64,000 nucleotides of DNA, from assembly GCA_963731265.1 (NCBI GenBank), contig CAVSUE010000002.1:1-64000 (forward strand), in the 5' to 3' direction. This document shows, one piece after another, positions 1 through 64,000 of this stretch (the first letter of the stretch is position 1; each line of letters starts with the position of its first letter). The position numbers were made by a program, and so were the translations under genes. The notes under the pieces were generated by a model. It was not told the origin of the DNA, did not search any database, and saw only the letters and a program-made list of their open reading frames with translations. The stretch is from an uncultured Verrucomicrobiae bacterium. Its GTDB lineage: Bacteria; Chlamydiota; Chlamydiia; Chlamydiales; Rhabdochlamydiaceae.

Positions 1-1
1 A

Positions 2-184
2 AGGGGAAAATCGGGCGCAATGGGAGATCCGTTCAATCAAAAACCTACTATTTCGACAGTTCTTTATTCCATTCCACAAAAAAACATCTGCATTGTTGTT
101 CTTTCTAATAAAAAACTTTCGGGGAAGGCAAATTGGGCAGCTGATCTTGGAGAAAAAATCTTAGGTTCTGCAATTCCGATTTAG
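2..184 (+). CDS. 3' end of a probable serine hydrolase (beta-lactamase family), partial at window edge
   Basis: Frame 2 is open from the window start to TAG at 182-184 and reads RGKSGAMG...LYSIPQKNICIVVLSN..., resembling the C-terminal xPExxIxIVVLSN motif of that family. Confidence 0.45.
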   Translation, partial: RGKSGAMGDPFNQKPTISTVLYSIPQKNICIVVLSNKKLSGKANWAADLGEKILGSAIPI

Positions 185-214
185 GCCTAATCTAAAATCT
201 GCATCAGAAAAACA

Positions 215-379
215 TATACCGAAAATGACTCAAAAGTTGATTTTTTGGCTGCGTTGGCTATGCAGCAAATTTTTTGCCTTCACTTGCGCCTTGTGCTTGC
301 ACAATGGTCGCTCGCTCCAGACAAAAAATTTGCGCAACCGCCTTGCCAAATTCCCAACTTTTGAGTCATTTTCGGTATA
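215..379. mobile_element. ERIC-like MITE (TATACCGAAA family), 165 bp
   Basis: Perfect 25-bp terminal inverted repeat TATACCGAAAATGACTCAAAAGTTG / CAACTTTTGAGTCATTTTCGGTATA; related copy at 44955-45118. Confidence 0.8.
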
Positions 380-601
380 AGTTGCCGACTTTTGTGGCAA
401 ATGGGAAAAATGGCCCACTCTTCGGTTATATCGATGGAATTTTGAAGCAGAAAAAAAGAAGGTGTCCGCTGAAAAAGATAAGAAAGGCGAACCACACCTT
501 TACCTACATGAATGGATACCCATGCAAATAAATGAACAATTTTTTATCCATGGATTACAAACCAACTTACCGAGAAAGAGAGAAGAGCTAGCTGAACCGT
601 G

Positions 602-2758
602 TTATTCTACCCAGTGAAGAACGTCCCGGATGATCGACCAGCGGCGCTCTGTCGGCGCGACGATTTCCGTTTTGCCTTTGATCCACAAATCGTATTGTTT
701 ATCGGTAAACCCTTCTGCTTTCTTCAATTGGAGCCACTGGTTGAGATAATGTAAAAATCGTTGACTGTCGCCGCGAGTTGCATAGGCCAAGGTATCGAAT
801 CCAATAGGATGGGGGTAAAAAATGACGCGGAAATGTCGATGGCAAAGGGACCAAGCGATGGCTTCTGTTTCTTCCCATAGAAGGGCGACCTCCGGGTCGC
901 AGTCTTCAAATTGATCGTAACTGTCGAGATAAATCAATTCTTTGGATGGAAACACTTCTTTAGCCGCGGCTTCATAAGAAGATCCTTTACGCACGGCGAT
1001 TTTTAGTTTTTTATTTTCAATGACTTTGTCTATATTTGAAAATTGCTTTCTCATCTTTTCTTGGACAACAAGGACAAAACGAGGAGTAAGATAAGGGTCC
1101 GTGAATGTCAGGGCCTTTAAACGCGACTCGTTGATCGTGACGGCGGACATGGCAATATCATAATAATTCCCGTTGAGTTCTTCGCCGAGTTTGTCATACG
1201 TCATCGGGACAAAATCCAATTGACAGTCGAGATCGTAGGCCAATTCATAAGCAAAAGAAATATCATATCCCACAACATTGCCATCGACGTTAGGAAAACA
1301 AAAAGGGGCACAATTCGCATTATACCCGACTCGGATTGTTTTAGAGGCGAGAATTCGGTCAAAGGGATCGCCTTCGAAAGAAGTAGGCACAGGAGATTGA
1401 TTTTTATAAACATTAAGGGGGATCGTTGAAGTGATGTTCAATTCATAAATGCTTTTGATTTCATTTTTGATTTCAGGGAGAGGATTGAACATCTTAATTC
1501 CCGTGAAAACTAGAAGCAAGGGAAACAGGGTAAATAAGCCGTTTTTGAGGATTCTGCCCCAATTAAATTGGATCATGTTTCGGCAGGAAAGGGTGATAAA
1601 AAGAGACAAGGATGCAATTTCCATGACAGAAAGCATGGACTGAAACCCAGCGGTGAAAGGCAAAGTCGCGAGATAAAGATTAATCGATTCAACGGGAAGG
1701 CCTAAGGAATCGAGAATAAAAGTCAAAGTGTTGATCCAGGAACCGAGCCCAACAGCCCCTAGGCTCGTAAGAAATGTCGTGACGAAAAGCTTGATTTGGG
1801 CGGTCAGCAACAAAGGAATATTATAAAAAGTGGAAATAAAAAAGACGAAGACGGTGATGAAAAGCGATCCCAAAGGCAAATTGAAGACGACCGAGACCGT
1901 CCCCTGAATCTGATTTTGCGCCTTTCCGTCATTGGGGTCTAGAATTTGGGTTTCTTTTTTCAAAAGCTCAATAATATAGGGAAGGCAGACGATAACAATA
2001 TTGGTTGTATATGCGAGAAGGAGGATCGGTAAAAGCTGCTGGAGCCATCTATAGGAGGGAATAGAAGTCAGCGTCTGGGCAAGCCGCGGAAAGATCCAGA
2101 AAATAATGAGGGAAACCACGAAGATATAAAGGATTAGGTAGGTACTGACTTGTTTGACGGTGGAAAATTCAATGGTACCCACTTGGTTCGCGATGATGAG
2201 GAAAGTGCCGAACGGCGTGAGACGCGCAATCCAAGAGGTGATCCTGGTCAAAACATCGACAAGGTTTTCCATCCCCTTCATCATGACTTCTTTTTCTTTA
2301 AGGAACATCAGGGCGATGCCGATCAATAAAGAAAAAATCACGATGGCCGGAATAATATTATTGGCTAAATCGTAGAAGATATTATCGGGGATCAGAAGTT
2401 CGGCAAAGTTTAGCTGGGGGATTTCCCCTGAAACATACCCCCCGAGCTGGGTAGATTTGGGACGAGGGAAAAGATAGACGATAGTATAGATCATGAGAAT
2501 ATTGATCAGCCAAGCAAGACTAATGAATACTAGCCCCCTCTTGAGAATTTGTTTGGCCTGATAGACGCTGAGCTGCCCAACGCCATGAATGATGGCGCCG
2601 ATAAGGTAGGGAACCGCGGTCACCTTTAGCAGCATGATATAAGCCGCCGAGTAGGGAGCAAAAACTTCGCAAAGATCGCCGAAAAAAAGGCCAAAGAGGA
2701 TCCCTAGGACCGTGGCGAGCGCCATTTGCCATGTTAGAGATATTTTAAAAAGACGCAT
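602..2758 (-). CDS. Dicarboxylate/amino acid:cation symporter fused to a C-terminal periplasmic amino-acid-binding (PBPb) domain
   Basis: N-terminal multi-TM domain (IPDNIFYDL, RLTPFGTF) and C-terminal SBP family 3 motifs (IRVGYNANCAPF...VVGYDISFAYELA, DIAMSAVTINESR). Confidence 0.85.
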   Translation of the reverse strand: MRLFKISLTWQMALATVLGILFGLFFGDLCEVFAPYSAAYIMLLKVTAVPYLIGAIIHGVGQLSVYQAKQILKRGLVFISLAWLINILMIYTIVYLFPRPKSTQLGGYVSGEIPQLNFAELLIPDNIFYDLANNIIPAIVIFSLLIGIALMFLKEKEVMMKGMENLVDVLTRITSWIARLTPFGTFLIIANQVGTIEFSTVKQVSTYLILYIFVVSLIIFWIFPRLAQTLTSIPSYRWLQQLLPILLLAYTTNIVIVCLPYIIELLKKETQILDPNDGKAQNQIQGTVSVVFNLPLGSLFITVFVFFISTFYNIPLLLTAQIKLFVTTFLTSLGAVGLGSWINTLTFILDSLGLPVESINLYLATLPFTAGFQSMLSVMEIASLSLFITLSCRNMIQFNWGRILKNGLFTLFPLLLVFTGIKMFNPLPEIKNEIKSIYELNITSTIPLNVYKNQSPVPTSFEGDPFDRILASKTIRVGYNANCAPFCFPNVDGNVVGYDISFAYELAYDLDCQLDFVPMTYDKLGEELNGNYYDIAMSAVTINESRLKALTFTDPYLTPRFVLVVQEKMRKQFSNIDKVIENKKLKIAVRKGSSYEAAAKEVFPSKELIYLDSYDQFEDCDPEVALLWEETEAIAWSLCHRHFRVIFYPHPIGFDTLAYATRGDSQRFLHYLNQWLQLKKAEGFTDKQYDLWIKGKTEIVAPTERRWSIIRDVLHWVE

Positions 2759-2824
2759 AGTCTAAAGCGGCCTTTGGTCTTATCTATTACTAGGGAAACA
2801 GCAATAAAGAAATTTAAGCAATGG

Positions 2825-2864
2825 AAAAACGGTGATCCCTAACATGTAATGCTGGGGACCACCG
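2825..2864 (-). terminator. Intrinsic terminator downstream of mip
   Basis: Minus strand CGGTGGTCCCCAGCA-ttaca-TGTTAGGGATCACCG followed by TTTTT. Confidence 0.65.
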
Positions 2865-2886
2865 GAATAATAGAACAGACCAGTTG

Positions 2887-3636
2887 TTATCTTGTATCGG
2901 TTTTGATATCAGCGATTTCGTTTTTAGCGTTCTGAGCTTCCTCAGAAATTTCAGAGATTGGCGCGTTAGCTTTTACTATTTCAATATCAAATGTGAGCAA
3001 AGAGTTAGGGGGAAGATATCCATTTGTCCCATAGGCTAAGTCGGGATGAATGTAAACAGTGCGTTTTTCTCCTTCCCGCATTCCGAGAAGCCCGGCCTTT
3101 AATCCTGGAATGATCTCGTCTAGAGAAATGGTTTCTTCTTCTTTAGAAGCGCCAAAGACAGATCCATCCAGATATTTGCCTGTGTAGCGGACCAAGGGGG
3201 AAAAATGGGATTCGATCTCAGCACCATTCCCTTTTTCATTGACACGGTATAGGACCTTGCCTGCTTCTAAAGAAACGATGCCATCCCTTTTGGCATTGTC
3301 TGACAAAAATTTTTCCGCCCGGCTGAGATTCTCGGTGCACTGCTCTTTGAATACTTTTTCCTGAACAGAAGCTATCGCTTGAATGCATTCCATTTCAGAC
3401 ATGGGGGATTCTTTACCCGCAATAGCGTCTTGCAGTCCTTTAATCACTTGAGCCATTTCGAATTTGACTCCGATATTTTCGAGATTCTTGCCGATCACAT
3501 GCCCAAACGCTTCAGAAAGACGGGCAATTTCTACCGTCTGATTTGCACCATTTTGGACCTCAGGTTTTTCCTCAGCGGACAAGGAAGCGATGGCAAAGAT
3601 GCCCAGGAAAGAAAGAAGTCTAATTTGTCTTTTCAT
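2887..3636 (-). CDS. mip: Mip-like FKBP-type peptidyl-prolyl isomerase
   Basis: Signal peptide; FKBP motifs VRYTGKYLDGSVF, IIPGLKAGLLGMREGEKR, LAYG, LPPNSLLTFDIEI; chlamydial mip-aspS-hisS order. Confidence 0.9.
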   Translation of the reverse strand: MKRQIRLLSFLGIFAIASLSAEEKPEVQNGANQTVEIARLSEAFGHVIGKNLENIGVKFEMAQVIKGLQDAIAGKESPMSEMECIQAIASVQEKVFKEQCTENLSRAEKFLSDNAKRDGIVSLEAGKVLYRVNEKGNGAEIESHFSPLVRYTGKYLDGSVFGASKEEETISLDEIIPGLKAGLLGMREGEKRTVYIHPDLAYGTNGYLPPNSLLTFDIEIVKANAPISEISEEAQNAKNEIADIKTDTR

Positions 3637-3683
3637 AAACTCTCACAGGTAATGTAAAACGTAAAGTTACTGTATTCGGTATT

Positions 3684-5474
3684 TTAAATCCAATGAATTT
3701 CAACAGACTCAGCTCTGATTTCAAGCTCGCCGAGTTGTTTATCAGAAATTTTTGAGGGGCACTGCATCATCAGATCGCTGGCCTTTTGCGTTTTCGGAAA
3801 GGCGATCACATCGCGGATATTTTCTGTCTTGCAAAGGACCATGACAATTCTGTCCAACCCGAAGGCCAATCCCAAATGAGGAGGAGTCCCGTACTGCAAA
3901 GCTTCGACGAAAAAGCCAAATTTCTCTTTAATCTCTTCGGGTGATAACTTGAGAGCCCGAAAGATTTTTTCCTGTAGTTCGCTATTGTGAATACGCTGAG
4001 AGCCTCCGCCAATTTCATAGCCATTGAGGACAAGATCGTAGGCCAGCGCGCGAACTTTAAGCGGCTCTTTATCCAAAAGAGGGATGTCTTCGAAATTCGG
4101 CGATGTGAAGGGGTGATGCTCGCTCTCCAAACGATTTTCTTCCGCGTTCCATCGTAAAAGAGGAAAGTCTGTTACCCATAAAAAGTTGAGAGCATCAGCA
4201 GAGATGAGACTCCGGTCCCTTGCGATTTTTCTCCGCAGATGATCGAGTCCCTGGTTGACGCGGTCTTCAGGAGCGGCAGCAATGAAAATCAGATCATTGG
4301 GACCGATGTCCAATCGACTTTGAAGTTTTTTAAGCAGCTCTTCTGAAAAAAATTTGACTATGCTCGAGGTGAGGCCTTCTGCGCTGTTTTTCATCCACGC
4401 AAGCCCCGCTACTCCGAATTTGCCGATAAATTGCGTATAGGCATCGATCTCTTTTCGCGAAATGTCAGCGCCCCCTTTGACGCAAATGGCTTTAACAATT
4501 CCGTTGGTAGCCAGCTGTTCCAAAAAGACGCCGAAAGAACTTTCTTTGGCGATGTCATCGATGCGCACAAGCGGCATGCCAAAACGAAGATCGGGACGGT
4601 CAGTCCCGTAGTTTTCAAGACAATCGCTGTATTTCATATGCGGGAATGAAGAAGGGATACTCACTCCGATGCATTCTTTGAAAATGGAAGCGACAAGCCC
4701 CTCGAGAAGATGCATAAGATCTTCCGGAGTGCCAAAGCTCATTTCCAAGTCGATCTGAGTAAATTCAGGCTGCCTATCGGCTCTCAGGTCTTCATCCCTA
4801 AAGCAGGTAGCGATTTGAAAATAACGGTCCATTCCGGCCACCATCAACAGCTGCTTGAATAGTTGGGGTGATTGCGGAAGCGCATAAAAATTGCCGGGAT
4901 AAATACGCGAGGGGACCAGATAGTCGCGTGCGCCCTCTGGGGTGGATTTTGCCAGCACAGGCGTGGAAATCTCGAGAAAGCCCTGCTTGCTCATGTACGT
5001 GCGGGTGGAAAACATCGCTTGATGGCGCATCTGTAGTTTTTTAGCAATATCGCCGCGGCGGATATCGAGATACCGGTATTTTAGACGCAGCTCTTCATTG
5101 ACGTCCGTTTCTTCATCGCAAATGGAGAAAGGAGGGGTTTTAGCAGAGGAAAGAATTTCCAATGCGCTAATTTGGATCTCAATTTCACCCGTTGTCAATT
5201 TAGGATTGGTCATTCCTTCTGCGCGAGGGATCACCGTTCCTTTGACTGAAATGACCCATTCGCTGCGCAGCCTTGAAGCTTGCTCGAACATGTCTTTCGA
5301 GATAATAGCGGGATCGAAAATGAGCTGCGTCAAGCCATAACGGTCGCGTAGATCGATGAAGATTAGCCCGCCATGGTCGCGGCGGCGATTAACCCACCCC
5401 GAGAGCGTCACAGTATGTTTCAGGTGGGACCGGGTCAATTCCCCACAAGTATGCGTTCTTCTATAGTCAAACAT
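3684..5474 (-). CDS. aspS: Aspartate--tRNA ligase
   Basis: YRRTHTCGEL, RRDHGGLIFIDLRD, STPEGARDYLVPSR, FRDEDLRADRQPEFTQID; start set at ATG 5474. Confidence 0.97.
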   Translation of the reverse strand: MFDYRRTHTCGELTRSHLKHTVTLSGWVNRRRDHGGLIFIDLRDRYGLTQLIFDPAIISKDMFEQASRLRSEWVISVKGTVIPRAEGMTNPKLTTGEIEIQISALEILSSAKTPPFSICDEETDVNEELRLKYRYLDIRRGDIAKKLQMRHQAMFSTRTYMSKQGFLEISTPVLAKSTPEGARDYLVPSRIYPGNFYALPQSPQLFKQLLMVAGMDRYFQIATCFRDEDLRADRQPEFTQIDLEMSFGTPEDLMHLLEGLVASIFKECIGVSIPSSFPHMKYSDCLENYGTDRPDLRFGMPLVRIDDIAKESSFGVFLEQLATNGIVKAICVKGGADISRKEIDAYTQFIGKFGVAGLAWMKNSAEGLTSSIVKFFSEELLKKLQSRLDIGPNDLIFIAAAPEDRVNQGLDHLRRKIARDRSLISADALNFLWVTDFPLLRWNAEENRLESEHHPFTSPNFEDIPLLDKEPLKVRALAYDLVLNGYEIGGGSQRIHNSELQEKIFRALKLSPEEIKEKFGFFVEALQYGTPPHLGLAFGLDRIVMVLCKTENIRDVIAFPKTQKASDLMMQCPSKISDKQLGELEIRAESVEIHWI

Positions 5475-6771
5475 GGGATTTCTCACTGAATAGATGCTTA
5501 ATTTTATTGGGAAGGTCAGCAAGGGCGCAATCCGTAGACTCCCGTGTCGCCATATGTTTTATTTTTGCCGTTTTGGAAGACAACTCTTCCTCCCCGATGA
5601 CGAGAGCAAGCTCAGCGCCAAGCTGGTTTGCCAGTTGAAGCCCATGCTGGACTTTTTTTCCGCTCAGATCGATTTCCGCGGGAATTTTCTCATGTCTTAA
5701 CCGGCTGGCGAGATCGAATGTATAATGCATCGCCTTGTCCCCCATGGGAACAAGCATCACAAAAGGAGAACAAGGAGCAGGGAAAGGCACGTTCTGTTTG
5801 AGCATAGTCTGCAATAATCGCTCTATGCCGGTTGCAAATCCAGCTGAAGGCAAATGCGGACCGCCTATCGTTTCCGTAAGACCGTCGAATCTCCCGCCTC
5901 CAGTGATCGAATTTTGTGCCCCGAGGAGTTCGGTCGTCACTTCGAAGACTGTTTTCACGTAGTAATCCAACCCCCGCACCAATTTCTGGTTGACTGCGTA
6001 AGAGATTCTTAAATCATCCAGCAAGTACAAGACAGTATCGAAATGTTTTTTCGCATCTGCAGTCAAAAAGTCTTTAAGCATGGGCGCACTTTCCAAGATC
6101 TTCTGATCTTTTGCCTCTTTCGAATCTAAAATACGCAGGATGTTTTTATTGAAACGGGCTTGGCTGTCTGAAGACAATTCAGAAAAATAAGGGGTCAAAT
6201 AAGTCGTTAATGCCTGTTTGTAAGCAGCGCGCGACTCTGCATCGCCGACGGAATTGATCTGGACTGTCAAATTCTTCAATCCTAGCCTTCGAGAAATCTC
6301 GCAGGCTAGATCGATCAATTCGACATCTTGTTCCGGCGCGCCAATGCCGATCGCCTCTGCGCCAAACTGATGGAGCTGCCGATACCTTCCCGCTTGCGGC
6401 CGTTCATAGCGGAACATCGGGCCAATGTAATAATATTTATGTAAACCGGGCTGTGTATATAATTTTTTTTCGACAAAGCTGCGCATGACGGATGCCGTCT
6501 GTTCAGGACGCAGCGTCATCGACCGTTCTCCGCGGTCCATGAAAGTGTACATTTCTTTATTGACAATGTCGGAACTGTCGCCTACGCCCCGTACGAAAAG
6601 ATCTGTCCGCTCGAAGATCGGCGTTCGAATTTCTTTATACCCATAATCATGCGCCGTAATGCGCATGACATTTTCGAGATATTGCCAGCGGCTAGATTCG
6701 CGCCACTTGTCTTCTTCCTTCTCTTCGAAAGGAAGAATATCGAACGTTCCTTTAGGGATGGCATAATCCAT
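5467..6771 (-). CDS. hisS: Histidine--tRNA ligase
   Basis: PKGTFDILP, LRPEQTAS, FRYERPQAGRYRQ, LVRGLDYY, GGGRFDGL. Confidence 0.97.
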   Translation of the reverse strand: MDYAIPKGTFDILPFEEKEEDKWRESSRWQYLENVMRITAHDYGYKEIRTPIFERTDLFVRGVGDSSDIVNKEMYTFMDRGERSMTLRPEQTASVMRSFVEKKLYTQPGLHKYYYIGPMFRYERPQAGRYRQLHQFGAEAIGIGAPEQDVELIDLACEISRRLGLKNLTVQINSVGDAESRAAYKQALTTYLTPYFSELSSDSQARFNKNILRILDSKEAKDQKILESAPMLKDFLTADAKKHFDTVLYLLDDLRISYAVNQKLVRGLDYYVKTVFEVTTELLGAQNSITGGGRFDGLTETIGGPHLPSAGFATGIERLLQTMLKQNVPFPAPCSPFVMLVPMGDKAMHYTFDLASRLRHEKIPAEIDLSGKKVQHGLQLANQLGAELALVIGEEELSSKTAKIKHMATRESTDCALADLPNKIKHLFSEKSHV

Positions 6772-7020
6772 GAACAAAACCCACTAACAAATGAAACAAG
6801 AAATATATCTCCCCACACGTAATAGAGTAAAGAGCAAAGCATGGTAAAGGTTTAAAATGGAGAATTCCCGGTGTTATTATACGTCGGATATAGACAACGA
6901 ATTTAACAGCTGGCTTTGAAATATTTTTTTAAATTGAAAAACCCTGGGATTAGGGTAGACAGAATCGAAGTTGATGCGTATTCTTGGCGTATTAAAATTC
7001 TTTAGAATACGGACATTGTC

Positions 7021-10000
7021 ATGGAAAAGCAAAAAAGGTGGCAGCTTTACCTCATCGTCGCTGTCATTATATTGACTGTTTACAATATACTCCCGACAGT
7101 TTTTTTCTATTCCAAGCCCCTCAAATCTCCTATTGATGAAAAGCGCTCTCACGCAATCGCAGAGCAATTCGTCGATCGCGTCAACACGCTGGAACCCCAA
7201 GCGAGAGATTGGCTGGATTCTTTTTGCAGCTTAATTAAAGTTAAACCGCAATCGATTACGATCACTCCCGAACAACCCCAATTTGTCAGCATCCAATTCA
7301 AGAATGCTGAGGATGCCAATCTATTTCGCCAATATCTTCCCAGAGCCGGCGCGCTCATTCCGTTTGTCCCTGCTCAGTTAACATTGTATGATCCCCGCGA
7401 CACGACGAATAAAAATGTCTTAGTCCAACGCCGCATCCCTACCCATTTCGACCCCAAACAAATCAATAGTTACACAGAGTTCTCAAAGAAATTTGGCGAG
7501 AATCATCAGCCAATGCCCCTTTACCGGGCATTGACGGAAGACCGCATCATGCAGGTCGGCCTCGCTTTTGCCGGGCCTTCAGAAAATGCTTTATATGTTC
7601 AATCTTTGTCGGATAACCGCAATGAACAAGAGATACCAATACAGCTTGCGCAAAGCATTCTCTCCTTTACCAAAGTCTTCGGTGAAACTTCAAACGTAGC
7701 AACGCGCTATTTCGCCTCCTTCACGCAGATCAAAACCTCCGATCCGAAAAAACTCATTCAGAATTTCATTGCCGCGATGGATGGCATGAAAGAAAAAATT
7801 AAAGGGGAAAGAGGTGCTCTTCGGGATGAAAGCGAAAAGCTAAAGGCGGAAGGACAATTTTTAGAAATCGTCAAGCAACAGCGGCTTGAATTGCTGACCT
7901 CCCGCGAAAAAACCCTCGAACTCGCCTGTGCAGTAGTCAAGCGAAATGTTGAGAAGTTCGCTGCGGGGAACCCCCCTGCCACCTTCTCCTCTTTAGGTGC
8001 TGCAATGGAGAACAGCAAAAAGGAGAAAATTCAAACAATCTCTTTGGATGGGAATAACCCTTTCATCGAAAAATTGTCCATCGATTGGGGCAACGAGAAA
8101 ATCCTCGTTTCCTTATACCCCGATGTCGCAGAATTCAGGCAAAAACTCGATGAAAGCACAAAGCAGTCCTATTTACGGGATCAGGCCGACCAACTTCTCT
8201 ATAATGAAATCGCTATGGCCTCCCGCCAAGCAGGCGAAGAGATCTCCCCCTTCCAAAACCAATTTGAAATTCGTTTAAGCAAACTGAACAATAGCCAGAG
8301 CTTCATCGCTCTGCAATTGAGCAGCATCGCCGCGGCAGAATGCAAACAACTCAAAGAAATCGTATCGACAACTTGGCACCCTCAGCATCCCGATTTGAGC
8401 CCCGCTTCGTTTCCCATTTATGATTACGAAACTTACAGCAAGCTCCCTGCTTCGGAGAAAAACTTTGGGCTAGTGATTTATGCTCCAGTTTTAAATAAAA
8501 AAGCTCCTCCCCAAGGCTTTCACATGAACTCCATCTATGTGATTGCAAAAGGTATGGACAAGTTTATCCAACGCGTATCTAGCGAATCCCAGTCGGAACA
8601 GACCACGCAATTTATTGAAGACTTCAACCATCTCCGTGAAATCCTTCAGCGCAATGGGTTTGTAGGATATTCCGGCGCCGCCTATGCAGCCAGCCCGGAA
8701 TTCTCCCAAGATTTCATTTTCGAAGGGGAAGACTACTACCAAACAATCTTAAAAGCGACGCGGGAAGATTTTTCCGTGCATGGGACGAAACGGTACGCCG
8801 TTTTAGAATTCACCGACGTCGAACAGCGGATCTTGACTGAAAATAAGATCGACAACCGTCTCCATGAAGATTTGCTCAAATGGCGCGATGACTATTATGC
8901 CGCAAAGCTCGGCATCCGCGGCGTTTCTAAATTCGATGTTCCCAAGCCAACTCAAAATGTTCTTTGGGATAATTTTAAATTGAGTCTCGTGAAATACTTC
9001 CGCGGCGACGACCGCAAAATTCTACATTGGGGGCTCGACCTTTCGGGAGGAAAAACTGTCCAGATCGAGCTTCGCGACAGCAATAATCGCATCGTCACCG
9101 ATCCTAATGACATCAAACAAGGGATCAATGAGCTTTACAACCGCGTGAACAAGATGGGCGTTTCGGAGGTCAGCATCCGCCAGGAAGGAAATTTCATCAC
9201 CCTCGATTTTCCGGGATCCCAAGGCCTTTCAGCGGCGGAGCTCGTCAAGGCTTCCACGATGTATTTCCACATCGTCAATGAAAAGTTCGGTCCCAATAAT
9301 CCCCAGTTAGCGGACTCAGCTAACCGCTTCCTTCAGGAAATCTGGAATGAAGCTATCGTGACAAATCGAAAAGGAATTGAAGATATCAATGCCATTGCGT
9401 GGAAGCACCTGTATGGTGACTCCATGGATCCGGATGTGATCCAGCCCCGAAGCGAGGCCGCTCGCACGCTTTACGAAAATGGAATGAGGTTCGCCAATCC
9501 TCAAGAAACAGCTGTTTCCGGCACTTTCAACGAGACCTACTCAAAAATTGCCACTTTCCGCGGAGAAGATTTTACGGATTGGCAAGGGCAAACGCATCCA
9601 TTGCTTATCGTCTTCCGCAACTTTGCTTGCGAAGGCTCTAACCTGGAAAACATTCAAGCGTCTTATGATCCTTCTAAAGGCAACTTTCTCGCCTTTTCGA
9701 TCAGAGGTTCCTACACGAATAAAGAAGGGCAGAAAATCAATCCCCGCGATGATCTTTATGCGTGGAGTTCCCAATTTGCGAAAGAAAAAATCACAGGCAC
9801 CCCCATCGAAGCTTATTCCAACGGCCGCGGCTGGAGAATGGCCGTCATATTAAACGGCTCCGTCATTAGTGCACCAACTTTAGATTCTGCCTTAAGGGAC
9901 AGCGCCATGATCAGCGGCAGTTTTACGCAGAGGGAGATCAATCAACTAGAGGCAGATCTTAAAGCAGGATCTTTAACCTTCACGCCGCATATTCTTTCTG

Positions 10001-11571
10001 AAAAAAATGTCAGCCCGGAGCTGGGATCCAAGGAGCGTTTTGCAGGCGTCTTCGCCACAATCCTATCGATGTTGTTAGTCATCTCCGTGATGATTGGCTA
10101 CTACCGTTTTGGGGGCATAGTCGCTTCCATTGCCGTCCTTTTCAATCTTTTCCTCATGTGGGCCACCTTGCAAAATCTCCAAGCGACAATGACCTTGGCC
10201 GGTATCGCAGGGATTATTTTGACATTGGGGATGGCCGTGGATGCCAATGTCCTCGTGTTTGAGCGAATCCGCGAAGAATTCGCTGTCAGCGGCCGCATCG
10301 CTTCGGCTGTCCATGCAGGGTATCGGAAAGCTTTCTCTGCAATATTGGACTCCAACATGACGACGGCCATAGCGGCCCTTGTCCTCTTGCATTTTGATTC
10401 AGGGCCGATCAAGCAGTTCGCTGTCATGCTGATCATCGGGATTATCTCTTCGATGTTCACCGCCCTTTTCATGACACGCTTTTTCTTTGCCGGATGGGTG
10501 CAAAATCCCAACCATAAGAGCCTTTCCATGCTCAATTGGTTTAGGGCGAGGAATTATAATTTCCTCAAGTACACGAAGAAGACGGTCATTTTCTCTTCCG
10601 TCGTCATTCTCGTGGGTATCTTTATGCTTCTCGCCCAACGTCAGAGTATTTTCGGCATGGACTTTAGCGGCGGCTACGCTTTGAATGTCGAATTGCAACT
10701 CCAAGATCAGAAGGCAAATTATCGAAATGCTGTTGAACAAAGCCTCATCAAAGCCGGTGCAACGCACCAAGACTTCCAAGTCAGAGAGTTAACGCCATCG
10801 AACAATATCCGTATTTTCTTAAGCCGTAGCTTGCAGCAAAGCGGACGCCCATTTTTTGCTTTGCCTTTAGAATATGACCTCAAAGAACCCGTTTATTCCT
10901 TTGAAACGAATCCAAAAATCGTCTGGGTCGTCCAATCGTTGAATAAATCCGGGCTCGTACTGGAATCTTCATCCCTGAAAAATTTGGACAAAAATTGGAC
11001 CGAAGTCAGCGGGCAAATGTCTGACGCCATGCGCAATAATGCGATGATCGGACTGGCGGTTGCCCTTCTGTGCATCCTCGTGTACATCACAATTCGCTTT
11101 GAATTTAAATATGCCGTCAGCGCAACCATTTGCCTTGCGCATGATGTGGTCTTTACTATTGGCGTTCTCGCAATCCTCCATGCGTTAGGATTAAGCATCC
11201 AGATCGATCTCAATACCATTGCCGCATTGATGACGATCGTGGGCTATTCGCTAAACGACACCATCATCGTCTTCGATCGCATTCGGGAGGATGTGCGCCT
11301 GATGCGCAAATCCAGCTTCTCTGAAATCATCAACCATTCATTAAATATCACGCTTAGCCGTACGATAATGACATCCGGGACGACCCTCCTTGTGCTCATT
11401 CCTTTGATTTTGCTCGGAGGGAGCACTTTGTTTGGTTTTTCCCTTGTCATGGCCATCGGTGTCATTTTCGGCACGCTCTCATCATTGTTCATCGCCGCTC
11501 CGCTCATGAAGTATTTTCATGACCGGGAACTGCAAAAAGAGAGCAAACTGGCCCTCAAGGATGTTACATGA
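7021..11571 (+). CDS. secDF: Protein translocase subunit SecD/SecF fusion with large N-terminal periplasmic insertion
   Basis: WGLDLSGG, GMAVDANVLVFERIREE, GMDFSGG, GYSLNDTIIVFDRIRE; the 1516-aa size fits chlamydial SecDF. Confidence 0.95.
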   Translation: MEKQKRWQLYLIVAVIILTVYNILPTVFFYSKPLKSPIDEKRSHAIAEQFVDRVNTLEPQARDWLDSFCSLIKVKPQSITITPEQPQFVSIQFKNAEDANLFRQYLPRAGALIPFVPAQLTLYDPRDTTNKNVLVQRRIPTHFDPKQINSYTEFSKKFGENHQPMPLYRALTEDRIMQVGLAFAGPSENALYVQSLSDNRNEQEIPIQLAQSILSFTKVFGETSNVATRYFASFTQIKTSDPKKLIQNFIAAMDGMKEKIKGERGALRDESEKLKAEGQFLEIVKQQRLELLTSREKTLELACAVVKRNVEKFAAGNPPATFSSLGAAMENSKKEKIQTISLDGNNPFIEKLSIDWGNEKILVSLYPDVAEFRQKLDESTKQSYLRDQADQLLYNEIAMASRQAGEEISPFQNQFEIRLSKLNNSQSFIALQLSSIAAAECKQLKEIVSTTWHPQHPDLSPASFPIYDYETYSKLPASEKNFGLVIYAPVLNKKAPPQGFHMNSIYVIAKGMDKFIQRVSSESQSEQTTQFIEDFNHLREILQRNGFVGYSGAAYAASPEFSQDFIFEGEDYYQTILKATREDFSVHGTKRYAVLEFTDVEQRILTENKIDNRLHEDLLKWRDDYYAAKLGIRGVSKFDVPKPTQNVLWDNFKLSLVKYFRGDDRKILHWGLDLSGGKTVQIELRDSNNRIVTDPNDIKQGINELYNRVNKMGVSEVSIRQEGNFITLDFPGSQGLSAAELVKASTMYFHIVNEKFGPNNPQLADSANRFLQEIWNEAIVTNRKGIEDINAIAWKHLYGDSMDPDVIQPRSEAARTLYENGMRFANPQETAVSGTFNETYSKIATFRGEDFTDWQGQTHPLLIVFRNFACEGSNLENIQASYDPSKGNFLAFSIRGSYTNKEGQKINPRDDLYAWSSQFAKEKITGTPIEAYSNGRGWRMAVILNGSVISAPTLDSALRDSAMISGSFTQREINQLEADLKAGSLTFTPHILSEKNVSPELGSKERFAGVFATILSMLLVISVMIGYYRFGGIVASIAVLFNLFLMWATLQNLQATMTLAGIAGIILTLGMAVDANVLVFERIREEFAVSGRIASAVHAGYRKAFSAILDSNMTTAIAALVLLHFDSGPIKQFAVMLIIGIISSMFTALFMTRFFFAGWVQNPNHKSLSMLNWFRARNYNFLKYTKKTVIFSSVVILVGIFMLLAQRQSIFGMDFSGGYALNVELQLQDQKANYRNAVEQSLIKAGATHQDFQVRELTPSNNIRIFLSRSLQQSGRPFFALPLEYDLKEPVYSFETNPKIVWVVQSLNKSGLVLESSSLKNLDKNWTEVSGQMSDAMRNNAMIGLAVALLCILVYITIRFEFKYAVSATICLAHDVVFTIGVLAILHALGLSIQIDLNTIAALMTIVGYSLNDTIIVFDRIREDVRLMRKSSFSEIINHSLNITLSRTIMTSGTTLLVLIPLILLGGSTLFGFSLVMAIGVIFGTLSSLFIAAPLMKYFHDRELQKESKLALKDVT

Positions 11572-13304
11572 CCTTGAGCCACCGCGATCCCATTTGGATC
11601 TATCCGGAAGTCGATCCGGATTGGCATAAAACAATTATTAATGAATTTAATATCCATCCGGTGACCGCACATATTCTAGCATCGCGGAATTTTAAATCCC
11701 TTGAAGAGATCCATGAATTTCTTTATGCGAAACTTCCCAACCTGTTCGATCCGCAATTGTTTCCGGACATGGACAAAGCCGTCGACCGAGTTCTAGAAGC
11801 GCTTAAAAAAAAAGAGCATATCCTCATTTACGGAGACAATGATGTCGACGGCATCACTGCCGCTGCACTCTTGACTGAATTTTTACGTTTTATCGGGGCC
11901 AATGTCTTTTTTTACATTCAGAACCGCAATACCTTGAAACAAAGCGTTATTCTCGATGCTATGGAGTATGCGGTTGCCAATGAGTGCAAGCTGATCATTA
12001 CCGTTGACTGCGGGATCACCTCGGCCACCGAAATCGAAGAAGCGGTCAAGCACAATATAGACGTCATCGTGACAGACCACCACGAACCGACAGCAAAAAT
12101 CCCGCATTGCATTGCCACGTTAAATCCAAAACTGATCAATAGCACATATCCCAATCGAAATCTCACCGGTGTCGGCGTCGCGTTTAAACTTGCTCATGCG
12201 CTCACAAATGCCCTGATCTCAAACGGATCGATCAGCGCTTCGAAGATCGATCTCAAACGGTATCTGGATTTAGTCGCACTCGGAACGATTGCCGACATGG
12301 GGTCCCTTCTTGGCGAAAATCGCATCCTCGTCCGCTATGGGCTGAGACAGTTGCGCAAGACAAAACGGATCGGGCTTGCAAAGCTCTTCACCGTCTGCGA
12401 TTTGAAATTGGGCGAAATCACTCCCATCGACATCGCTTCCAAAGTCGCACCGCGTTTAAATAGTTTAGGGCGCATCGCCGACCCCAGAAAGGGCGTTGAG
12501 TTGCTATTGATCCGCGATCCAGTAGCAGCGGAAGCCCTTGCCAAAGAATTAGACTTGAATAATATCGAACGGCAAAAAATCGAAAGGCGCGATTCCGAGG
12601 ATGTGGAAAGTTTTATCTTAAAAAACCCCCAAATCCTCAACCATAAAGCGATCGTTCTTTATTCAGACAAATGGCATCCAGGAATCATCCCTATTATCAC
12701 TGCAAGAATCGCTAAGCAATATAATCGTCCAACCATTGTGATCTCAATCGATCAAGGAGTTGGCAAAGGATCGATCCGGACCATCCACGAATTTCCCCTT
12801 CTCCAACACTTACGCGACAATGCAGAACTGCTTGAAAACTTTGGCGGCCATGATTTCGCAGCAGGATTGACCATCCGCGAAGAAAACATTCAACAATTCC
12901 AAGAAAAATTCATCTGCTCTGCGGATGCTCTACTCAAAGAACAAGACGTCGTCGCCAAGATCCATTTGGATGCCAAGATTAATTTTGGCGATCTCACATT
13001 TGATTTCATGGAATCTTTCAGCCTTCTGGAACCTTTCGGCAATGAAAATCCCGCGCCAATCCTCTATTGCGATGCAAAACAGATCTGGCCGCCTAAAGTC
13101 GTCGGAAAAACACACCTAAAGCTCTACCTTGAGCAAAATGACCGTATGCTGGAAGGCATCGCCTTTGGAATGGCCGAAAAAAGATCGCGCCTACTTAAAA
13201 AGAATTTAACCCTGCACATCGCTTTTACCCCTCACATCAACATCTTTCTTAATAAATCGAGCATCCAATTGCAAGTCCGCGATTTCCAGATTGTCAATTC
13301 ATGA
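11568..13304 (+). CDS. recJ: Single-stranded-DNA-specific exonuclease RecJ
   Basis: IYGDNDVDG, TVDCG, TDHHEP, GTIADM, FGGHDFAAG. Confidence 0.95.
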   Translation: MTLSHRDPIWIYPEVDPDWHKTIINEFNIHPVTAHILASRNFKSLEEIHEFLYAKLPNLFDPQLFPDMDKAVDRVLEALKKKEHILIYGDNDVDGITAAALLTEFLRFIGANVFFYIQNRNTLKQSVILDAMEYAVANECKLIITVDCGITSATEIEEAVKHNIDVIVTDHHEPTAKIPHCIATLNPKLINSTYPNRNLTGVGVAFKLAHALTNALISNGSISASKIDLKRYLDLVALGTIADMGSLLGENRILVRYGLRQLRKTKRIGLAKLFTVCDLKLGEITPIDIASKVAPRLNSLGRIADPRKGVELLLIRDPVAAEALAKELDLNNIERQKIERRDSEDVESFILKNPQILNHKAIVLYSDKWHPGIIPIITARIAKQYNRPTIVISIDQGVGKGSIRTIHEFPLLQHLRDNAELLENFGGHDFAAGLTIREENIQQFQEKFICSADALLKEQDVVAKIHLDAKINFGDLTFDFMESFSLLEPFGNENPAPILYCDAKQIWPPKVVGKTHLKLYLEQNDRMLEGIAFGMAEKRSRLLKKNLTLHIAFTPHINIFLNKSSIQLQVRDFQIVNS

Positions 13305-14575
13305 CGATTACGGGGAAAATCGATTCGATCGCTTTTGGTGGGGAAGGCATTCTAAAACATGAAGGCCTCGTCGTCTTCGTTCCCTATACAGCTCCTCAAG
13401 ACCATGTTGAAATTCAAATTCAAGCAAAAAAGAAAAATTTCGCCCGTGCAAAGTTAATTAAAATCGTTGAAAACAGCCCCGACCGCATCTCTCCCCGTTG
13501 TCCTTATTTTGGAACCTGCGGCGGCTGCCAACTGCAGCATTTAACAGATTCCGCGCAAATCTACGCCAAACGCGCATTCGTCATAGATGCCCTGTCGCGA
13601 ATTGGAAAGATCAAGATCGAGGACCTAACCGTAGTCCCTGCAAATGACCTATGGCATTACCGGAGACATATCCGCTTGAAATTACGAAAAGAAAATACCG
13701 GTTTTGTTGCGGGTTATATGGGCCATGATCCCTCTCACTTTGTCCCTGTCCACCAATGCGCCATTTTTCTTCCTGAATCGGATCCTTTTATCCCATTGCT
13801 TCAGGGTTTTCTCCAAGCATTGTCAAGCGAGGGCATCAAGGAAGCAAGTGTTCGGTTAATTAAAAATGATCAGAAAATCCTGTTAGCTTTTCAATTTTCC
13901 CCTTCTCTGCCCCGCAACCATTCACTTGCGGAGAAATTCCTTGCTGAAAACAGTCAATGCCAAGGCATTGTCATGCAATCCCCTCAAGAATTAAAACAAT
14001 GGGGCCAAATTGAGTGCGAAATCGAAATTCTTGGGCTTAAGGCTAAATTTTCTCCATTTGGTTTTGTTCAAAACCACCCTGAACAAAATGAAAATCTCTA
14101 CAAAGCCCTTCTGGAGGACCTACGAGGCAAAAGCGGCAAAATCCTCGATCTTTATTGCGGCATTGGGCTGACTTCTCTGCTATTTGCACGCAAAGGATGG
14201 CAATCGATCGGTGTAGAATCGCATCCGGAGACTGTGGCTCTGGCAAAAGAAAATGCGTCTTTGAATGGACTTATTTCGGCGATATTTTACGAAGGAAAAT
14301 CGGAGATGGTAGGAATCGAACTCCTAAAAAAAGAAAGGCCGGATGCTGCACTATGCAATCCTCCTCGCACAGGTCTTCATCCTTCAGTCGTGCAAGCCCT
14401 GCTCGAAGTCCAGCCCCATTGCATTTTATATGTATCCTGCATGCCTGCGACGCTCGCCCGCGATTTGCAAAAATTAGTAGAAGGTGGATACCGGATCAAA
14501 CAGATCCAGGCTTTTGATATGTTCCCGCAGACAACCCACGTCGAGGCATTTGTAAGCTTAGTTAAAGAAGACTGA
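13301..14575 (+). CDS. rlmD: 23S rRNA (uracil-5-)-methyltransferase, RlmD/TrmA family, with TRAM domain
   Basis: CPYFGTCGGC, DLYCGIG, NPPRTG, YVSCMPATLARD, DMFPQTTHVE. Confidence 0.85.
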   Translation: MTITGKIDSIAFGGEGILKHEGLVVFVPYTAPQDHVEIQIQAKKKNFARAKLIKIVENSPDRISPRCPYFGTCGGCQLQHLTDSAQIYAKRAFVIDALSRIGKIKIEDLTVVPANDLWHYRRHIRLKLRKENTGFVAGYMGHDPSHFVPVHQCAIFLPESDPFIPLLQGFLQALSSEGIKEASVRLIKNDQKILLAFQFSPSLPRNHSLAEKFLAENSQCQGIVMQSPQELKQWGQIECEIEILGLKAKFSPFGFVQNHPEQNENLYKALLEDLRGKSGKILDLYCGIGLTSLLFARKGWQSIGVESHPETVALAKENASLNGLISAIFYEGKSEMVGIELLKKERPDAALCNPPRTGLHPSVVQALLEVQPHCILYVSCMPATLARDLQKLVEGGYRIKQIQAFDMFPQTTHVEAFVSLVKED

Positions 14576-16292
14576 GAAATTCATCGACATCGCTGGTCGC
14601 AGCTCTTGCGGCTTTTTGCCAAAATTCACTTTTCGTCAGATCCACTCCAAGATGTTTTTTTGCCAAGTCTTCGACAGACATCAACCCTGACTCTCTGAGA
14701 AGAGCATCATACTTCTCTGCAAATCCAGCTCCATTTTCCTTGGCTTGAGCATATAAACCTAGACTAAATAAGTAACCGAACGTGTAAGGAAAATTATAAA
14801 AAGGAACGCGAGTAAAATAAAAATGCAATTTTGCTGCCCAAAAATAAGGATGCCATACAGATAAAGCGTGATGATAAGCAGTTTCCTGCGATTGCTGCAT
14901 TAAATCGCAAAGCTCATCTGAAGACAAAAATTTCGTTTTTCTTCTTTCATACAATTCAGTTTCAAAAAGGAAACGAGCCCGGATATTCATCATGAAAATG
15001 ACAGAACGCTGGATTCTATCGGCGAGTATATTCAATTTATCTTCCCGATTTTTGGAATGCCTCAGAAGAGCATCGCTGATGACCTGTTCAGCGAAAGTCG
15101 AAGCAGTTTCCGCCACGTTCATCCGATAATTCTGAGCGAGGCTTGGAAGATCTTCCACCATCGTATTATGGTATCCATGCCCCAGTTCGTGCGCCAAGGT
15201 CGACACATTGACCATTGTACCGCTATAGGTCATAAATATGCGGCTTTGCTTCGACTTAGGAAACGGGACGCAAAACCCTCCTGGCCTTTTTCCTGGCCGA
15301 TCTTCTGCGTCGATCCATTTTTCTGAACACGCTTTTTGTGCAAATTTTCCCATTTTTGGATGAAAACGAGAAAATTCCTCGATGATCAGCGAGGCCCCTT
15401 GTGAATAAGGGATAACCTTTTCCTGCGTCTCAAAAAGAGGAGCTTCAATATCGTACCATGCGGGTTTATCTAAACCAAGGAGCTTTGCTTTAGCTTGCAA
15501 AAAGGAAAGGAGCGGGCCAATATGCTCATCAACAGCATCCCACATCGCTTGCAGTGTTTGCTTTTGCATGCGGTTCTCAAAGAGGGGCTCTTGTAAAGGA
15601 TCATTCCAACCTCTAAGCCTATAAACTTGTAAACGGAATCCAGCAAGGTGATTCAAGACCTGAGAAAAAATGGATCCTTTTTCTTTCCAGCAATTCTCTA
15701 ATGCAGAAAATACCGATTGGCGAACTTTGCGTTCTTTATGCGATAATTTGTTTTCTGCTTGTCCAAAAGATAGTGTTTCTGATTCAAAAGTGATTTTCAC
15801 TCCGTTGACAATCGTCGGATAAATGTCGTCCCAGCCATGATAACCATCTATAGATAGTTCAGTAATCACCCCTTCCTTATCTGGAGACAATTTTCTGCTT
15901 GCCCTCGTGCGTCTTTCTTCTAGTACGTAACGAATCTCAGAAAGCCTCGGATCCTCAAACACCTTAGGATCGGATGCGACAAGCTGGCTATCAAAAGCAT
16001 GATTAAAGAGTTGAAATTTCGCATCTACCACCGAAAGTTCTGCTCGCCATTGATTGGCGCGTTCGTCTGCGGTATTTTGAGATTCAAGACATATAACAAA
16101 TGCATCGAGCTGGCGCAAAGCCATATCGATCTCTTGGATTTTTTGAATGGAAGGAAGAATTTCTTTTGAATCTTTAAGCATTTCAAGAGCGGATATCGCC
16201 TCTCTAACACGCTCTATTTCATTCGAGAGCCCGCTTGAAGGGCTTCCGCCAGGAAAAAAACACTCTAAGTCCCATTGCTCTGGAAACTTCAT
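14562..16292 (-). CDS. pepF: M3B oligoendopeptidase F
   Basis: GKRPGGFC, TLAHELGHGYH, VAETASTFAE, FYNFPYTFGYLF. Confidence 0.9.
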   Translation of the reverse strand: MKFPEQWDLECFFPGGSPSSGLSNEIERVREAISALEMLKDSKEILPSIQKIQEIDMALRQLDAFVICLESQNTADERANQWRAELSVVDAKFQLFNHAFDSQLVASDPKVFEDPRLSEIRYVLEERRTRASRKLSPDKEGVITELSIDGYHGWDDIYPTIVNGVKITFESETLSFGQAENKLSHKERKVRQSVFSALENCWKEKGSIFSQVLNHLAGFRLQVYRLRGWNDPLQEPLFENRMQKQTLQAMWDAVDEHIGPLLSFLQAKAKLLGLDKPAWYDIEAPLFETQEKVIPYSQGASLIIEEFSRFHPKMGKFAQKACSEKWIDAEDRPGKRPGGFCVPFPKSKQSRIFMTYSGTMVNVSTLAHELGHGYHNTMVEDLPSLAQNYRMNVAETASTFAEQVISDALLRHSKNREDKLNILADRIQRSVIFMMNIRARFLFETELYERRKTKFLSSDELCDLMQQSQETAYHHALSVWHPYFWAAKLHFYFTRVPFYNFPYTFGYLFSLGLYAQAKENGAGFAEKYDALLRESGLMSVEDLAKKHLGVDLTKSEFWQKAARAATSDVDEFLSLL

Positions 16293-16315
16293 ATTCTCCT
16301 TGGAGAATGTTATAT

Positions 16316-16756
16316 TTACGAAACTCCCTCATCGAAATTGGAAATCAGCCGATTTAAATAGCTCTCTTGATATTTTTTAAGGTCGTCGACATGGACCACC
16401 CATGCTGAACCTTTTCTAGTCGCTTTTAAGAGGCCGATCCTTGTTGCATAGTAGATCTTTTGGTAGGGAACATTCAACATCTTGGACGCTTGCTGAATGG
16501 AATAGAAACCTTTCTTATTATCGAAAATCAACTCGCCGTTATGCATGGACTTCGTCCGTGAGTATTTTAACTTCCGATAACGCTCGAGATCTTCAATGTC
16601 TATAATCCAACGCGTTGGATTTTTATAAGCGCGCAGCTTTTTCTGTTTGATCGCGACATAGATAGCCTGCCGCGTCACGTCGTTGATTTTTGCAGCTTCG
16701 GAAAGCGTTACAAATTTCTTTCCAGCTGGAAGTTCTTCTTCTCTGTGTTCGCTCAT
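16316..16756 (-). CDS. euo: EUO-family transcriptional regulator, second paralog
   Basis: Two HTH-17-like repeats (EAAKINDVTRQAIYVAIKQKKL; KMLNVPYQKIYYATRIG) and KYSRTKS...GELIFDNKKG, typical of chlamydial EUO. Confidence 0.85.
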   Translation of the reverse strand: MSEHREEELPAGKKFVTLSEAAKINDVTRQAIYVAIKQKKLRAYKNPTRWIIDIEDLERYRKLKYSRTKSMHNGELIFDNKKGFYSIQQASKMLNVPYQKIYYATRIGLLKATRKGSAWVVHVDDLKKYQESYLNRLISNFDEGVS

Positions 16757-17015
16757 AGTGTCTCCTTTTTCAATTTTTATACAAATGATTATATAGGTCG
16801 AATATTAATTTTTTGTAAAAGTTAGCACAAATAAAATAAAAAAAAATCAAAAAGTTTTTACCTGCGCCAGATTTTTTTGTAAGTTATTTATATTCAATAG
16901 ATTAAATTTTTTAAAAAGATTGGGAAAGCAACAAAAATATTTCTGTTATGGCGCCGCTTTTGTAAATATTTTATTTGAATTCAGAGGAATCTAAAAAGAA
17001 ATGTACTAAAACATC

Positions 17016-17463
17016 CTCAGATAGGGTGTTTAACAATTGCTTTGCCACTAGAAAAGAGAGATTTTCGAACAGATTTGAAAAGGCGGGCCGAGCAAAATAT
17101 CTGGCTGTTGATAAGTAGTGAGCTGAAATATTTAAAATGAAATTCAAGGAGCATTTCGATGAGATTTCGCAGGGGACGGGGAAGGCAATGTGTGAACACA
17201 TGACTAAGGAGCCCGCTGAACCCCGGCCTTAAGGCCTGGGATTAAGTTGGAGCCGAGCTTCGTACTCGGCCCAACATTGTTTTTGAAAATACCCGGCCCT
17301 TAAGGGCCGGGTTTCCGCCGGAGGACGGATGTGAAAGATCGAAAAAACAACTTGAAGTTCATTATAAATATTTAAGGGACTTACTTATTGGAGAGCCAGC
17401 CTTTTCGAAGATGCCGAAAAGGTGCTTATATAGGGGGGGAAGACTTGTTAAATACCCTCTGAG
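17016..17463. repeat. Long imperfect palindromic MITE-like element
   Basis: Ends CTCAGA(TA)GGGTGTTTAACAA / TTGTTAAATACCCTCTGAG; internal arms ~17100-17148 and ~17350-17400 are reverse-complementary. Confidence 0.6.
17221..17313. mobile_element. IS200/IS605-end-like hairpin cluster (non-autonomous, PATE-like) nested in the larger palindrome
   Basis: CCCCGGCCTTAAGGCCTGGG, GTTGGAGCCGAG-cttcgta-CTCGGCCCAAC and ACCCGGCCCTTAAGGGCCGGGT; no transposase ORF. Confidence 0.5.
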
Positions 17464-17465
17464 AC

Positions 17466-17503
17466 AAAAAAAACCGCCGAAGGCTTTGCTTGCCTTCGGC
17501 GGC
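17466..17503 (-). terminator. Intrinsic terminator after euo (17590-18042)
   Basis: Minus strand CCGCCGAAGG-caagcaaag-CCTTCGGCGG followed by 8 T. Confidence 0.8.
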
Positions 17504-17589
17504 TTCTGTAACGCATTTGTTCTCAGGGCTTATATTTTCCGCGCTCTTCCCAAGATGAGAACCCCTGAGCGGTTCCCGCCTTGAGAAAA

Positions 17590-18042
17590 TTAAATAGCCT
17601 CAGAGCGCTGGGCTTTTTTACTCAGGTATGTTTCCTGGTATAGTTTCACATCGCTAACGTGAACGACCCAAGCAGCTCCTTTACGGTGCGCTTTCATCAA
17701 ACCTACACGCGTAGCGTAGTAGATTTTCTGTGCGGGCACATTCAACATTTTTGCGACCTGATTGACTGAAAAGAAGCCTTTGTGGTTATCAAAAAGAAGC
17801 TCACCATTGAACATTGACTTAGTCCGAGAATACTTTTGCTTACGGTAATTCTCTAGATCTTCTAAATCAATTGTCCAACGTGTAGCATCTTTTGAAGCCT
17901 TGAGCTTCTTTTGCTTAATGGCAACGTAGATCGCTTGACGAGTGACGTTATTTATTTTCGCCGCCTCTGTAATCGAAACTACCTTTTTGCCAGGTGAAGA
18001 TGCTATAGCATTCTCACCAAGTTGGCTGGTTTCTTTTTCCAT
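17590..18042 (-). CDS. euo: EUO, chlamydial early-upstream-ORF repressor of late genes
   Basis: VSITEAAKINNVTRQAIYVAIKQKKLKA...KYSRTKSMFNGELLFDNHKG...VPAQKIYYATRVG; near recJ, secDF and gltX as in other chlamydiae. Confidence 0.9.
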   Translation of the reverse strand: MEKETSQLGENAIASSPGKKVVSITEAAKINNVTRQAIYVAIKQKKLKASKDATRWTIDLEDLENYRKQKYSRTKSMFNGELLFDNHKGFFSVNQVAKMLNVPAQKIYYATRVGLMKAHRKGAAWVVHVSDVKLYQETYLSKKAQRSEAI

Positions 18043-18409
18043 GAATTAAATCCTCCAAAATCAAATAACTCTTTTCGTTTCGCGTCCCAAAAGTTGCTGA
18101 AATCGCTTTAAGTCAACAGCTTACCAATTAGAGACGCTTTTTTCGTCGTTTTTCTTAAATTAAACGATTCTAATTCTCACTTTGATCATTAATTATGGCA
18201 TATAAATGAATTGTTTTCAACCATATACAGATTTTTTTTTTGTTAAGGTGCACAAACCCAGGGATGTAGAATTCTGTAATTCTTTATTTTAAAGTGGCCA
18301 TAAACTTCTGAATTCCTATAAGCTACGCTTAAAGAGATTTTGCTTACCCAGACACGGATATAGAAAGTTTTAAGTCCTTGATTATGAATTAATTATTAAA
18401 TGAGTCTTT

Positions 18410-20365
18410 ATGTTTTTTCGAAAAATCGGTATATGCTTAATTTTTGCAATCCTCTTTACCTGTTTAGAGGCCAAACCCCCAGAGCTTTCTGCAAGGGATG
18501 CGAAAGTTAAAATCGAAGAAATTTTGAAAGCGCATGTCTGCCATCAGAAATTAAATGAGGAAATCGTCGAGAGGGCGATTCAAAATTATCTCGAAGAGCT
18601 AGATCCCGGAAAAACTTACTTTCTCGAATCCGACATCTCATTCTGGCAAAACCCCGCTGCAGACCTCGTGGACCACACGCTTCAAGGGTATAAAAAAGAA
18701 GATTTTTCGGAGTTCGAGAAGATCCACGAAGCGATGCTCGCCGCCATCGAACGCCGTAATATTTTAGAGAAAAAGATCGAAAATGCCCCGCTTCTTAAAG
18801 GCGTTCAACCCTCTGAATTTAAGGAGATTAAATGGGCGAAAAGCGAAGACGAACTGACTGAGCGCCTGTTGAAAATCAAATCGCTGCAATTGCAAACAGC
18901 TGAGAAGATCAACCCTGAAACCAAAGAGCAATTTTTCCAACGATTATCCAAACGGCGAATAAGCCGAGAGTTGGAGCTGGCCGGAAATTCAAAATCAGAA
19001 AGAAAGCAACTCATTCTATCTTATATTCTTAAAGCTACAAGTTCCGCTTTAGACTCTCAGACCATCTATTTTACTCCCTCTGAAGCTAATCAATTCATGA
19101 TACAGGTCCAACAAAGACTGTTCGGCATCGGCGCTCAACTTAGAGACGATTTGAATGGATTTACCATCGTACGCCTTGTCGAGGGGAGCCCTGCGAGCCA
19201 AGCGAACAAACTTAAAGTCGGCGATAGGATTATCGCAGTCGATCAAGAACCCGTCGTCGGGATGGACATTGTCGAAGCTGTTGAATTGATCCGCGGCCCT
19301 CAAGGATCCAACGTCATTTTAACTCTTCTTCGAGAAAGCAAAGATGGCGATCAGACGAAAGAAGAAAAGATAAACATAGATATCATCCGTGGCGAGATCG
19401 TGTTAAAAGAGACCCGCTTAGAAACCACTTACGAACCGTATGGCGATGGAATTGTTGCGATTTTGCACCTCTTTTCTTTTTATCAAGATTCGAACACCTC
19501 TTCTGCTCTGGACATTTCTGCAGCCATCGAGAACTTAAAAAAAGAGCACAATGTCAAAGGAGTGATTCTCGACCTAAGAAATAATGCAGGCGGCCTTCTT
19601 CCTCAAGCCGTTTCCGTCACGGGGCTGTTTATTTCCAAAGGCATTGTCGTCTCTGTGAAGGATAACACAGGCCAAACTCAACATTTGCGCAATGTGGAAA
19701 ACGGTAAAATCTGGGACGGGCCGTTGATCGTTTTGACCTCCCGCACAAGCGCTTCCGCAGCAGAAATTGTCGCGCAAACGCTTCAAGATTACGGGCGCGC
19801 CATTGTTATTGGCGATCCGGAAACCTTTGGAAAAGGAACTTTTCAAACATTCACTCTGGAAAGCGCCAATTTCGGAAAAGTCAATCCAAAGGGAGAATAT
19901 AAAGTTACTCGTGGAAGATATTATACCGTTTCGGGAAAAAGCCCGCAGCTTGTTGGGGTTAAAGCGGACATCATTGTACCTGGCGTATTCTCGGGAATGG
20001 AAATCGGTGAAAGATATGCCAAATTCCCTGTAGGAACAGATGAAATCGCGCCTAATTTTGTTGACAATCTCTCCGACGTCCCTGCCATTCATCGCGGGCA
20101 TTTAAAGAAGATTTACAACGACAATATGCAAACAGTCATGATGACTTATCAGCCTTACATGGAAGTCCTAAAGAAAAATTCTCAAGAACGGATTGCCCAA
20201 AATAAGAACTATCAAAACTTGCTCAAAGAGATTGAAAAGAAAGAGGATTTTATCGAGTCCACTGACTTTGTCGGACAGAATGATCTGCAGTTGATCGAAA
20301 CGAGCAGTATTATGAAGGATCTGATCTACTTCATGCAAAAAGCAGAGGAACAAAAAGCTGCTTAG
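18410..20365 (+). CDS. tsp: Tail-specific (S41/Prc) protease with PDZ domain
   Basis: Signal peptide, FGIGAQL, PDZ segment, LDLRNNAGG, SASAAEIVAQTLQDYGRA, TFGKGT. Confidence 0.92.
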   Translation: MFFRKIGICLIFAILFTCLEAKPPELSARDAKVKIEEILKAHVCHQKLNEEIVERAIQNYLEELDPGKTYFLESDISFWQNPAADLVDHTLQGYKKEDFSEFEKIHEAMLAAIERRNILEKKIENAPLLKGVQPSEFKEIKWAKSEDELTERLLKIKSLQLQTAEKINPETKEQFFQRLSKRRISRELELAGNSKSERKQLILSYILKATSSALDSQTIYFTPSEANQFMIQVQQRLFGIGAQLRDDLNGFTIVRLVEGSPASQANKLKVGDRIIAVDQEPVVGMDIVEAVELIRGPQGSNVILTLLRESKDGDQTKEEKINIDIIRGEIVLKETRLETTYEPYGDGIVAILHLFSFYQDSNTSSALDISAAIENLKKEHNVKGVILDLRNNAGGLLPQAVSVTGLFISKGIVVSVKDNTGQTQHLRNVENGKIWDGPLIVLTSRTSASAAEIVAQTLQDYGRAIVIGDPETFGKGTFQTFTLESANFGKVNPKGEYKVTRGRYYTVSGKSPQLVGVKADIIVPGVFSGMEIGERYAKFPVGTDEIAPNFVDNLSDVPAIHRGHLKKIYNDNMQTVMMTYQPYMEVLKKNSQERIAQNKNYQNLLKEIEKKEDFIESTDFVGQNDLQLIETSSIMKDLIYFMQKAEEQKAA

Positions 20366-20480
20366 ACTTATAAGTTACTAAAAATCAATTACTTGCACAT
20401 CACCCATCCTCTTCTTGCTTTCTAAGCTATAAACAGGAAAAATCATTGGTTCTCTATTATTAAAAGGGCTTATTTCACCT

Positions 20481-21980
20481 ATGAATAAAGTACGCGTTAG
20501 AATCGCCCCTTCCCCTACAGGCGACCCCCACGTCGGAACCGCCTATATCGCCTTGTTCAATTTAATTTTCGCGAGGCGTTTTGGAGGGCAGTTTATTCTT
20601 CGTATAGAGGACACCGACCGTACGCGTTCGCGTCCGGAATATGAGGCCAGCATTTTTGAAGCGCTGAAATGGGCGGGCATTCAATGGGATGAAGGTCCCG
20701 ATATCGGCGGTCCCTTTGGCCCTTATCGGCAATCTGAACGTACGGAAATCTATCGCAAACACTGTCAAATGCTTCTAGACACCGGGAAGGCTTATAAATG
20801 TTTTGCAACGCCTGAAGAGCTTGCAGAAATGCGGGAAATGGCGTCAAAACTGGGGCAAAAAGTGGGCTACGACCGACGCTATCGCAACCTGACCCCGCAA
20901 GAGGTTGCTGAGAGAGAGAAAGCAGGACAGCATTGGGTCATTCGCCTCAAAGTCCCTTTAACCGGAGAATGCGCTTTTGAAGACGGCATTAAAGGACTCA
21001 TCACCTGTCCTTGGGCGGACATAGACGACCAAGTGCTATTAAAGTCCGACGGATTTCCGACATACCATCTCGCCAATGTCGTTGACGATCATTTAATGGA
21101 GATCACGCATGTCATCCGCGGAGATGAATGGATCAGTTCCACACCCAAACATATCATGCTTTATGAAAGCTTTGGATGGAAACCTCCCGTATTCATGCAC
21201 ATGCCTCTGCTTCTCGGCAAAGACGGAAGGAAGCTCTCTAAACGGCGAAATCCGACATCGATCTTTTATTATCGCGATAGCGGTTACCTTCGCGAAGCTT
21301 TTATTAATTTTCTCACTCTCATGGGCTATAGCATGCCCGGCGATAAGGAAATTTATCCTCTTGATGAAATTATCCGCGAATTCGACCCTAAACGCATCGG
21401 TGTTTCCGGAGCATATTTTGATGTTCTGAAACTGGATTGGATCAATCAGCAGTATCTTATCAACTCCATATCCGAAGACAAACTCTGGGAACGAATGAAA
21501 GAGTGGATCTATAATGACAGCTTTATGAAGAGATTGATGCCGCTATGCCATACTCGCATCAAAACATTCGGCGAGTTCATGGAGCTTTGCTATTTTTTCT
21601 TCGTCAACCATCTTGTGTACACCGATGAGCTGCTCTGCCCTGCGCAGCAACCGAAAGAAAAAATGGCGATGATCCTGCAAGCAATCATTTGGAGCATGGA
21701 TGAACAGGAGAATTGGAAACGCCCCGGAATTGAAAAGGCAACACATGATGCTGCGGAAGCATTCGGAGTTGTTTTAAAAAAAGTGATAATTCCCGTTCTG
21801 TACGGCTCACTGACCGGTAGAAAACACGGCCCGCCGCTTTATGATTCCGTTGAGATTTTAGGCAAAGACCGCGCGCGCGCGCGGCTTTTAAATGCGATTG
21901 AATTTCTGGGAGGGATTTCCAATAAAAAGATGGACGCTCTAACCAAAGGATGGCAAAAAAAAGATTGTAAAGAGATTTAG
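20481..21980 (+). CDS. gltX: Glutamate--tRNA ligase
   Basis: [25 protein letters not shown]. Confidence 0.97.
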
Positions 21981-22133
21981 AGTCTGTCTACGGATTTTGA
22001 TTTTCGATGATTTTTCCTTTAGGATCTAATTCGACGCCGCAGTACATAGTTAAATTAACTAGAACAAGGCGCCAAATTAGATCCTAAAGGAAAAGGCGCG
22101 AAAAGCGATTAGCAAAAATACGCGGACAGGCTA
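21978..22133. mobile_element. Palindromic MITE (TAGAG(T/C)CTGTC family) starting at the gltX stop codon
   Basis: Ends TAGAGTCTGTCTACGGATTTT / AAAATACGCGGACAGGCTA; perfect 20-bp internal IR TTTTCCTTTAGGATCTAATT / AATTAGATCCTAAAGGAAAA; homologous copy at 42246-42547. Confidence 0.75.
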
Positions 22134-22138
22134 CTGGT

Positions 22139-22273
22139 CTATCTTTTTTCGCTCTGTTCATCAACAGCTGCATTCTCGGTATCCGAAATAATGTAAGAGC
22201 GATGAGAGCCCCCGCTGACGCAGGCAGTCAAGAAGAGAAGGCATACAATAATAAGAGACGATCTGAATTTCAT
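22139..22273 (-). CDS. Small (44 aa) putative lipoprotein, not in the ORF track
   Basis: MKFRSSLIIVCLLFLTACVSGGSHRSYIISDTENAAVDEQSEKR*; basic N-region, hydrophobic core and lipobox LTA-C. Confidence 0.65.
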   Translation of the reverse strand: MKFRSSLIIVCLLFLTACVSGGSHRSYIISDTENAAVDEQSEKR

Positions 22274-22320
22274 AGAATTTTGTCTTTGCCTCTTTATTAC
22301 AATTTTTTTTAAAACTGTCT

Positions 22321-23487
22321 ATGAAAAATTCTGAATCACCGCCTGATACGATCGACCGCCATCATCCCGTCAACGCTTTCATCAAGGAACGGTTTCCCTT
22401 GACGAAGACCGGTTCGACAAAGCAAACCTATCACATTTCTCTCGATCTCAATCAGATGCCGATCCGTTTTAAAGTCGGCGATTCCATTGGAATCTATGCG
22501 CAAAACGACCCTCGCCTTGTTCAGCACCTCATCGAAGCGATGAAAGCGAAAGGGGATGACCAAATTAAGGATCCGCGCAGCGGCGCTCCCTTAACGCTTT
22601 GGGATTTTTTAAGTTTTAAAGCGAATCTATCCCGCCTTACAAGTTCTTTTCTCAAGCTCTTTTATGAATATGAAAATGTGCACGATAAAAAAAATCACCT
22701 TCATCTTCTTTTACAGCAAGAAAATAAACCTTTGCTTTCCCAATACCTAAGCACACGTGACCCTCTCGATCTCTTTAAAGAGTACAACGAAGTAGAAGCC
22801 CCCCTTCAAGATCTATGCGCACAATTCGGCCCCTTGCTTCCACGTTTTTATTCCGTCGCCTCCTCTCAGCTCGTTTATAACAATGAAGTACATCTGACGG
22901 TTGCCCTCTTTACCTTCACCCATCACGGAGAGCAACGCTATGGCGTCGGCAGCCATTTTCTTTGCAGCCTGGCCTCTATCGTTGAGACACCCGTCCCCAT
23001 CTATGTTCAACCAGCGCATTACTTTACGCTCCCATCGGATGATCACGCGCCGATCATCATGATAGGTCCAGGAACAGGCGTCGCCCCTTACCGCGGATTT
23101 ATGCAGGAAAGAATGGCTAAAGGCGCAAAAGGAAAAAACTGGCTTTTTTTCGGCGAACGAAATCGCAAATCCGATTATTTCTACGAAGACGATTGGTCCG
23201 ATTGGGTCTCGCAGGGGCATTTGAAAGTCGATTTGGCATTCTCACGCGACCAATCGGATAAAATCTACGTCCAGCACAGAATGCTCGATCATGCAAAAGA
23301 ACTGTGGTCTTGGCTCGAAGAAGGCGCTTACTTCTATGTCTGTGGAGACGCGCACCGCATGGCCAAAGATGTCGAGAGTATGCTACAGAGAATCGCCCAA
23401 GAACAAGGAGGGATGAGCGAAGAGGCTGCCAAGGCTTACATCAAAAATCTTCGTTCTCAGAAGAGATATCGGACGGATGTGTATTAA
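22321..23487 (+). CDS. cysJ: CysJ-like FAD/NADPH oxidoreductase lacking the flavodoxin domain
   Basis: LPRFYSVASS, GVGSHFL, MIGPGTGVAPYRGF, YVCGDAHRMAKDV, RYRTDVY. Confidence 0.85.
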   Translation: MKNSESPPDTIDRHHPVNAFIKERFPLTKTGSTKQTYHISLDLNQMPIRFKVGDSIGIYAQNDPRLVQHLIEAMKAKGDDQIKDPRSGAPLTLWDFLSFKANLSRLTSSFLKLFYEYENVHDKKNHLHLLLQQENKPLLSQYLSTRDPLDLFKEYNEVEAPLQDLCAQFGPLLPRFYSVASSQLVYNNEVHLTVALFTFTHHGEQRYGVGSHFLCSLASIVETPVPIYVQPAHYFTLPSDDHAPIIMIGPGTGVAPYRGFMQERMAKGAKGKNWLFFGERNRKSDYFYEDDWSDWVSQGHLKVDLAFSRDQSDKIYVQHRMLDHAKELWSWLEEGAYFYVCGDAHRMAKDVESMLQRIAQEQGGMSEEAAKAYIKNLRSQKRYRTDVY

Positions 23488-23614
23488 AACATTTAATACA
23501 TTATTCATCTAAACCTCTATATTCCAATCATTAACGGTCAAATTTAGTTTAATGTTTATTGAAACATATTAATTTGTTATAATTATTATATAATTTATAA
23601 CAATAGGTTTAATT

Positions 23615-24733
23615 ATGACATCTTTATTAAGGGGAGTAAGCCACCATAGAGCAGGGACTTCCAGTCCACTTAATACACACCTCCAAAAAAGGCACACACA
23701 CAACACGAAAAGTTATGAATATATTCAACAATTTGTTAAAGATCAGAAGCATTTTAATCAGCTCGAAAACCTAGCAAAACATACAAATCTTATTGATTTT
23801 CCAAAAACTGTGACCACGCTTCTTAAAGCTGAATCGGCTTTTACCGATCAGGGTCTGGTCGCAGCCGTTCATGCGACGCCCGCAGCATTCACTCCTGCGA
23901 TACATATAGCAACCAAATGCGAACTGGTCAAAAACAAAAGCACTGTTCATAAGGATATCAGCACTTTCGCTGTACTAAGGGATCCTGGCAGTCTTTCTGA
24001 TCATTATACCCAAATGATGCACATCCTTCAGGCCTTGAATGATCCCACCAATCCCTACCCCGATCATTTACCATTAATGAGCGATCGAGTGCTTTCTATG
24101 AATTATGGCCTTTTAACAAATATCGAAATGGGCGAATCCGCTTTTTATTTCGGATTTAGAAATTGGTCTGGAAAAGGAGGCGCTGACCCCGATTTTGCAA
24201 TAAATAAAGCCAAAACGATGACAGAAAAGACTTTGAAGCACTACGGGTATTCCGAACAGAATATTAAAGATATTCTTGATTCTACGGAATTCAATAAGCT
24301 GCTGGCAGACTTCCATTCATTGAGGACTGGTAACCTTCTTGCTTTTGGAATCCCTAGAGAAATTGCCCAAAAACATCTCTACGACAGCCGTCGTTATGGG
24401 GTTCCTACTGGCGACGATGTTCTGAAAGTTTATGATGGGACTGAAGGGAGAAACCGCATCACTGAACATCAGGCTCGTTTAGTCTTATCAAAAGAAACTA
24501 TGCACCCTGATTCGGGAATCGTTGTGCTTTCAGCTTTGGACGAACAGGATGCAGTTGACCCTTATTTAATGAAAAACAAGGAAAAAGCTTTTATTCCTCC
24601 CTTCGAACACAAAGAATTCAGCGCTATTCTTCCAGTAGCAAGTACGCCTATTGAAAAAGAGGAAATAGAAAAACGCAAGGCTTTGTTAGGCAGATCGCGC
24701 GTCTTCGCTGGATCTGTTGCCGCAATGCTCTAA
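23615..24733 (+). CDS. Hypothetical protein, candidate secreted effector
   Basis: 372-aa ORF preceded by a very AT-rich region; basic, Ser/His-rich N-terminus with no acidic residues; no recognised family. Confidence 0.75.
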   Translation: MTSLLRGVSHHRAGTSSPLNTHLQKRHTHNTKSYEYIQQFVKDQKHFNQLENLAKHTNLIDFPKTVTTLLKAESAFTDQGLVAAVHATPAAFTPAIHIATKCELVKNKSTVHKDISTFAVLRDPGSLSDHYTQMMHILQALNDPTNPYPDHLPLMSDRVLSMNYGLLTNIEMGESAFYFGFRNWSGKGGADPDFAINKAKTMTEKTLKHYGYSEQNIKDILDSTEFNKLLADFHSLRTGNLLAFGIPREIAQKHLYDSRRYGVPTGDDVLKVYDGTEGRNRITEHQARLVLSKETMHPDSGIVVLSALDEQDAVDPYLMKNKEKAFIPPFEHKEFSAILPVASTPIEKEEIEKRKALLGRSRVFAGSVAAML

Positions 24734-25423
24734 TTATAGATCTTCCTTTCCAGGAGTTCTATGCTGAAAAGGGGAAAATTCATTTGCCTCATTAAAAAAA
24801 GCAAATGTCCGATCGGATAAATCCGGTTGTCTGGTCGTGGAATTGATTTCCGGTCGAAATATAGCGGATGCATTGGCATCGATTGTTAGGACCACGGTGT
24901 TATTCTTATAAATCTCTAGAATATGATTAGAAAGCCGTTCGATATTTACTTCATCTAAGGGGATATTTTGCATCTGATATCCCCATATCTTCTTTGCAGC
25001 CCTCAAGTCAGGTTCAAGTTCTTTAAGAGCATCAAAATCGGGTTTCAGAAAGATCTTTGCCGTCGTGAACGCAGCGCTCGGATTCGTTGATCCGCATGCC
25101 GGAAGGACAGTTTTATGCATACTAATGGACTTCAATAATTTGCGAATGTTAAATGGATTCAACCCTTCTCTTGGGAGGGTGAGATTAGAAATCAGGTCGC
25201 CCTCTTTTTCAAATCGGGAACTTAAAGCATCTATTTCCTGGGCGACATCTCTACAATTTTCCAAGGAATGATCGGACCGAGTTTGCGTTGAGTATAGACG
25301 ATGGAGGGAAAACTGTTGAACTTTGAGGATAGCATCTCTTTTTAGGTTTGGTGAAGTTGGCCGCAAACGGTGATGTCTTACTCCATTTGTACAAATCCAT
25401 GCTTTTAATACAGAAAGACTCAT
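24734..25423 (-). CDS. Hypothetical protein, candidate secreted effector
   Basis: Likely start at ATG 25423 (MSLSVLKAW...); promoter-like element upstream; Arg-rich N-terminus with RLYST. Confidence 0.7.
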   Translation of the reverse strand: MSLSVLKAWICTNGVRHHRLRPTSPNLKRDAILKVQQFSLHRLYSTQTRSDHSLENCRDVAQEIDALSSRFEKEGDLISNLTLPREGLNPFNIRKLLKSISMHKTVLPACGSTNPSAAFTTAKIFLKPDFDALKELEPDLRAAKKIWGYQMQNIPLDEVNIERLSNHILEIYKNNTVVLTIDANASAIFRPEINSTTRQPDLSDRTFAFFNEANEFSPFQHRTPGKEDL

Positions 25424-25455
25424 TTTAAAACCCAATTTCTTAATTAAACCTAACT

Positions 25456-25483
25456 ATAATACCAGAGTTTATTAATTAGTCAA
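25456..25483 (-). promoter_or_regulatory. Putative sigma66/sigma70 promoter for 24734-25423
   Basis: Minus strand TTGACT-16 nt-TATTAT. Confidence 0.4.
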
Positions 25484-25524
25484 GAACGGGAAGAAAAAAA
25501 AAATATTAATGTTAATAATTATTT

Positions 25525-26634
25525 TTAAACGCTCGTCTTTAAACGGGATTCTTTCTCATGCCGCTCGATAGCAAGAGCAATAAGCCGATCAAGGAGCTCG
25601 CTGTATGGCAGGCCGCTGGCAACCCAGAGCTTGGGATACATGCTGATCTTTGTAAAACCAGGAATTGTATTGATCTCATTGACTACGAGCTCACCGTTCT
25701 CTTTCAAGAATAAGTCGACGCGCGCCATCCCTTCGCAGCAAAGCACTCGGCAAGCGTCGACGGCCATTTGCTGGATTTTTTCTCTAAGGGGTTCGGGTAG
25801 TTCAACGGGCGTTTTGTAATTAGCGCCCTGCATATCGAGGTATTTCGCTTCGTAGGAATAAAACTCGTGATTGGGGACGACGATCTCTCCCGGCAAAGAG
25901 GCAATGGGGTTGTCGTTGCCCAACACAGAACAGACAATTTCTCTTCCTGGAACAAATTCTTCGATCAAAATTTTTCGGTCGTAGAGAAAAGCAGCGTCTA
26001 TTGCCTCATCGAAATCCTCTTTATTTTTTACCTTGGAAATACCTACCGAAGATCCGAGATTGGCCGGTTTTACAAAAAAGGGAAGGCCGACCTCTTTGAC
26101 AAAATTTTCGAAGGTGAATTGATGACGATTATATTCATGTAAGGTTAAAAAATGGGCTATGGGAATTTTAGCATCACGAAGGAGCCGTTTCATCACATCT
26201 TTGTCCATGCCGACGGCAGATCCAAGGACGCCGGCCCCGACAAAAGGGATGTTTGCCAATTTCAGGAGCCCTTGAACAGTGCCGTCTTCCCCATAAGGGC
26301 CATGAAGAACGGGAAAGATCACATCTAATTGAAGGGACTCTTGCAACTGGTTGCCGGAATAGCTCACGATCTCTTTTCTATCCCGTTTGGGGACTAAAGC
26401 GAGATTTTCTTTTGCCTCCTTCAATCGGACAAGCTTAGGGTTATCGGCATTCACCAAATAAGAGTAAGCGTCGCGCAGTCGCCATTCCCCTGTTTTGTCG
26501 ATTCCGATTAAAAAAACATCGTATTTCTGCTGATCGAGGGCCTCGATCACATTCCTTGCGGAAATTAAGGAAACTTCATGTTCTGCGGATTTTCCACCAA
26601 AAAGGACCCCAAGACGAATTTTTTTATTTTTCAT
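25525..26634 (-). CDS. ddl: D-alanine--D-alanine ligase (stand-alone)
   Basis: FGGKSAEHEVS, LHGPYGEDG, KPANLGSSVG, FYSYEAKY, NEINTIPGFT. Confidence 0.95.
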   Translation of the reverse strand: MKNKKIRLGVLFGGKSAEHEVSLISARNVIEALDQQKYDVFLIGIDKTGEWRLRDAYSYLVNADNPKLVRLKEAKENLALVPKRDRKEIVSYSGNQLQESLQLDVIFPVLHGPYGEDGTVQGLLKLANIPFVGAGVLGSAVGMDKDVMKRLLRDAKIPIAHFLTLHEYNRHQFTFENFVKEVGLPFFVKPANLGSSVGISKVKNKEDFDEAIDAAFLYDRKILIEEFVPGREIVCSVLGNDNPIASLPGEIVVPNHEFYSYEAKYLDMQGANYKTPVELPEPLREKIQQMAVDACRVLCCEGMARVDLFLKENGELVVNEINTIPGFTKISMYPKLWVASGLPYSELLDRLIALAIERHEKESRLKTSV

Positions 26635-26711
26635 ATTTACCTTGAATTATGAGGGGATGACGACGAATGATTCTTCAGTTATAGTCGGTTCACATCGCTT
26701 TGTCAATTTCC

Positions 26712-27785
26712 ATGCCTAAACTTCACATTGCCAATACCTTCTTCGAATGGGAACTGGAAAATGCGCCCAAAGTCAGTTTGCGCGAAGCTTTTTTACAGAA
26801 TCCGATTTTTCTTCAATTGCAATTTCTTCCCGTTGTGTATGCAGCAAATGAAGATGGCATGCTGCTTTCCGATTTGCCCGACCCCGAATATTGGGCCTCT
26901 TTGAGTAAAGACAAGATCTCCCCACCCTCTTATTTTCTGCATGAATCCAAAGAATTTTCCAAGAATCTTGAGATCGAAAGCTGGGGGGCTTCCCAACTGA
27001 TCGCAGACTGGGCGGAGTCTAAAGGATTGAACTATTCAATGCCTGACTGGCGGACGGTCAAAGAAGTGAATTCAAAGCATTATTCCTTTGAACACAGCCC
27101 TCAATTGCCTGGCGCTGAACTTCTCTTCAACGAAGCCCAGGCCAAACAGTGGCTACGTTCCTTTGCCGGCAGAAAAGTTCTGAAAACTTGCTACGGTGTT
27201 TCGGGTAAAGGGCATTTCATCATTGAAAATGCAGACGCCCAATTCGCTCGCATCGCACCATTTCTTCATGGCGAATGGAACAAGAATCTTCCTGTCATCG
27301 CGGAACCTTGGGTGGAACGCATCCTGGATTTCAGCACTCAATGGCATATAGATAAAGAGGGAAAAATTTCCTATTTAGGAGCGACAATCTGCAAAAATGA
27401 CAGTCGGGGACAATATCAGTACAATGAGGTGGGCGATGAGAGTAATTTATTTGTTCAGTACAATTCCTTTCTTTTGGAACATCAACAAAAAGCAAGACCT
27501 TTGTTATTCTTAATGGCTCGCAAAGGGTTCTTTGGCAATATAGGGATCGATGCCATGCTTTACAAGATTGGAGATGATATTCTTTTGCAGCCTGTCGTTG
27601 AAATCAATGCGCGAAAAACGATGGGTTGGGCAGCGCTCGCTTTCCAAAAACGCTATTTTCTCCATAAAAAAATCCGCATGAGTTATACACAGCGGAAAGA
27701 AGGTTTTTTGCCCAAATTTCTTGTTATAAAGCAGGGAAAAAAGGTAACCTTCCAACGCGATTTAGTGATTGAAGTTAACAAATAA
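26712..27785 (+). CDS. Hypothetical ATP-grasp-fold protein
   Basis: VLKTCYGVSGKG, IAEPWVER, GFFGNIGIDAM...VVEINARKTMG match the ATP-grasp pattern. Confidence 0.65.
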   Translation: MPKLHIANTFFEWELENAPKVSLREAFLQNPIFLQLQFLPVVYAANEDGMLLSDLPDPEYWASLSKDKISPPSYFLHESKEFSKNLEIESWGASQLIADWAESKGLNYSMPDWRTVKEVNSKHYSFEHSPQLPGAELLFNEAQAKQWLRSFAGRKVLKTCYGVSGKGHFIIENADAQFARIAPFLHGEWNKNLPVIAEPWVERILDFSTQWHIDKEGKISYLGATICKNDSRGQYQYNEVGDESNLFVQYNSFLLEHQQKARPLLFLMARKGFFGNIGIDAMLYKIGDDILLQPVVEINARKTMGWAALAFQKRYFLHKKIRMSYTQRKEGFLPKFLVIKQGKKVTFQRDLVIEVNK

Positions 27786-27824
27786 TTCTTGTACGAGAGA
27801 AGAAGGGTCAACAAACGAATCAAT

Positions 27825-29222
27825 ATGGACATTCTCAAGATCAAGGGCGGAAAAGCATTAGAAGGAAGGGTCAAAGCAGCGGGCGCGAAAAATGCTGTCA
27901 CGAAACTTCTCGTCGCTTCTCTTTTGTCGGACAAGCGGTGCGTTTTTCACAATGTTCCCGACATCGCAGAAGTGGAAGTCACTGTTGCCCTTTGCCGTGA
28001 AATCGGTTCGGAAGTGCAATGGGACCGTTCCGCAGGCACGCTTGAAATCTTCACCAAAGAATTAAAGACCTCTTACGTTCCGCAGCGTTTTTCAGGATCT
28101 AATCGCATCCCCATTTTAATGATCGGCGCCCTTCTAGGCCGCACGGACGAGGACATCATTGTTCCTACGGCAGGAGGTTGTAAAATCGGCAAACGTCCCG
28201 TTGACTTCCACGTCACAGCTTTGGAAAAACTGGGAGCGACGATCGAATACCGCGAAATGAAAAAAGAAGGCGCCTATTTTGCACGTGCCCATCACGGCAT
28301 GAAAGGATCGATCATCCATCTTTCCTATCCTTCCGTTGGCGCTACGGAAAATACGATCATGGCGGCCGTACGGGCCAAAGGAACGACTGTCATTAAAAAT
28401 GCCGCCACTGAACCCGAAATTGTCGATCTCATTCTCTTTCTTCAAAAACTCGGTGTGACAATCGGCCTCGACGCGGACCGTACAATCCACATCCAGCAAG
28501 CGAGCCATTTTCACGAAGTGGAACACGTCGTGATCACCGACCGCATTGAAGCCGCTTCTCTCGGGCTTGCAGGCATCAGCACAAAAGGAAGAGTTTTCGT
28601 CGAAGGCGCGCAACATCTCCATATGATCACATTCCTCAATCGACTGCGCGAAGTTAATGCAGGATTTGAAGTCAAAAAAGATGGAATCGAGTTTTTTTAC
28701 AAAGGGCCACTGAAAGGCGGCATTCATATTGAGACCGATGTACATCCCGGTTTCATGACCGATTGGCAGCAGCCCTTTGTCGTTTTGTTGACGCAATCCC
28801 ATGGCGCTTCTGTCGTCCATGAGACTGTATATGAGAATCGTTTTGGATACACCGAAACGTTAAGGCTGATGGGCGCCGACATCGAAGCTTTCACGCAATG
28901 CCTCGGCGGCAAAGATTGCCGTTTCGCTTCGCAGAATTTTCAGCATAGCATCGTCGTCAAAGGTCCGACGCCTTTGCAGTCCAAAGACATCGTTATCCCC
29001 GATTTGCGCGCAGGGTTCGCCTACGTCCTCGCCGCCTTGCTAGCGCCCGACCAAAGCCACATCAGCGGCATCCACTATCTCGACAGAGGCTATGAACATA
29101 TTGTTCACAAGCTCTCTTCCCTCGGAGCAGATATCAGCCGCGAAAAAGCCCCGGATTCCAGTTTGAAACCTTTAGTCAAAGCTTTGGCCGTCGCTGCGGA
29201 AAATAAAGCCCTCGCAAAGTAA
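27825..29222 (+). CDS. murA: UDP-N-acetylglucosamine 1-carboxyvinyltransferase
   Basis: GAKNA, GGCKIGKRPVDFH, PSVGATEN, PGFMTDWQQP, ETVYENRF, DLRAG, LDRGYE; start set at ATG 27825. Confidence 0.95.
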   Translation: MDILKIKGGKALEGRVKAAGAKNAVTKLLVASLLSDKRCVFHNVPDIAEVEVTVALCREIGSEVQWDRSAGTLEIFTKELKTSYVPQRFSGSNRIPILMIGALLGRTDEDIIVPTAGGCKIGKRPVDFHVTALEKLGATIEYREMKKEGAYFARAHHGMKGSIIHLSYPSVGATENTIMAAVRAKGTTVIKNAATEPEIVDLILFLQKLGVTIGLDADRTIHIQQASHFHEVEHVVITDRIEAASLGLAGISTKGRVFVEGAQHLHMITFLNRLREVNAGFEVKKDGIEFFYKGPLKGGIHIETDVHPGFMTDWQQPFVVLLTQSHGASVVHETVYENRFGYTETLRLMGADIEAFTQCLGGKDCRFASQNFQHSIVVKGPTPLQSKDIVIPDLRAGFAYVLAALLAPDQSHISGIHYLDRGYEHIVHKLSSLGADISREKAPDSSLKPLVKALAVAAENKALAK

Positions 29223-29395
29223 GAGGATGTCTACCAAGTGAGGTTCTGTCGATTTTTCGGTTCTTTTGAGCTGATTTTCGAATTCTTTTTGCGGGGGTTG
29301 TATCAACTTGCGTATACTTCCCCCGCAAAAAGAATCGAAAAGCGGGTAAAATAATCCAAAAGCTGGACGAACCCTCACTTTGTAGACATACTCTA
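29220..29395. mobile_element. Palindromic MITE starting at the murA stop codon
   Basis: Ends TAAGAGGATGTCTACCAAGTGAGGTTC / GAACCCTCACTTTGTAGACATACTCTA; perfect 16-bp internal stem ATTCTTTTTGCGGGGG / CCCCCGCAAAAAGAAT. Confidence 0.75.
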
Positions 29396-29471
29396 AGTTG
29401 ACCATTGCTTTTTAATAACTTCTATTATATATCCTTCTAAATTAATTTAACTCGATTTTAGCTGGATATAA

Positions 29472-30443
29472 ATGGTTAATATTCCTTTATGGAGAACGGT
29501 TCAACGGAATAATTTTACAGATTGGAAAAAACTTTTAACGTTTTTGAATTTCGATTCCGTTAAAGAAAACCATATCCTTCCTGAATCAACATTTCCTCTC
29601 AATCTGCCATTGCGCCTTGCGCAAAAAATCCAAAGGAATCATTGGGACGATCCGATATTGCGCCAATTCCTGCCAACAGTCGAAGAGCTTAAGCCCTCGC
29701 CGCTCTTTCTATTAGATCCCGTTGGGGATGAATCTTTTCGCCCCAAGCCCAAACTCCTCCATAAATACCATGGCAGGGCCTTGCTCGTGTGCACGAGCGC
29801 TTGCGCTATGAACTGCCGCTACTGTTTCCGTCAGCATTTCGAATATGAGACAAAAGGGAAGATGTTTACCGAAGAACTCGAGGCTATTGGAAGCGACTCC
29901 TCTATTTCTGAAGTTTTGCTCAGCGGCGGGGATCCTCTTTCTTTATCAGACACTCAACTTGGAGAGCTTCTTAATCAACTGGGAGTGATTCCCCACGTGA
30001 AAAGAATCCGTTTCCACACCCGTTTTCCAATGGGGATACCTGAAAGGATCGACTCGTCGTTTCTTCATTTGCTCGCTTCTTGCAAGAAGCAAATCATTTT
30101 CATCATTCATTGCAACCATCCTCAAGAATTCGATTCCGTCATTTTCGATCATTTGAAAACAATTCAATTACTCGGAATCCCCATCCTATCCCAAACTGTC
30201 CTCCTGCGCGGAGTTAATGATCGATTAGAAATACTGAAAAATCTTTACGAAATTTTAATCAATCATGGTATCATGCCCTACTACTTGCACCAGCTGGACC
30301 GAGTTCAAGGCGCTGCCCATTTCGAAGTCTCGGAAGAGGAGGGCAAAGTTTTGATGAGTCGGTTGAGCGCGATTTTGCCCGGCTATGCGATTCCCAAGTA
30401 TGTTAGGGAAGTGGCGGGGGAGACAAGTAAGTCGATGATTTAG
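29472..30443 (+). CDS. epmB: KamA-family radical SAM protein (EF-P beta-lysylation lysine 2,3-aminomutase)
   Basis: LLHKYHGRALL, CAMNCRYCFR, LSGGDPL, HTRFP, PYYLHQLDRVQGAAHF. Confidence 0.85.
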   Translation: MVNIPLWRTVQRNNFTDWKKLLTFLNFDSVKENHILPESTFPLNLPLRLAQKIQRNHWDDPILRQFLPTVEELKPSPLFLLDPVGDESFRPKPKLLHKYHGRALLVCTSACAMNCRYCFRQHFEYETKGKMFTEELEAIGSDSSISEVLLSGGDPLSLSDTQLGELLNQLGVIPHVKRIRFHTRFPMGIPERIDSSFLHLLASCKKQIIFIIHCNHPQEFDSVIFDHLKTIQLLGIPILSQTVLLRGVNDRLEILKNLYEILINHGIMPYYLHQLDRVQGAAHFEVSEEEGKVLMSRLSAILPGYAIPKYVREVAGETSKSMI

Positions 30444-30453
30444 GCGGTTACGT

Positions 30454-31485
30454 ATGTGGCATCTCTTATTTTTTTTCAGTTGTTTATTCTCGACGCTCTA
30501 TGCTCAAGTGATCCCTGAGAAAATACTCATTTGCGGTGTTGCTAAAAGTGTTGAAAGAGCGATCTCTAATGACATTCAATCTGCTACAGATTTAGGCCGC
30601 TGTTTTTTAGATTACCGTATCATCATTTATGAAAATAACTCCGCTGATGCGACAAAGCAGCTTTTTGATGAATGGGCTGAAATGGATCCCCATGTTATCT
30701 TTTTATCGGAAATGCTTCCCCGGAGGGCATTGGCTGAGCAGTCCAACATGAAAATATGCAATCGAACGGAAATGATCGCCAGGGCCCGCAATAAAGTCCT
30801 CGATGTCGCGATGCAGAGCCAATACGATGATTTTAAATATATCGTTTGGGCTGATTTGGATTTTGTGCAACGCTGGGATATCGAAAATGTCCTCAACACA
30901 ATTCTGAATCCCGAAGAGGAATGGGATGCGGTTTTAGCTAATGGTGCGTACGATTTGTTCGCTTTTCGAGACCCCCAATTTCCCATAGGTTTTGAACTTC
31001 TCGGAGACAAATATTGGCAAAATTTGGACAAAGTTCTTGCTCGATTTTCTCTTGATCCAAATGGCCCTTGGCGAAAAGTTTATTCCGCATTTGGCGGACT
31101 TGGAATTTACAAAAGAGAATCGATAAAAGGGTGCCGTTATTCCGGAACGGTGACAAGGGACCTGGAGAAAGTTGTGATCGACTGGCTTAAAAAAGCAAAT
31201 GACAACCAAGACGTTTGCCTTTGGAACGAATATCAGGCGCTTCGCTCCTCCGCGACAGTCCTTACTTTAAAAAAAGAGAGGGTCGCAAATCGAAAACAGT
31301 ATCCAAAAGAATTGGGTGTCCGTCTCATGAATCCACTGGGGATCGGCAGAATCGTTTGGTTCTCATGCACTGAAGGCACCACACTTCCTTGGACATGCGA
31401 GCATGTCCCCTTTCATGCATCGATGGCCTTACGAGGCCATGACAAAATCTATATCAATCCCCGAATCATTGTAAACTGGCCCTAA
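30454..31485 (+). CDS. Exported GT-A-fold glycosyltransferase-like protein
   Basis: Signal peptide; IIIYENNSADAT, ARARNKVLD, WADLD (DxD), YDLFAFRD, VYSAFGGLGIYK, CEHVPFH. Confidence 0.65.
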   Translation: MWHLLFFFSCLFSTLYAQVIPEKILICGVAKSVERAISNDIQSATDLGRCFLDYRIIIYENNSADATKQLFDEWAEMDPHVIFLSEMLPRRALAEQSNMKICNRTEMIARARNKVLDVAMQSQYDDFKYIVWADLDFVQRWDIENVLNTILNPEEEWDAVLANGAYDLFAFRDPQFPIGFELLGDKYWQNLDKVLARFSLDPNGPWRKVYSAFGGLGIYKRESIKGCRYSGTVTRDLEKVVIDWLKKANDNQDVCLWNEYQALRSSATVLTLKKERVANRKQYPKELGVRLMNPLGIGRIVWFSCTEGTTLPWTCEHVPFHASMALRGHDKIYINPRIIVNWP

Positions 31486-31487
31486 AC

Positions 31488-33251
31488 TCACATCCGCTCG
31501 AGGGTCTTGAGGCCAAGCAGATTCAATCCTTTTTCTAAAATGCGCGATGTCGCCTCGCACAGAAGCAGGCGGCTTTCTTCCAGGGGATCGCCTTCGACGC
31601 GACAATCGCGGAAAAAAGCGTGGAATTTTTCGGCGAGCTCGTAAAGATAATCGCAGAGGCGATTAGGGAGAAGATCGCGCGACATGACATCGAGAGTCTC
31701 GCCGAATCTGCGCAATTGCAAGGCAAGAGTGATTTCGGTCGGATGTTCCAAAATGACATGGGTTCTTTTCAGGACATCGGCAACATCTTTGCCGACTTTG
31801 CGTTTGATGCCATTAATACGCACATAAGCATAGAGAAGGAACGCTGCCGTATTCCCTTCAAATTTCAACATCCGGTCATAACTGAACACGTAATCCTTAA
31901 TGCGATGGCAAGAAAGATCAGAATATTTGATCGCATCAACGCCGAGAATTTCGGAGGCGCGGTCCAATTCACTTTCTGAAAGATCCGGCAGCCGCTCTTG
32001 CATGATCTTTTTGGCATGTTTAACGGCCTCCATCAGAAGATCGATCAGTTTTTCCGTTTCACCGGAACGTGTTTTAAATTTTTTTCCATCAGGACCCAGC
32101 ACGACGCCAAAAGGGACATGGTCAAAACGCACTTTTTCTGGATCGAGATAGCCCGCTTTTTCGGCGGCCTTAAAAAGCATCGCAAAATGCAGACTCTGCC
32201 CGGCGTCTGTCAGAATGATGATACGATCAGCTTTTTCTAACTGAATGCGGTGCCGCATAGCCGCTAAATCTGTCGTGTCATAGTTGTACCCGCCATCGGA
32301 TTTTTGCACGATCATCGGCAAGGGGGTCCCGTCACGGCTGACAAAGCCTTCTAGAAAGAGGCACTTGGCTCCGTCTGAAATCGTGAGGAGGCCCTTTTGG
32401 GTCAAATCATCGATGATTTCGGGAAGGTAAGGATTATAAAAAGATTCACCGCGTTCATTGATTTTGACATCGAGAAGGTCGTAAATTTGTTGGTAGGACC
32501 GGCGGGAAATCTCGCAAATCACCTGCCAGGCGGCGCGCGTTTCGGGATTGCCGCTTTGCAATTGGACAACTTGGAGCTGAGCGTGTTTTTTGAAATCGGG
32601 ATCTTCATCGAACCGTTTTTTAGAGTCTTTATACCATCCCATCAACGTGATGAGGTCCGTCTTTTTTTTGCCTTTGACAACGTCGGGCACGGTCTCTTGC
32701 ATGTATGCGATAAGCATCCCAAACTGCGTTCCCCAATCACCGATATGATTAAGGCGAAGAACATTGTGGCCTAAAAATTCAAATAGCCGGGCTATGGAAT
32801 CCCCAATGATCGTCGAGCGCAAATGCCCAACATGCAGTTCTTTCGCGACATTCGGAGAGGAAAATTCGACGATGACTCTCTGCTTTTCTTTCGGTTCCGG
32901 AACTCCGAAACGTTCATCAAGCAATAGCGCATCGATCTGCGAAGCGAGAAAAGAAGGTGCAAGCGTGACATTGATGAATCCCGGACCGACGATCTCCAAT
33001 TTTTCGATCATTTCTTTACTTTGATAGCTACGATCGAAACGCGAAACGATCTTCTCTGCGGCTTCACGGGGAGACATACGCAAAGCCTTCCCAATTTTGA
33101 GAGCGCTGTTGCACTGATAATCGCCGAATCGGACCTGCGTGCTCGGCGTCACTTCGGCTTCCAGTAGTTTGGGATCTTCAACAACAGATCCAAAGGAAGA
33201 CTGAATCGCTTCTTCAGCCTTTTGAAAAAGAACAGAGATGATGTTTTGCAT
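31488..33251 (-). CDS. argS: Arginine--tRNA ligase
   Basis: FGDYQCN, GPGFIN, EFSSPNVAKELHVGHLRST, NHIGDWGTQFG, KFKTRSG. Confidence 0.97.
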   Translation of the reverse strand: MQNIISVLFQKAEEAIQSSFGSVVEDPKLLEAEVTPSTQVRFGDYQCNSALKIGKALRMSPREAAEKIVSRFDRSYQSKEMIEKLEIVGPGFINVTLAPSFLASQIDALLLDERFGVPEPKEKQRVIVEFSSPNVAKELHVGHLRSTIIGDSIARLFEFLGHNVLRLNHIGDWGTQFGMLIAYMQETVPDVVKGKKKTDLITLMGWYKDSKKRFDEDPDFKKHAQLQVVQLQSGNPETRAAWQVICEISRRSYQQIYDLLDVKINERGESFYNPYLPEIIDDLTQKGLLTISDGAKCLFLEGFVSRDGTPLPMIVQKSDGGYNYDTTDLAAMRHRIQLEKADRIIILTDAGQSLHFAMLFKAAEKAGYLDPEKVRFDHVPFGVVLGPDGKKFKTRSGETEKLIDLLMEAVKHAKKIMQERLPDLSESELDRASEILGVDAIKYSDLSCHRIKDYVFSYDRMLKFEGNTAAFLLYAYVRINGIKRKVGKDVADVLKRTHVILEHPTEITLALQLRRFGETLDVMSRDLLPNRLCDYLYELAEKFHAFFRDCRVEGDPLEESRLLLCEATSRILEKGLNLLGLKTLERM

Positions 33252-33257
33252 TTTCTA

Positions 33258-34364
33258 TTATTTTGCGTGATGGAAACAAGGAGGTTCAATGCGTTTGCCG
33301 ATGCGGTACTTGAGCCGATAATCAGCAAGCGACACAGCAGCGCGGTGCGTCGAAAAGCGGTTTTGTTCGGCAATGTCGTAAATAACCATGAGTTGGTCGT
33401 AAAGCCGATGGACTTTTCTTCTCGCTTTCATAGGATTGTAGCCGTTCCCATCAAGCTCATACGTCACATTGATCAACCCCCCCGCATTGATGACAAAATC
33501 CGGGGCGTAAAGGATTCCTCTTGCAAGTAGATCATCGGCATCGGAATCTTGGAGCAATTGGTTGTTGGCGCAGCCTGCGATCGCTTTGCAATTGAGGTCC
33601 GGTATCGTCTGCGGATTGATCGAGCCGCCCATAGCACAAGGGGCTAGAACATCGCACTCTTCGCTTAAGATATCGACGGTGGGGACGACCCTGGCGCCCG
33701 TCAACTCGGCGATGCGGCGGCATCTCGAGGCATCGATATCCGAAACGACGAGCTGGGCTCCATGCCAATACAATAATTTTGCAAGCTCGTAGCCGACGCT
33801 GCCAAGACCTTGAATAGCAATGGTGCGATGCTCGAGAGCATCTGAATCAGTCAGTTTTTTGAGGACGGACTGGATTCCCCGAAAAGTCCCCCAAGCAGTG
33901 AATGGGGAAGGGTTGCCACTGCTTTTTGCATGGGGCAGCCCCACCACATAAGGAGTGGCTCTGCTGATCTCAAGAACATCTTCAGGCGTGCTGCCGACAT
34001 CCTCAGCGCAGATATATTCGCCTTGAAGTCGATCGACAGCCAGGCCAAAAGCGTAAAGCAATTCTTTAGTTTTATTCTTTTTCGGGTCAGCAATAATGAC
34101 GCTTTTTCCTCCGCCCCACCCCGCCTCGGCAATAGCAGACTTATAAGTCATCCCTTTGGCAAGACGGATAGCGTCGTTCAAAGCAGCGTCGAAGGTCGCA
34201 TAAGGGTAGATTCTAGTCCCGCCGAGCGCCGGCCCCATGGCGGTATTGTGAATGCAGATGATCGCTTTCAGCCCGACATCGTTATTGGTCACTTTGATGA
34301 CCTTCTCATAACCAGGGACTATCAGTTCTTCCAATTCCAGGGCCTGCTCTAAAACTAGCGTCAT
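33258..34364 (-). CDS. ldh: Leu/Phe/Val (Glu/Leu/Phe/Val family) dehydrogenase
   Basis: GPALGGTR, MTYKSA, GGGKSVI, AEDVG, QGLGSVG, GCANNQL, YAPDFVINAGG. Confidence 0.9.
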   Translation of the reverse strand: MTLVLEQALELEELIVPGYEKVIKVTNNDVGLKAIICIHNTAMGPALGGTRIYPYATFDAALNDAIRLAKGMTYKSAIAEAGWGGGKSVIIADPKKNKTKELLYAFGLAVDRLQGEYICAEDVGSTPEDVLEISRATPYVVGLPHAKSSGNPSPFTAWGTFRGIQSVLKKLTDSDALEHRTIAIQGLGSVGYELAKLLYWHGAQLVVSDIDASRCRRIAELTGARVVPTVDILSEECDVLAPCAMGGSINPQTIPDLNCKAIAGCANNQLLQDSDADDLLARGILYAPDFVINAGGLINVTYELDGNGYNPMKARRKVHRLYDQLMVIYDIAEQNRFSTHRAAVSLADYRLKYRIGKRIEPPCFHHAK

Positions 34365-34526
34365 GGCTTCCTCATCCTCATTATAAATTCCTAGAAACGA
34401 AAGGAGGGAATCATATCAATTTTTGAGAACAAAATCAACCTTGAAGATTAAACAGAGCTGTTATACTCTTACCCTTCGTCAATAAATTCGTATTCGTTGA
34501 ACAATTCATTCACAGCAGGGGAAAAA

Positions 34527-35276
34527 ATGGGTGCAGTTGCGATTTCTGAAACTCTTAAAGATGAGCTGCTTAAATTCTTGAAAAAAAACAAAAAAGCTGA
34601 TCTCATCACAACCTATCTTTTTTTTCTGGAAAAAAAATTTAACATAGATCCCGTCCTCTTTATCCGCGATAAGATGATCTTTCAAAGTCAAGACGACTTG
34701 GTCAAGAAGTTAGAATCTCAAGGAAAACTTTGGCGCGAGACAGAAATTAAAATTCAATATGGCCAGCAAAGCGTCAATGAACAGACTAAGAAAATTTATA
34801 TCTGCCCTTTCACCGGCAAAGTTTTTGGAGACAACACACATCCAAACCCCCAAGACGCCATTTATGATTGGGTCGGCAAATGCCCTGAAAATAAAGAAAG
34901 GGTCGGAGGACTGAAAGCCAAACGTTTTTTTGTTTCTGAAGATGCTGAAGTGATTAAAAATTACATCGTCAAACGGAAAGAGCCGATTACAAAAATTGTG
35001 TATTCGTCTGCTGTGACCGGAAAATTATTCAACAGCAAAGAATCCGTCCTCGACGATTTCAAGAAAAATCAACTTAAACCTATCCCGCTGGAAGAAGTGC
35101 CGAATCAAAATCGATTCCAAATCGAAGAAAATTTCCTCGCTTTTATCCAAAAACAGCTTGAAGAAAGCAAAATCAACGCTTTCGTAGAATCTCTCTCACA
35201 ATTCGAAGAATTTTCTTCCTACATCGATCAATGGTTGGAAGAAGTTAAAGAAGAAAGCGAGGAAGAAGAACAATAG
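34527..35276 (+). CDS. Conserved chlamydial protein (DUF2709-like)
   Basis: IYICPFTGKVFGDNTHPNPQDAIYDWV and position upstream of tsaE. Confidence 0.75.
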   Translation: MGAVAISETLKDELLKFLKKNKKADLITTYLFFLEKKFNIDPVLFIRDKMIFQSQDDLVKKLESQGKLWRETEIKIQYGQQSVNEQTKKIYICPFTGKVFGDNTHPNPQDAIYDWVGKCPENKERVGGLKAKRFFVSEDAEVIKNYIVKRKEPITKIVYSSAVTGKLFNSKESVLDDFKKNQLKPIPLEEVPNQNRFQIEENFLAFIQKQLEESKINAFVESLSQFEEFSSYIDQWLEEVKEESEEEEQ

Positions 35277-35279
35277 AAT

Positions 35280-35705
35280 ATGCTCTTTACAACAAGTTCC
35301 GCGGAAGAAACCCATCAACTCGGCAAAGCCTTTGGACAATCCTTGCAAGGCGGCTCAGTCATGGCTTTTTTTGGAGACCTCGGAGCAGGAAAAACCACCT
35401 TCATCCGGGGGCTTGCGGAAGGAACCGGCTTTGCCGATTTACGAAGCGTATGCAGCCCAACTTTCACTTTTTTGAACACATACCTGGGAAATAAAGCAAT
35501 TTTTCATTTCGATCTCTATCGACTGCCCAATGAGAAGGAATTTTTTGAAGCGGGCTTTGATGAGTACCTGACTGCAGATGGCATCTGCTGCATTGAATGG
35601 GCTGAAAAAATTGCTCCTTCATTGCCCTCCCATGCCTACATCGTGACTTTGTCCTATGTCGGAGAAAATGCAAGACAAATCGAAATCTTAAGGAAAGCGG
35701 GATGA
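35280..35705 (+). CDS. tsaE: tRNA threonylcarbamoyladenosine biosynthesis ATPase
   Basis: GDLGAGKTTF, SPTFT, HFDLYRL, IEWAE. Confidence 0.93.
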   Translation: MLFTTSSAEETHQLGKAFGQSLQGGSVMAFFGDLGAGKTTFIRGLAEGTGFADLRSVCSPTFTFLNTYLGNKAIFHFDLYRLPNEKEFFEAGFDEYLTADGICCIEWAEKIAPSLPSHAYIVTLSYVGENARQIEILRKAG

Positions 35706-36322
35706 AAAAAAGCACTTTCAATCAAGCTCGATTTATTGCTTCTGCATTTGACACAAAAAGTTTTCCAAAAATGTCTTCTTTGGGCGGCGATCCGCTGCCC
35801 GAAATCGCTATCGTCGGCCGTTCCAATGTCGGAAAATCTTCGCTGATCAATCATCTGTTAAAGACCAAGCTGGCAAAGACTTCTTCCACGCCCGGCAAGA
35901 CCCAATCGATCAATTTTTATGCAATCGATGAACAGATCTCCCTCGTAGACCTTCCCGGTTACGGCTACGCCCAAGTTTCCAAGCCAATCCGAGATCAGTG
36001 GGCGGGCATGATCGATGAATATCTACAAAAGAGAACCGAGCTGAAATTGATCCTGTTTCTCATCGATTCACGGCGAGAGCCGACCCCAGAAGATTGCGCC
36101 TTCGTCGAATGGGCAGCATTTCATCGAAAACCGGTTTTGTTCGTCTTTACTAAAACAGACAAGCTCTCTGAGGCGGAAAAACAGCAAAACATCCGATCGT
36201 CAATGGCGGCTTTTATTAATCTACTTCCAGAGAACGCACCTCTTTTTCTTCCTTATTCGATTAAAGACCCGCATGCTAGAATGGAGATCATCAAAAAAAT
36301 CAACAGTCTAATGGTCTCCTAA
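35702..36322 (+). CDS. engB: Ribosome biogenesis GTP-binding protein YihA/EngB
   Basis: GRSNVGKSSLIN, TPGKTQ, DLPGYGYA, TKTD. Confidence 0.93.
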   Translation: MKKSTFNQARFIASAFDTKSFPKMSSLGGDPLPEIAIVGRSNVGKSSLINHLLKTKLAKTSSTPGKTQSINFYAIDEQISLVDLPGYGYAQVSKPIRDQWAGMIDEYLQKRTELKLILFLIDSRREPTPEDCAFVEWAAFHRKPVLFVFTKTDKLSEAEKQQNIRSSMAAFINLLPENAPLFLPYSIKDPHARMEIIKKINSLMVS

Positions 36323-37072
36323 ATGGGTCTGATAAACAAAGACGTCTTCGTCTGTCTGGATTGTGAAACGACGGGCTTGGATTTGGAAAAAGACCGCATT
36401 ATCGAAATCGCCATTGTCCGGTTTGATTTCGATCAAACCTTCGAATCTTTCGAAACGCTGATCGATCCTTTGATGGCCATCCCCGAAATTTCCATCGCTA
36501 TCCATCACATTAACGATCACATGGTAAAGGGGAAGCCTAAAATTTCGGAAATCTTCTCCCAAATCCTGGCTTTGATCGGAAGATCGATCATTGTGGGACA
36601 TGGCATTACCAACGATCTGGCTTTTCTTTGCGCTGCCGCGAAGCAGTACAATATTCCTTGTAAACTCGCCTCCCATCCTTTTCTCGATACGCTCCGCATG
36701 GCTCGGCTGTATGGGGAAAGCCCCATTAATTCTCTAGAAAAACTCCGCCAGCATTTCAATATTCCCGATGAAGGGGCGCATCGCGCCATGAATGATGTGA
36801 TCGTCAATATCGAAGTCTTCAAATATCTCGCCAAACAATTTAAAACAACAGAACAGCTCGTCAATCGGCTCAAAAGTCCGATCCAGCTTCGGACAATGCC
36901 TCTTGGCAAACACAAAGGACGCACCTTTGCAGAAATTCCTGTTGAATACTTGCGTTGGGCCGTGAACCAAAATTTCGATCAAGACCTGCTCTTTTCTCTT
37001 AAAACCGAATTGAAAAAGCGAAACAAAGGTGCAAATTTTGGACAAGCAGCAAATCCTTTTGCAAATTTATAG
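36323..37072 (+). CDS. dnaQ: DnaQ-like DEDDh 3'-5' exonuclease with C-terminal MPxGKHKG domain
   Basis: LDCETTGL, VGHGITND, AHRAMND, MPLGKHKG. Confidence 0.8.
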   Translation: MGLINKDVFVCLDCETTGLDLEKDRIIEIAIVRFDFDQTFESFETLIDPLMAIPEISIAIHHINDHMVKGKPKISEIFSQILALIGRSIIVGHGITNDLAFLCAAAKQYNIPCKLASHPFLDTLRMARLYGESPINSLEKLRQHFNIPDEGAHRAMNDVIVNIEVFKYLAKQFKTTEQLVNRLKSPIQLRTMPLGKHKGRTFAEIPVEYLRWAVNQNFDQDLLFSLKTELKKRNKGANFGQAANPFANL

Positions 37073-37086
37073 AGAAGCAAGTCGCT

Positions 37087-38283
37087 ATGGCAAAACTAAA
37101 ATTGCAAGACCTCGATCTTAGGAATAAAAAAGTCCTCATGCGCGTCGATTTCAATGTTCCATTGAATAATGATGGATCCATCGCCGACGATACTCGGATC
37201 CAAGAGTCGTTGCCTTCCATCCGGTCTATACTTAAGGCAGGCGGTAGCGTGATTTTGATGAGCCATCTGGGAAGGCCTAAAGCCCGCGACTCGAAATTCT
37301 CATTGGCCTCTTGCGCAAAAGCACTTTCTCAATTGCTTGGAATTTCCGTACTCATGACCGATGACTGCTTGGGCGAAAAAGTGGAAAAAATTACCAGGGA
37401 TTTAAAACCGGGCCAAGTGGTCCTTTTGGAAAATTTACGCTTTTATCCCGCTGAAGAAAAACCTTCTCTCGATCCCTCATTTGCCAAAAAGCTCGCAGCA
37501 CTCGGAGAGATTTATGTGAATGATGCTTTCGGCGCCGCTCACCGCAGCCACTCCTCGACCGCAACGATCGCACAGTATTTTCCCGGAAAAGCCGCTGCAG
37601 GTCTGCTCATGCAAAAAGAAATCGATTCCCTTTCTTCTCTTCTCAATCCCCAAAGACCTTTTTATGCGATCATTGGAGGAGCGAAAATCTCGACAAAAAT
37701 GGGCGTTCTCAAATCGTTGATCTCTAAAGCGGACGGAATTTTTATTGGGGGGGGAATGACTTTTACATTTTTCCTCGCTCAAAACATTAAGATAGGCAAT
37801 TCCATTCACGAAGACGATCAGATCCCCGCGGCTGTCGAATTTTTAAAAACATGCGGCGAAAAAAAAGTGCCCTATTGGCTACCTAAAGATCTTATTATCG
37901 CCGATGCTTTCCGCGACGATGCCAAAACGCAATGCATTCCATCTTCTCAAGGCATCCCTCACGGATGGCAGGGAATGGACATAGGGCCTCAAACCCTCAA
38001 GGAATGGAAAAAAGCCCTGCAAAAGGCCGCTGTTATTTTCTGGAACGGCCCGCTTGGCGTATTCGAATTTCCCCATTTTGCTAAAGGGACGGAAGAAATT
38101 GCTAAAATAATTTCTTCCCTTAATGCAATTACTGTCGTTGGAGGAGGAGATTCCGTCTCCGCCATCAATAAATGCGGATTGGGTTCTTCCTTTTCCCATC
38201 TTTCGACCGGCGGCGGGGCCTCATTAGAATTTATTGAATATGGGCATCTGCCAGGAATTGATGCATTATCAGATTGTCCTTAG
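37087..38283 (+). CDS. pgk: Phosphoglycerate kinase
   Basis: RVDFNVP, SHLGRP, LLENLRF, NDAFGAAHR, WNGPLGVFE, STGGGASLE. Confidence 0.97.
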   Translation: MAKLKLQDLDLRNKKVLMRVDFNVPLNNDGSIADDTRIQESLPSIRSILKAGGSVILMSHLGRPKARDSKFSLASCAKALSQLLGISVLMTDDCLGEKVEKITRDLKPGQVVLLENLRFYPAEEKPSLDPSFAKKLAALGEIYVNDAFGAAHRSHSSTATIAQYFPGKAAAGLLMQKEIDSLSSLLNPQRPFYAIIGGAKISTKMGVLKSLISKADGIFIGGGMTFTFFLAQNIKIGNSIHEDDQIPAAVEFLKTCGEKKVPYWLPKDLIIADAFRDDAKTQCIPSSQGIPHGWQGMDIGPQTLKEWKKALQKAAVIFWNGPLGVFEFPHFAKGTEEIAKIISSLNAITVVGGGDSVSAINKCGLGSSFSHLSTGGGASLEFIEYGHLPGIDALSDCP

Positions 38284-38323
38284 AGACTCTTGTCAGAAAA
38301 AAATTAAATGTATGACGACAGGC

Positions 38324-38511
38324 TACACAAACAACCTGAAGAATCGGTTTTTTTGATGGCGTCGGTAGCCCACTGACTTGAGCCCATCTCAATCCCCCAA
38401 CTTATTTAAGTGAGTCTGCCCCGCCTCAAGCTAGCGCCCCGTTACAAAAATTTTTGCAACGGGGCCGAAGGGCCTTCTTGTCAAATTCCCGTTATTCAGG
38501 TTGTTTGTGTA
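38324..38511. mobile_element. MITE with perfect 17-bp TIR, carrying a collapsed copy of another element
   Basis: TACACAAACAACCTGAA / TTCAGGTTGTTTGTGTA; inner CTAGCGCCCCGTTACAAAAATTTTTGCAACGGGGCC at 38431-38466; abuts a short TAGAG...GACAGGCTA remnant (38281-38325) at the pgk stop. Confidence 0.7.
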
Positions 38512-38579
38512 TTTTTAAAATTAGTTTACGTGGGCACTAAAACTGTAACTTTAATCTATAAACCCTGGACGCTTATTCG

Positions 38580-38607
38580 TTGTCAAATAAGCTAAAAACC
38601 CTATAAT
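38580..38607 (+). promoter_or_regulatory. Putative sigma66 promoter of the nucleotide transporter gene
   Basis: TTGTCA-16 nt-TATAAT about 115 bp upstream of the ATG. Confidence 0.5.
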
Positions 38608-38720
38608 AAGGGGATTCTTTGAGATCATTGGGGCTATGAGACAGAGGAAAGAGGCCAAATAATAATAAGATTTAAATCCTCTTCTTTCTAATTTTTGCTC
38701 CTCTGCAACCAAGGCGGGGT

Positions 38721-40286
38721 ATGTCTTCTACGGCGGGTTTTGGTAGACTTCGAGCGTTCATTTGGCCGATCTATCGCCATGAGCTGAAAAAGTTCATTCC
38801 TCTTCTTCTAATCTTTTTTCTCGTCGGATTCAACTATAGCCTATTGCGTGGGACCAAGGACACACTTGTCGTGACCGCTCCCTATTCCGGAGCAGAAGCC
38901 CTGCCCTATTTAAAAGTTTGGGCGATCGTCCCGATGGCGCTCCTTTTTACTTTTATATTCACACGCGTTTCAAATCGCCTATCCAGGGAAAGAATTTTTT
39001 ACGCCATGATGGGCATATTTATCGTTTTTTTCCTGCTCTTCATGTTCTTCCTTTATCCTTTTCAAGGAGTGCTCCATCCCCATGCATTTTGCGATCGGAT
39101 CCAGGAAATGCTTCCCCGGGGCTTGCAAGGATTTGTCGCTATCTTCCGCAATTGGACATTTACTTTGTTCTACATCATGGCCGAAATGTGGAGCACCATC
39201 ATCATGACCGTTATCGCTTGGGGGTTTGCCAATGACGTGACTAACGTCAAAGACGCCAAGCGCTATTATGGCCTCTTGGGAATCGGCATTAATCTTTCGG
39301 GAGTTGTCGCTGGATCGTTCTCGACATCGTTGTCTCAAAATACTTTTCACCCTTCCCTCCCGTTTGGGGCGACTGCTTGGGATCAAACAGTCTTTCTTTT
39401 ATGCGGGGTTTTTGTGCTTGCTGGGGTATTGTGCATGGTGCTCTTCCGGTATATCCATAATCAAGGCCAAGGATATAATTCTCCTTCTTACCAAAAAATG
39501 AACAGCGGGAATGAGGAAGTAAAAATGGGGCTGCGTAAAAATTTCGCTTACCTCACAAAATCAAAATATTTAATTTGCATTGCAGTCATCGTTGTCATGT
39601 ATAATTTCGCCCTGAATCTCGTTGAGGTTGTGTGGAAAGATCAGGTCAAACAGCTCTATCCTAATCCATCCGATTTCAATGCTTATATGGGACAAGTCTT
39701 GACCTGGATAGGCATTTTGGCGACAGTGATCAGCGTATTCATTTCCAGTTCGATTATCCGCAAATTCAATTGGACCACAAATGCGCTCATTTCTCCGATG
39801 ATCCTGTTAATTACGGGCATAGGATTCTTTTTCTTTTTCTTCTTTAAAGACTCCAGCTTCGCTTCCTTTGCTTCCTGGTTTGGTATGACCCCGCTTGCCC
39901 TTTGTGTCTTTTTCGGATCAATGCAGAACTGCCTTGCTCGAGCCTCGAAATTTACCCTGTTTGACGCGACAAAAGAGCTCGCCTTCATTCCTTTGAGCAA
40001 AGAGTGCAAACTAAAAGGAAAAGCGGCGATCGACGGCGTCGGTTCGCGCATCGGAAAATCAGGCGGGTCCGTGATCCACACGGGTCTGCTTATGGTGTTT
40101 GGCACCATCGCACTCAGCACTCCTTATGTCGCAGCGTTGCTTTTGTTCGTCATCGCAGGTTGGATCGCAGCAGTCCGTGCGCTGGGCAAACAGTTCAATG
40201 CACTCGTCTCCCATCAGGAAACCCTCAAAGACCCTGACGAAGAGGTCCAGCCTGTTCTTCAGCCTGTGATGGCCGACTCTAAATAA
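38721..40286 (+). CDS. Nucleotide transporter, TLC/NTT (ATP/ADP translocase) family
   Basis: WPIYRHELKKFIP, LRGTKDTLVVT, NWTFTLFYIMAEMW, NLVEVVWK, KGKAAIDGVGSRIGKSGG; substrate class cannot be assigned by eye. Confidence 0.92.
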   Translation: MSSTAGFGRLRAFIWPIYRHELKKFIPLLLIFFLVGFNYSLLRGTKDTLVVTAPYSGAEALPYLKVWAIVPMALLFTFIFTRVSNRLSRERIFYAMMGIFIVFFLLFMFFLYPFQGVLHPHAFCDRIQEMLPRGLQGFVAIFRNWTFTLFYIMAEMWSTIIMTVIAWGFANDVTNVKDAKRYYGLLGIGINLSGVVAGSFSTSLSQNTFHPSLPFGATAWDQTVFLLCGVFVLAGVLCMVLFRYIHNQGQGYNSPSYQKMNSGNEEVKMGLRKNFAYLTKSKYLICIAVIVVMYNFALNLVEVVWKDQVKQLYPNPSDFNAYMGQVLTWIGILATVISVFISSSIIRKFNWTTNALISPMILLITGIGFFFFFFFKDSSFASFASWFGMTPLALCVFFGSMQNCLARASKFTLFDATKELAFIPLSKECKLKGKAAIDGVGSRIGKSGGSVIHTGLLMVFGTIALSTPYVAALLLFVIAGWIAAVRALGKQFNALVSHQETLKDPDEEVQPVLQPVMADSK

Positions 40287-40292
40287 AGAGCC

Positions 40293-40422
40293 AATTGCAT
40301 AACTCTTTGCCGCGTACAATCGCCTTTGATACCTCAGCCCGGTTCGCTTCAGCTCACCTGCTTTGCACTGCGCAGGTCCACCGGACCTTCTCGTGTTTTC
40401 GGCGGCGTGTCGTTTGCAAATT
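40293..40422. repeat. Intergenic repeat of the GGTTCGC...AGGTCCACCGGAC family
   Basis: Shares GGTTCGCnnnAGCTCACyTGC and AGGTCCACCGGACyTTCTCG with 50012-50062. Confidence 0.6.
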
Positions 40423-40903
40423 AAACTTTAAATAATTGAGCCCATAGAAAATCCCCTAATGCAAATCCGACGAGACCAGCAAACAGGCTGCATATCAGGC
40501 TTAAATAAACATTTGTCTTCTTTGCGCCGAGAAGGGCTCCCACCGCCAAACACCCCACGTAAAACAATAGATCCAATACAAGCGAGAGATATGTCGGCAC
40601 GGGCACCATTGCACCCATACAATTGCACGGAAGCCTTACGTTTACCCAAAAAAGGGCATATCCTCCCCAAGCGCCAAAGATGACGATAGCCGCAAGCCAT
40701 GTCTTCCATTTGTTCCTGAAGAAAAAAATCGCCAAGAAAAATAAAATTTCAAAAACCCCGACAAACCGTTCAAAAGTTTTAAGGGATTCGATAGGGAAAA
40801 AAATTTTTCCTATTGCCGCGATAATCAGAACAACTCCGATCAGTAGGGCGCTGCTCAAAGCGATTGTCTTTGAAGTCCTTAGAAAAAATTTCTTGCCGTC
40901 CAT
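40421..40903 (-). CDS. MauE/DoxX-like membrane protein
   Basis: Several TM segments and a PCNCMG motif. Confidence 0.5.
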   Translation of the reverse strand: MDGKKFFLRTSKTIALSSALLIGVVLIIAAIGKIFFPIESLKTFERFVGVFEILFFLAIFFFRNKWKTWLAAIVIFGAWGGYALFWVNVRLPCNCMGAMVPVPTYLSLVLDLLFYVGCLAVGALLGAKKTNVYLSLICSLFAGLVGFALGDFLWAQLFKV

Positions 40904-40993
40904 GTCATCAATCTATATGCTGTTATGTATTTTTGTTTAGTTCAAAAAAAACGGACTCCACGTTTTATTATCCGATATGTTATACATTTTAGT

Positions 40994-41620
40994 ATGGAAC
41001 ATTTGAATCAAATCATCGCAACCCATGCTCATCATGCTCACTGGTATATCTTTATTGCGATCATTTTAGCGGGTTTCAATATTCCATTTAGCATAGATGT
41101 GATGATGCTTGGAGCCGCTATTTTGGCGGCAACGATTATTCCCGAAAACACTTGGATTCTTTTTTCCAGCGTCTTATTCGGATGCTATTTTTCAGCCATG
41201 TGCGCTTATTGGCTCGGTCGGCTGATAGGGTCAGCTCTGGGCAAGAAAAAGTTCTTTTCAAAATTACTGAGCCCTCAGCGTCTTCAAAAAATGAAACATT
41301 TTTATGACAAATACGGTCTTTGGACCCTTGTCATAGGCCGGTTCATTCCCTTTGGCGTGCGTAATTGCATCTTCATGTCGTCAGGGATAAGCAAAGTGCC
41401 CTTTGGTAAATTTATCTTGATGGATGCGCTTGCCTGTTCGTTGTGGTGCAGCACATGTTTTTATTTATTTTTCACCCTCAGCCAAAACTACGAACTGATT
41501 TGGCATTATCTCAAAACGTTCAACCTGCTGATTTTTGCTGCTTTCAGTGTGACGGTAATTAGTATCATTTGGTATAAAAGTAGAAAGAAGACTCGGAAGA
41601 GAAATCTACCGACGAATTAG
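40994..41620 (+). CDS. DedA family membrane protein
   Basis: AGFNIPFSID, YWLGR, KYGLWTLVIGRFIPFGVR; start set at ATG 40994. Confidence 0.85.
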   Translation: MEHLNQIIATHAHHAHWYIFIAIILAGFNIPFSIDVMMLGAAILAATIIPENTWILFSSVLFGCYFSAMCAYWLGRLIGSALGKKKFFSKLLSPQRLQKMKHFYDKYGLWTLVIGRFIPFGVRNCIFMSSGISKVPFGKFILMDALACSLWCSTCFYLFFTLSQNYELIWHYLKTFNLLIFAAFSVTVISIIWYKSRKKTRKRNLPTN

Positions 41621-41635
41621 TTTTTCCAACGCATA

Positions 41636-42148
41636 GTGCAAATGCTAACTTTACACAACGGCCTATCCTTTCTCAGAGCTCCCCTGGCTTTTCTATTTCT
41701 AATAGAAAACACGTCATTTCGTATCCTTGCAATCCTGTTGGCGATGCTAACCGACAGCGTTGATGGCTATTTGGCGCGGCGCTGCAAAGCAGTTACACGG
41801 TTTGGCGCCATCTTAGATCCTGCCATGGACAAATTCTTTGTCTTTTTTGCATTGACAATTCTATTTTTGGAAAGAAAAATTCATTTGTGGCAAGGCTGCG
41901 CGATGATCTCTCGTGATTTCTTTTTGGTCTTCTTTGGGATTTATCTTAGTCTAACCGGACATTGGGAGAGCTATCGGTTTACCTCTATCCGCTGGGGAAA
42001 GGTGACGACGGCCCTTCAATTTCTGGTCCTTATCGGTCTTACGCTTGGATATACTTTCCCAAGCTATTTTTACTGCATCTTTATTCTTTTTGGACTACTT
42101 GCCTTCATCGAGCTCTGGCAGATCAAAAAGAATAGACCCATTGCATAA
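41636..42148 (+). CDS. pgsA: CDP-alcohol phosphatidyltransferase (PgsA-like)
   Basis: TDSVDGYLARR...FGAILDPAMDK signature. Confidence 0.8.
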   Translation: MQMLTLHNGLSFLRAPLAFLFLIENTSFRILAILLAMLTDSVDGYLARRCKAVTRFGAILDPAMDKFFVFFALTILFLERKIHLWQGCAMISRDFFLVFFGIYLSLTGHWESYRFTSIRWGKVTTALQFLVLIGLTLGYTFPSYFYCIFILFGLLAFIELWQIKKNRPIA

Positions 42149-42151
42149 TTT

Positions 42152-42236
42152 CAATCCTCGAAAATGAAATGCATTGAGCGCGTGAAAACGGCGCTATTTA
42201 ACGCAGCTGAAATGCAAGTTATTTTTCCGAGGGTTG
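42152..42236. repeat. Short palindromic intergenic element
   Basis: CAATCCTCGAAAATGAAATGCA ... TGCAAGTTATTTTTCCGAGGGTTG; a similar half-element lies at ~57550-57585. Confidence 0.45.
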
Positions 42237-42245
42237 GTTGCCCCT

Positions 42246-42547
42246 TAAAAATCTGTCTACTGATTTTGTTATTTTGATTTTCGATGATTTTTTCTTTAGG
42301 ATCTAATTCGGCGCCACAGAATACAGTTAAATAACTAGTGCCCGTTTCAAAAATTTTTGAGATAATTTCTAGCGTGAAAGCTCGCTAGAATCGACGACCG
42401 CAGGCTTCGCAAGTTGATCCGTATTAATTCAATACGGATCAACTTGCGATCGTCGATTATATCGGCTTTGACGCAGAAATTATTCCAAAAATTTCTGAAA
42501 CGGGGCACTAGGTCAAGGCGTGGCTAAAATCCGTGGACAGGCTCTTA
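42246..42547. mobile_element. TAGAG(T/C)CTGTC-family MITE interrupted by a second MITE (42335-42511)
   Basis: Outer arms match 21978-22133. Inner element CTAGTGCCCGTTTCAAAAATTTTTG / CAAAAATTTCTGAAACGGGGCACTAG has a perfect 19-bp central stem at 42407-42449. Confidence 0.8.
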
Positions 42548-43660
42548 GGGGCCTCCAGTAACAGTAGGAAGGGATCTTCCATAAAGAGAGGCAGTTTCTC
42601 CACTCATTTTACCCGAAATAGCAAGCATCGGCATGGGCATTTCCGCTCCGGCCTCCAATAACACTTTATACACTGCAATCAAGAGCTCATGTTTGACCAG
42701 CAAGTATTTTTCATAGCGTGTTTGCAGCGTATAAGCGTCGATGTACAAATCCAAAGCAAAGTGATTAAAACTTTTTAGAACAACAAGAATGGGAAGATGC
42801 GGGTCGATATCCAGATTACCGGCGAGCACAGCTTTAATCTTATCCACAAGTTCAGGAACGCGGAAAAAATCTTCATAGCGCACACCTATTGTCTCTTCGA
42901 TGCGGCGATGGGTCATCCGCGAGACGTTAATGACTTGGGCCTGCGAAAAAATCGAATTGGGCAGGTAGACGGGCCTCTTTTCCTTATCCCGGACAGTGGT
43001 CAAATACCAACTGATTTCTTCGATTTGCCCTTCCAATTTCTGGTCAGGCAAGAAAATAGAATCGCCGACGACAAAAGGGCGGTTAACGTAAAGCATGAGT
43101 CCGCTGCAAAAATTTGCGATCACATCTTTTCCCGCAAAACCAATGGCTGCTGTGCCGATTCCACCGAATGCAATCAGAGGACTCACGTTCAACCCCCAGA
43201 TTTGAAGAACGATCATCAAAGAAACAGCGATAATGATTATCGATGAAATTTTTCCGGCAATATCGACAAATCCGGAATCGACCTTTCGATGAAGATGGTC
43301 TTTATTCAAAACATCCCGCTGGAGGATTGTCTTCCACCGGAGCAGGATCCATGCCCCGCAGAGTGCAAAGCCTGTACTGCGAAAACCGTGAATATAATTT
43401 TCAAAAAACGAAAATTCAAACTGCCGCCCCAAAACATCGATGATGAGTGTTAGTCCCAAAATCCATAATAAAATTTGAAAAGGCAGAAAAAGGATTTGAT
43501 CGATTTTTTCCTTCCAATCGTGCGTGACTGAAAGCGAACGATGGCGGATATGTTTAATAATTCTTTTAAAAAGATAATTAACGGCTAGCAGAACGAGAAT
43601 GCCGATCACAATCTCAAAAAACCAAACCCTATCTGCCACCGAAGAAGACAAAGTATCCAT
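42545..43660 (-). CDS. mscS: Small-conductance mechanosensitive channel
   Basis: FGGIGTAAIGFAGKDVIANFCSG, RPFVVGDSI, EGQIEEISWYLT, VYLPNSIF. Confidence 0.88.
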   Translation of the reverse strand: MDTLSSSVADRVWFFEIVIGILVLLAVNYLFKRIIKHIRHRSLSVTHDWKEKIDQILFLPFQILLWILGLTLIIDVLGRQFEFSFFENYIHGFRSTGFALCGAWILLRWKTILQRDVLNKDHLHRKVDSGFVDIAGKISSIIIIAVSLMIVLQIWGLNVSPLIAFGGIGTAAIGFAGKDVIANFCSGLMLYVNRPFVVGDSIFLPDQKLEGQIEEISWYLTTVRDKEKRPVYLPNSIFSQAQVINVSRMTHRRIEETIGVRYEDFFRVPELVDKIKAVLAGNLDIDPHLPILVVLKSFNHFALDLYIDAYTLQTRYEKYLLVKHELLIAVYKVLLEAGAEMPMPMLAISGKMSGETASLYGRSLPTVTGGP

Positions 43661-43876
43661 GCTGATTTACCCACGTTATTAACACCTCAGTTTCTCAAGC
43701 AGGGGCATTTTTCTGCCAGCAAAAAGGGAGCATGGGGTGTAACTAAAAGCTGTACTATACTGTTGACACTTGAAGGTTATAAAAAATTTTAACCGCCAAC
43801 AGTATATTATCTAGCTCAAAATCAGGTTCTCTTTTAAGATTCTGTTATATCACGCATTGGATTTTTGGGAGCCATC

Positions 43877-44935
43877 ATGCAAGTCGCTAAAGAATCGATC
43901 CTCGTTGCCGCCGTCCGGACGTTTTGCAAGTGTTTTGCCGGCATTTTCGGCGTTTTAATCGGAGTACTGCTCATCTTTTTTGTTCTGATGATGTTCACCT
44001 CTCCCGACATTTATCCCCCAAAAAGCAGTTTAATGATTTCCCCCGACGCCGAGGGCAATCGCGACCTTCTTTCGGGCAGCAGTCCTGTGATTCTGAAACT
44101 CGATATTGTCGGCGTAATAGGCACAAGAGATTTGACCACGGAAAAAATTCAAAATTGCCTCTTCGATTCACGGGAAGGAATGCTTGGGCCGGACCGTGTG
44201 AAAGCAATTCTTTTGAATATTAACACGCCGGGAGGGACTGTCGATGACTCGGACGGTATTTATCGCTTGCTTATGGACTATAAGAAAAAATACCAAGTGC
44301 CGGTTTATGCCTATATCGACGGGTTGTGCGCTTCGGGGGGCATGTATATTGCTTCTGCGGCTGATAAAATCTTTGCATCTCCTTCCAGCGTCATCGGTTC
44401 TGTCGGAGTTATTTTGGGGCCCGCGTTTAATTTTTCCGGACTCATGGATAAATACGGAGTTCAATCCTTGACCCTTACTCAAGGCAAGGACAAAGATATG
44501 CTTAATCCCTTTAGGCCCTGGCAGCCGAACGAAGATGATTGCCTAAGAAATATCACTGCCGCCCTCTACGACCGTTTTTTAACTATCGTAACAGCAGGCC
44601 GTCCAAACTTAAACCGCGATAAACTTGTCAATGAATATGGAGCGCAAGTTTTCGTAGGCAAACAAGCGCTGGAGAATGGTTATATCGATGCCGCGGATGC
44701 CAATTACACTATGGCCGTTGCTGAGCTTGTCAAAGAAGCAAAAATTCCGGAAGATATGCATTACCAAGTCATGACGATTGAACCGATGCTCCCCTTCTTC
44801 GCCGAACTCACCAGGGAAAAATTCTCGTTGCTCACTGGTAAAATCACGCATCAGTTTCAAATCAACGCTTTTATGAGTTCCGAATTAAGCGGTAAGCTCC
44901 TTTATATGTATTTGCCGGGGATGGCTTCACAATAG
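43877..44935 (+). CDS. sppA: S49 signal peptide peptidase (SppA/SohB)
   Basis: INTPGG, CASGGMYIASAAD, IGSVGV. Confidence 0.85.
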   Translation: MQVAKESILVAAVRTFCKCFAGIFGVLIGVLLIFFVLMMFTSPDIYPPKSSLMISPDAEGNRDLLSGSSPVILKLDIVGVIGTRDLTTEKIQNCLFDSREGMLGPDRVKAILLNINTPGGTVDDSDGIYRLLMDYKKKYQVPVYAYIDGLCASGGMYIASAADKIFASPSSVIGSVGVILGPAFNFSGLMDKYGVQSLTLTQGKDKDMLNPFRPWQPNEDDCLRNITAALYDRFLTIVTAGRPNLNRDKLVNEYGAQVFVGKQALENGYIDAADANYTMAVAELVKEAKIPEDMHYQVMTIEPMLPFFAELTREKFSLLTGKITHQFQINAFMSSELSGKLLYMYLPGMASQ

Positions 44936-45265
44936 TAACCTGAGTTTTTGGGTTTATACCGAAATGAATTCGAAATTTGGAAATTTGGCAAGGAGGCGCC
45001 CTGAAAAACGCCGGCGCCGAAGCAGCGCAACTTGAACAAGTTGCGCGATGCAGGCGGGCTCAAATGCAGTGGCTGCCCGACGCAGCAAAAAACCAAATTT
45101 CGCGTTCATTTCGGTATAGATTAGATTGCCGTGGATTCGAGGCGATTTTTGTGAATTTTGGCGCGTTCAATAGCTGGAGGCACCTATGGACGCGCAAAAA
45201 TTTGCAAAAAGTGCCCGAAAGATATGGCAAGAAACTATGAAATGCACCCAAAACTCTGGTTAGTA
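44933..45265. mobile_element. MITE starting at the sppA stop codon, with a nested TATACCGAAA-family MITE (44955-45118)
   Basis: Outer ends TAGTAACCTGAGTTTTTGGGT / ACCCAAAACTCTGGTTAGTA; inner ends TATACCGAAATGAATTCGAAATTTGG / CCAAATTTCGCGTTCATTTCGGTATA. Confidence 0.78.
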
Positions 45266-45289
45266 AGCCCTCCCTCCCTTTAGAATTCC

Positions 45290-47965
45290 ATGGAAAAAAT
45301 CTACATTGTCGACGCTGTAAACTTCTTATTCCGTTCCTATTATGCCATTGGCCCGATGACTAACGCGAAAGGGGAATCGACCAATGCGCTCTACGGGTTC
45401 ATCCGTTCAATTTTTAAATTGATGAATGAATTTTCACCCGATTATTTCATTGCCGTCTTTGACGGCCCGGACAATAAAAAATCGCGCACCGAGATTTATA
45501 GCCAATACAAGAGTCACCGTGCCGGCATGCCGGAGGATCTTTTTCCTCAGCTTGAACAGGCTATTCGCTTTTGTGAAATCGCCGGCATACCGAATCTATC
45601 TGTTACGGGGGTGGAAGCAGATGACACAATGGGAAGCATTGCCCTTTGGATGGAAAAAAAGGGCGTCCAAGTTTTTTTATGCACAAGCGACAAAGACTTC
45701 TGCCAGCTTGTCTCCGACAATATCTTCGTGGTGAACCCTCATAAAGACAACCTTCTGATCGATCGGGATAAAGTGAAAGGATTATTCGGCGTCTTCCCCG
45801 AGCAGATCGTCGACTTGCTGGCCATTGTTGGAGATGCATCGGACAACATTCCGGGGCTTGAAGGATTTGGGCCCAAGACAGCTGTAACCCTGCTCAACGA
45901 AATAGGCACTTTGGAGGAAATCCTCGCTCATCCTGAAAAATTAAGCGGAAAAAAAAGAGAAACGCTCGTCAACGACAAAGAAATCGCATTGCTAAGCAAA
46001 AAATTGGCAACCATCCACACAGAAGTTCCTTTTCCCAAAGAGGAAAAGTTTTTTCATCTAAAGGCGCCCGATTTGGAAAAGGTGAAAGAGTTTTACCATG
46101 AAATGCGCTTCATGTCCCTTTTGCGCGAATTAGGAGTCGAAGAAGAAGCCGAGCCAAAGGGGCGTCCGGTGAAAGAGCCGATCGCTGTGAAATACCATCT
46201 CGTCAACGACGAAAAGACTTTTCGTGATCTGATGGAACGTCTGGAAAAAGAGAAAGAGATCTGCATCGATACGGAGACAACGGATATCCGCCCCATGCTC
46301 GCCAGGGTTGTCGGCATAGGAATTGGCCTACGCGCGGGCGAAGCCTGGTACATTCCTTTAAACGGGTCTTTGGACAGGGGGAGTACTCTCGATGCACTCA
46401 AGCGTTTGTTTGAGAACCCCCACCTCAAATCCACCGGGCACAACATCAAATACGATCTGCATGTCCTGGCCAATGAAGGCATTCACATCAAAAATATCGC
46501 TTTCGACACTATTGTAGCTTCCTATTTGATCAATCCACAGACGCAGCGCCACAATCTCGATGCCCTTTCCTTAGAAAAGTTAGGAGAAGTCAAAATTTCT
46601 ATTGAAGACCTGATCGGCAAAGGGAAAAAACAGATCTCCATGCTGGAAGTTCCCTTAGAGAAGATCACGGCATACTGCTGCGAAGATGTCGATTATACTC
46701 TAAGGCTGAAAGGACTTTTCGAGAAAGATTTAGAACTTTTGGGATTGAATCCGGTTTTCCATCACATCGAATTGCCACTGATTCCTATATTGATGCAGAT
46801 GGAAAGAAACGGTATTTATGTCGATGTGAAAAAATTGAACACAATGTCCGAGCAGTTGAAAGGGCAATTAAAAGAATTGGAAGAGCAAATCTATGAGATG
46901 GCAGGAGAAGAGTTCAACATCAACTCCCCTAAACAACTAAGCGCCATTCTTTTTGAAAAAATGGGGATTAAGCCTCCCAAAAAAACGACGACGGGATTTT
47001 CCACGGCAATCGACGTTCTGGAATCTCTTCAAGAAAAAACCCCCATCGTGAAAAAAATTATCGACTATAGAAGTCTGGAAAAGCTCCGTTCTACTTATGT
47101 CGATGCATTGCCTGAACAAATCAATCCTGCGACCCATCGCATTCACTGCACGCTCAACCAATCGGTTGCGGCCACCGGAAGACTTTCCTGCCAGAACCCC
47201 AATTTGCAAAACATTCCCGTTCGCGGGGAAGAAGGGAAAAAAATCCGCGAAGCTTTCTTACCCGAGCAGAAAAATACCAGCTTTGTAGCCGCCGACTACT
47301 CTCAAATTGAACTTCGCCTGCTGGCCCACCTTTCGGAAGATCCTGCCCTTCTCAAAGCATTTCGCGAAGGAGACGATATCCACACTTACACGGCTGCACT
47401 TGTCTTTGGCGTGCCCATTGAAGAAGTCTCCTCCCAAATGCGCTACCAGGCTAAAGCCGTGAATTTCGGGATCATTTACGGCCAGCAAGCCTACGGCTTA
47501 TCTCAGCAAATCGGCATTCCATTTGATGAAGCGGAAGCCTTCATCCACCGCTACTTCGAGCGGTATTCGAACGTGAAAGAATTTCTTAACTTTTGTAAAG
47601 AAAGCGTCCGAAAAACCGGCCGAGCAATCACTCTGACCGGCAGACAGCGCCCGATTCCTGAAATCCACAGCAAAAACGGTGCCATTCGAGCTGCAGCCGA
47701 GAGACTGGCCATCAACACCCCTCTACAAGGCACCGCTGCCGATTTGATAAAAATGGCGATGATTCAAGTTGATGCCTATTTACAGAAAAATCCTCGTAAA
47801 GGAAAAATGATCTTGCAGATCCACGATGAATTATTATTTGAATCCCCCGATGAAGAAGCTCAGGAACTTGCATATAAAGTAAAAGAAATTATGGAGGGAA
47901 TTTTTTCTCTTAATGTCCCTCTTGTTGTGGATATTTCCATTGGAAAAAATTGGGGAGAATGCTAA
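45290..47965 (+). CDS. polA: DNA polymerase I
   Basis: 5'-3' exonuclease (EADD, GDASDNIPG), 3'-5' exonuclease (IDTETT), polymerase (ADYSQIELRLLAH, KAVNFGIIYG, QIHDEL). Confidence 0.97.
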   Translation: MEKIYIVDAVNFLFRSYYAIGPMTNAKGESTNALYGFIRSIFKLMNEFSPDYFIAVFDGPDNKKSRTEIYSQYKSHRAGMPEDLFPQLEQAIRFCEIAGIPNLSVTGVEADDTMGSIALWMEKKGVQVFLCTSDKDFCQLVSDNIFVVNPHKDNLLIDRDKVKGLFGVFPEQIVDLLAIVGDASDNIPGLEGFGPKTAVTLLNEIGTLEEILAHPEKLSGKKRETLVNDKEIALLSKKLATIHTEVPFPKEEKFFHLKAPDLEKVKEFYHEMRFMSLLRELGVEEEAEPKGRPVKEPIAVKYHLVNDEKTFRDLMERLEKEKEICIDTETTDIRPMLARVVGIGIGLRAGEAWYIPLNGSLDRGSTLDALKRLFENPHLKSTGHNIKYDLHVLANEGIHIKNIAFDTIVASYLINPQTQRHNLDALSLEKLGEVKISIEDLIGKGKKQISMLEVPLEKITAYCCEDVDYTLRLKGLFEKDLELLGLNPVFHHIELPLIPILMQMERNGIYVDVKKLNTMSEQLKGQLKELEEQIYEMAGEEFNINSPKQLSAILFEKMGIKPPKKTTTGFSTAIDVLESLQEKTPIVKKIIDYRSLEKLRSTYVDALPEQINPATHRIHCTLNQSVAATGRLSCQNPNLQNIPVRGEEGKKIREAFLPEQKNTSFVAADYSQIELRLLAHLSEDPALLKAFREGDDIHTYTAALVFGVPIEEVSSQMRYQAKAVNFGIIYGQQAYGLSQQIGIPFDEAEAFIHRYFERYSNVKEFLNFCKESVRKTGRAITLTGRQRPIPEIHSKNGAIRAAAERLAINTPLQGTAADLIKMAMIQVDAYLQKNPRKGKMILQIHDELLFESPDEEAQELAYKVKEIMEGIFSLNVPLVVDISIGKNWGEC

Positions 47966-48576
47966 AAGTTAAGAAAATTGCTGTAACCGGTGGGTTAGCA
48001 GCGGGTAAGACTACAGTCTGCCAAATCTTTAAAGAGCTCGGCGCCTCCGTCATAAGCGCTGATGAAGTAGTCCACCAATTATTATCTCCAGGAACTGCTG
48101 TTGGTCAACAGGTCGTAAGTCTACTCGGTTCAGACATCATTAGCGGTCAACAATTCGATCGAAAAAAGATCGCCGCTAAAGTGTTTTCTCAACCAGACCT
48201 TCTGAGCGCACTGGAAGAAATCATCCATCCGGCTGTATTTAATGAAATTGAGCGAAAATATCAGCAGATCGTTCGAGAAAAAAAACACCCCCTGTTTGTG
48301 GCTGAAGTCCCTCTTCTTTTCGAAGCAAAAGAACAGTGGCGATTTGATGCTATCGTCAGCGTCCTCGCCGATCCTGAACTTTGCAAAAAACGGTTTGTTC
48401 TACAAACGGATCAATCCATGGATGAATTTGAAAAACGGATGATAAGACAAATGACGCCCACAGAAAAAGCCCGCCAAGCCCATTTGACGATTGATAACAG
48501 CGGCGATATAGAGCAACTCAAAACACAAGTTAAAATTATTTACTCTCAACTAACTCAGGAGTCTGATTTTCAATGA
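47959..48576 (+). CDS. coaE: Dephospho-CoA kinase
   Basis: [32 protein letters not shown]. Confidence 0.92.
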
Positions 48577-49919
48577 ATCAAGAAGACACTGTTCAAGATG
48601 TTCAAGAACCCGATCATGACAAGACCCCAAAAGGGCCAACGGATAGACCCCCACCGACTGAAAAAGTGACGAAAATTGCCGATCTGCAGCGTATGAACGT
48701 CGATCAGCTCAATCATTTTGCGCGCAATCTCGGCTTGAAAAATCTCGGCGCCCTTGCCAAGTCGCAAATTGTCTTCGAAATTGTTAAATACCTCTCTGAA
48801 AGACCCGAAGAGGTTCTTGTCGGCGAAGGGGTCCTGGAAGTCCTGCCCGACGGTTTTGGCTTTCTACGTTCTCCGAACTACAATTATCTCCCTTCCGCGG
48901 AAGACATTTACGTTTCCCCAGCTCAAATCCGCCGCTTTGACTTGAAAAAAGGGGACACAGTGTACGGGACGATCCGCTCTCCCAAAGAAAAGGAAAAGTA
49001 CTTCGCCCTGCTGAAAGTTGAGAAAATCAACAACACGCATCCCGATAAGGCCCGAGATCGAGTTCTTTTCGAAAACTTGACCCCGCTTTATCCAAGCTCT
49101 CGATTGGTGATGGAGACGACCAAAGACAGGATGACCACCAGGGTCTTGGATCTCACCTCTCCGATCGGTAAAGGGCAGAGAGCTCTCATCGTCGCTCCTC
49201 CCCGCTCAGGAAAAACGATCATCATGCAGCACATCGCCAATGCGATTGCGGTTAATCATCCTGAGGTTGTCCTGATCGTCTTGCTGATCGACGAGCGTCC
49301 GGAAGAAGTCACGGACATGATCCGCAGCGTCAAAGGGGAAGTCGTCTCGTCAACTTTTGACGAGCCACCCGAAAGGCACTGCCAAGTCGCCGAAATGGCG
49401 ATCGAAAAGGCACGCCGCCTTGTCGAATACGGCCACGACGTAGTCATCCTCCTCGACAACTTAACCCGATTGGCCCGCGCCTACAATACCGTTCAGCCCC
49501 ATTCAGGGAAAATCCTGTCCGGCGGTGTCGATGCCGGAGCGCTGCATAAACCGAAACGCTTTTTCGGCGCTGCACGCAATATCGAAGAAGGTGGCTCCCT
49601 CACGATCATCGCTACCGCATTGATCGATACGGGGTCCCGTATGGACGAGGTCATCTTCGAAGAGTTCAAGGGAACAGGCAACATGGAGCTTGTTCTCGAT
49701 CGAAGGCTCGCCGAACGTCGCGTATGGCCTGCCATCGATATCATGAAGAGCGGCACCCGCAAAGAAGAGCTCCTCTACCACCCCGATGAGCTCGAAAAGG
49801 TCTACATGATGCGGCAAGCCTTGGCAGATCTCTCTCCGCTCGATGCGATGAACCTCCTCATCGGCCGTCTCAAGAAGACCAACAACAACGTCGAGTTCCT
49901 GCTCGCAATGAAGGATTAA
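48573..49919 (+). CDS. rho: Transcription termination factor Rho
   Basis: [58 protein letters not shown]. Confidence 0.97.
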
Positions 49920-49925
49920 TGAAAT

Positions 49926-49947
49926 GGCGCAGCAAAAAAACTGCGCC
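49926..49947 (+). terminator. Hairpin immediately downstream of rho
   Basis: GGCGCAG-caaaaaaa-CTGCGCC with only a weak U-tract. Confidence 0.4.
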
Positions 49948-49952
49948 TTAAT

Positions 49953-50142
49953 TACCCGCTGCATCAAAAAGGTGACAATTTGCTCGCTGCAGCTTTGCTA
50001 AATCAATCCAGGGTTCGCCTAAGCTCACTTGCCCCAGTGGGAAGGTCCACCGGACTTTCTCGCATTCTCCGCAGACCTTGCCCCCTTCGCATTGGCTGTG
50101 CCCCCGGAGACCCATCTTGCCACCTTTTTTCAGGCGCGGGTA
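49953..50142. mobile_element. MITE-like element carrying the AGGTCCACCGGAC motif
   Basis: Imperfect TIR TACCCGCTGCATCAAAAAGGTGACAA / TTGCCACCTTTTTTCAGGCGCGGGTA. Confidence 0.6.
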
Positions 50143-50147
50143 GATAA

Positions 50148-51002
50148 TTACGCTTTTGATTGAAAAAGTTGGGCATTGGCCAACCGTTTGGAAAAAGAGG
50201 GATGAAGGATGTCCAACCTATTGTCTCCAGAGGAGGATATATACCCCTTTTTTTCGGGTGGACACCATAGTCCCCCTTTTAACGATTTGAAATAATTCAT
50301 TCGATTCGAAAAGTAACTTATTGCTCCTCTATTTGTATTCAGAATTTTTAATGCTGTTTGATCTGCATCGGTTTCTCTGATTCGATGACCAAAATTTTCC
50401 AGAGGAGAAGCGAAGAATTCAATGACGGGAATAATCAATGGCGACAAGAAGATTGTTCCCAAAACTTCCGAGGCGAGAATGGAAGTCTTAAGCAAAGATT
50501 CTATTAAAAAATGATTGTGACTTACATGAGTCAATTCATGTGCTAGTGCAAAATCAATGTCTTCTCTTGGCCGACAAGCTATTTCTTTATTAATATAGAC
50601 AACTACTTCTTTTGAAAAAAATGTCCCCAAAGCGCCAGCCCCTTCTCGAGAGGGGAAGATCCTGATTTTCTTGTGTATAGCCATTCCCTTAGCTAATTCA
50701 TCAACGCGATCGATAATGTAATGTAAATTTTCCTTTGGCGGGACATTTCCGTCGAGATAACATAAAGGATCGTTCTCACTGTCAACCCTTGCATGGGTAA
50801 GTTCAAAACGGCTTTGGAAATCCTCGACCCGTTTCGCGGGATTCAGACAATAATAAAAACGTTTCGGAAGTGTAATTATTCTATTGAAGACTCCAAATAT
50901 AGAATTTGTAAAAGCATCCTTGAGATGTGGAAAATACTCATACCACAGTGAATCCAGTTTAGATTCCTGCGTAAAATTAATACTTGCAGCACTTGATACC
51001 AT
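50148..51002 (-). CDS. M48-like zinc metallopeptidase domain protein
   Basis: FALAHELTHV (HExxH), RETDADQTA, HPSFSKRL; Ser-rich N-terminus; AT-rich. Confidence 0.7.
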   Translation of the reverse strand: MVSSAASINFTQESKLDSLWYEYFPHLKDAFTNSIFGVFNRIITLPKRFYYCLNPAKRVEDFQSRFELTHARVDSENDPLCYLDGNVPPKENLHYIIDRVDELAKGMAIHKKIRIFPSREGAGALGTFFSKEVVVYINKEIACRPREDIDFALAHELTHVSHNHFLIESLLKTSILASEVLGTIFLSPLIIPVIEFFASPLENFGHRIRETDADQTALKILNTNRGAISYFSNRMNYFKSLKGGLWCPPEKKGYISSSGDNRLDILHPSFSKRLANAQLFQSKA

Positions 51003-51140
51003 ATTTCTTCTCCTGGGTATTTTGAACAGGATATTTTTTATCTACAGACATTTAAAATCAATATTAATCCACACAAACTAATTCTTGTGCAAATCGATGG
51101 GTTTGATATGCAATCAGATTATCGCTCGTTTTATATGAAT

Positions 51141-51348
51141 CGAACGTCGCGTATGGCCCGCCATCGATATCATGAAGAGCGGCACCCGCAAAGAAGAGCT
51201 CCTCTACCACCCCGATGAGCTCGAAAAGGTCTACCTCATGCGGCAAGCCTTGGGAGATCTCTCTCCGCTCAATGCGATGAACCTCTTGATCCGCCGTCTC
51301 AATAAGACCAACAACAACCTCGAGTTCCTGCTCGCGACGAAGGATTAA
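51141..51348 (+). pseudogene. rho: Degenerate duplicate of the last 208 bp of rho
   Basis: Aligns without gaps to 49712-49919 with 12 mismatches (manual count) and ends at the same TAA; in-frame TGA just upstream. Confidence 0.92.
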
Positions 51349-51611
51349 ACAATTCACATGTCGGGGACAAAGCACTTCGTGTCTTTGGCCTCCGTCCTGG
51401 TTCGCCTAAAAGCTCTCCTGCAAGAACTGGAAGTGGTCTAGGATTCTAGGATGAGGTCGTACACCCCTCCCAAGCCAATGGAGGTATATTGAAATCACTA
51501 AAAGTAACTTAGAAGACTATTTTCTTTGGTTAAAATATACCCTTATGGTACATCTAAATCATGGATAAACTACCTTTTCAAATATGATTAACGCATTGGA
51601 TGTACCATACC

Positions 51612-52415
51612 ATGGATGAGTTGGCAGGGTTGGGCAAATTATCTCGCAAGAGACTTTCAGACGTGCTTCGCAATTCAAAAGGTTGTATATCAGTAAGTTT
51701 GGTAGCAGAAACATTAAACGTCTCAAGAGAGCGGGCAAGGCTATACCTGTCCTCATGGGCAAAAAATGGCTGGCTGCGAAGAGTCAGGCGGGGACTATAT
51801 TTCCCAGTAGATGTAGCTGCTGAAACTCCCGACGGCGGCCTCCTCGATCCATGGGTAATAGCCTCTCAAATCTTTTCTCCTTGCTATATCGGGGGGTGGT
51901 CTGCTGCCCAGCATTGGGGTCTCACCGAACAGATTTTCGAATCGACCATCGTCTTTACATCTCGACGCCTAAATCAGAAAGAACAGTCCGTTGCAGGATT
52001 AGCATTTTTGATAAAGAAAACAGCGCCCGACAAAATGTTTGGACTCAAGACCATCTGGAAAGATCAAGCGAAAGTACAAGTATCCGATCCTCACAAAACG
52101 ATCACAGATATGTTGGATGATCCTTCCATTGGAGGAGGGATTCGTTCTGTAATTGATTTTTTCCAGCAATATCTATCCTCAAACAATTGCGATTTAAACA
52201 TGCTAACTCAATATGCAGACAACATGAAAAACAAGACAATATTCAAAAGACTAGGATTTATTTTATCAAAAATAAAACCAAAAGAAGCCAATTGGATTAC
52301 ATATTGTCTAGAACGTCTTAGCGAAGGAAATTCACAATTAGATCCTTCATCCAAGGGGGAGCGTCTCATCAAAAAATGGAAATTATGGATTCCTGAGGGA
52401 TTTAATGATCAATAA
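51612..52415 (+). CDS. Type IV toxin-antitoxin antitoxin, AbiEi family (N-terminal wHTH)
   Basis: GWLRRVRRGLY, PCYIGGWSAAQHWGLTEQ, VSDPHKTITDMLDDP, KRLGFIL; overlaps the downstream nucleotidyltransferase. Confidence 0.85.
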   Translation: MDELAGLGKLSRKRLSDVLRNSKGCISVSLVAETLNVSRERARLYLSSWAKNGWLRRVRRGLYFPVDVAAETPDGGLLDPWVIASQIFSPCYIGGWSAAQHWGLTEQIFESTIVFTSRRLNQKEQSVAGLAFLIKKTAPDKMFGLKTIWKDQAKVQVSDPHKTITDMLDDPSIGGGIRSVIDFFQQYLSSNNCDLNMLTQYADNMKNKTIFKRLGFILSKIKPKEANWITYCLERLSEGNSQLDPSSKGERLIKKWKLWIPEGFNDQ

Positions 52416-53121
52416 ATTCGAAATTTCACGAAAAGCAAAAGAGTTTGGATTACAATCTTCTACCATCGAGAAAGATTATGTTTTGGGATGGATGCTGATC
52501 GGCATCCTAAATCATCCTCAAACGAGGGATTCATGGGTTTTTAAAGGTGGCACATGCCTTAAAAAATGCTTTTTTAATCGGTACCGATTTTCGGAAGATT
52601 TGGACTTCACTCTGCTGGATTCTCAGCAAATAAAAGAACAGATACTCAGGCCTATCTTAGAAGAGATCGCGCAATGGGTCTATGAGCAGTCAGGGATTGA
52701 AATTCCTGAAAATCTGATCTCCTTAGACCCTCATCGCAGCCTGTCAGTGCAAGGCAAGCTATCGTACCGAGGTCCTTTGAAACAGCCCGTTCCCTATCCT
52801 TCTATTAAACTTGATCTTACAGCTAATGAAAAAATTGTGCTCAAGCCTGAAAAGCGAGCGGTTTTTCATGACTATTCTGATCGGCCGAGCATTGAACCAC
52901 AAATTTTGAGCTATTCGTATGAAGAGATTTTTGCCGAGAAACTGCGTGCTCTTGCGGAACGGGCTCGTCCTCGGGATCTGTATGATATCATTCATCTTTA
53001 TCAAGATCGACATCGCCTTACCGATATAGCCAAACTCTTAGAGTCGCTCAAAGGCAAATGCGCCTTTAAAAAAATGCCAATGCCGATGAAGAAAAACTCA
53101 AAGCGATGCTTGCGGAAATGA
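52405..53121 (+). CDS. Type IV TA toxin, AbiEii/AbiGii nucleotidyltransferase (probably C-terminally truncated)
   Basis: IEKDYVLGW, FKGGTCLKK, YRFSEDLDFT, EEIFAEKLRAL, RPRDLYD. Confidence 0.85.
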   Translation: MINKFEISRKAKEFGLQSSTIEKDYVLGWMLIGILNHPQTRDSWVFKGGTCLKKCFFNRYRFSEDLDFTLLDSQQIKEQILRPILEEIAQWVYEQSGIEIPENLISLDPHRSLSVQGKLSYRGPLKQPVPYPSIKLDLTANEKIVLKPEKRAVFHDYSDRPSIEPQILSYSYEEIFAEKLRALAERARPRDLYDIIHLYQDRHRLTDIAKLLESLKGKCAFKKMPMPMKKNSKRCLRK

Positions 53122-53768
53122 AGAAAGCGTGCCAAACGCTTCCCCCTTCTATGCAGCAATCGATGCAAAAGAACTTTGCGGAGTGGGAAGCTCAGTTTTT
53201 TAAGCAGTATAAGGCCAAGAAGCCTACGGATCAGGAGAAGATTCAATCCGGAATGTATCTATGCGCTTTGTATTTCAGGGTGGAGGCTCTCATGTTCCAC
53301 GCTGGACTGAGCAGTAAGGCTCAGCTGACCTGGTTGAAATTTCATACAGGGGTGAAAGAGCATCTTACAGAGGTTTTACCCAAGCAACGTCCTGCAGAAC
53401 CGTTTATTGCCCAATACCGACAAAGGGAGCTCGATAAAAAATATCTCGTTCAGATTGGAAAGATGAAGGAGTTTTTTCAACAGCTGCGGGATCAATTGTA
53501 TCTACAAGGCAACACCATCAATGATGAATTGATGACGGGATTTAATACCATTCAGAATGAGATGATCGAGGTCCAAGAGGCGACGAATCTTTCGACGGAG
53601 CAAGTTTACCAGGGGATGGAGGCGCTGACAAAGAGTGTGACGCACCTCTTCCTCGAATATCGGGAACACATGAAAGAGATGAAAGGGATTGCCGACTTAT
53701 TGCAGCTCCATGGAATTACTTTGGAGCAAACTTTAAAGGATGCGGAAAGGGTCTTAAACAAGGTTTAA
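53106..53768 (+). CDS. Helical/coiled-coil hypothetical protein (possibly 5'-truncated)
   Basis: 220-aa ORF rich in Q/E/K/L; the frame stays open upstream to ~53070 without a start codon. Confidence 0.6.
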   Translation: MLAEMKKACQTLPPSMQQSMQKNFAEWEAQFFKQYKAKKPTDQEKIQSGMYLCALYFRVEALMFHAGLSSKAQLTWLKFHTGVKEHLTEVLPKQRPAEPFIAQYRQRELDKKYLVQIGKMKEFFQQLRDQLYLQGNTINDELMTGFNTIQNEMIEVQEATNLSTEQVYQGMEALTKSVTHLFLEYREHMKEMKGIADLLQLHGITLEQTLKDAERVLNKV

Positions 53769-53770
53769 AT

Positions 53771-54274
53771 ATGTTTCCAGTGGATCCCGATATTTTTCGA
53801 GTCGATCTTCAGAACGACATCGCGTATCACATGGCCCGCGAAGAGGGATACTCTCCTCAAGAAGCGCTGAAAAATGAGCTTAACAAAGAAATGGAAGAGT
53901 ACGCCGCTGAACAGGCAGAAATTGAGGAGGCGTTGCTCCAAAGAATAGAGAGTGTCGTGGGCGTCCTTACCTCGATGCTTCAAGCGATGCAGCAAAATGA
54001 TCCCAATGGCCCCGCGCGCAACCAGCTCGACCACCTGACGCACTCCATTCTTGAGCTGGAAGAGGCAAAAGCAGGAAGTGAAAGCGACCTTTTGCAAGCA
54101 AAAAACCTCTTAAGCACCATGAAAAGACAATATGCCATCCTGAAAGGAAAATTTGAACAGCTGAAACAGAAACACGAGAGAGCCACGCGGGAAGATCCGT
54201 TAAATTCTTTTGTGACCGACGCGGGCGCCCGCATATGCAGATCGATCTCTGTCCATTCGTCCAGGAGAAATTAA
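53771..54274 (+). CDS. Coiled-coil hypothetical protein
   Basis: 167 aa, E/Q/L-rich heptads, 2 bp after the previous stop. Confidence 0.65.
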   Translation: MFPVDPDIFRVDLQNDIAYHMAREEGYSPQEALKNELNKEMEEYAAEQAEIEEALLQRIESVVGVLTSMLQAMQQNDPNGPARNQLDHLTHSILELEEAKAGSESDLLQAKNLLSTMKRQYAILKGKFEQLKQKHERATREDPLNSFVTDAGARICRSISVHSSRRN

Positions 54275-55275
54275 TGGCTATTCCGCCCGTACAACCCTCG
54301 GTCAATCCGGGGCAATTTAACCCGACTGCCGATTCATTTGTTCTTCGAAGAAGAATTCAAGCTGAACTCGCAGAGATCCGCGACGAATTGCAACAATCCC
54401 ATTTAACAGAGCGCAATGTGGGGCCCGTTGCGGACCTCATTGCGGTTTGGCTCGAGGAGTTTCAGCGGTTTGTGAGACCTCCTGTGCGCGGTGAGGTCAT
54501 GCCCGATCTCAACGAGGCGATTCGTCTTTATAAGGGGCAGCTTGAAAATCTCCTTGCAGACCCGATCCACATCGAAAGGCCCTATCCTCCCCAGCTCTTT
54601 GGAGAACTCCCCCCTCGTATTGTGCGGTTCATGGTCGCCAAAGCAACTAATCCCAATTCTGTTCTTTTTTCACAGCGCATCTATGACGCAAAACCCTCTC
54701 CACCTGCGCCTCCTATCATCCCTGAAAATATCGAAGAACAATTGCGCATGCTCAATGCCCTGCGAGCGCAACGCCTCCGGGAAGAAGAGCAGCAGATGCC
54801 GGGGATTCAAGAGCTGATGAGCAAGCTTCGGCAAATGGAAGCGCGCCAAAACGAAAATTTGGCGGCAATCGGCGAACGCTTCCGTGCGGCTATTGCCCCT
54901 CTTGCCGCTGCCATCAAACAGATGGAAGCCGATGTGCCACGCCAAAAAGAAAAACTTTTTTCTGCTGTCAGGCGCCAGCAGGAAAGGCAGGAAGAATTGA
55001 AAAAAAATCTTGTGGTTTTGCAAAGAGAACGTCGGCAGGTGCGCACAGAGATTGATGAGCAGAGCAAGGCCGATCTCGACTTGCGGATCTCAACGAATCG
55101 CCTTGAGCAATCCATCGAACAGAAAAAACAGGAATACTCTGAGTCTCTTTTAAAGAGTGCAGTGCTATTGGCACTTTCTATAGGAGTGACTTGGGCTGTA
55201 TCTTCCTATTATCCCGGAACAAGCATCCACTTTATGAATCCCAAATACCCTGTTTCACTCAACTTCGTCTTTTAA
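54274..55275 (+). CDS. Coiled-coil protein with a single C-terminal hydrophobic segment
   Basis: Start at ATG 54274 (TAATG overlap, AGGAG upstream); long heptad region followed by SAVLLALSIGVTWAVSSYY. Confidence 0.7.
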   Translation: MAIPPVQPSVNPGQFNPTADSFVLRRRIQAELAEIRDELQQSHLTERNVGPVADLIAVWLEEFQRFVRPPVRGEVMPDLNEAIRLYKGQLENLLADPIHIERPYPPQLFGELPPRIVRFMVAKATNPNSVLFSQRIYDAKPSPPAPPIIPENIEEQLRMLNALRAQRLREEEQQMPGIQELMSKLRQMEARQNENLAAIGERFRAAIAPLAAAIKQMEADVPRQKEKLFSAVRRQQERQEELKKNLVVLQRERRQVRTEIDEQSKADLDLRISTNRLEQSIEQKKQEYSESLLKSAVLLALSIGVTWAVSSYYPGTSIHFMNPKYPVSLNFVF

Positions 55276-55288
55276 CTGGAGAATCCTT

Positions 55289-56674
55289 ATGACACAACCC
55301 ATCCGTACGTTCTACATCGATTCCCAGCCCGTGGACCTCTCCACGCTTGCAGCCTCTTCACAATCTCCCAGAGACCAAATTGAGGCATTTGAAAAAGATT
55401 CGTTGTCGCGAGCGGATCATCAACCCCTTCACAAGCAAGGCACTTATAAGAACCAAGTGCGCGCATTTGTTAACGATCTGCGAGCGCAGCTCGAACGGAT
55501 GAGAGCTTTAAACCTCGATACGCTGCAGATCTGTTCAGAAATGCGCAGCCACATCGAAAAGTACAACTTGGCCTTAAATGCGCTCTATACCCACAGCGGG
55601 GAATATGAGCGGGGCAAAGAAGGCTCTTTAGCACACAACGCAGCCCTTGCGAGTCAAATCCGTGGAACCAGCTTTCAGTTTACTTCCTTTACTCCCTCCT
55701 CAAAATCCACTCCCCTTTCACGCCGCCAAGTCTTGGCTAAAGACTTACAGGAGATGGATATGCGGGATCATTTGTTGGATGTTCAGGTCGCCGGAAATCT
55801 CGTGAAGGCAACAGGGGAAGCCGTTGTGGGTGCGGCAAAAGCTGCCTGCTCTGTGACCGAAACCAGCAAGCAAGCCTGTAAGAGCACTTTGGATCTCGCT
55901 GGCAAGGCTGGAAAAGCAGTGCTGGATGCAACAGGCACAAAAGAGATTGTTAAGCAAGCCATCGGCTACTTGCAAACATGTGAAGGGACGACACTGGCAG
56001 AGGTGTTGGTGGAGCAATACGGATATGCTCCAGAGGAAGCTAAAGAGATAGCGAAACAATATGTGAAGAATGTGGGAGTGCTCGCCACTGCAACGGTGGG
56101 TTATGGTGCCCAATCGCTTGCTCTCAAAGGAGTCAAGCAATTACTCCAAAAGGGCGGGGCGGCAGAGGCCTCTGCAGCAGCATCCCCTGTCGTTGAAAAG
56201 ACTGCGAAAGCGGCCCCTTCCCGTTTGCCGCAGGTTCCCTTGAATGTTGTTTTATCACGTGATGATGTCACTATCCTTTCCCCTCCTCCACCGGCCTACT
56301 TCAAAAGTAGAATCATTACTGAACGGACGAAGATAGTTCCCGAAGATATTGGCATGAACTCAACTTTATTTACCGAAAAATTTTACGTGTTGGATGGATG
56401 GATGACCCGAGGAACAAATGCGACATTCAAAATTGAAGTCGATTTACTTTTTGTGACTAAAGGCCGTTTGTCTAATATCTTGACGGTCATGGATCACTTT
56501 AAAGAAATCGCAAAAACAAATCAGGCTTCAATACTACAACTTAATACTCTAATCATTAATGACGATTTGCTGCGTGTACTGACTAAGCGGTATGGAAATC
56601 CCTCCATCGAATTAAAAACAGGTTATAATGAACAAATCAAATATCAGGTTTTTAAAATTCCAATAAATAACTAA
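55289..56674 (+). CDS. Hypothetical protein with helical N-domain, Ala/Pro linker and distinct AT-rich C-terminal domain
   Basis: GGAG RBS; N-terminus paralogous to 56750-57529. Confidence 0.7.
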   Translation: MTQPIRTFYIDSQPVDLSTLAASSQSPRDQIEAFEKDSLSRADHQPLHKQGTYKNQVRAFVNDLRAQLERMRALNLDTLQICSEMRSHIEKYNLALNALYTHSGEYERGKEGSLAHNAALASQIRGTSFQFTSFTPSSKSTPLSRRQVLAKDLQEMDMRDHLLDVQVAGNLVKATGEAVVGAAKAACSVTETSKQACKSTLDLAGKAGKAVLDATGTKEIVKQAIGYLQTCEGTTLAEVLVEQYGYAPEEAKEIAKQYVKNVGVLATATVGYGAQSLALKGVKQLLQKGGAAEASAAASPVVEKTAKAAPSRLPQVPLNVVLSRDDVTILSPPPPAYFKSRIITERTKIVPEDIGMNSTLFTEKFYVLDGWMTRGTNATFKIEVDLLFVTKGRLSNILTVMDHFKEIAKTNQASILQLNTLIINDDLLRVLTKRYGNPSIELKTGYNEQIKYQVFKIPINN

Positions 56675-56749
56675 GAGAGTCTCTCCGATTTTGTTTGAGA
56701 ATCACACAGGAACCCTTTTAAACTATTTCGCAACCCAAGGAGCTTTTTT

Positions 56750-57529
56750 ATGACAGCATCTCTATCACCCTCTACAGGTAGAATTGAGTTTCCAATTCTA
56801 GAAATTTCTCAGGCAATCACTCCTCTACTTGCAGTGAAGGAACAGATTGAACTCGCTGAAATAGATTGGCTTGCAAAAGCAGACAAACTTCCTCAAGGAA
56901 TGCGGGTACATTGTAAATCGCAAATTCGCGCTTTTGTCGATCAATTGCGTGCAGATGTAAATGAAATGCTCCGTTTGAAGAAAGACTTTGCTCATATTGC
57001 AACTTTCATCAATGCAGGGATTGAAAAGTTTGAGGCCTCTTGGCAGTCGCTTCAAACGCATAACGCCGAGTATGAGCGCGATAAACGAAAAGTACATGAA
57101 GGCAATAGTGGATTATCTGCATCGCTTCGGCAAATGGGTGTCGATCTTGCTCCCTTTGCACCGAAAAAACCTTCAGAGAGTCCCAAAGAAGCAAAGATAA
57201 CGAATATACAAATGGATGCAAAAGACCCACCACGCCATCAAATGGCAAAAATTGTGTTCTCACAAATTGCTAAAGCGGAAGAAAGCTGGTTAAACAAAGG
57301 GAAGTCTTTTGATGGGGAAAAGAAAGAAGCCTACTACCAACAGGTTCGATTTCAGGTTATTCAGTTGGAATTGGAAGCTAAAAGCGGTCTGGAGACAAAG
57401 AGGTGTCTTGACCATATTCTATATCCTGTTGAAAGGCTTCGAAAAGTCTTTGACGCCGCTTTAACGCAAAGATACCCACAGAATGTAACTGCGTCGCCCT
57501 TGCAGGAAGAATTAAACTTCCCGTGGTGA
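56750..57529 (+). CDS. Hypothetical protein, paralog of the 55289 N-domain, with an internal repeat
   Basis: AAGGAG RBS; QIRAFVDQLRA vs QVRAFVNDLRA; THNAEYERDK vs THSGEYERGK. Confidence 0.7.
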   Translation: MTASLSPSTGRIEFPILEISQAITPLLAVKEQIELAEIDWLAKADKLPQGMRVHCKSQIRAFVDQLRADVNEMLRLKKDFAHIATFINAGIEKFEASWQSLQTHNAEYERDKRKVHEGNSGLSASLRQMGVDLAPFAPKKPSESPKEAKITNIQMDAKDPPRHQMAKIVFSQIAKAEESWLNKGKSFDGEKKEAYYQQVRFQVIQLELEAKSGLETKRCLDHILYPVERLRKVFDAALTQRYPQNVTASPLQEELNFPW

Positions 57530-57681
57530 TTAAATTTGGGGTACTGTTACGCGCTCAAATGCAACTTATTTTCGAAGATTTGTATTATAATCGAAATTAA
57601 CCTGATATACCGCTTGTATCAATCATCATCTAGTTTTTTCCTTTTGCTGCCATCGGGGCATTAGAAATGCCTTCTGAATTG

Positions 57682-57737
57682 GAGTGTTGACCCCCCCTCC
57701 CCTTTAGGCGAGGGAGGTTCAAAGGCTTTCAGCACTC
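57682..57737. repeat. IS200/IS605-end-like or REP-like hairpin
   Basis: TTGACCCCCCCTCCCCTTTAGGCGAGGGAGGTTCAA, flanked by GAGTGTTGA / TCAGCACTC. Confidence 0.4.
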
Positions 57738-57816
57738 TTTGCTATGCATTTGGATATTGACGAACAACTTGGCAGTAAGCGATGGTATCCAGAGTATCCT
57801 TAATAACGAGGGTTAG

Positions 57817-58215
57817 ATGGTATACGTCAATCTTGAGGCAGCTGTAAAGCAAGAAAATTCTTCTAATTGCATTGCGTATGAATACCCGATGCAAAATTCC
57901 GAGATAAATGTTGCTCTTGTAGAAATCACTCACAGATATCCAGATTAAGGTTATGCCATTAATCACAAATCTAGTGAAATAGGTTATATTCTTAAGGGGT
58001 CGGGAAAACTTTTTACAGAGACTGCTAAAGTTGTCCTTTCATGCGGCGACGTTGTCTATATTCCACGGGGAGAAAAATATTATTGGGAAGGAAATATGAT
58101 CCTTGTAGTTTCTTCTACACCTGCCTGGCATCCCGAACAGCATCAGGTCAATCTGCCTGCAGGCGAAGCGCCCATTCCATTGCGACCTACGCCTTCCTGC
58201 ACTCAAAGTGTTTAA
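57817..58215 (+). pseudogene. Cupin-domain protein with an in-frame stop
   Basis: MVYVNLEAAVKQENSSNCIAYEYPMQNSEINVALVEITHRYPD*GYAINHKSSEIGYILKGSGKL...LSCGDVVYIPRGEKYYWEG...PAWHPEQH; TAA at 57946-57948. Confidence 0.75.
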
Positions 58216-58294
58216 TATCAATCGCAGTAAATAACTTAACAAAATCGACGCGATGGCAAAAACTGGCGCAGTAAAAACTGGGTCATTTTTACAA

Positions 58295-59878
58295 TTAGAG
58301 GGAATGCAGATAGTAAAGAATCATTTTAGCGCGCTTGGCATTGTCGCACTGTCTTTCAACTTTTAACTCTGGGCTTGCATAAAAAGATGCCGCGCCAAAA
58401 TCGCCTGCAAAATTACGCGGACAGTCAAAATGCCGCCAAACACAATTATAAATGTTCTGTTTGTATGATGGATCTAATTGTCCGAATAGTTGCAACCCCT
58501 TTTCCGATTCCCCATTCTTAAAGGCCTCGACAATAGGATTGAGAAGCTGCTCTTTTTTCCTCTGCTCTTCTGAAAGCGGGAGGATAAATTTCGGAGGAGC
58601 GAAAACAGATTCGATTCCATCAACAAGCCGCTCGTAATCAGCTTCAAATTTAGAGGCTACGGCACGAAGGATAGCTGCTTTTTGTCGGGAGTTGCAGCGA
58701 TATTGAGGATCAAGGCTTGGATGACCATGAAAAGCGGCGCACCCGAAATCCGCATGCGGAGGAGGAAGCTCTTTGTTCTTCCAAGTTTGTTGCCAAGTTT
58801 CATGGTACGCAGAATTTTTAAAACTATCGAAAAGTTGATCAAAAATTTTGTCCGCCTCAGGACTGCCGCTTTCATAACTCTCAGCAGCATCCAGAAGAGA
58901 TTTCATGATCACTGGGCAGCTCATTCTCAAATTTTGAAAAGCTTCATTCACTGTTGACGCGTTGTTAAAAGCTCCCCACATCAGATTCTTTCGATCCACA
59001 ATAAAAAATTCATTGAACAGGACCTGTTTAGCAATAAGGACACGATCCTTCAGCTTTGCTACAAGCCAAAAACTAGAGAAAAGCGCATTTTCATTGATCC
59101 CAATGTGAGCATTGTTTGGGGAAAGACCGGTTCTTCCATCTTTTGGATGGCAGATGACAGGTAATTCTTTTTGGTGATGAAAACTGATTCCAGAAGGTGT
59201 TTGGATAGGATAAACACCCTCGGGCTCATACACTCCTATGTCAACCATTTCGGTGGAATCTTTGCCTTTTTCATAACAAGGATGGGCCCAGCCATGCAAC
59301 ATCAGGTTGAACACATGCGGAAGTTTTTTTTCTTTTACATGTTGTCTCAAACCGCTCGTGGTTTCAGCAGAAAGGAAAAACTCAAATTTTTTTTCCCTAA
59401 CATCGCCTGCCGCATTCCGAACCGATTCAGGAAAGTTCGCCATTTGCGCCGGATGAAGACGCAGTGTGGCAACATCAAGAGAGACTTGATAATAAGTTTC
59501 TCCATAATGGCCCATCTGGGGCCTTTCGAGACGAAAATTAACTCCGTTGTAAAAAGCAGAGGGAAGTTCTGAACAAATTAAATTCGCTTGGCCACGTTCA
59601 ATCGGTTGCGACAACCATTCTAGAGAAAGTTGTCTCGCTTTACATTCTTGCAGAGTTCTTGAGGAAATTTCGACAAGGCGCTCAGCGTCTTTTTTCGCTT
59701 CCGCAGACAACGCAGAATTGGAAACGGTGAGATGCTTTTGCACAAACTGACTGACCTCAGCTTCAAAGCCGTTTAATACGCTGACGCTTAAGGGGTTATA
59801 TCGACTCTCTGGAGTTTTCAACACAGAGATAATCGACGATGTCGTTGAAGAACTCGAACTAGAAACAATTTGAGTCAT
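58295..59878 (-). CDS. Hypothetical protein with Ser-rich N-terminus and two C-terminal repeats, candidate effector
   Basis: Likely start ATG 59878 (MTQIVSSSSSSTTSS); AT-rich upstream region; repeated F.QL..S.K...Y...W...DFG.A.F motif. Confidence 0.75.
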   Translation of the reverse strand: MTQIVSSSSSSTTSSIISVLKTPESRYNPLSVSVLNGFEAEVSQFVQKHLTVSNSALSAEAKKDAERLVEISSRTLQECKARQLSLEWLSQPIERGQANLICSELPSAFYNGVNFRLERPQMGHYGETYYQVSLDVATLRLHPAQMANFPESVRNAAGDVREKKFEFFLSAETTSGLRQHVKEKKLPHVFNLMLHGWAHPCYEKGKDSTEMVDIGVYEPEGVYPIQTPSGISFHHQKELPVICHPKDGRTGLSPNNAHIGINENALFSSFWLVAKLKDRVLIAKQVLFNEFFIVDRKNLMWGAFNNASTVNEAFQNLRMSCPVIMKSLLDAAESYESGSPEADKIFDQLFDSFKNSAYHETWQQTWKNKELPPPHADFGCAAFHGHPSLDPQYRCNSRQKAAILRAVASKFEADYERLVDGIESVFAPPKFILPLSEEQRKKEQLLNPIVEAFKNGESEKGLQLFGQLDPSYKQNIYNCVWRHFDCPRNFAGDFGAASFYASPELKVERQCDNAKRAKMILYYLHSL

Positions 59879-60075
59879 AGTAATCCAATTTTTATTTAAT
59901 ATAATTATAACCACAAATTTCATTATTAGCAACAAAAAAAACGCACATTTATTTTTATATCGGATTTCAATGGATGGTGAAATGCGCAGCATTTTAGAAA
60001 AACTGAACCGGATCTTTATTATTTACAAATATTCTTAGGTTTACCTATGTTGACAAACCGGTTGTTTTTTGGAGG

Positions 60076-61692
60076 ATGTTTATGAGAAGGTTGATCCCGA
60101 TTTTGTTTGCAGTCCTCGCCTTGCTCGGAGCTTCCTGCCAAAAGAAAGTCATCACCGCCCCGGCGCAAACGCAATGCATTCACCTGAATCTAAAGAATGA
60201 ACCCGCCACTCTGGATCCGCGTAAAGGGGGAGATGTCATTTCTTCGCATATGCACTTTCTGCTCTTCGAGGGTCTCGTCAAATTAAATCCCGACAACTCG
60301 ATTACTTCCGCGCAGGCAAAGACTTTTGATATTTCTAAAGATGGAACCATTTATACTTTCGTCTTGAGAGATTCTTTGTGGTCGGATGGAGCGCCGGTCA
60401 CGGCGTTTGATTTTGAAAAAGCATGGAAGGATATTCTCGATCCTTCCTTCCCCAGTCTCAATGCCCACCTGCTTTATCCTATCAAAAATGCGGAAGCCGC
60501 CAAAAAAGGAAAAGTCCCTTTGTGCGAAGTGGGCGTCGCCGCTAAAGACGATAAAACTTTGGTCATCACTTTAGAAAAGCCTACCCCTTATTTTCTGGAT
60601 CTCATCGCTTTTTGCGTCTTTTTCCCTGTTAACCGTCAAAACGATGAACGCTACCCTGATTGGGCGCATCATGCAGGGGAGCACTATGTTTGCAATGGGC
60701 CGTTCATTTTGAAAGAATGGAGACACAACAATGAGATCGTTGTCGAAAAAAACCCGTTGTACTGGGATCAAACCCGAGTCATTCCCGACCTGATTCATTT
60801 CAGCATGATCGACAATGAGATGACCACTTTGCAAATGTTTGAAAATGGACAACTCGACATGATCGGCGAGCCGTTATCCCCTTTGCCTGTCGATGCTTTG
60901 CCGACGCTCAAGAAAAAAGGGCGGGTCATGCGGCATCCTGTCGGAGGAACGACGATGATCACTTTCAATGTCGATAAAGCCCCATTTAATAACGTAAAAA
61001 TCCGGAAAGCTTTTGCGTATGCTATCGATCGGGAATCCATTGTTAAAAATATCACTCAGATGGGAGAAACGCCCGCATTGAACGCGGTGCCCCCCGTTTT
61101 GAAAAACAACCGCAATCATGCTTTTTTTAAAGATGCGGACTATTCGCAAGCTAAGGCACTGTTGGAAGAGGGCATGAAAGAAATGGGGATCACCAGAGAG
61201 GCCTTCAAAGATGTGACTTATTTTTATAGCACAACTGAACTTAACCATAAAATTGCACAGGCTGTCCAGCAGCAATGGTTCCATGCCTTAGGCTTAAGGA
61301 TAAAAATTGAAAATCTCGATCATAAAGTTTTGATGGATAAGTTGATTAAACGGAATTATTCCTTCGCGCAAAGCCTCTGGCTTGCTCAATACAACGACCA
61401 GATGAATATCCTCGAGCGTTTTAAAATCAAGGCAAACGCAAAGAATTATCCGAATTGGGAGAACGAAGAATATATCCGCCTGCTCGAAGCCTCTTTCTAT
61501 GAAAATGGGCTCAAACGTTTTGAAATTTTAGAAAAAGCGGAAGGAATTTTCTTAAGCGAAATGCCCATCTGCCCGATCTATCACTGGGAAATGCCTTACA
61601 TTGTACAACCTCATTTAGGTGAGGTTGGAATGACCCCCGTTGGCGATCTCGTTTTTGAAAAACTCTCTATTGAAAATAGGAAGCGCTTATGA
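60076..61692 (+). CDS. oppA: Oligopeptide ABC transporter substrate-binding lipoprotein
   Basis: Lipobox GAS-C, EPATLDPR, LFEGLV, WSDGAPVTAFDF, NGPFILKEW, RKAFAYAIDR. Confidence 0.9.
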   Translation: MFMRRLIPILFAVLALLGASCQKKVITAPAQTQCIHLNLKNEPATLDPRKGGDVISSHMHFLLFEGLVKLNPDNSITSAQAKTFDISKDGTIYTFVLRDSLWSDGAPVTAFDFEKAWKDILDPSFPSLNAHLLYPIKNAEAAKKGKVPLCEVGVAAKDDKTLVITLEKPTPYFLDLIAFCVFFPVNRQNDERYPDWAHHAGEHYVCNGPFILKEWRHNNEIVVEKNPLYWDQTRVIPDLIHFSMIDNEMTTLQMFENGQLDMIGEPLSPLPVDALPTLKKKGRVMRHPVGGTTMITFNVDKAPFNNVKIRKAFAYAIDRESIVKNITQMGETPALNAVPPVLKNNRNHAFFKDADYSQAKALLEEGMKEMGITREAFKDVTYFYSTTELNHKIAQAVQQQWFHALGLRIKIENLDHKVLMDKLIKRNYSFAQSLWLAQYNDQMNILERFKIKANAKNYPNWENEEYIRLLEASFYENGLKRFEILEKAEGIFLSEMPICPIYHWEMPYIVQPHLGEVGMTPVGDLVFEKLSIENRKRL

Positions 61693-63824
61693 TGAATACA
61701 GCATTGCGGAAACATCACAGGGTTTTCTCAAGGCATGCGCTGGAGACTGAAAAAACACACCATTTGATCACCCCCTCCTATTCTTCACGGGGCATTAGCC
61801 ATCTTGAGTTCGACGGCTATATCACTTTTATCGAACAAATCCTGCGCACGATTCTTCCCCAGGATCTCATTTTTGCCTTGTCGATAGGAAGAGATGCGCA
61901 GAAAATTCAAGAAAAAGTAGGCGCTTTTTGCGATACGCTGCCCCTACTTGTATGGAACAGTCCTGAACGGGCGCCTTGCACACTATGCGTCAGTCTACTG
62001 TGCCATTCTGAGTTCACTCATGGTGTCGGCCGCTATCTTTGCGATACTCTGTCTCGATGGCTGGTCCCTGGAAAGTTCTTAAACATCAGTTCTGTGCGGT
62101 CCCTCAAATTCAATTTTATTTCCTGCCAAGAGCAAAATCTTTTTTTCCACCAAGTTCTTCTAGACATCGAAAACGACCAACAACTTTCTATAGCAAAAAG
62201 CAATCAGGAAAATGTCGAAAGAGACGCACGCTTAAGCATCCACGCTGTCCGCCATGCCCGCAACGTCATTTCGACAAAAAAACTCTCTCCGGAACAAAAA
62301 AAATCAATGATTGAGGAAAATATCGCTTCCGTCCTCTCTCGGCCTATGAAAAGTCTGGAAAATAATGTCTTTGACCAAATGCAAAATCTTTGGCTGCAAG
62401 TCAGCGCTGAAGACAAAATGCAACAACTCCAAGCATACTTCTCTCCTTACGTCGAAAAGCACCCGAAAATTTTCGCCCGCGATATTTTCCATGAGATTAA
62501 AAATTCCCTTCTACTTTTCAGCGAAAAATTCACAGGATTAAGAGACCTTCGCCATGTGAGCAGATTGATCTCTTATCAATACCTGTTTCGCAAGACCCTC
62601 ATCCGAGACTGTATCGATGCTCCTGATGAACGGCACTTGAGTTTAAAACTCATGAAGGTTTTTCTAAACCCGAGGAAACAGGTGATCGGAATCATTGGCG
62701 CGATGAATGTATTGAGTGAAAATGAAATTTTCGAAGAACGCCACATTTTAGAAGCGATCTCCTATTGCCTACCTGACGTCTGTAGAGTAGATAATTCGCT
62801 CATCCTCGATCGGCGCAGCCATGATCCCATCCGAGTATTTTATTTAGAAATTGAGAAAAAGGACGGCACACCTTTTAGATTGCATGAAATGAAGGAATTG
62901 AAAAAAAACCTTCCCCACGCGTTGAAGGAAAGCGTAGAGAGTGTCCTGCACCCCGTGTTGATGCCTCGCAATGAAGAAGAGATCATGCGCAATATTTTTT
63001 TGCTCAGCCAGCAATTGAAATATTTGAACGACCTCCCCCAAGTCATCATCTCCTTCAACGCGCAAACCGAGCAGCACCTGCAATTTACAGTGATTCTTTT
63101 ACGCATCCTGCACGATGAAGCCCTCTCTCTCATGGAGATAGTGGCCAAAACCGCTTCAGAACTGCAACTCACGGATCTGGAGGTCAAAACTGTTGGACTA
63201 TTGCGAAAACGGTATCCTAAGGAAGCTAATGTCTTCAAAGTTTCTCTGGAAAAAAAACAATTTTTGCGAAAAGACTATACGATCGACTTATTTAAAGCCC
63301 GCCAATTTGTCTCTTGTGAATTGAACAACATCTTCCACGGAATCCGGGATTTTAACGGTGGAATCCTGTCCAAACAGCAAGAAGTGTTCCAGGAACTTCG
63401 GAGTTTGATCCATGAGACTTCTTCCAATCATGATTTTTTGCTGGAAAACTTTTTTTATTCGATTACCCCCCCGCTAGGGCAAACGTTAATCGTGCCCCGT
63501 TCTTTAAAAAATCTGTTTTCCCTGATGCAGGAAGCGTTAAATGCCGATTATAAGAAAGAATTCTTCTTTCTAAAGGGAGAATTCGAAACGGAGCAATTGC
63601 TGACAATGGCCGCATCCCCTTTTGGTGCGATTAAAGAAGAGCTTTTTTCTTTGATGCTCAAACTCAAGATCCCTACACAAGACTTGTCCTGCACACATGT
63701 CAATGCCCATGGGATTACCTGTATTGGCTTCATCTATCAAAATCGCGACCCGCACATCCGAAATCTTTTTTATTCCACTCTTTTAAGCTGTCTTCAAGAC
63801 TGGAAAAACAGAGTAAAAAAGTGA
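61689..63824 (+). CDS. Large cytoplasmic hypothetical protein translationally coupled to oppA
   Basis: 711-aa ORF with ATGA overlap with the oppA stop; no signal peptide or obvious TM segments. Confidence 0.75.
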   Translation: MMNTALRKHHRVFSRHALETEKTHHLITPSYSSRGISHLEFDGYITFIEQILRTILPQDLIFALSIGRDAQKIQEKVGAFCDTLPLLVWNSPERAPCTLCVSLLCHSEFTHGVGRYLCDTLSRWLVPGKFLNISSVRSLKFNFISCQEQNLFFHQVLLDIENDQQLSIAKSNQENVERDARLSIHAVRHARNVISTKKLSPEQKKSMIEENIASVLSRPMKSLENNVFDQMQNLWLQVSAEDKMQQLQAYFSPYVEKHPKIFARDIFHEIKNSLLLFSEKFTGLRDLRHVSRLISYQYLFRKTLIRDCIDAPDERHLSLKLMKVFLNPRKQVIGIIGAMNVLSENEIFEERHILEAISYCLPDVCRVDNSLILDRRSHDPIRVFYLEIEKKDGTPFRLHEMKELKKNLPHALKESVESVLHPVLMPRNEEEIMRNIFLLSQQLKYLNDLPQVIISFNAQTEQHLQFTVILLRILHDEALSLMEIVAKTASELQLTDLEVKTVGLLRKRYPKEANVFKVSLEKKQFLRKDYTIDLFKARQFVSCELNNIFHGIRDFNGGILSKQQEVFQELRSLIHETSSNHDFLLENFFYSITPPLGQTLIVPRSLKNLFSLMQEALNADYKKEFFFLKGEFETEQLLTMAASPFGAIKEELFSLMLKLKIPTQDLSCTHVNAHGITCIGFIYQNRDPHIRNLFYSTLLSCLQDWKNRVKK

Positions 63825-63961
63825 TACCAAGTCGATGGATCACTTGGGAAAAACGAGATTCCCCGCGGTGACTCCCTTAAAATTTTTATTTTCATAAAAA
63901 TTAATTTTTCATTCATTTTTATTCTCTAAAACATTAATATTTCATATTAATCTTGGAATTT

Positions 63962-64000
63962 ATGGAAATAGATCCCATTAACAATAATTTTCCTGTTTAT
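63962..64000 (+). CDS. Possible 5' end of a gene running off the window
   Basis: ATG after an AT-rich promoter-like stretch; MEIDPINNNFPVY... Confidence 0.3.
   Translation, partial: MEIDPINNNFPVY

Follow-up and report, generated by a model that had tools for sequence, protein, structure and literature searches.

The window analysed here, a stretch of 64,000 nt (64 kb), carries an intact rho gene on the forward strand at positions 48573–49919, whose 448-aa product contains the Rho_N, Rho_RNA_bind and ATPase domains according to Pfam. The nearest database Rho (P0006) is 96% identical to the protein of the window, and the nearest one from a genome representative shares 83% identity with it. A repeat search of the window revealed that the last 208 nt of rho (codons 381–448 plus TAA; 49712–49919) recur on the same strand at 51141–51348, with 94% identity and a spacing of 1429 nt (blastn within the window, E 1.9e-90). 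Direct comparison of the two copies gives 12 mismatches and no indels, and TAA ends both. The edges of the repeat are sharp, similarity being absent across 39 nt on the left and 60 nt on the right: the left edge is a novel joint to mid-rho sequence between 51140 and 51141, and the right edge falls on the last base of the TAA. When the whole Rho protein is searched against the window by tblastn, 51142–51345 is the only extra match, and neither blastn nor tblastn found a third copy or a decayed remnant of the tail in the window at E ≤ 10, including near oppA. A simple tandem duplication was rejected, since what follows copy 2 is no repetition of what follows copy 1, apart from a motif of 21–23 nt. 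As judged from its sequence, the upstream copy supplies the end of a working rho. It keeps the residues A418, D424, G431, K434 and M446, which are conserved with respect to the 120 nearest Rho proteins.

The segment between the copies begins with a GC-rich hairpin (GGCGCAG-loop-CTGCGCC, 49926–49947), a terminator-like site directly after the rho stop, the stem of which is also found in the predicted fold of the spacer. Next comes a 200-nt element (49948–50147), a candidate MITE that adjoins the stop codon of the neighbouring gene and has an imperfect inverted repeat, with arms of 31 nt that are 74% complementary, a weak match. The spacer that holds this element (49917–50150) folds better than its shuffles (z −4.1). 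Of this element, no more than an internal part of about 53 nt recurs within the 64-kb window, namely, a short dispersed repeat on the forward strand (50012–50062) that starts GGTTCGCCTAAGCTCAC and matches 40341–40393 at 79%. Motif search and local alignment located a partial copy of the short repeat motif behind the orphan tail as well (51399–51421, forward strand), and GGTTCGCCTAA is present at both 50012 and 51399, i.e. 93 and 51 nt past the two stop codons, in line with the statement of the earlier note that both tails precede one common repeat motif. Aligned locally, the two downstream spacers match best over this GGTTCGCCTAA-type motif of 21–23 nt, with a score that 1 of 300 shuffles reached; the motif is absent from 80 related loci.

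The remainder of the segment is taken up by a predicted M48-like zinc peptidase gene (50148–51002, reverse strand, convergent with rho) and by the AT-rich spacer upstream of it (51003–51140), in which no sigma-70-like site was found and whose right end is the novel joint. The peptidase gene is intact and encodes 284 aa with a HELTH motif. Its product matches Peptidase_M48 (PF01435) with E 4.2e-7 and 30.4 bits, above the cut-off of 20.3, and the M48 family set is common to 21 of the 30 matches in an atlas search. Five homologues share 51–99% identity with it, and HELTH is kept in five of six aligned sequences. The predicted structure is of low quality (pLDDT 52, confident only over about residues 50–160), and Foldseek found no PDB match at E ≤ 0.001, the top weak ones being BlaR1, HtpX and BepA; the model is therefore used as a weak hint only. 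The gene is compositionally atypical, with a GC content of 0.386 and a GC3 of 0.333, the lowest among 47 ORFs (z −2.2).

Behind the orphan tail, Pfam and PADLOC identify a toxin–antitoxin/abortive-infection pair on the forward strand, AbiEi (51600–52415; PADLOC E 1.4e-96) and AbiEii (52405–53121; E 2.1e-99), of which AbiEii may have a short C-terminus. In domain searches, the rest of this lineage-specific block (53106–60075) comprises six family-less ORFs and a small cupin fragment; one ORF (58295–59992) had no usable match in the atlas search. The block ends at oppA, which begins at 60076, 10.1 kb downstream of rho. A 20-nt inverted pair at 51023 and 53433, which brackets the orphan tail and AbiE, was judged to be a chance match (E 0.023). 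In 47 of the 109 stop-to-stop frames of 49920–60075 that were scanned, no recombinase Pfam domain was detected at E ≤ 0.05 and no excisionase was found. Likewise, NCBIfam recombinases are missing among the ORFs of the rho–oppA interval, and neither the tRNA/tmRNA search nor Rfam gave a match in 47–61 kb. The M48-like protein has no tblastn match in 72,556 plasmid records, and PHROGs contains no match for it or for the family-less ORFs. A plasmid origin of the cargo was rejected, since, besides the negative tblastn result, blastn of 49920–53200 against the plasmid records gave a single match, a 79-nt stretch of AbiEii in a Thermococcus plasmid. Thus, the 208-bp duplication with its 12 mismatches, ungapped alignment and shared TAA, the AT-rich M48-like gene bracketed by the copies and the absence of a visible integrase, all described in the earlier note, were recovered here, the last of these within the frames scanned.

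Such a layout, in which direct repeats of a gene 3′ end flank foreign-looking DNA while the gene itself stays intact, could be what remains of a site-specific integrative element with the rho 3′ end as its target, which supplied its own replacement tail and either lost its integrase or relied on one in trans. The arrangement resembles that of icd and icdC at the e14 site as portrayed in the cited part of PMC13626634, the AbiE pair adjoining the orphan is an addiction-type module, and just one mismatch falls within the initial 94 nt of the repeat, as expected of a crossover or core region. Nevertheless, we consider this origin improbable. The frames scanned contain neither a recombinase nor an excisionase, the bracketed DNA measures merely 1.2 kb, the M48-like protein matches nothing in the plasmid records or PHROGs and, as described below, the tail now on rho shows no separate ancestry and a second tail is not found at related loci.

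Comparison with relatives indicates that the content behind rho is variable, as the earlier note had anticipated. In the nearest relative (L001) the gene order is mscS-sppA-polA-coaE-rho-oppA, with oppA directly after rho, and its rho–oppA spacer shows no residual homology to the spacers of the window above that of shuffles. Two other loci (L002 and L006) have a common 279-aa ORF after rho (64% identity), and L003 and L004 carry other genes, which amounts to four different downstream neighbours across five chlamydial loci. A second rho tail was found in none of the 80 related loci within the fetched flanks, only about five of these loci being chlamydial. With just two copies in the window and no second tail elsewhere in this set, the suggestion that capture at rho had happened repeatedly finds no support.

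The downstream copy is an orphan 3′ fragment of rho, a pseudogene. A TGA (51136–51138) lies one codon ahead of the repeat, and the only start codon is an ATG at 51172, opening an ORF of 58 aa. Ten codons differ between the tails, three by synonymous changes and seven by replacements, which from tail 1 to tail 2 are M412L, A418G, D424N, G431R, K434N, V440L and M446T. None of the 120 nearest Rho proteins has any of the orphan residues N424, R431, N434, L440 and T446, and a single one has G418. The dN/dS between the tails is 0.66, while comparison with orthologues gives a pN of 0.11–0.19 and a pS of 0.69–0.89. By these measures the orphan tail appears to be a dead fragment, cut off from translation by the stop and drifting since, in agreement with the proposal that it later decayed. 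Codons hit twice number two among the 12 changes, about 0.64 being expected by our own Poisson estimate, which is nothing unusual.

The two tails share rare residues, V410 (4/120 of the nearest Rho proteins) and I430 (20/120), found together in only 1 of 120; tail 1 differs from P0006 at 410, 412 and 430. Furthermore, the inferred ancestor of both tails has an exact counterpart in P0126, a natural 92-aa fragment of Rho from a contig of 1337 bp, which is identical to tail 1 except for L412, the state of tail 2. With P0126 as the ancestor, tail 1 has one private replacement and tail 2 has six, the latter at conserved positions as far as the alignment of relatives indicates. On this sequence evidence the tails are sisters rather than distinct alleles, contrary to the earlier note. 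Its argument from a foreign codon (CTC) at position 412 does not hold either, since leucine is the commoner state there (L in 52 and M in 17 of the 120 relatives). The mismatches, however, are unevenly spread, with one among the initial 94 nt and 11 among the final 114 nt (permutation P about 0.05). Plain neutral decay does not predict such a pattern, and later gene conversion between the tails may be its cause; if so, the argument for sisterhood would be weakened, since conversion could mask a separate origin.

The same data bear on whether the duplication might be an assembly artefact, in which two contigs or strain variants were joined end to end through a common rho tail. The chlamydia-like lineage appears to be uncultured or poorly sampled, its nearest genome representative having a Rho of just 83% identity, and copy 2 starts abruptly on its left side. 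Yet the five orphan residues seen in none of 120 relatives do not fit the working allele of a co-occurring strain and point to real pseudogene evolution. Moreover, the exact 58-aa orphan ORF (P0127) is recorded on three contigs, the longest of 339 kb, although these possibly represent the same reads passed through different assembly pipelines. We therefore regard an artefact as very improbable.

The reading that suits the locus best is an old, one-time recombination that left a scar, rather than an active mobile element. More specifically, we hold with medium confidence that a single rearrangement, long past and since fixed, took place in the variable rho–oppA interval of this chlamydia-like bacterium and joined two segments by one-ended recombination. 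Segment X (49920–51140), with the hairpin, the inverted-repeat element and the M48-like gene, and segment Y (51349 onward), with AbiEi/AbiEii and the further ORFs, would be alternative rho-downstream segments that now stand in series. A fragment beginning inside rho at codon 381 would have recombined by means of homology on a single side, either as a circularised fragment through a single crossover or as a linear fragment through homology-facilitated illegitimate recombination, and such one-ended joining would leave the last 208 bp of rho present twice. We infer both this mechanism and the identity of the newcomer (X or Y), and presumably only those products survived that kept rho whole. The joining of contexts that have only the rho coding sequence in common would make a repeat edge at the stop codon expected. 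On the other hand, since the tails are sisters, the donor would have to be conspecific or the same genome, in which case it is surprising for the non-coding DNA past the stop to have only the 21–23-nt motif in common. To account for this dissimilarity, an earlier event must have placed X or Y precisely behind the stop. Among the loci examined, neither a donor nor an intermediate haplotype (rho with X only or with Y only) was seen.

Single-crossover capture, as put forward in the earlier note, is in one respect retained, in that a one-ended event or single crossover is the best available mechanism. The foreign allele is not, and neither is the rho tail as a necessary anchor: a fragment may instead have been anchored downstream and have carried the tail along at its end as a passenger. 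The earlier note had set sister tails, combined with unvarying content behind rho in relatives, against its own proposal; the tails are sisters, yet the cargo behind rho does vary.

An event without any incoming DNA could also be envisaged, in which repair or replication template switching used a copy of 208 bp of the nearby rho to fill the point where the M48-like gene meets the AbiE block. Such internal copying needs no assumed donor and agrees with the sister relationship of the tails, with the presence of two copies only and with the lack of detected mobility genes. However, it would have taken luck for a random piece to end precisely with the final base of the TAA, for which we estimate a chance of roughly 1 in 200, and we find this route rather unlikely.

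Under the one-ended joining that we prefer, removal of the cargo by way of the repeat would leave rho ending in the decayed tail, which probably locks the insertion in, in effect. It is tempting to go further and view the rho–oppA interval of this chlamydial lineage as an integrase-free capture site that stacks alternative downstream cassettes of conspecific origin by one-ended recombination, with the decayed tail as a ratchet holding the cargo hostage to rho, since deleting the cargo via the repeat would saddle the gene with up to six damaging substitutions; we rate this extension as highly doubtful.

One-ended events of this sort have published precedents, as far as the cited parts of both reports go, in Rhs tips and T6SS modules (PMC2935791, PMC5361080). 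For Rhs tip displacement, the portion of Jackson et al. (2009) considered here proposes that a circular fragment bearing the gene-identical stretch together with new DNA enters through a single crossover, by which the old end is shunted downstream without an integrase (PMC2935791). Common to both cases is the intact gene with a displaced 3′ fragment behind it, opening with a gene-identical stretch. The Rhs tips in that account encode differing toxins and form arrays of many in a recurring process, whereas the two rho ends are 94% identical, encode the same housekeeping protein tail and include a single decaying orphan, with an unrelated gene of the opposite strand as cargo. Homology-facilitated illegitimate recombination was proposed for T6SS effector–immunity arrays and modules, where, in the sections cited, homology at one end is combined with an illegitimate joint at the other as foreign or variant DNA is taken on, and older genes are shifted downstream without an integrase, as in the scenario presented here (PMC5361080). 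Classical homology-facilitated illegitimate recombination, by contrast, usually deletes recipient DNA and leaves the anchor unduplicated. Finally, integration of e14 or phage 21 into E. coli icd leaves the 3′ pseudogene icdC, so that, in the excerpt cited, the 3′ end of a housekeeping gene is likewise duplicated, with the gene functional and the displaced end beyond the inserted DNA (PMC13626634). However, e14 is described there as a 15-kb prophage with its own integrase that excises on SOS induction, unlike the 1.2 kb of cargo at rho, where no recombinase was found and the rho tail has no separate ancestry.

No new class of mobile element is revealed by this locus, and nothing here marks rho as a recurrent target. 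We found no report of rho as an attachment or integration site in the titles and abstract openings searched, which is not proof of absence. The routes of gene gain in chlamydia-like bacteria are poorly known. If the proposed history is correct, the locus would provide a clean natural example of a change in gene content beside an indispensable gene without a dedicated recombinase. The duplicated tail would then double as a clock and a polarity marker, placing the event later than the split from the nearest sequenced relative, with an orphan drift of about 4–6%. For annotation, the 58-aa ‘Rho-like’ ORF at this locus should be treated as a pseudogene fragment.

A repeat search of the window returned a single repeat family, two direct copies of 208 nt that are 94% identical and spaced by 1,429 nt: the last 208 nt of rho (49712-49919, the working tail) and an orphan tail at 51141-51348. 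By our count, the copies differ by 12 mismatches and no indels and each is terminated by TAA, in agreement with the coordinates and counts of the earlier note. Both edges of the repeat are sharp, with no similarity in the 39 nt to the left or the 60 nt to the right of the copies. Within the window, blastn recovers the pair at E 1.9e-90 and detects no third copy of the rho tail, and the sole extra tblastn match of the whole Rho protein is 51142-51345. The mismatches (repeat positions 19, 95, 97, 114, 131, 146, 148, 152, 163, 179, 196 and 198) are unevenly spread: 1 falls within the first 94 nt and 11 within the remaining 114 (P about 0.05 by permutation). This skew could result from later gene conversion between the tails and may mark either a conversion tract or the site of an earlier crossover. 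A simple tandem duplication can be ruled out: the sequence found behind copy 1 does not recur behind copy 2, apart from a 21-23-nt motif. This motif is part of a short dispersed repeat (GGTTCGC..AGCTCAC..GGTCCACCGGAC) found at 40341-40393, 50012-50062 and 51399-51421 as two fuller copies (79% identity) and a partial one, all intergenic and after convergent gene ends, and absent from the 80 related rho loci compared below.

The orphan tail is a genuine, dead and drifting pseudogene fragment. An in-frame TGA (51136-51138) lies one codon ahead of copy 2, and the sole start codon inside the tail opens a 58-aa ORF. Of the ten codons that distinguish the tails, 3 carry synonymous and 7 nonsynonymous differences. 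The Nei-Gojobori dN/dS between the tails is 0.66, compared with pN of 0.11-0.19 and pS of 0.69-0.89 for the tails against orthologues, and constraint has therefore been lost in one copy. At positions 418, 424, 431, 434, 440 and 446, the working tail carries the residue common among the 120 nearest Rho proteins, whereas the orphan residues N424, R431, N434, L440 and T446 each occur in 0 of the 120 and G418 in 1. The presence of residues seen in none of these functional proteins argues against a false join during assembly, as does the recurrence of the exact 58-aa ORF on 3 contigs of up to 339 kb, although these contigs may stem from the same reads.

The earlier note took the orphan tail for a distinct allele, partly on account of the CTC/ATG difference; this reading is not supported. 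V410 (4/120 relatives) and I430 (20/120) are present in both tails and are found together in only 1 of the 120. The nearest full-length Rho (P0006, 96%) differs from the working tail exactly at positions 410, 412 and 430, while P0126, a 92-aa Rho fragment from another assembly, matches the working tail but for L412, the state of the orphan, and therefore represents the inferred common ancestor of the tails. Relative to such an ancestor, the working tail has 1 private replacement and the orphan 6. The tails are thus best regarded as sisters, with the caveat that gene conversion could blur their ancestry. The CTC/ATG difference more probably arose on the working copy, because leucine is the commoner state at position 412 (52/120, versus 17 for methionine). 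Finding two double-hit codons in a set of 12 changes is unremarkable (about 0.64 expected by our estimate).

The window ORFs include chlamydial hallmarks (a CT441-type tail-specific protease, an NTP/NDP exchange transporter and fused SecDF), and the nearest named database Rho proteins belong to Rhabdochlamydiaceae and other Chlamydiota. The local order up to rho is sppA-polA-coaE-rho. The gene is followed by a GC-rich hairpin (49926-49947), a 200-nt stretch between imperfect 31-nt inverted repeats (49948-50147; the spacer holding it, 49917-50150, folds at z -4.1), an intact M48-like peptidase gene of 284 aa on the minus strand (50148-51002; Pfam E 4.2e-7, above the cut-off, with M48 proteins as Atlas neighbours), a 138-nt AT-rich spacer, the orphan tail, an AbiEi/AbiEii pair, six ORFs without any family and an oppA-like gene starting at 60076. 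We compared this arrangement with 80 rho loci, a set from which the source genome is absent, in which the nearest Rho is 83% identical and only about five loci are chlamydial. The nearest locus has the order mscS-sppA-polA-coaE-rho-oppA with a rho-to-oppA gap of 90 nt, versus 10.1 kb in the window. Two chlamydial loci have in common a conserved ORF of 279 aa after rho (64% identity), so that the downstream neighbour is stable in that sub-lineage, and in two others (L003 and L004) rho is followed by unrelated genes on the opposite strand. Thus, the order polA-coaE-rho is conserved, whereas the stretch behind rho varies within this clade. The shared 279-aa ORF (L002 9258-10094; L006 792-1628) lies directly after rho and belongs to no Pfam family. 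Close to rho, none of the 80 loci, about five of them chlamydial, carries another copy of its tail, an M48-like gene or an AbiE gene; with no third copy in the window either, the suggestion of repeated capture is not borne out.

Any account has to accommodate a seemingly essential gene that is still intact, an insert of 1.2 kb and a second copy of the final 208 nt of that gene. The left edge of this copy is a novel joint, and its right edge coincides exactly with the stop codon. The geometry resembles that of a classical integrative element such as e14 in icd (PMC13626634). However, a scan of 49920-60075 detected no integrase, transposase or excisionase domain at E <= 0.05 in the 47 frames covered, out of 109 stop-to-stop frames with a length of 45 aa or more (those omitted were short or already scanned), and an element-borne tail would be expected to have a separate ancestry, whereas the tails here appear to be sisters. 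Furthermore, no tRNA, tmRNA or Rfam family was found within 47-61 kb of the window. The best fit is plausibly one-ended recombination of a DNA fragment starting inside rho. A circularised fragment of the tail plus the insert could cross over once in the resident tail, by analogy with the single-crossover model proposed for Rhs tip displacement (PMC2935791). Alternatively, a linear fragment could have a homology anchor at one end and an illegitimate joint at the other, as in the homology-facilitated illegitimate recombination invoked in PMC5361080. Two mirror versions are equally possible: the M48 cassette may be the newcomer, anchored in rho, or the tail and the AbiE block may have arrived together, anchored downstream, e.g. 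in oppA, with the tail merely carried along at the end of the fragment. In either case, joining two haplotypes with a common rho and different DNA behind it would place the edge at the stop codon, and selection would remove products lacking a whole rho. The weakness of this scheme is that a donor of the same species would be expected to match the non-coding DNA after the stop codon as well, unless different DNA had been placed at exactly that point beforehand. Capture through the rho tail, as put forward in the earlier note, is plausible but unproven. The duplication adds one more case to a known kind of rearrangement scar. The longest identical stretch between the copies lies within the first 94 nt, and a deletion through recombination between them would therefore mostly graft the whole decayed tail onto rho, which may make the cargo hard to lose.

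At only 238 aa, the AbiEii ORF (52405-53121, plus strand) aligns with positions 1-233 of the 396 in the PADLOC model and 6-189 of the 238 in the Pfam model. It has a 16-nt overlap with the next ORF (53106), and the C-terminal end of the toxin may be shortened. An inverted 20-nt pair, 90% complementary (51023-51042 and 53433-53452), flanks the orphan tail and the AbiE pair and is probably due to chance (blastn within the window, E 0.023). A cupin domain (PF07883, E 2e-7) in an 88-aa stop-to-stop frame (57949-58212, plus strand), within an otherwise ORF-poor gap, is possibly a gene remnant within the lineage-specific block. Two paralogous minus-strand ORFs (16316-16756 and 17590-18042), 32 kb from the repeat, have excisionase-family helix-turn-helix domains (NCBIfam TIGR01764; PHROG 66); they lie ~830 nt apart with no long ORF between them, and no recombinase was found beside them in the ORFs scanned. 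The M48-like protein has no match in the plasmid collection or in PHROGs and belongs to a small subfamily, with 5 word-sharing homologues and, among 1.84 billion, 60 representatives at E <= 1e-10 and 11 at E <= 1e-30. Its gene has the lowest GC3 of 47 ORFs (0.333) and rho the highest (0.619). In an alignment of six subfamily sequences, the homologue P0005 has Arg for the first His of HExxH, and the Glu, the second His and the subsequent HNH are invariant.
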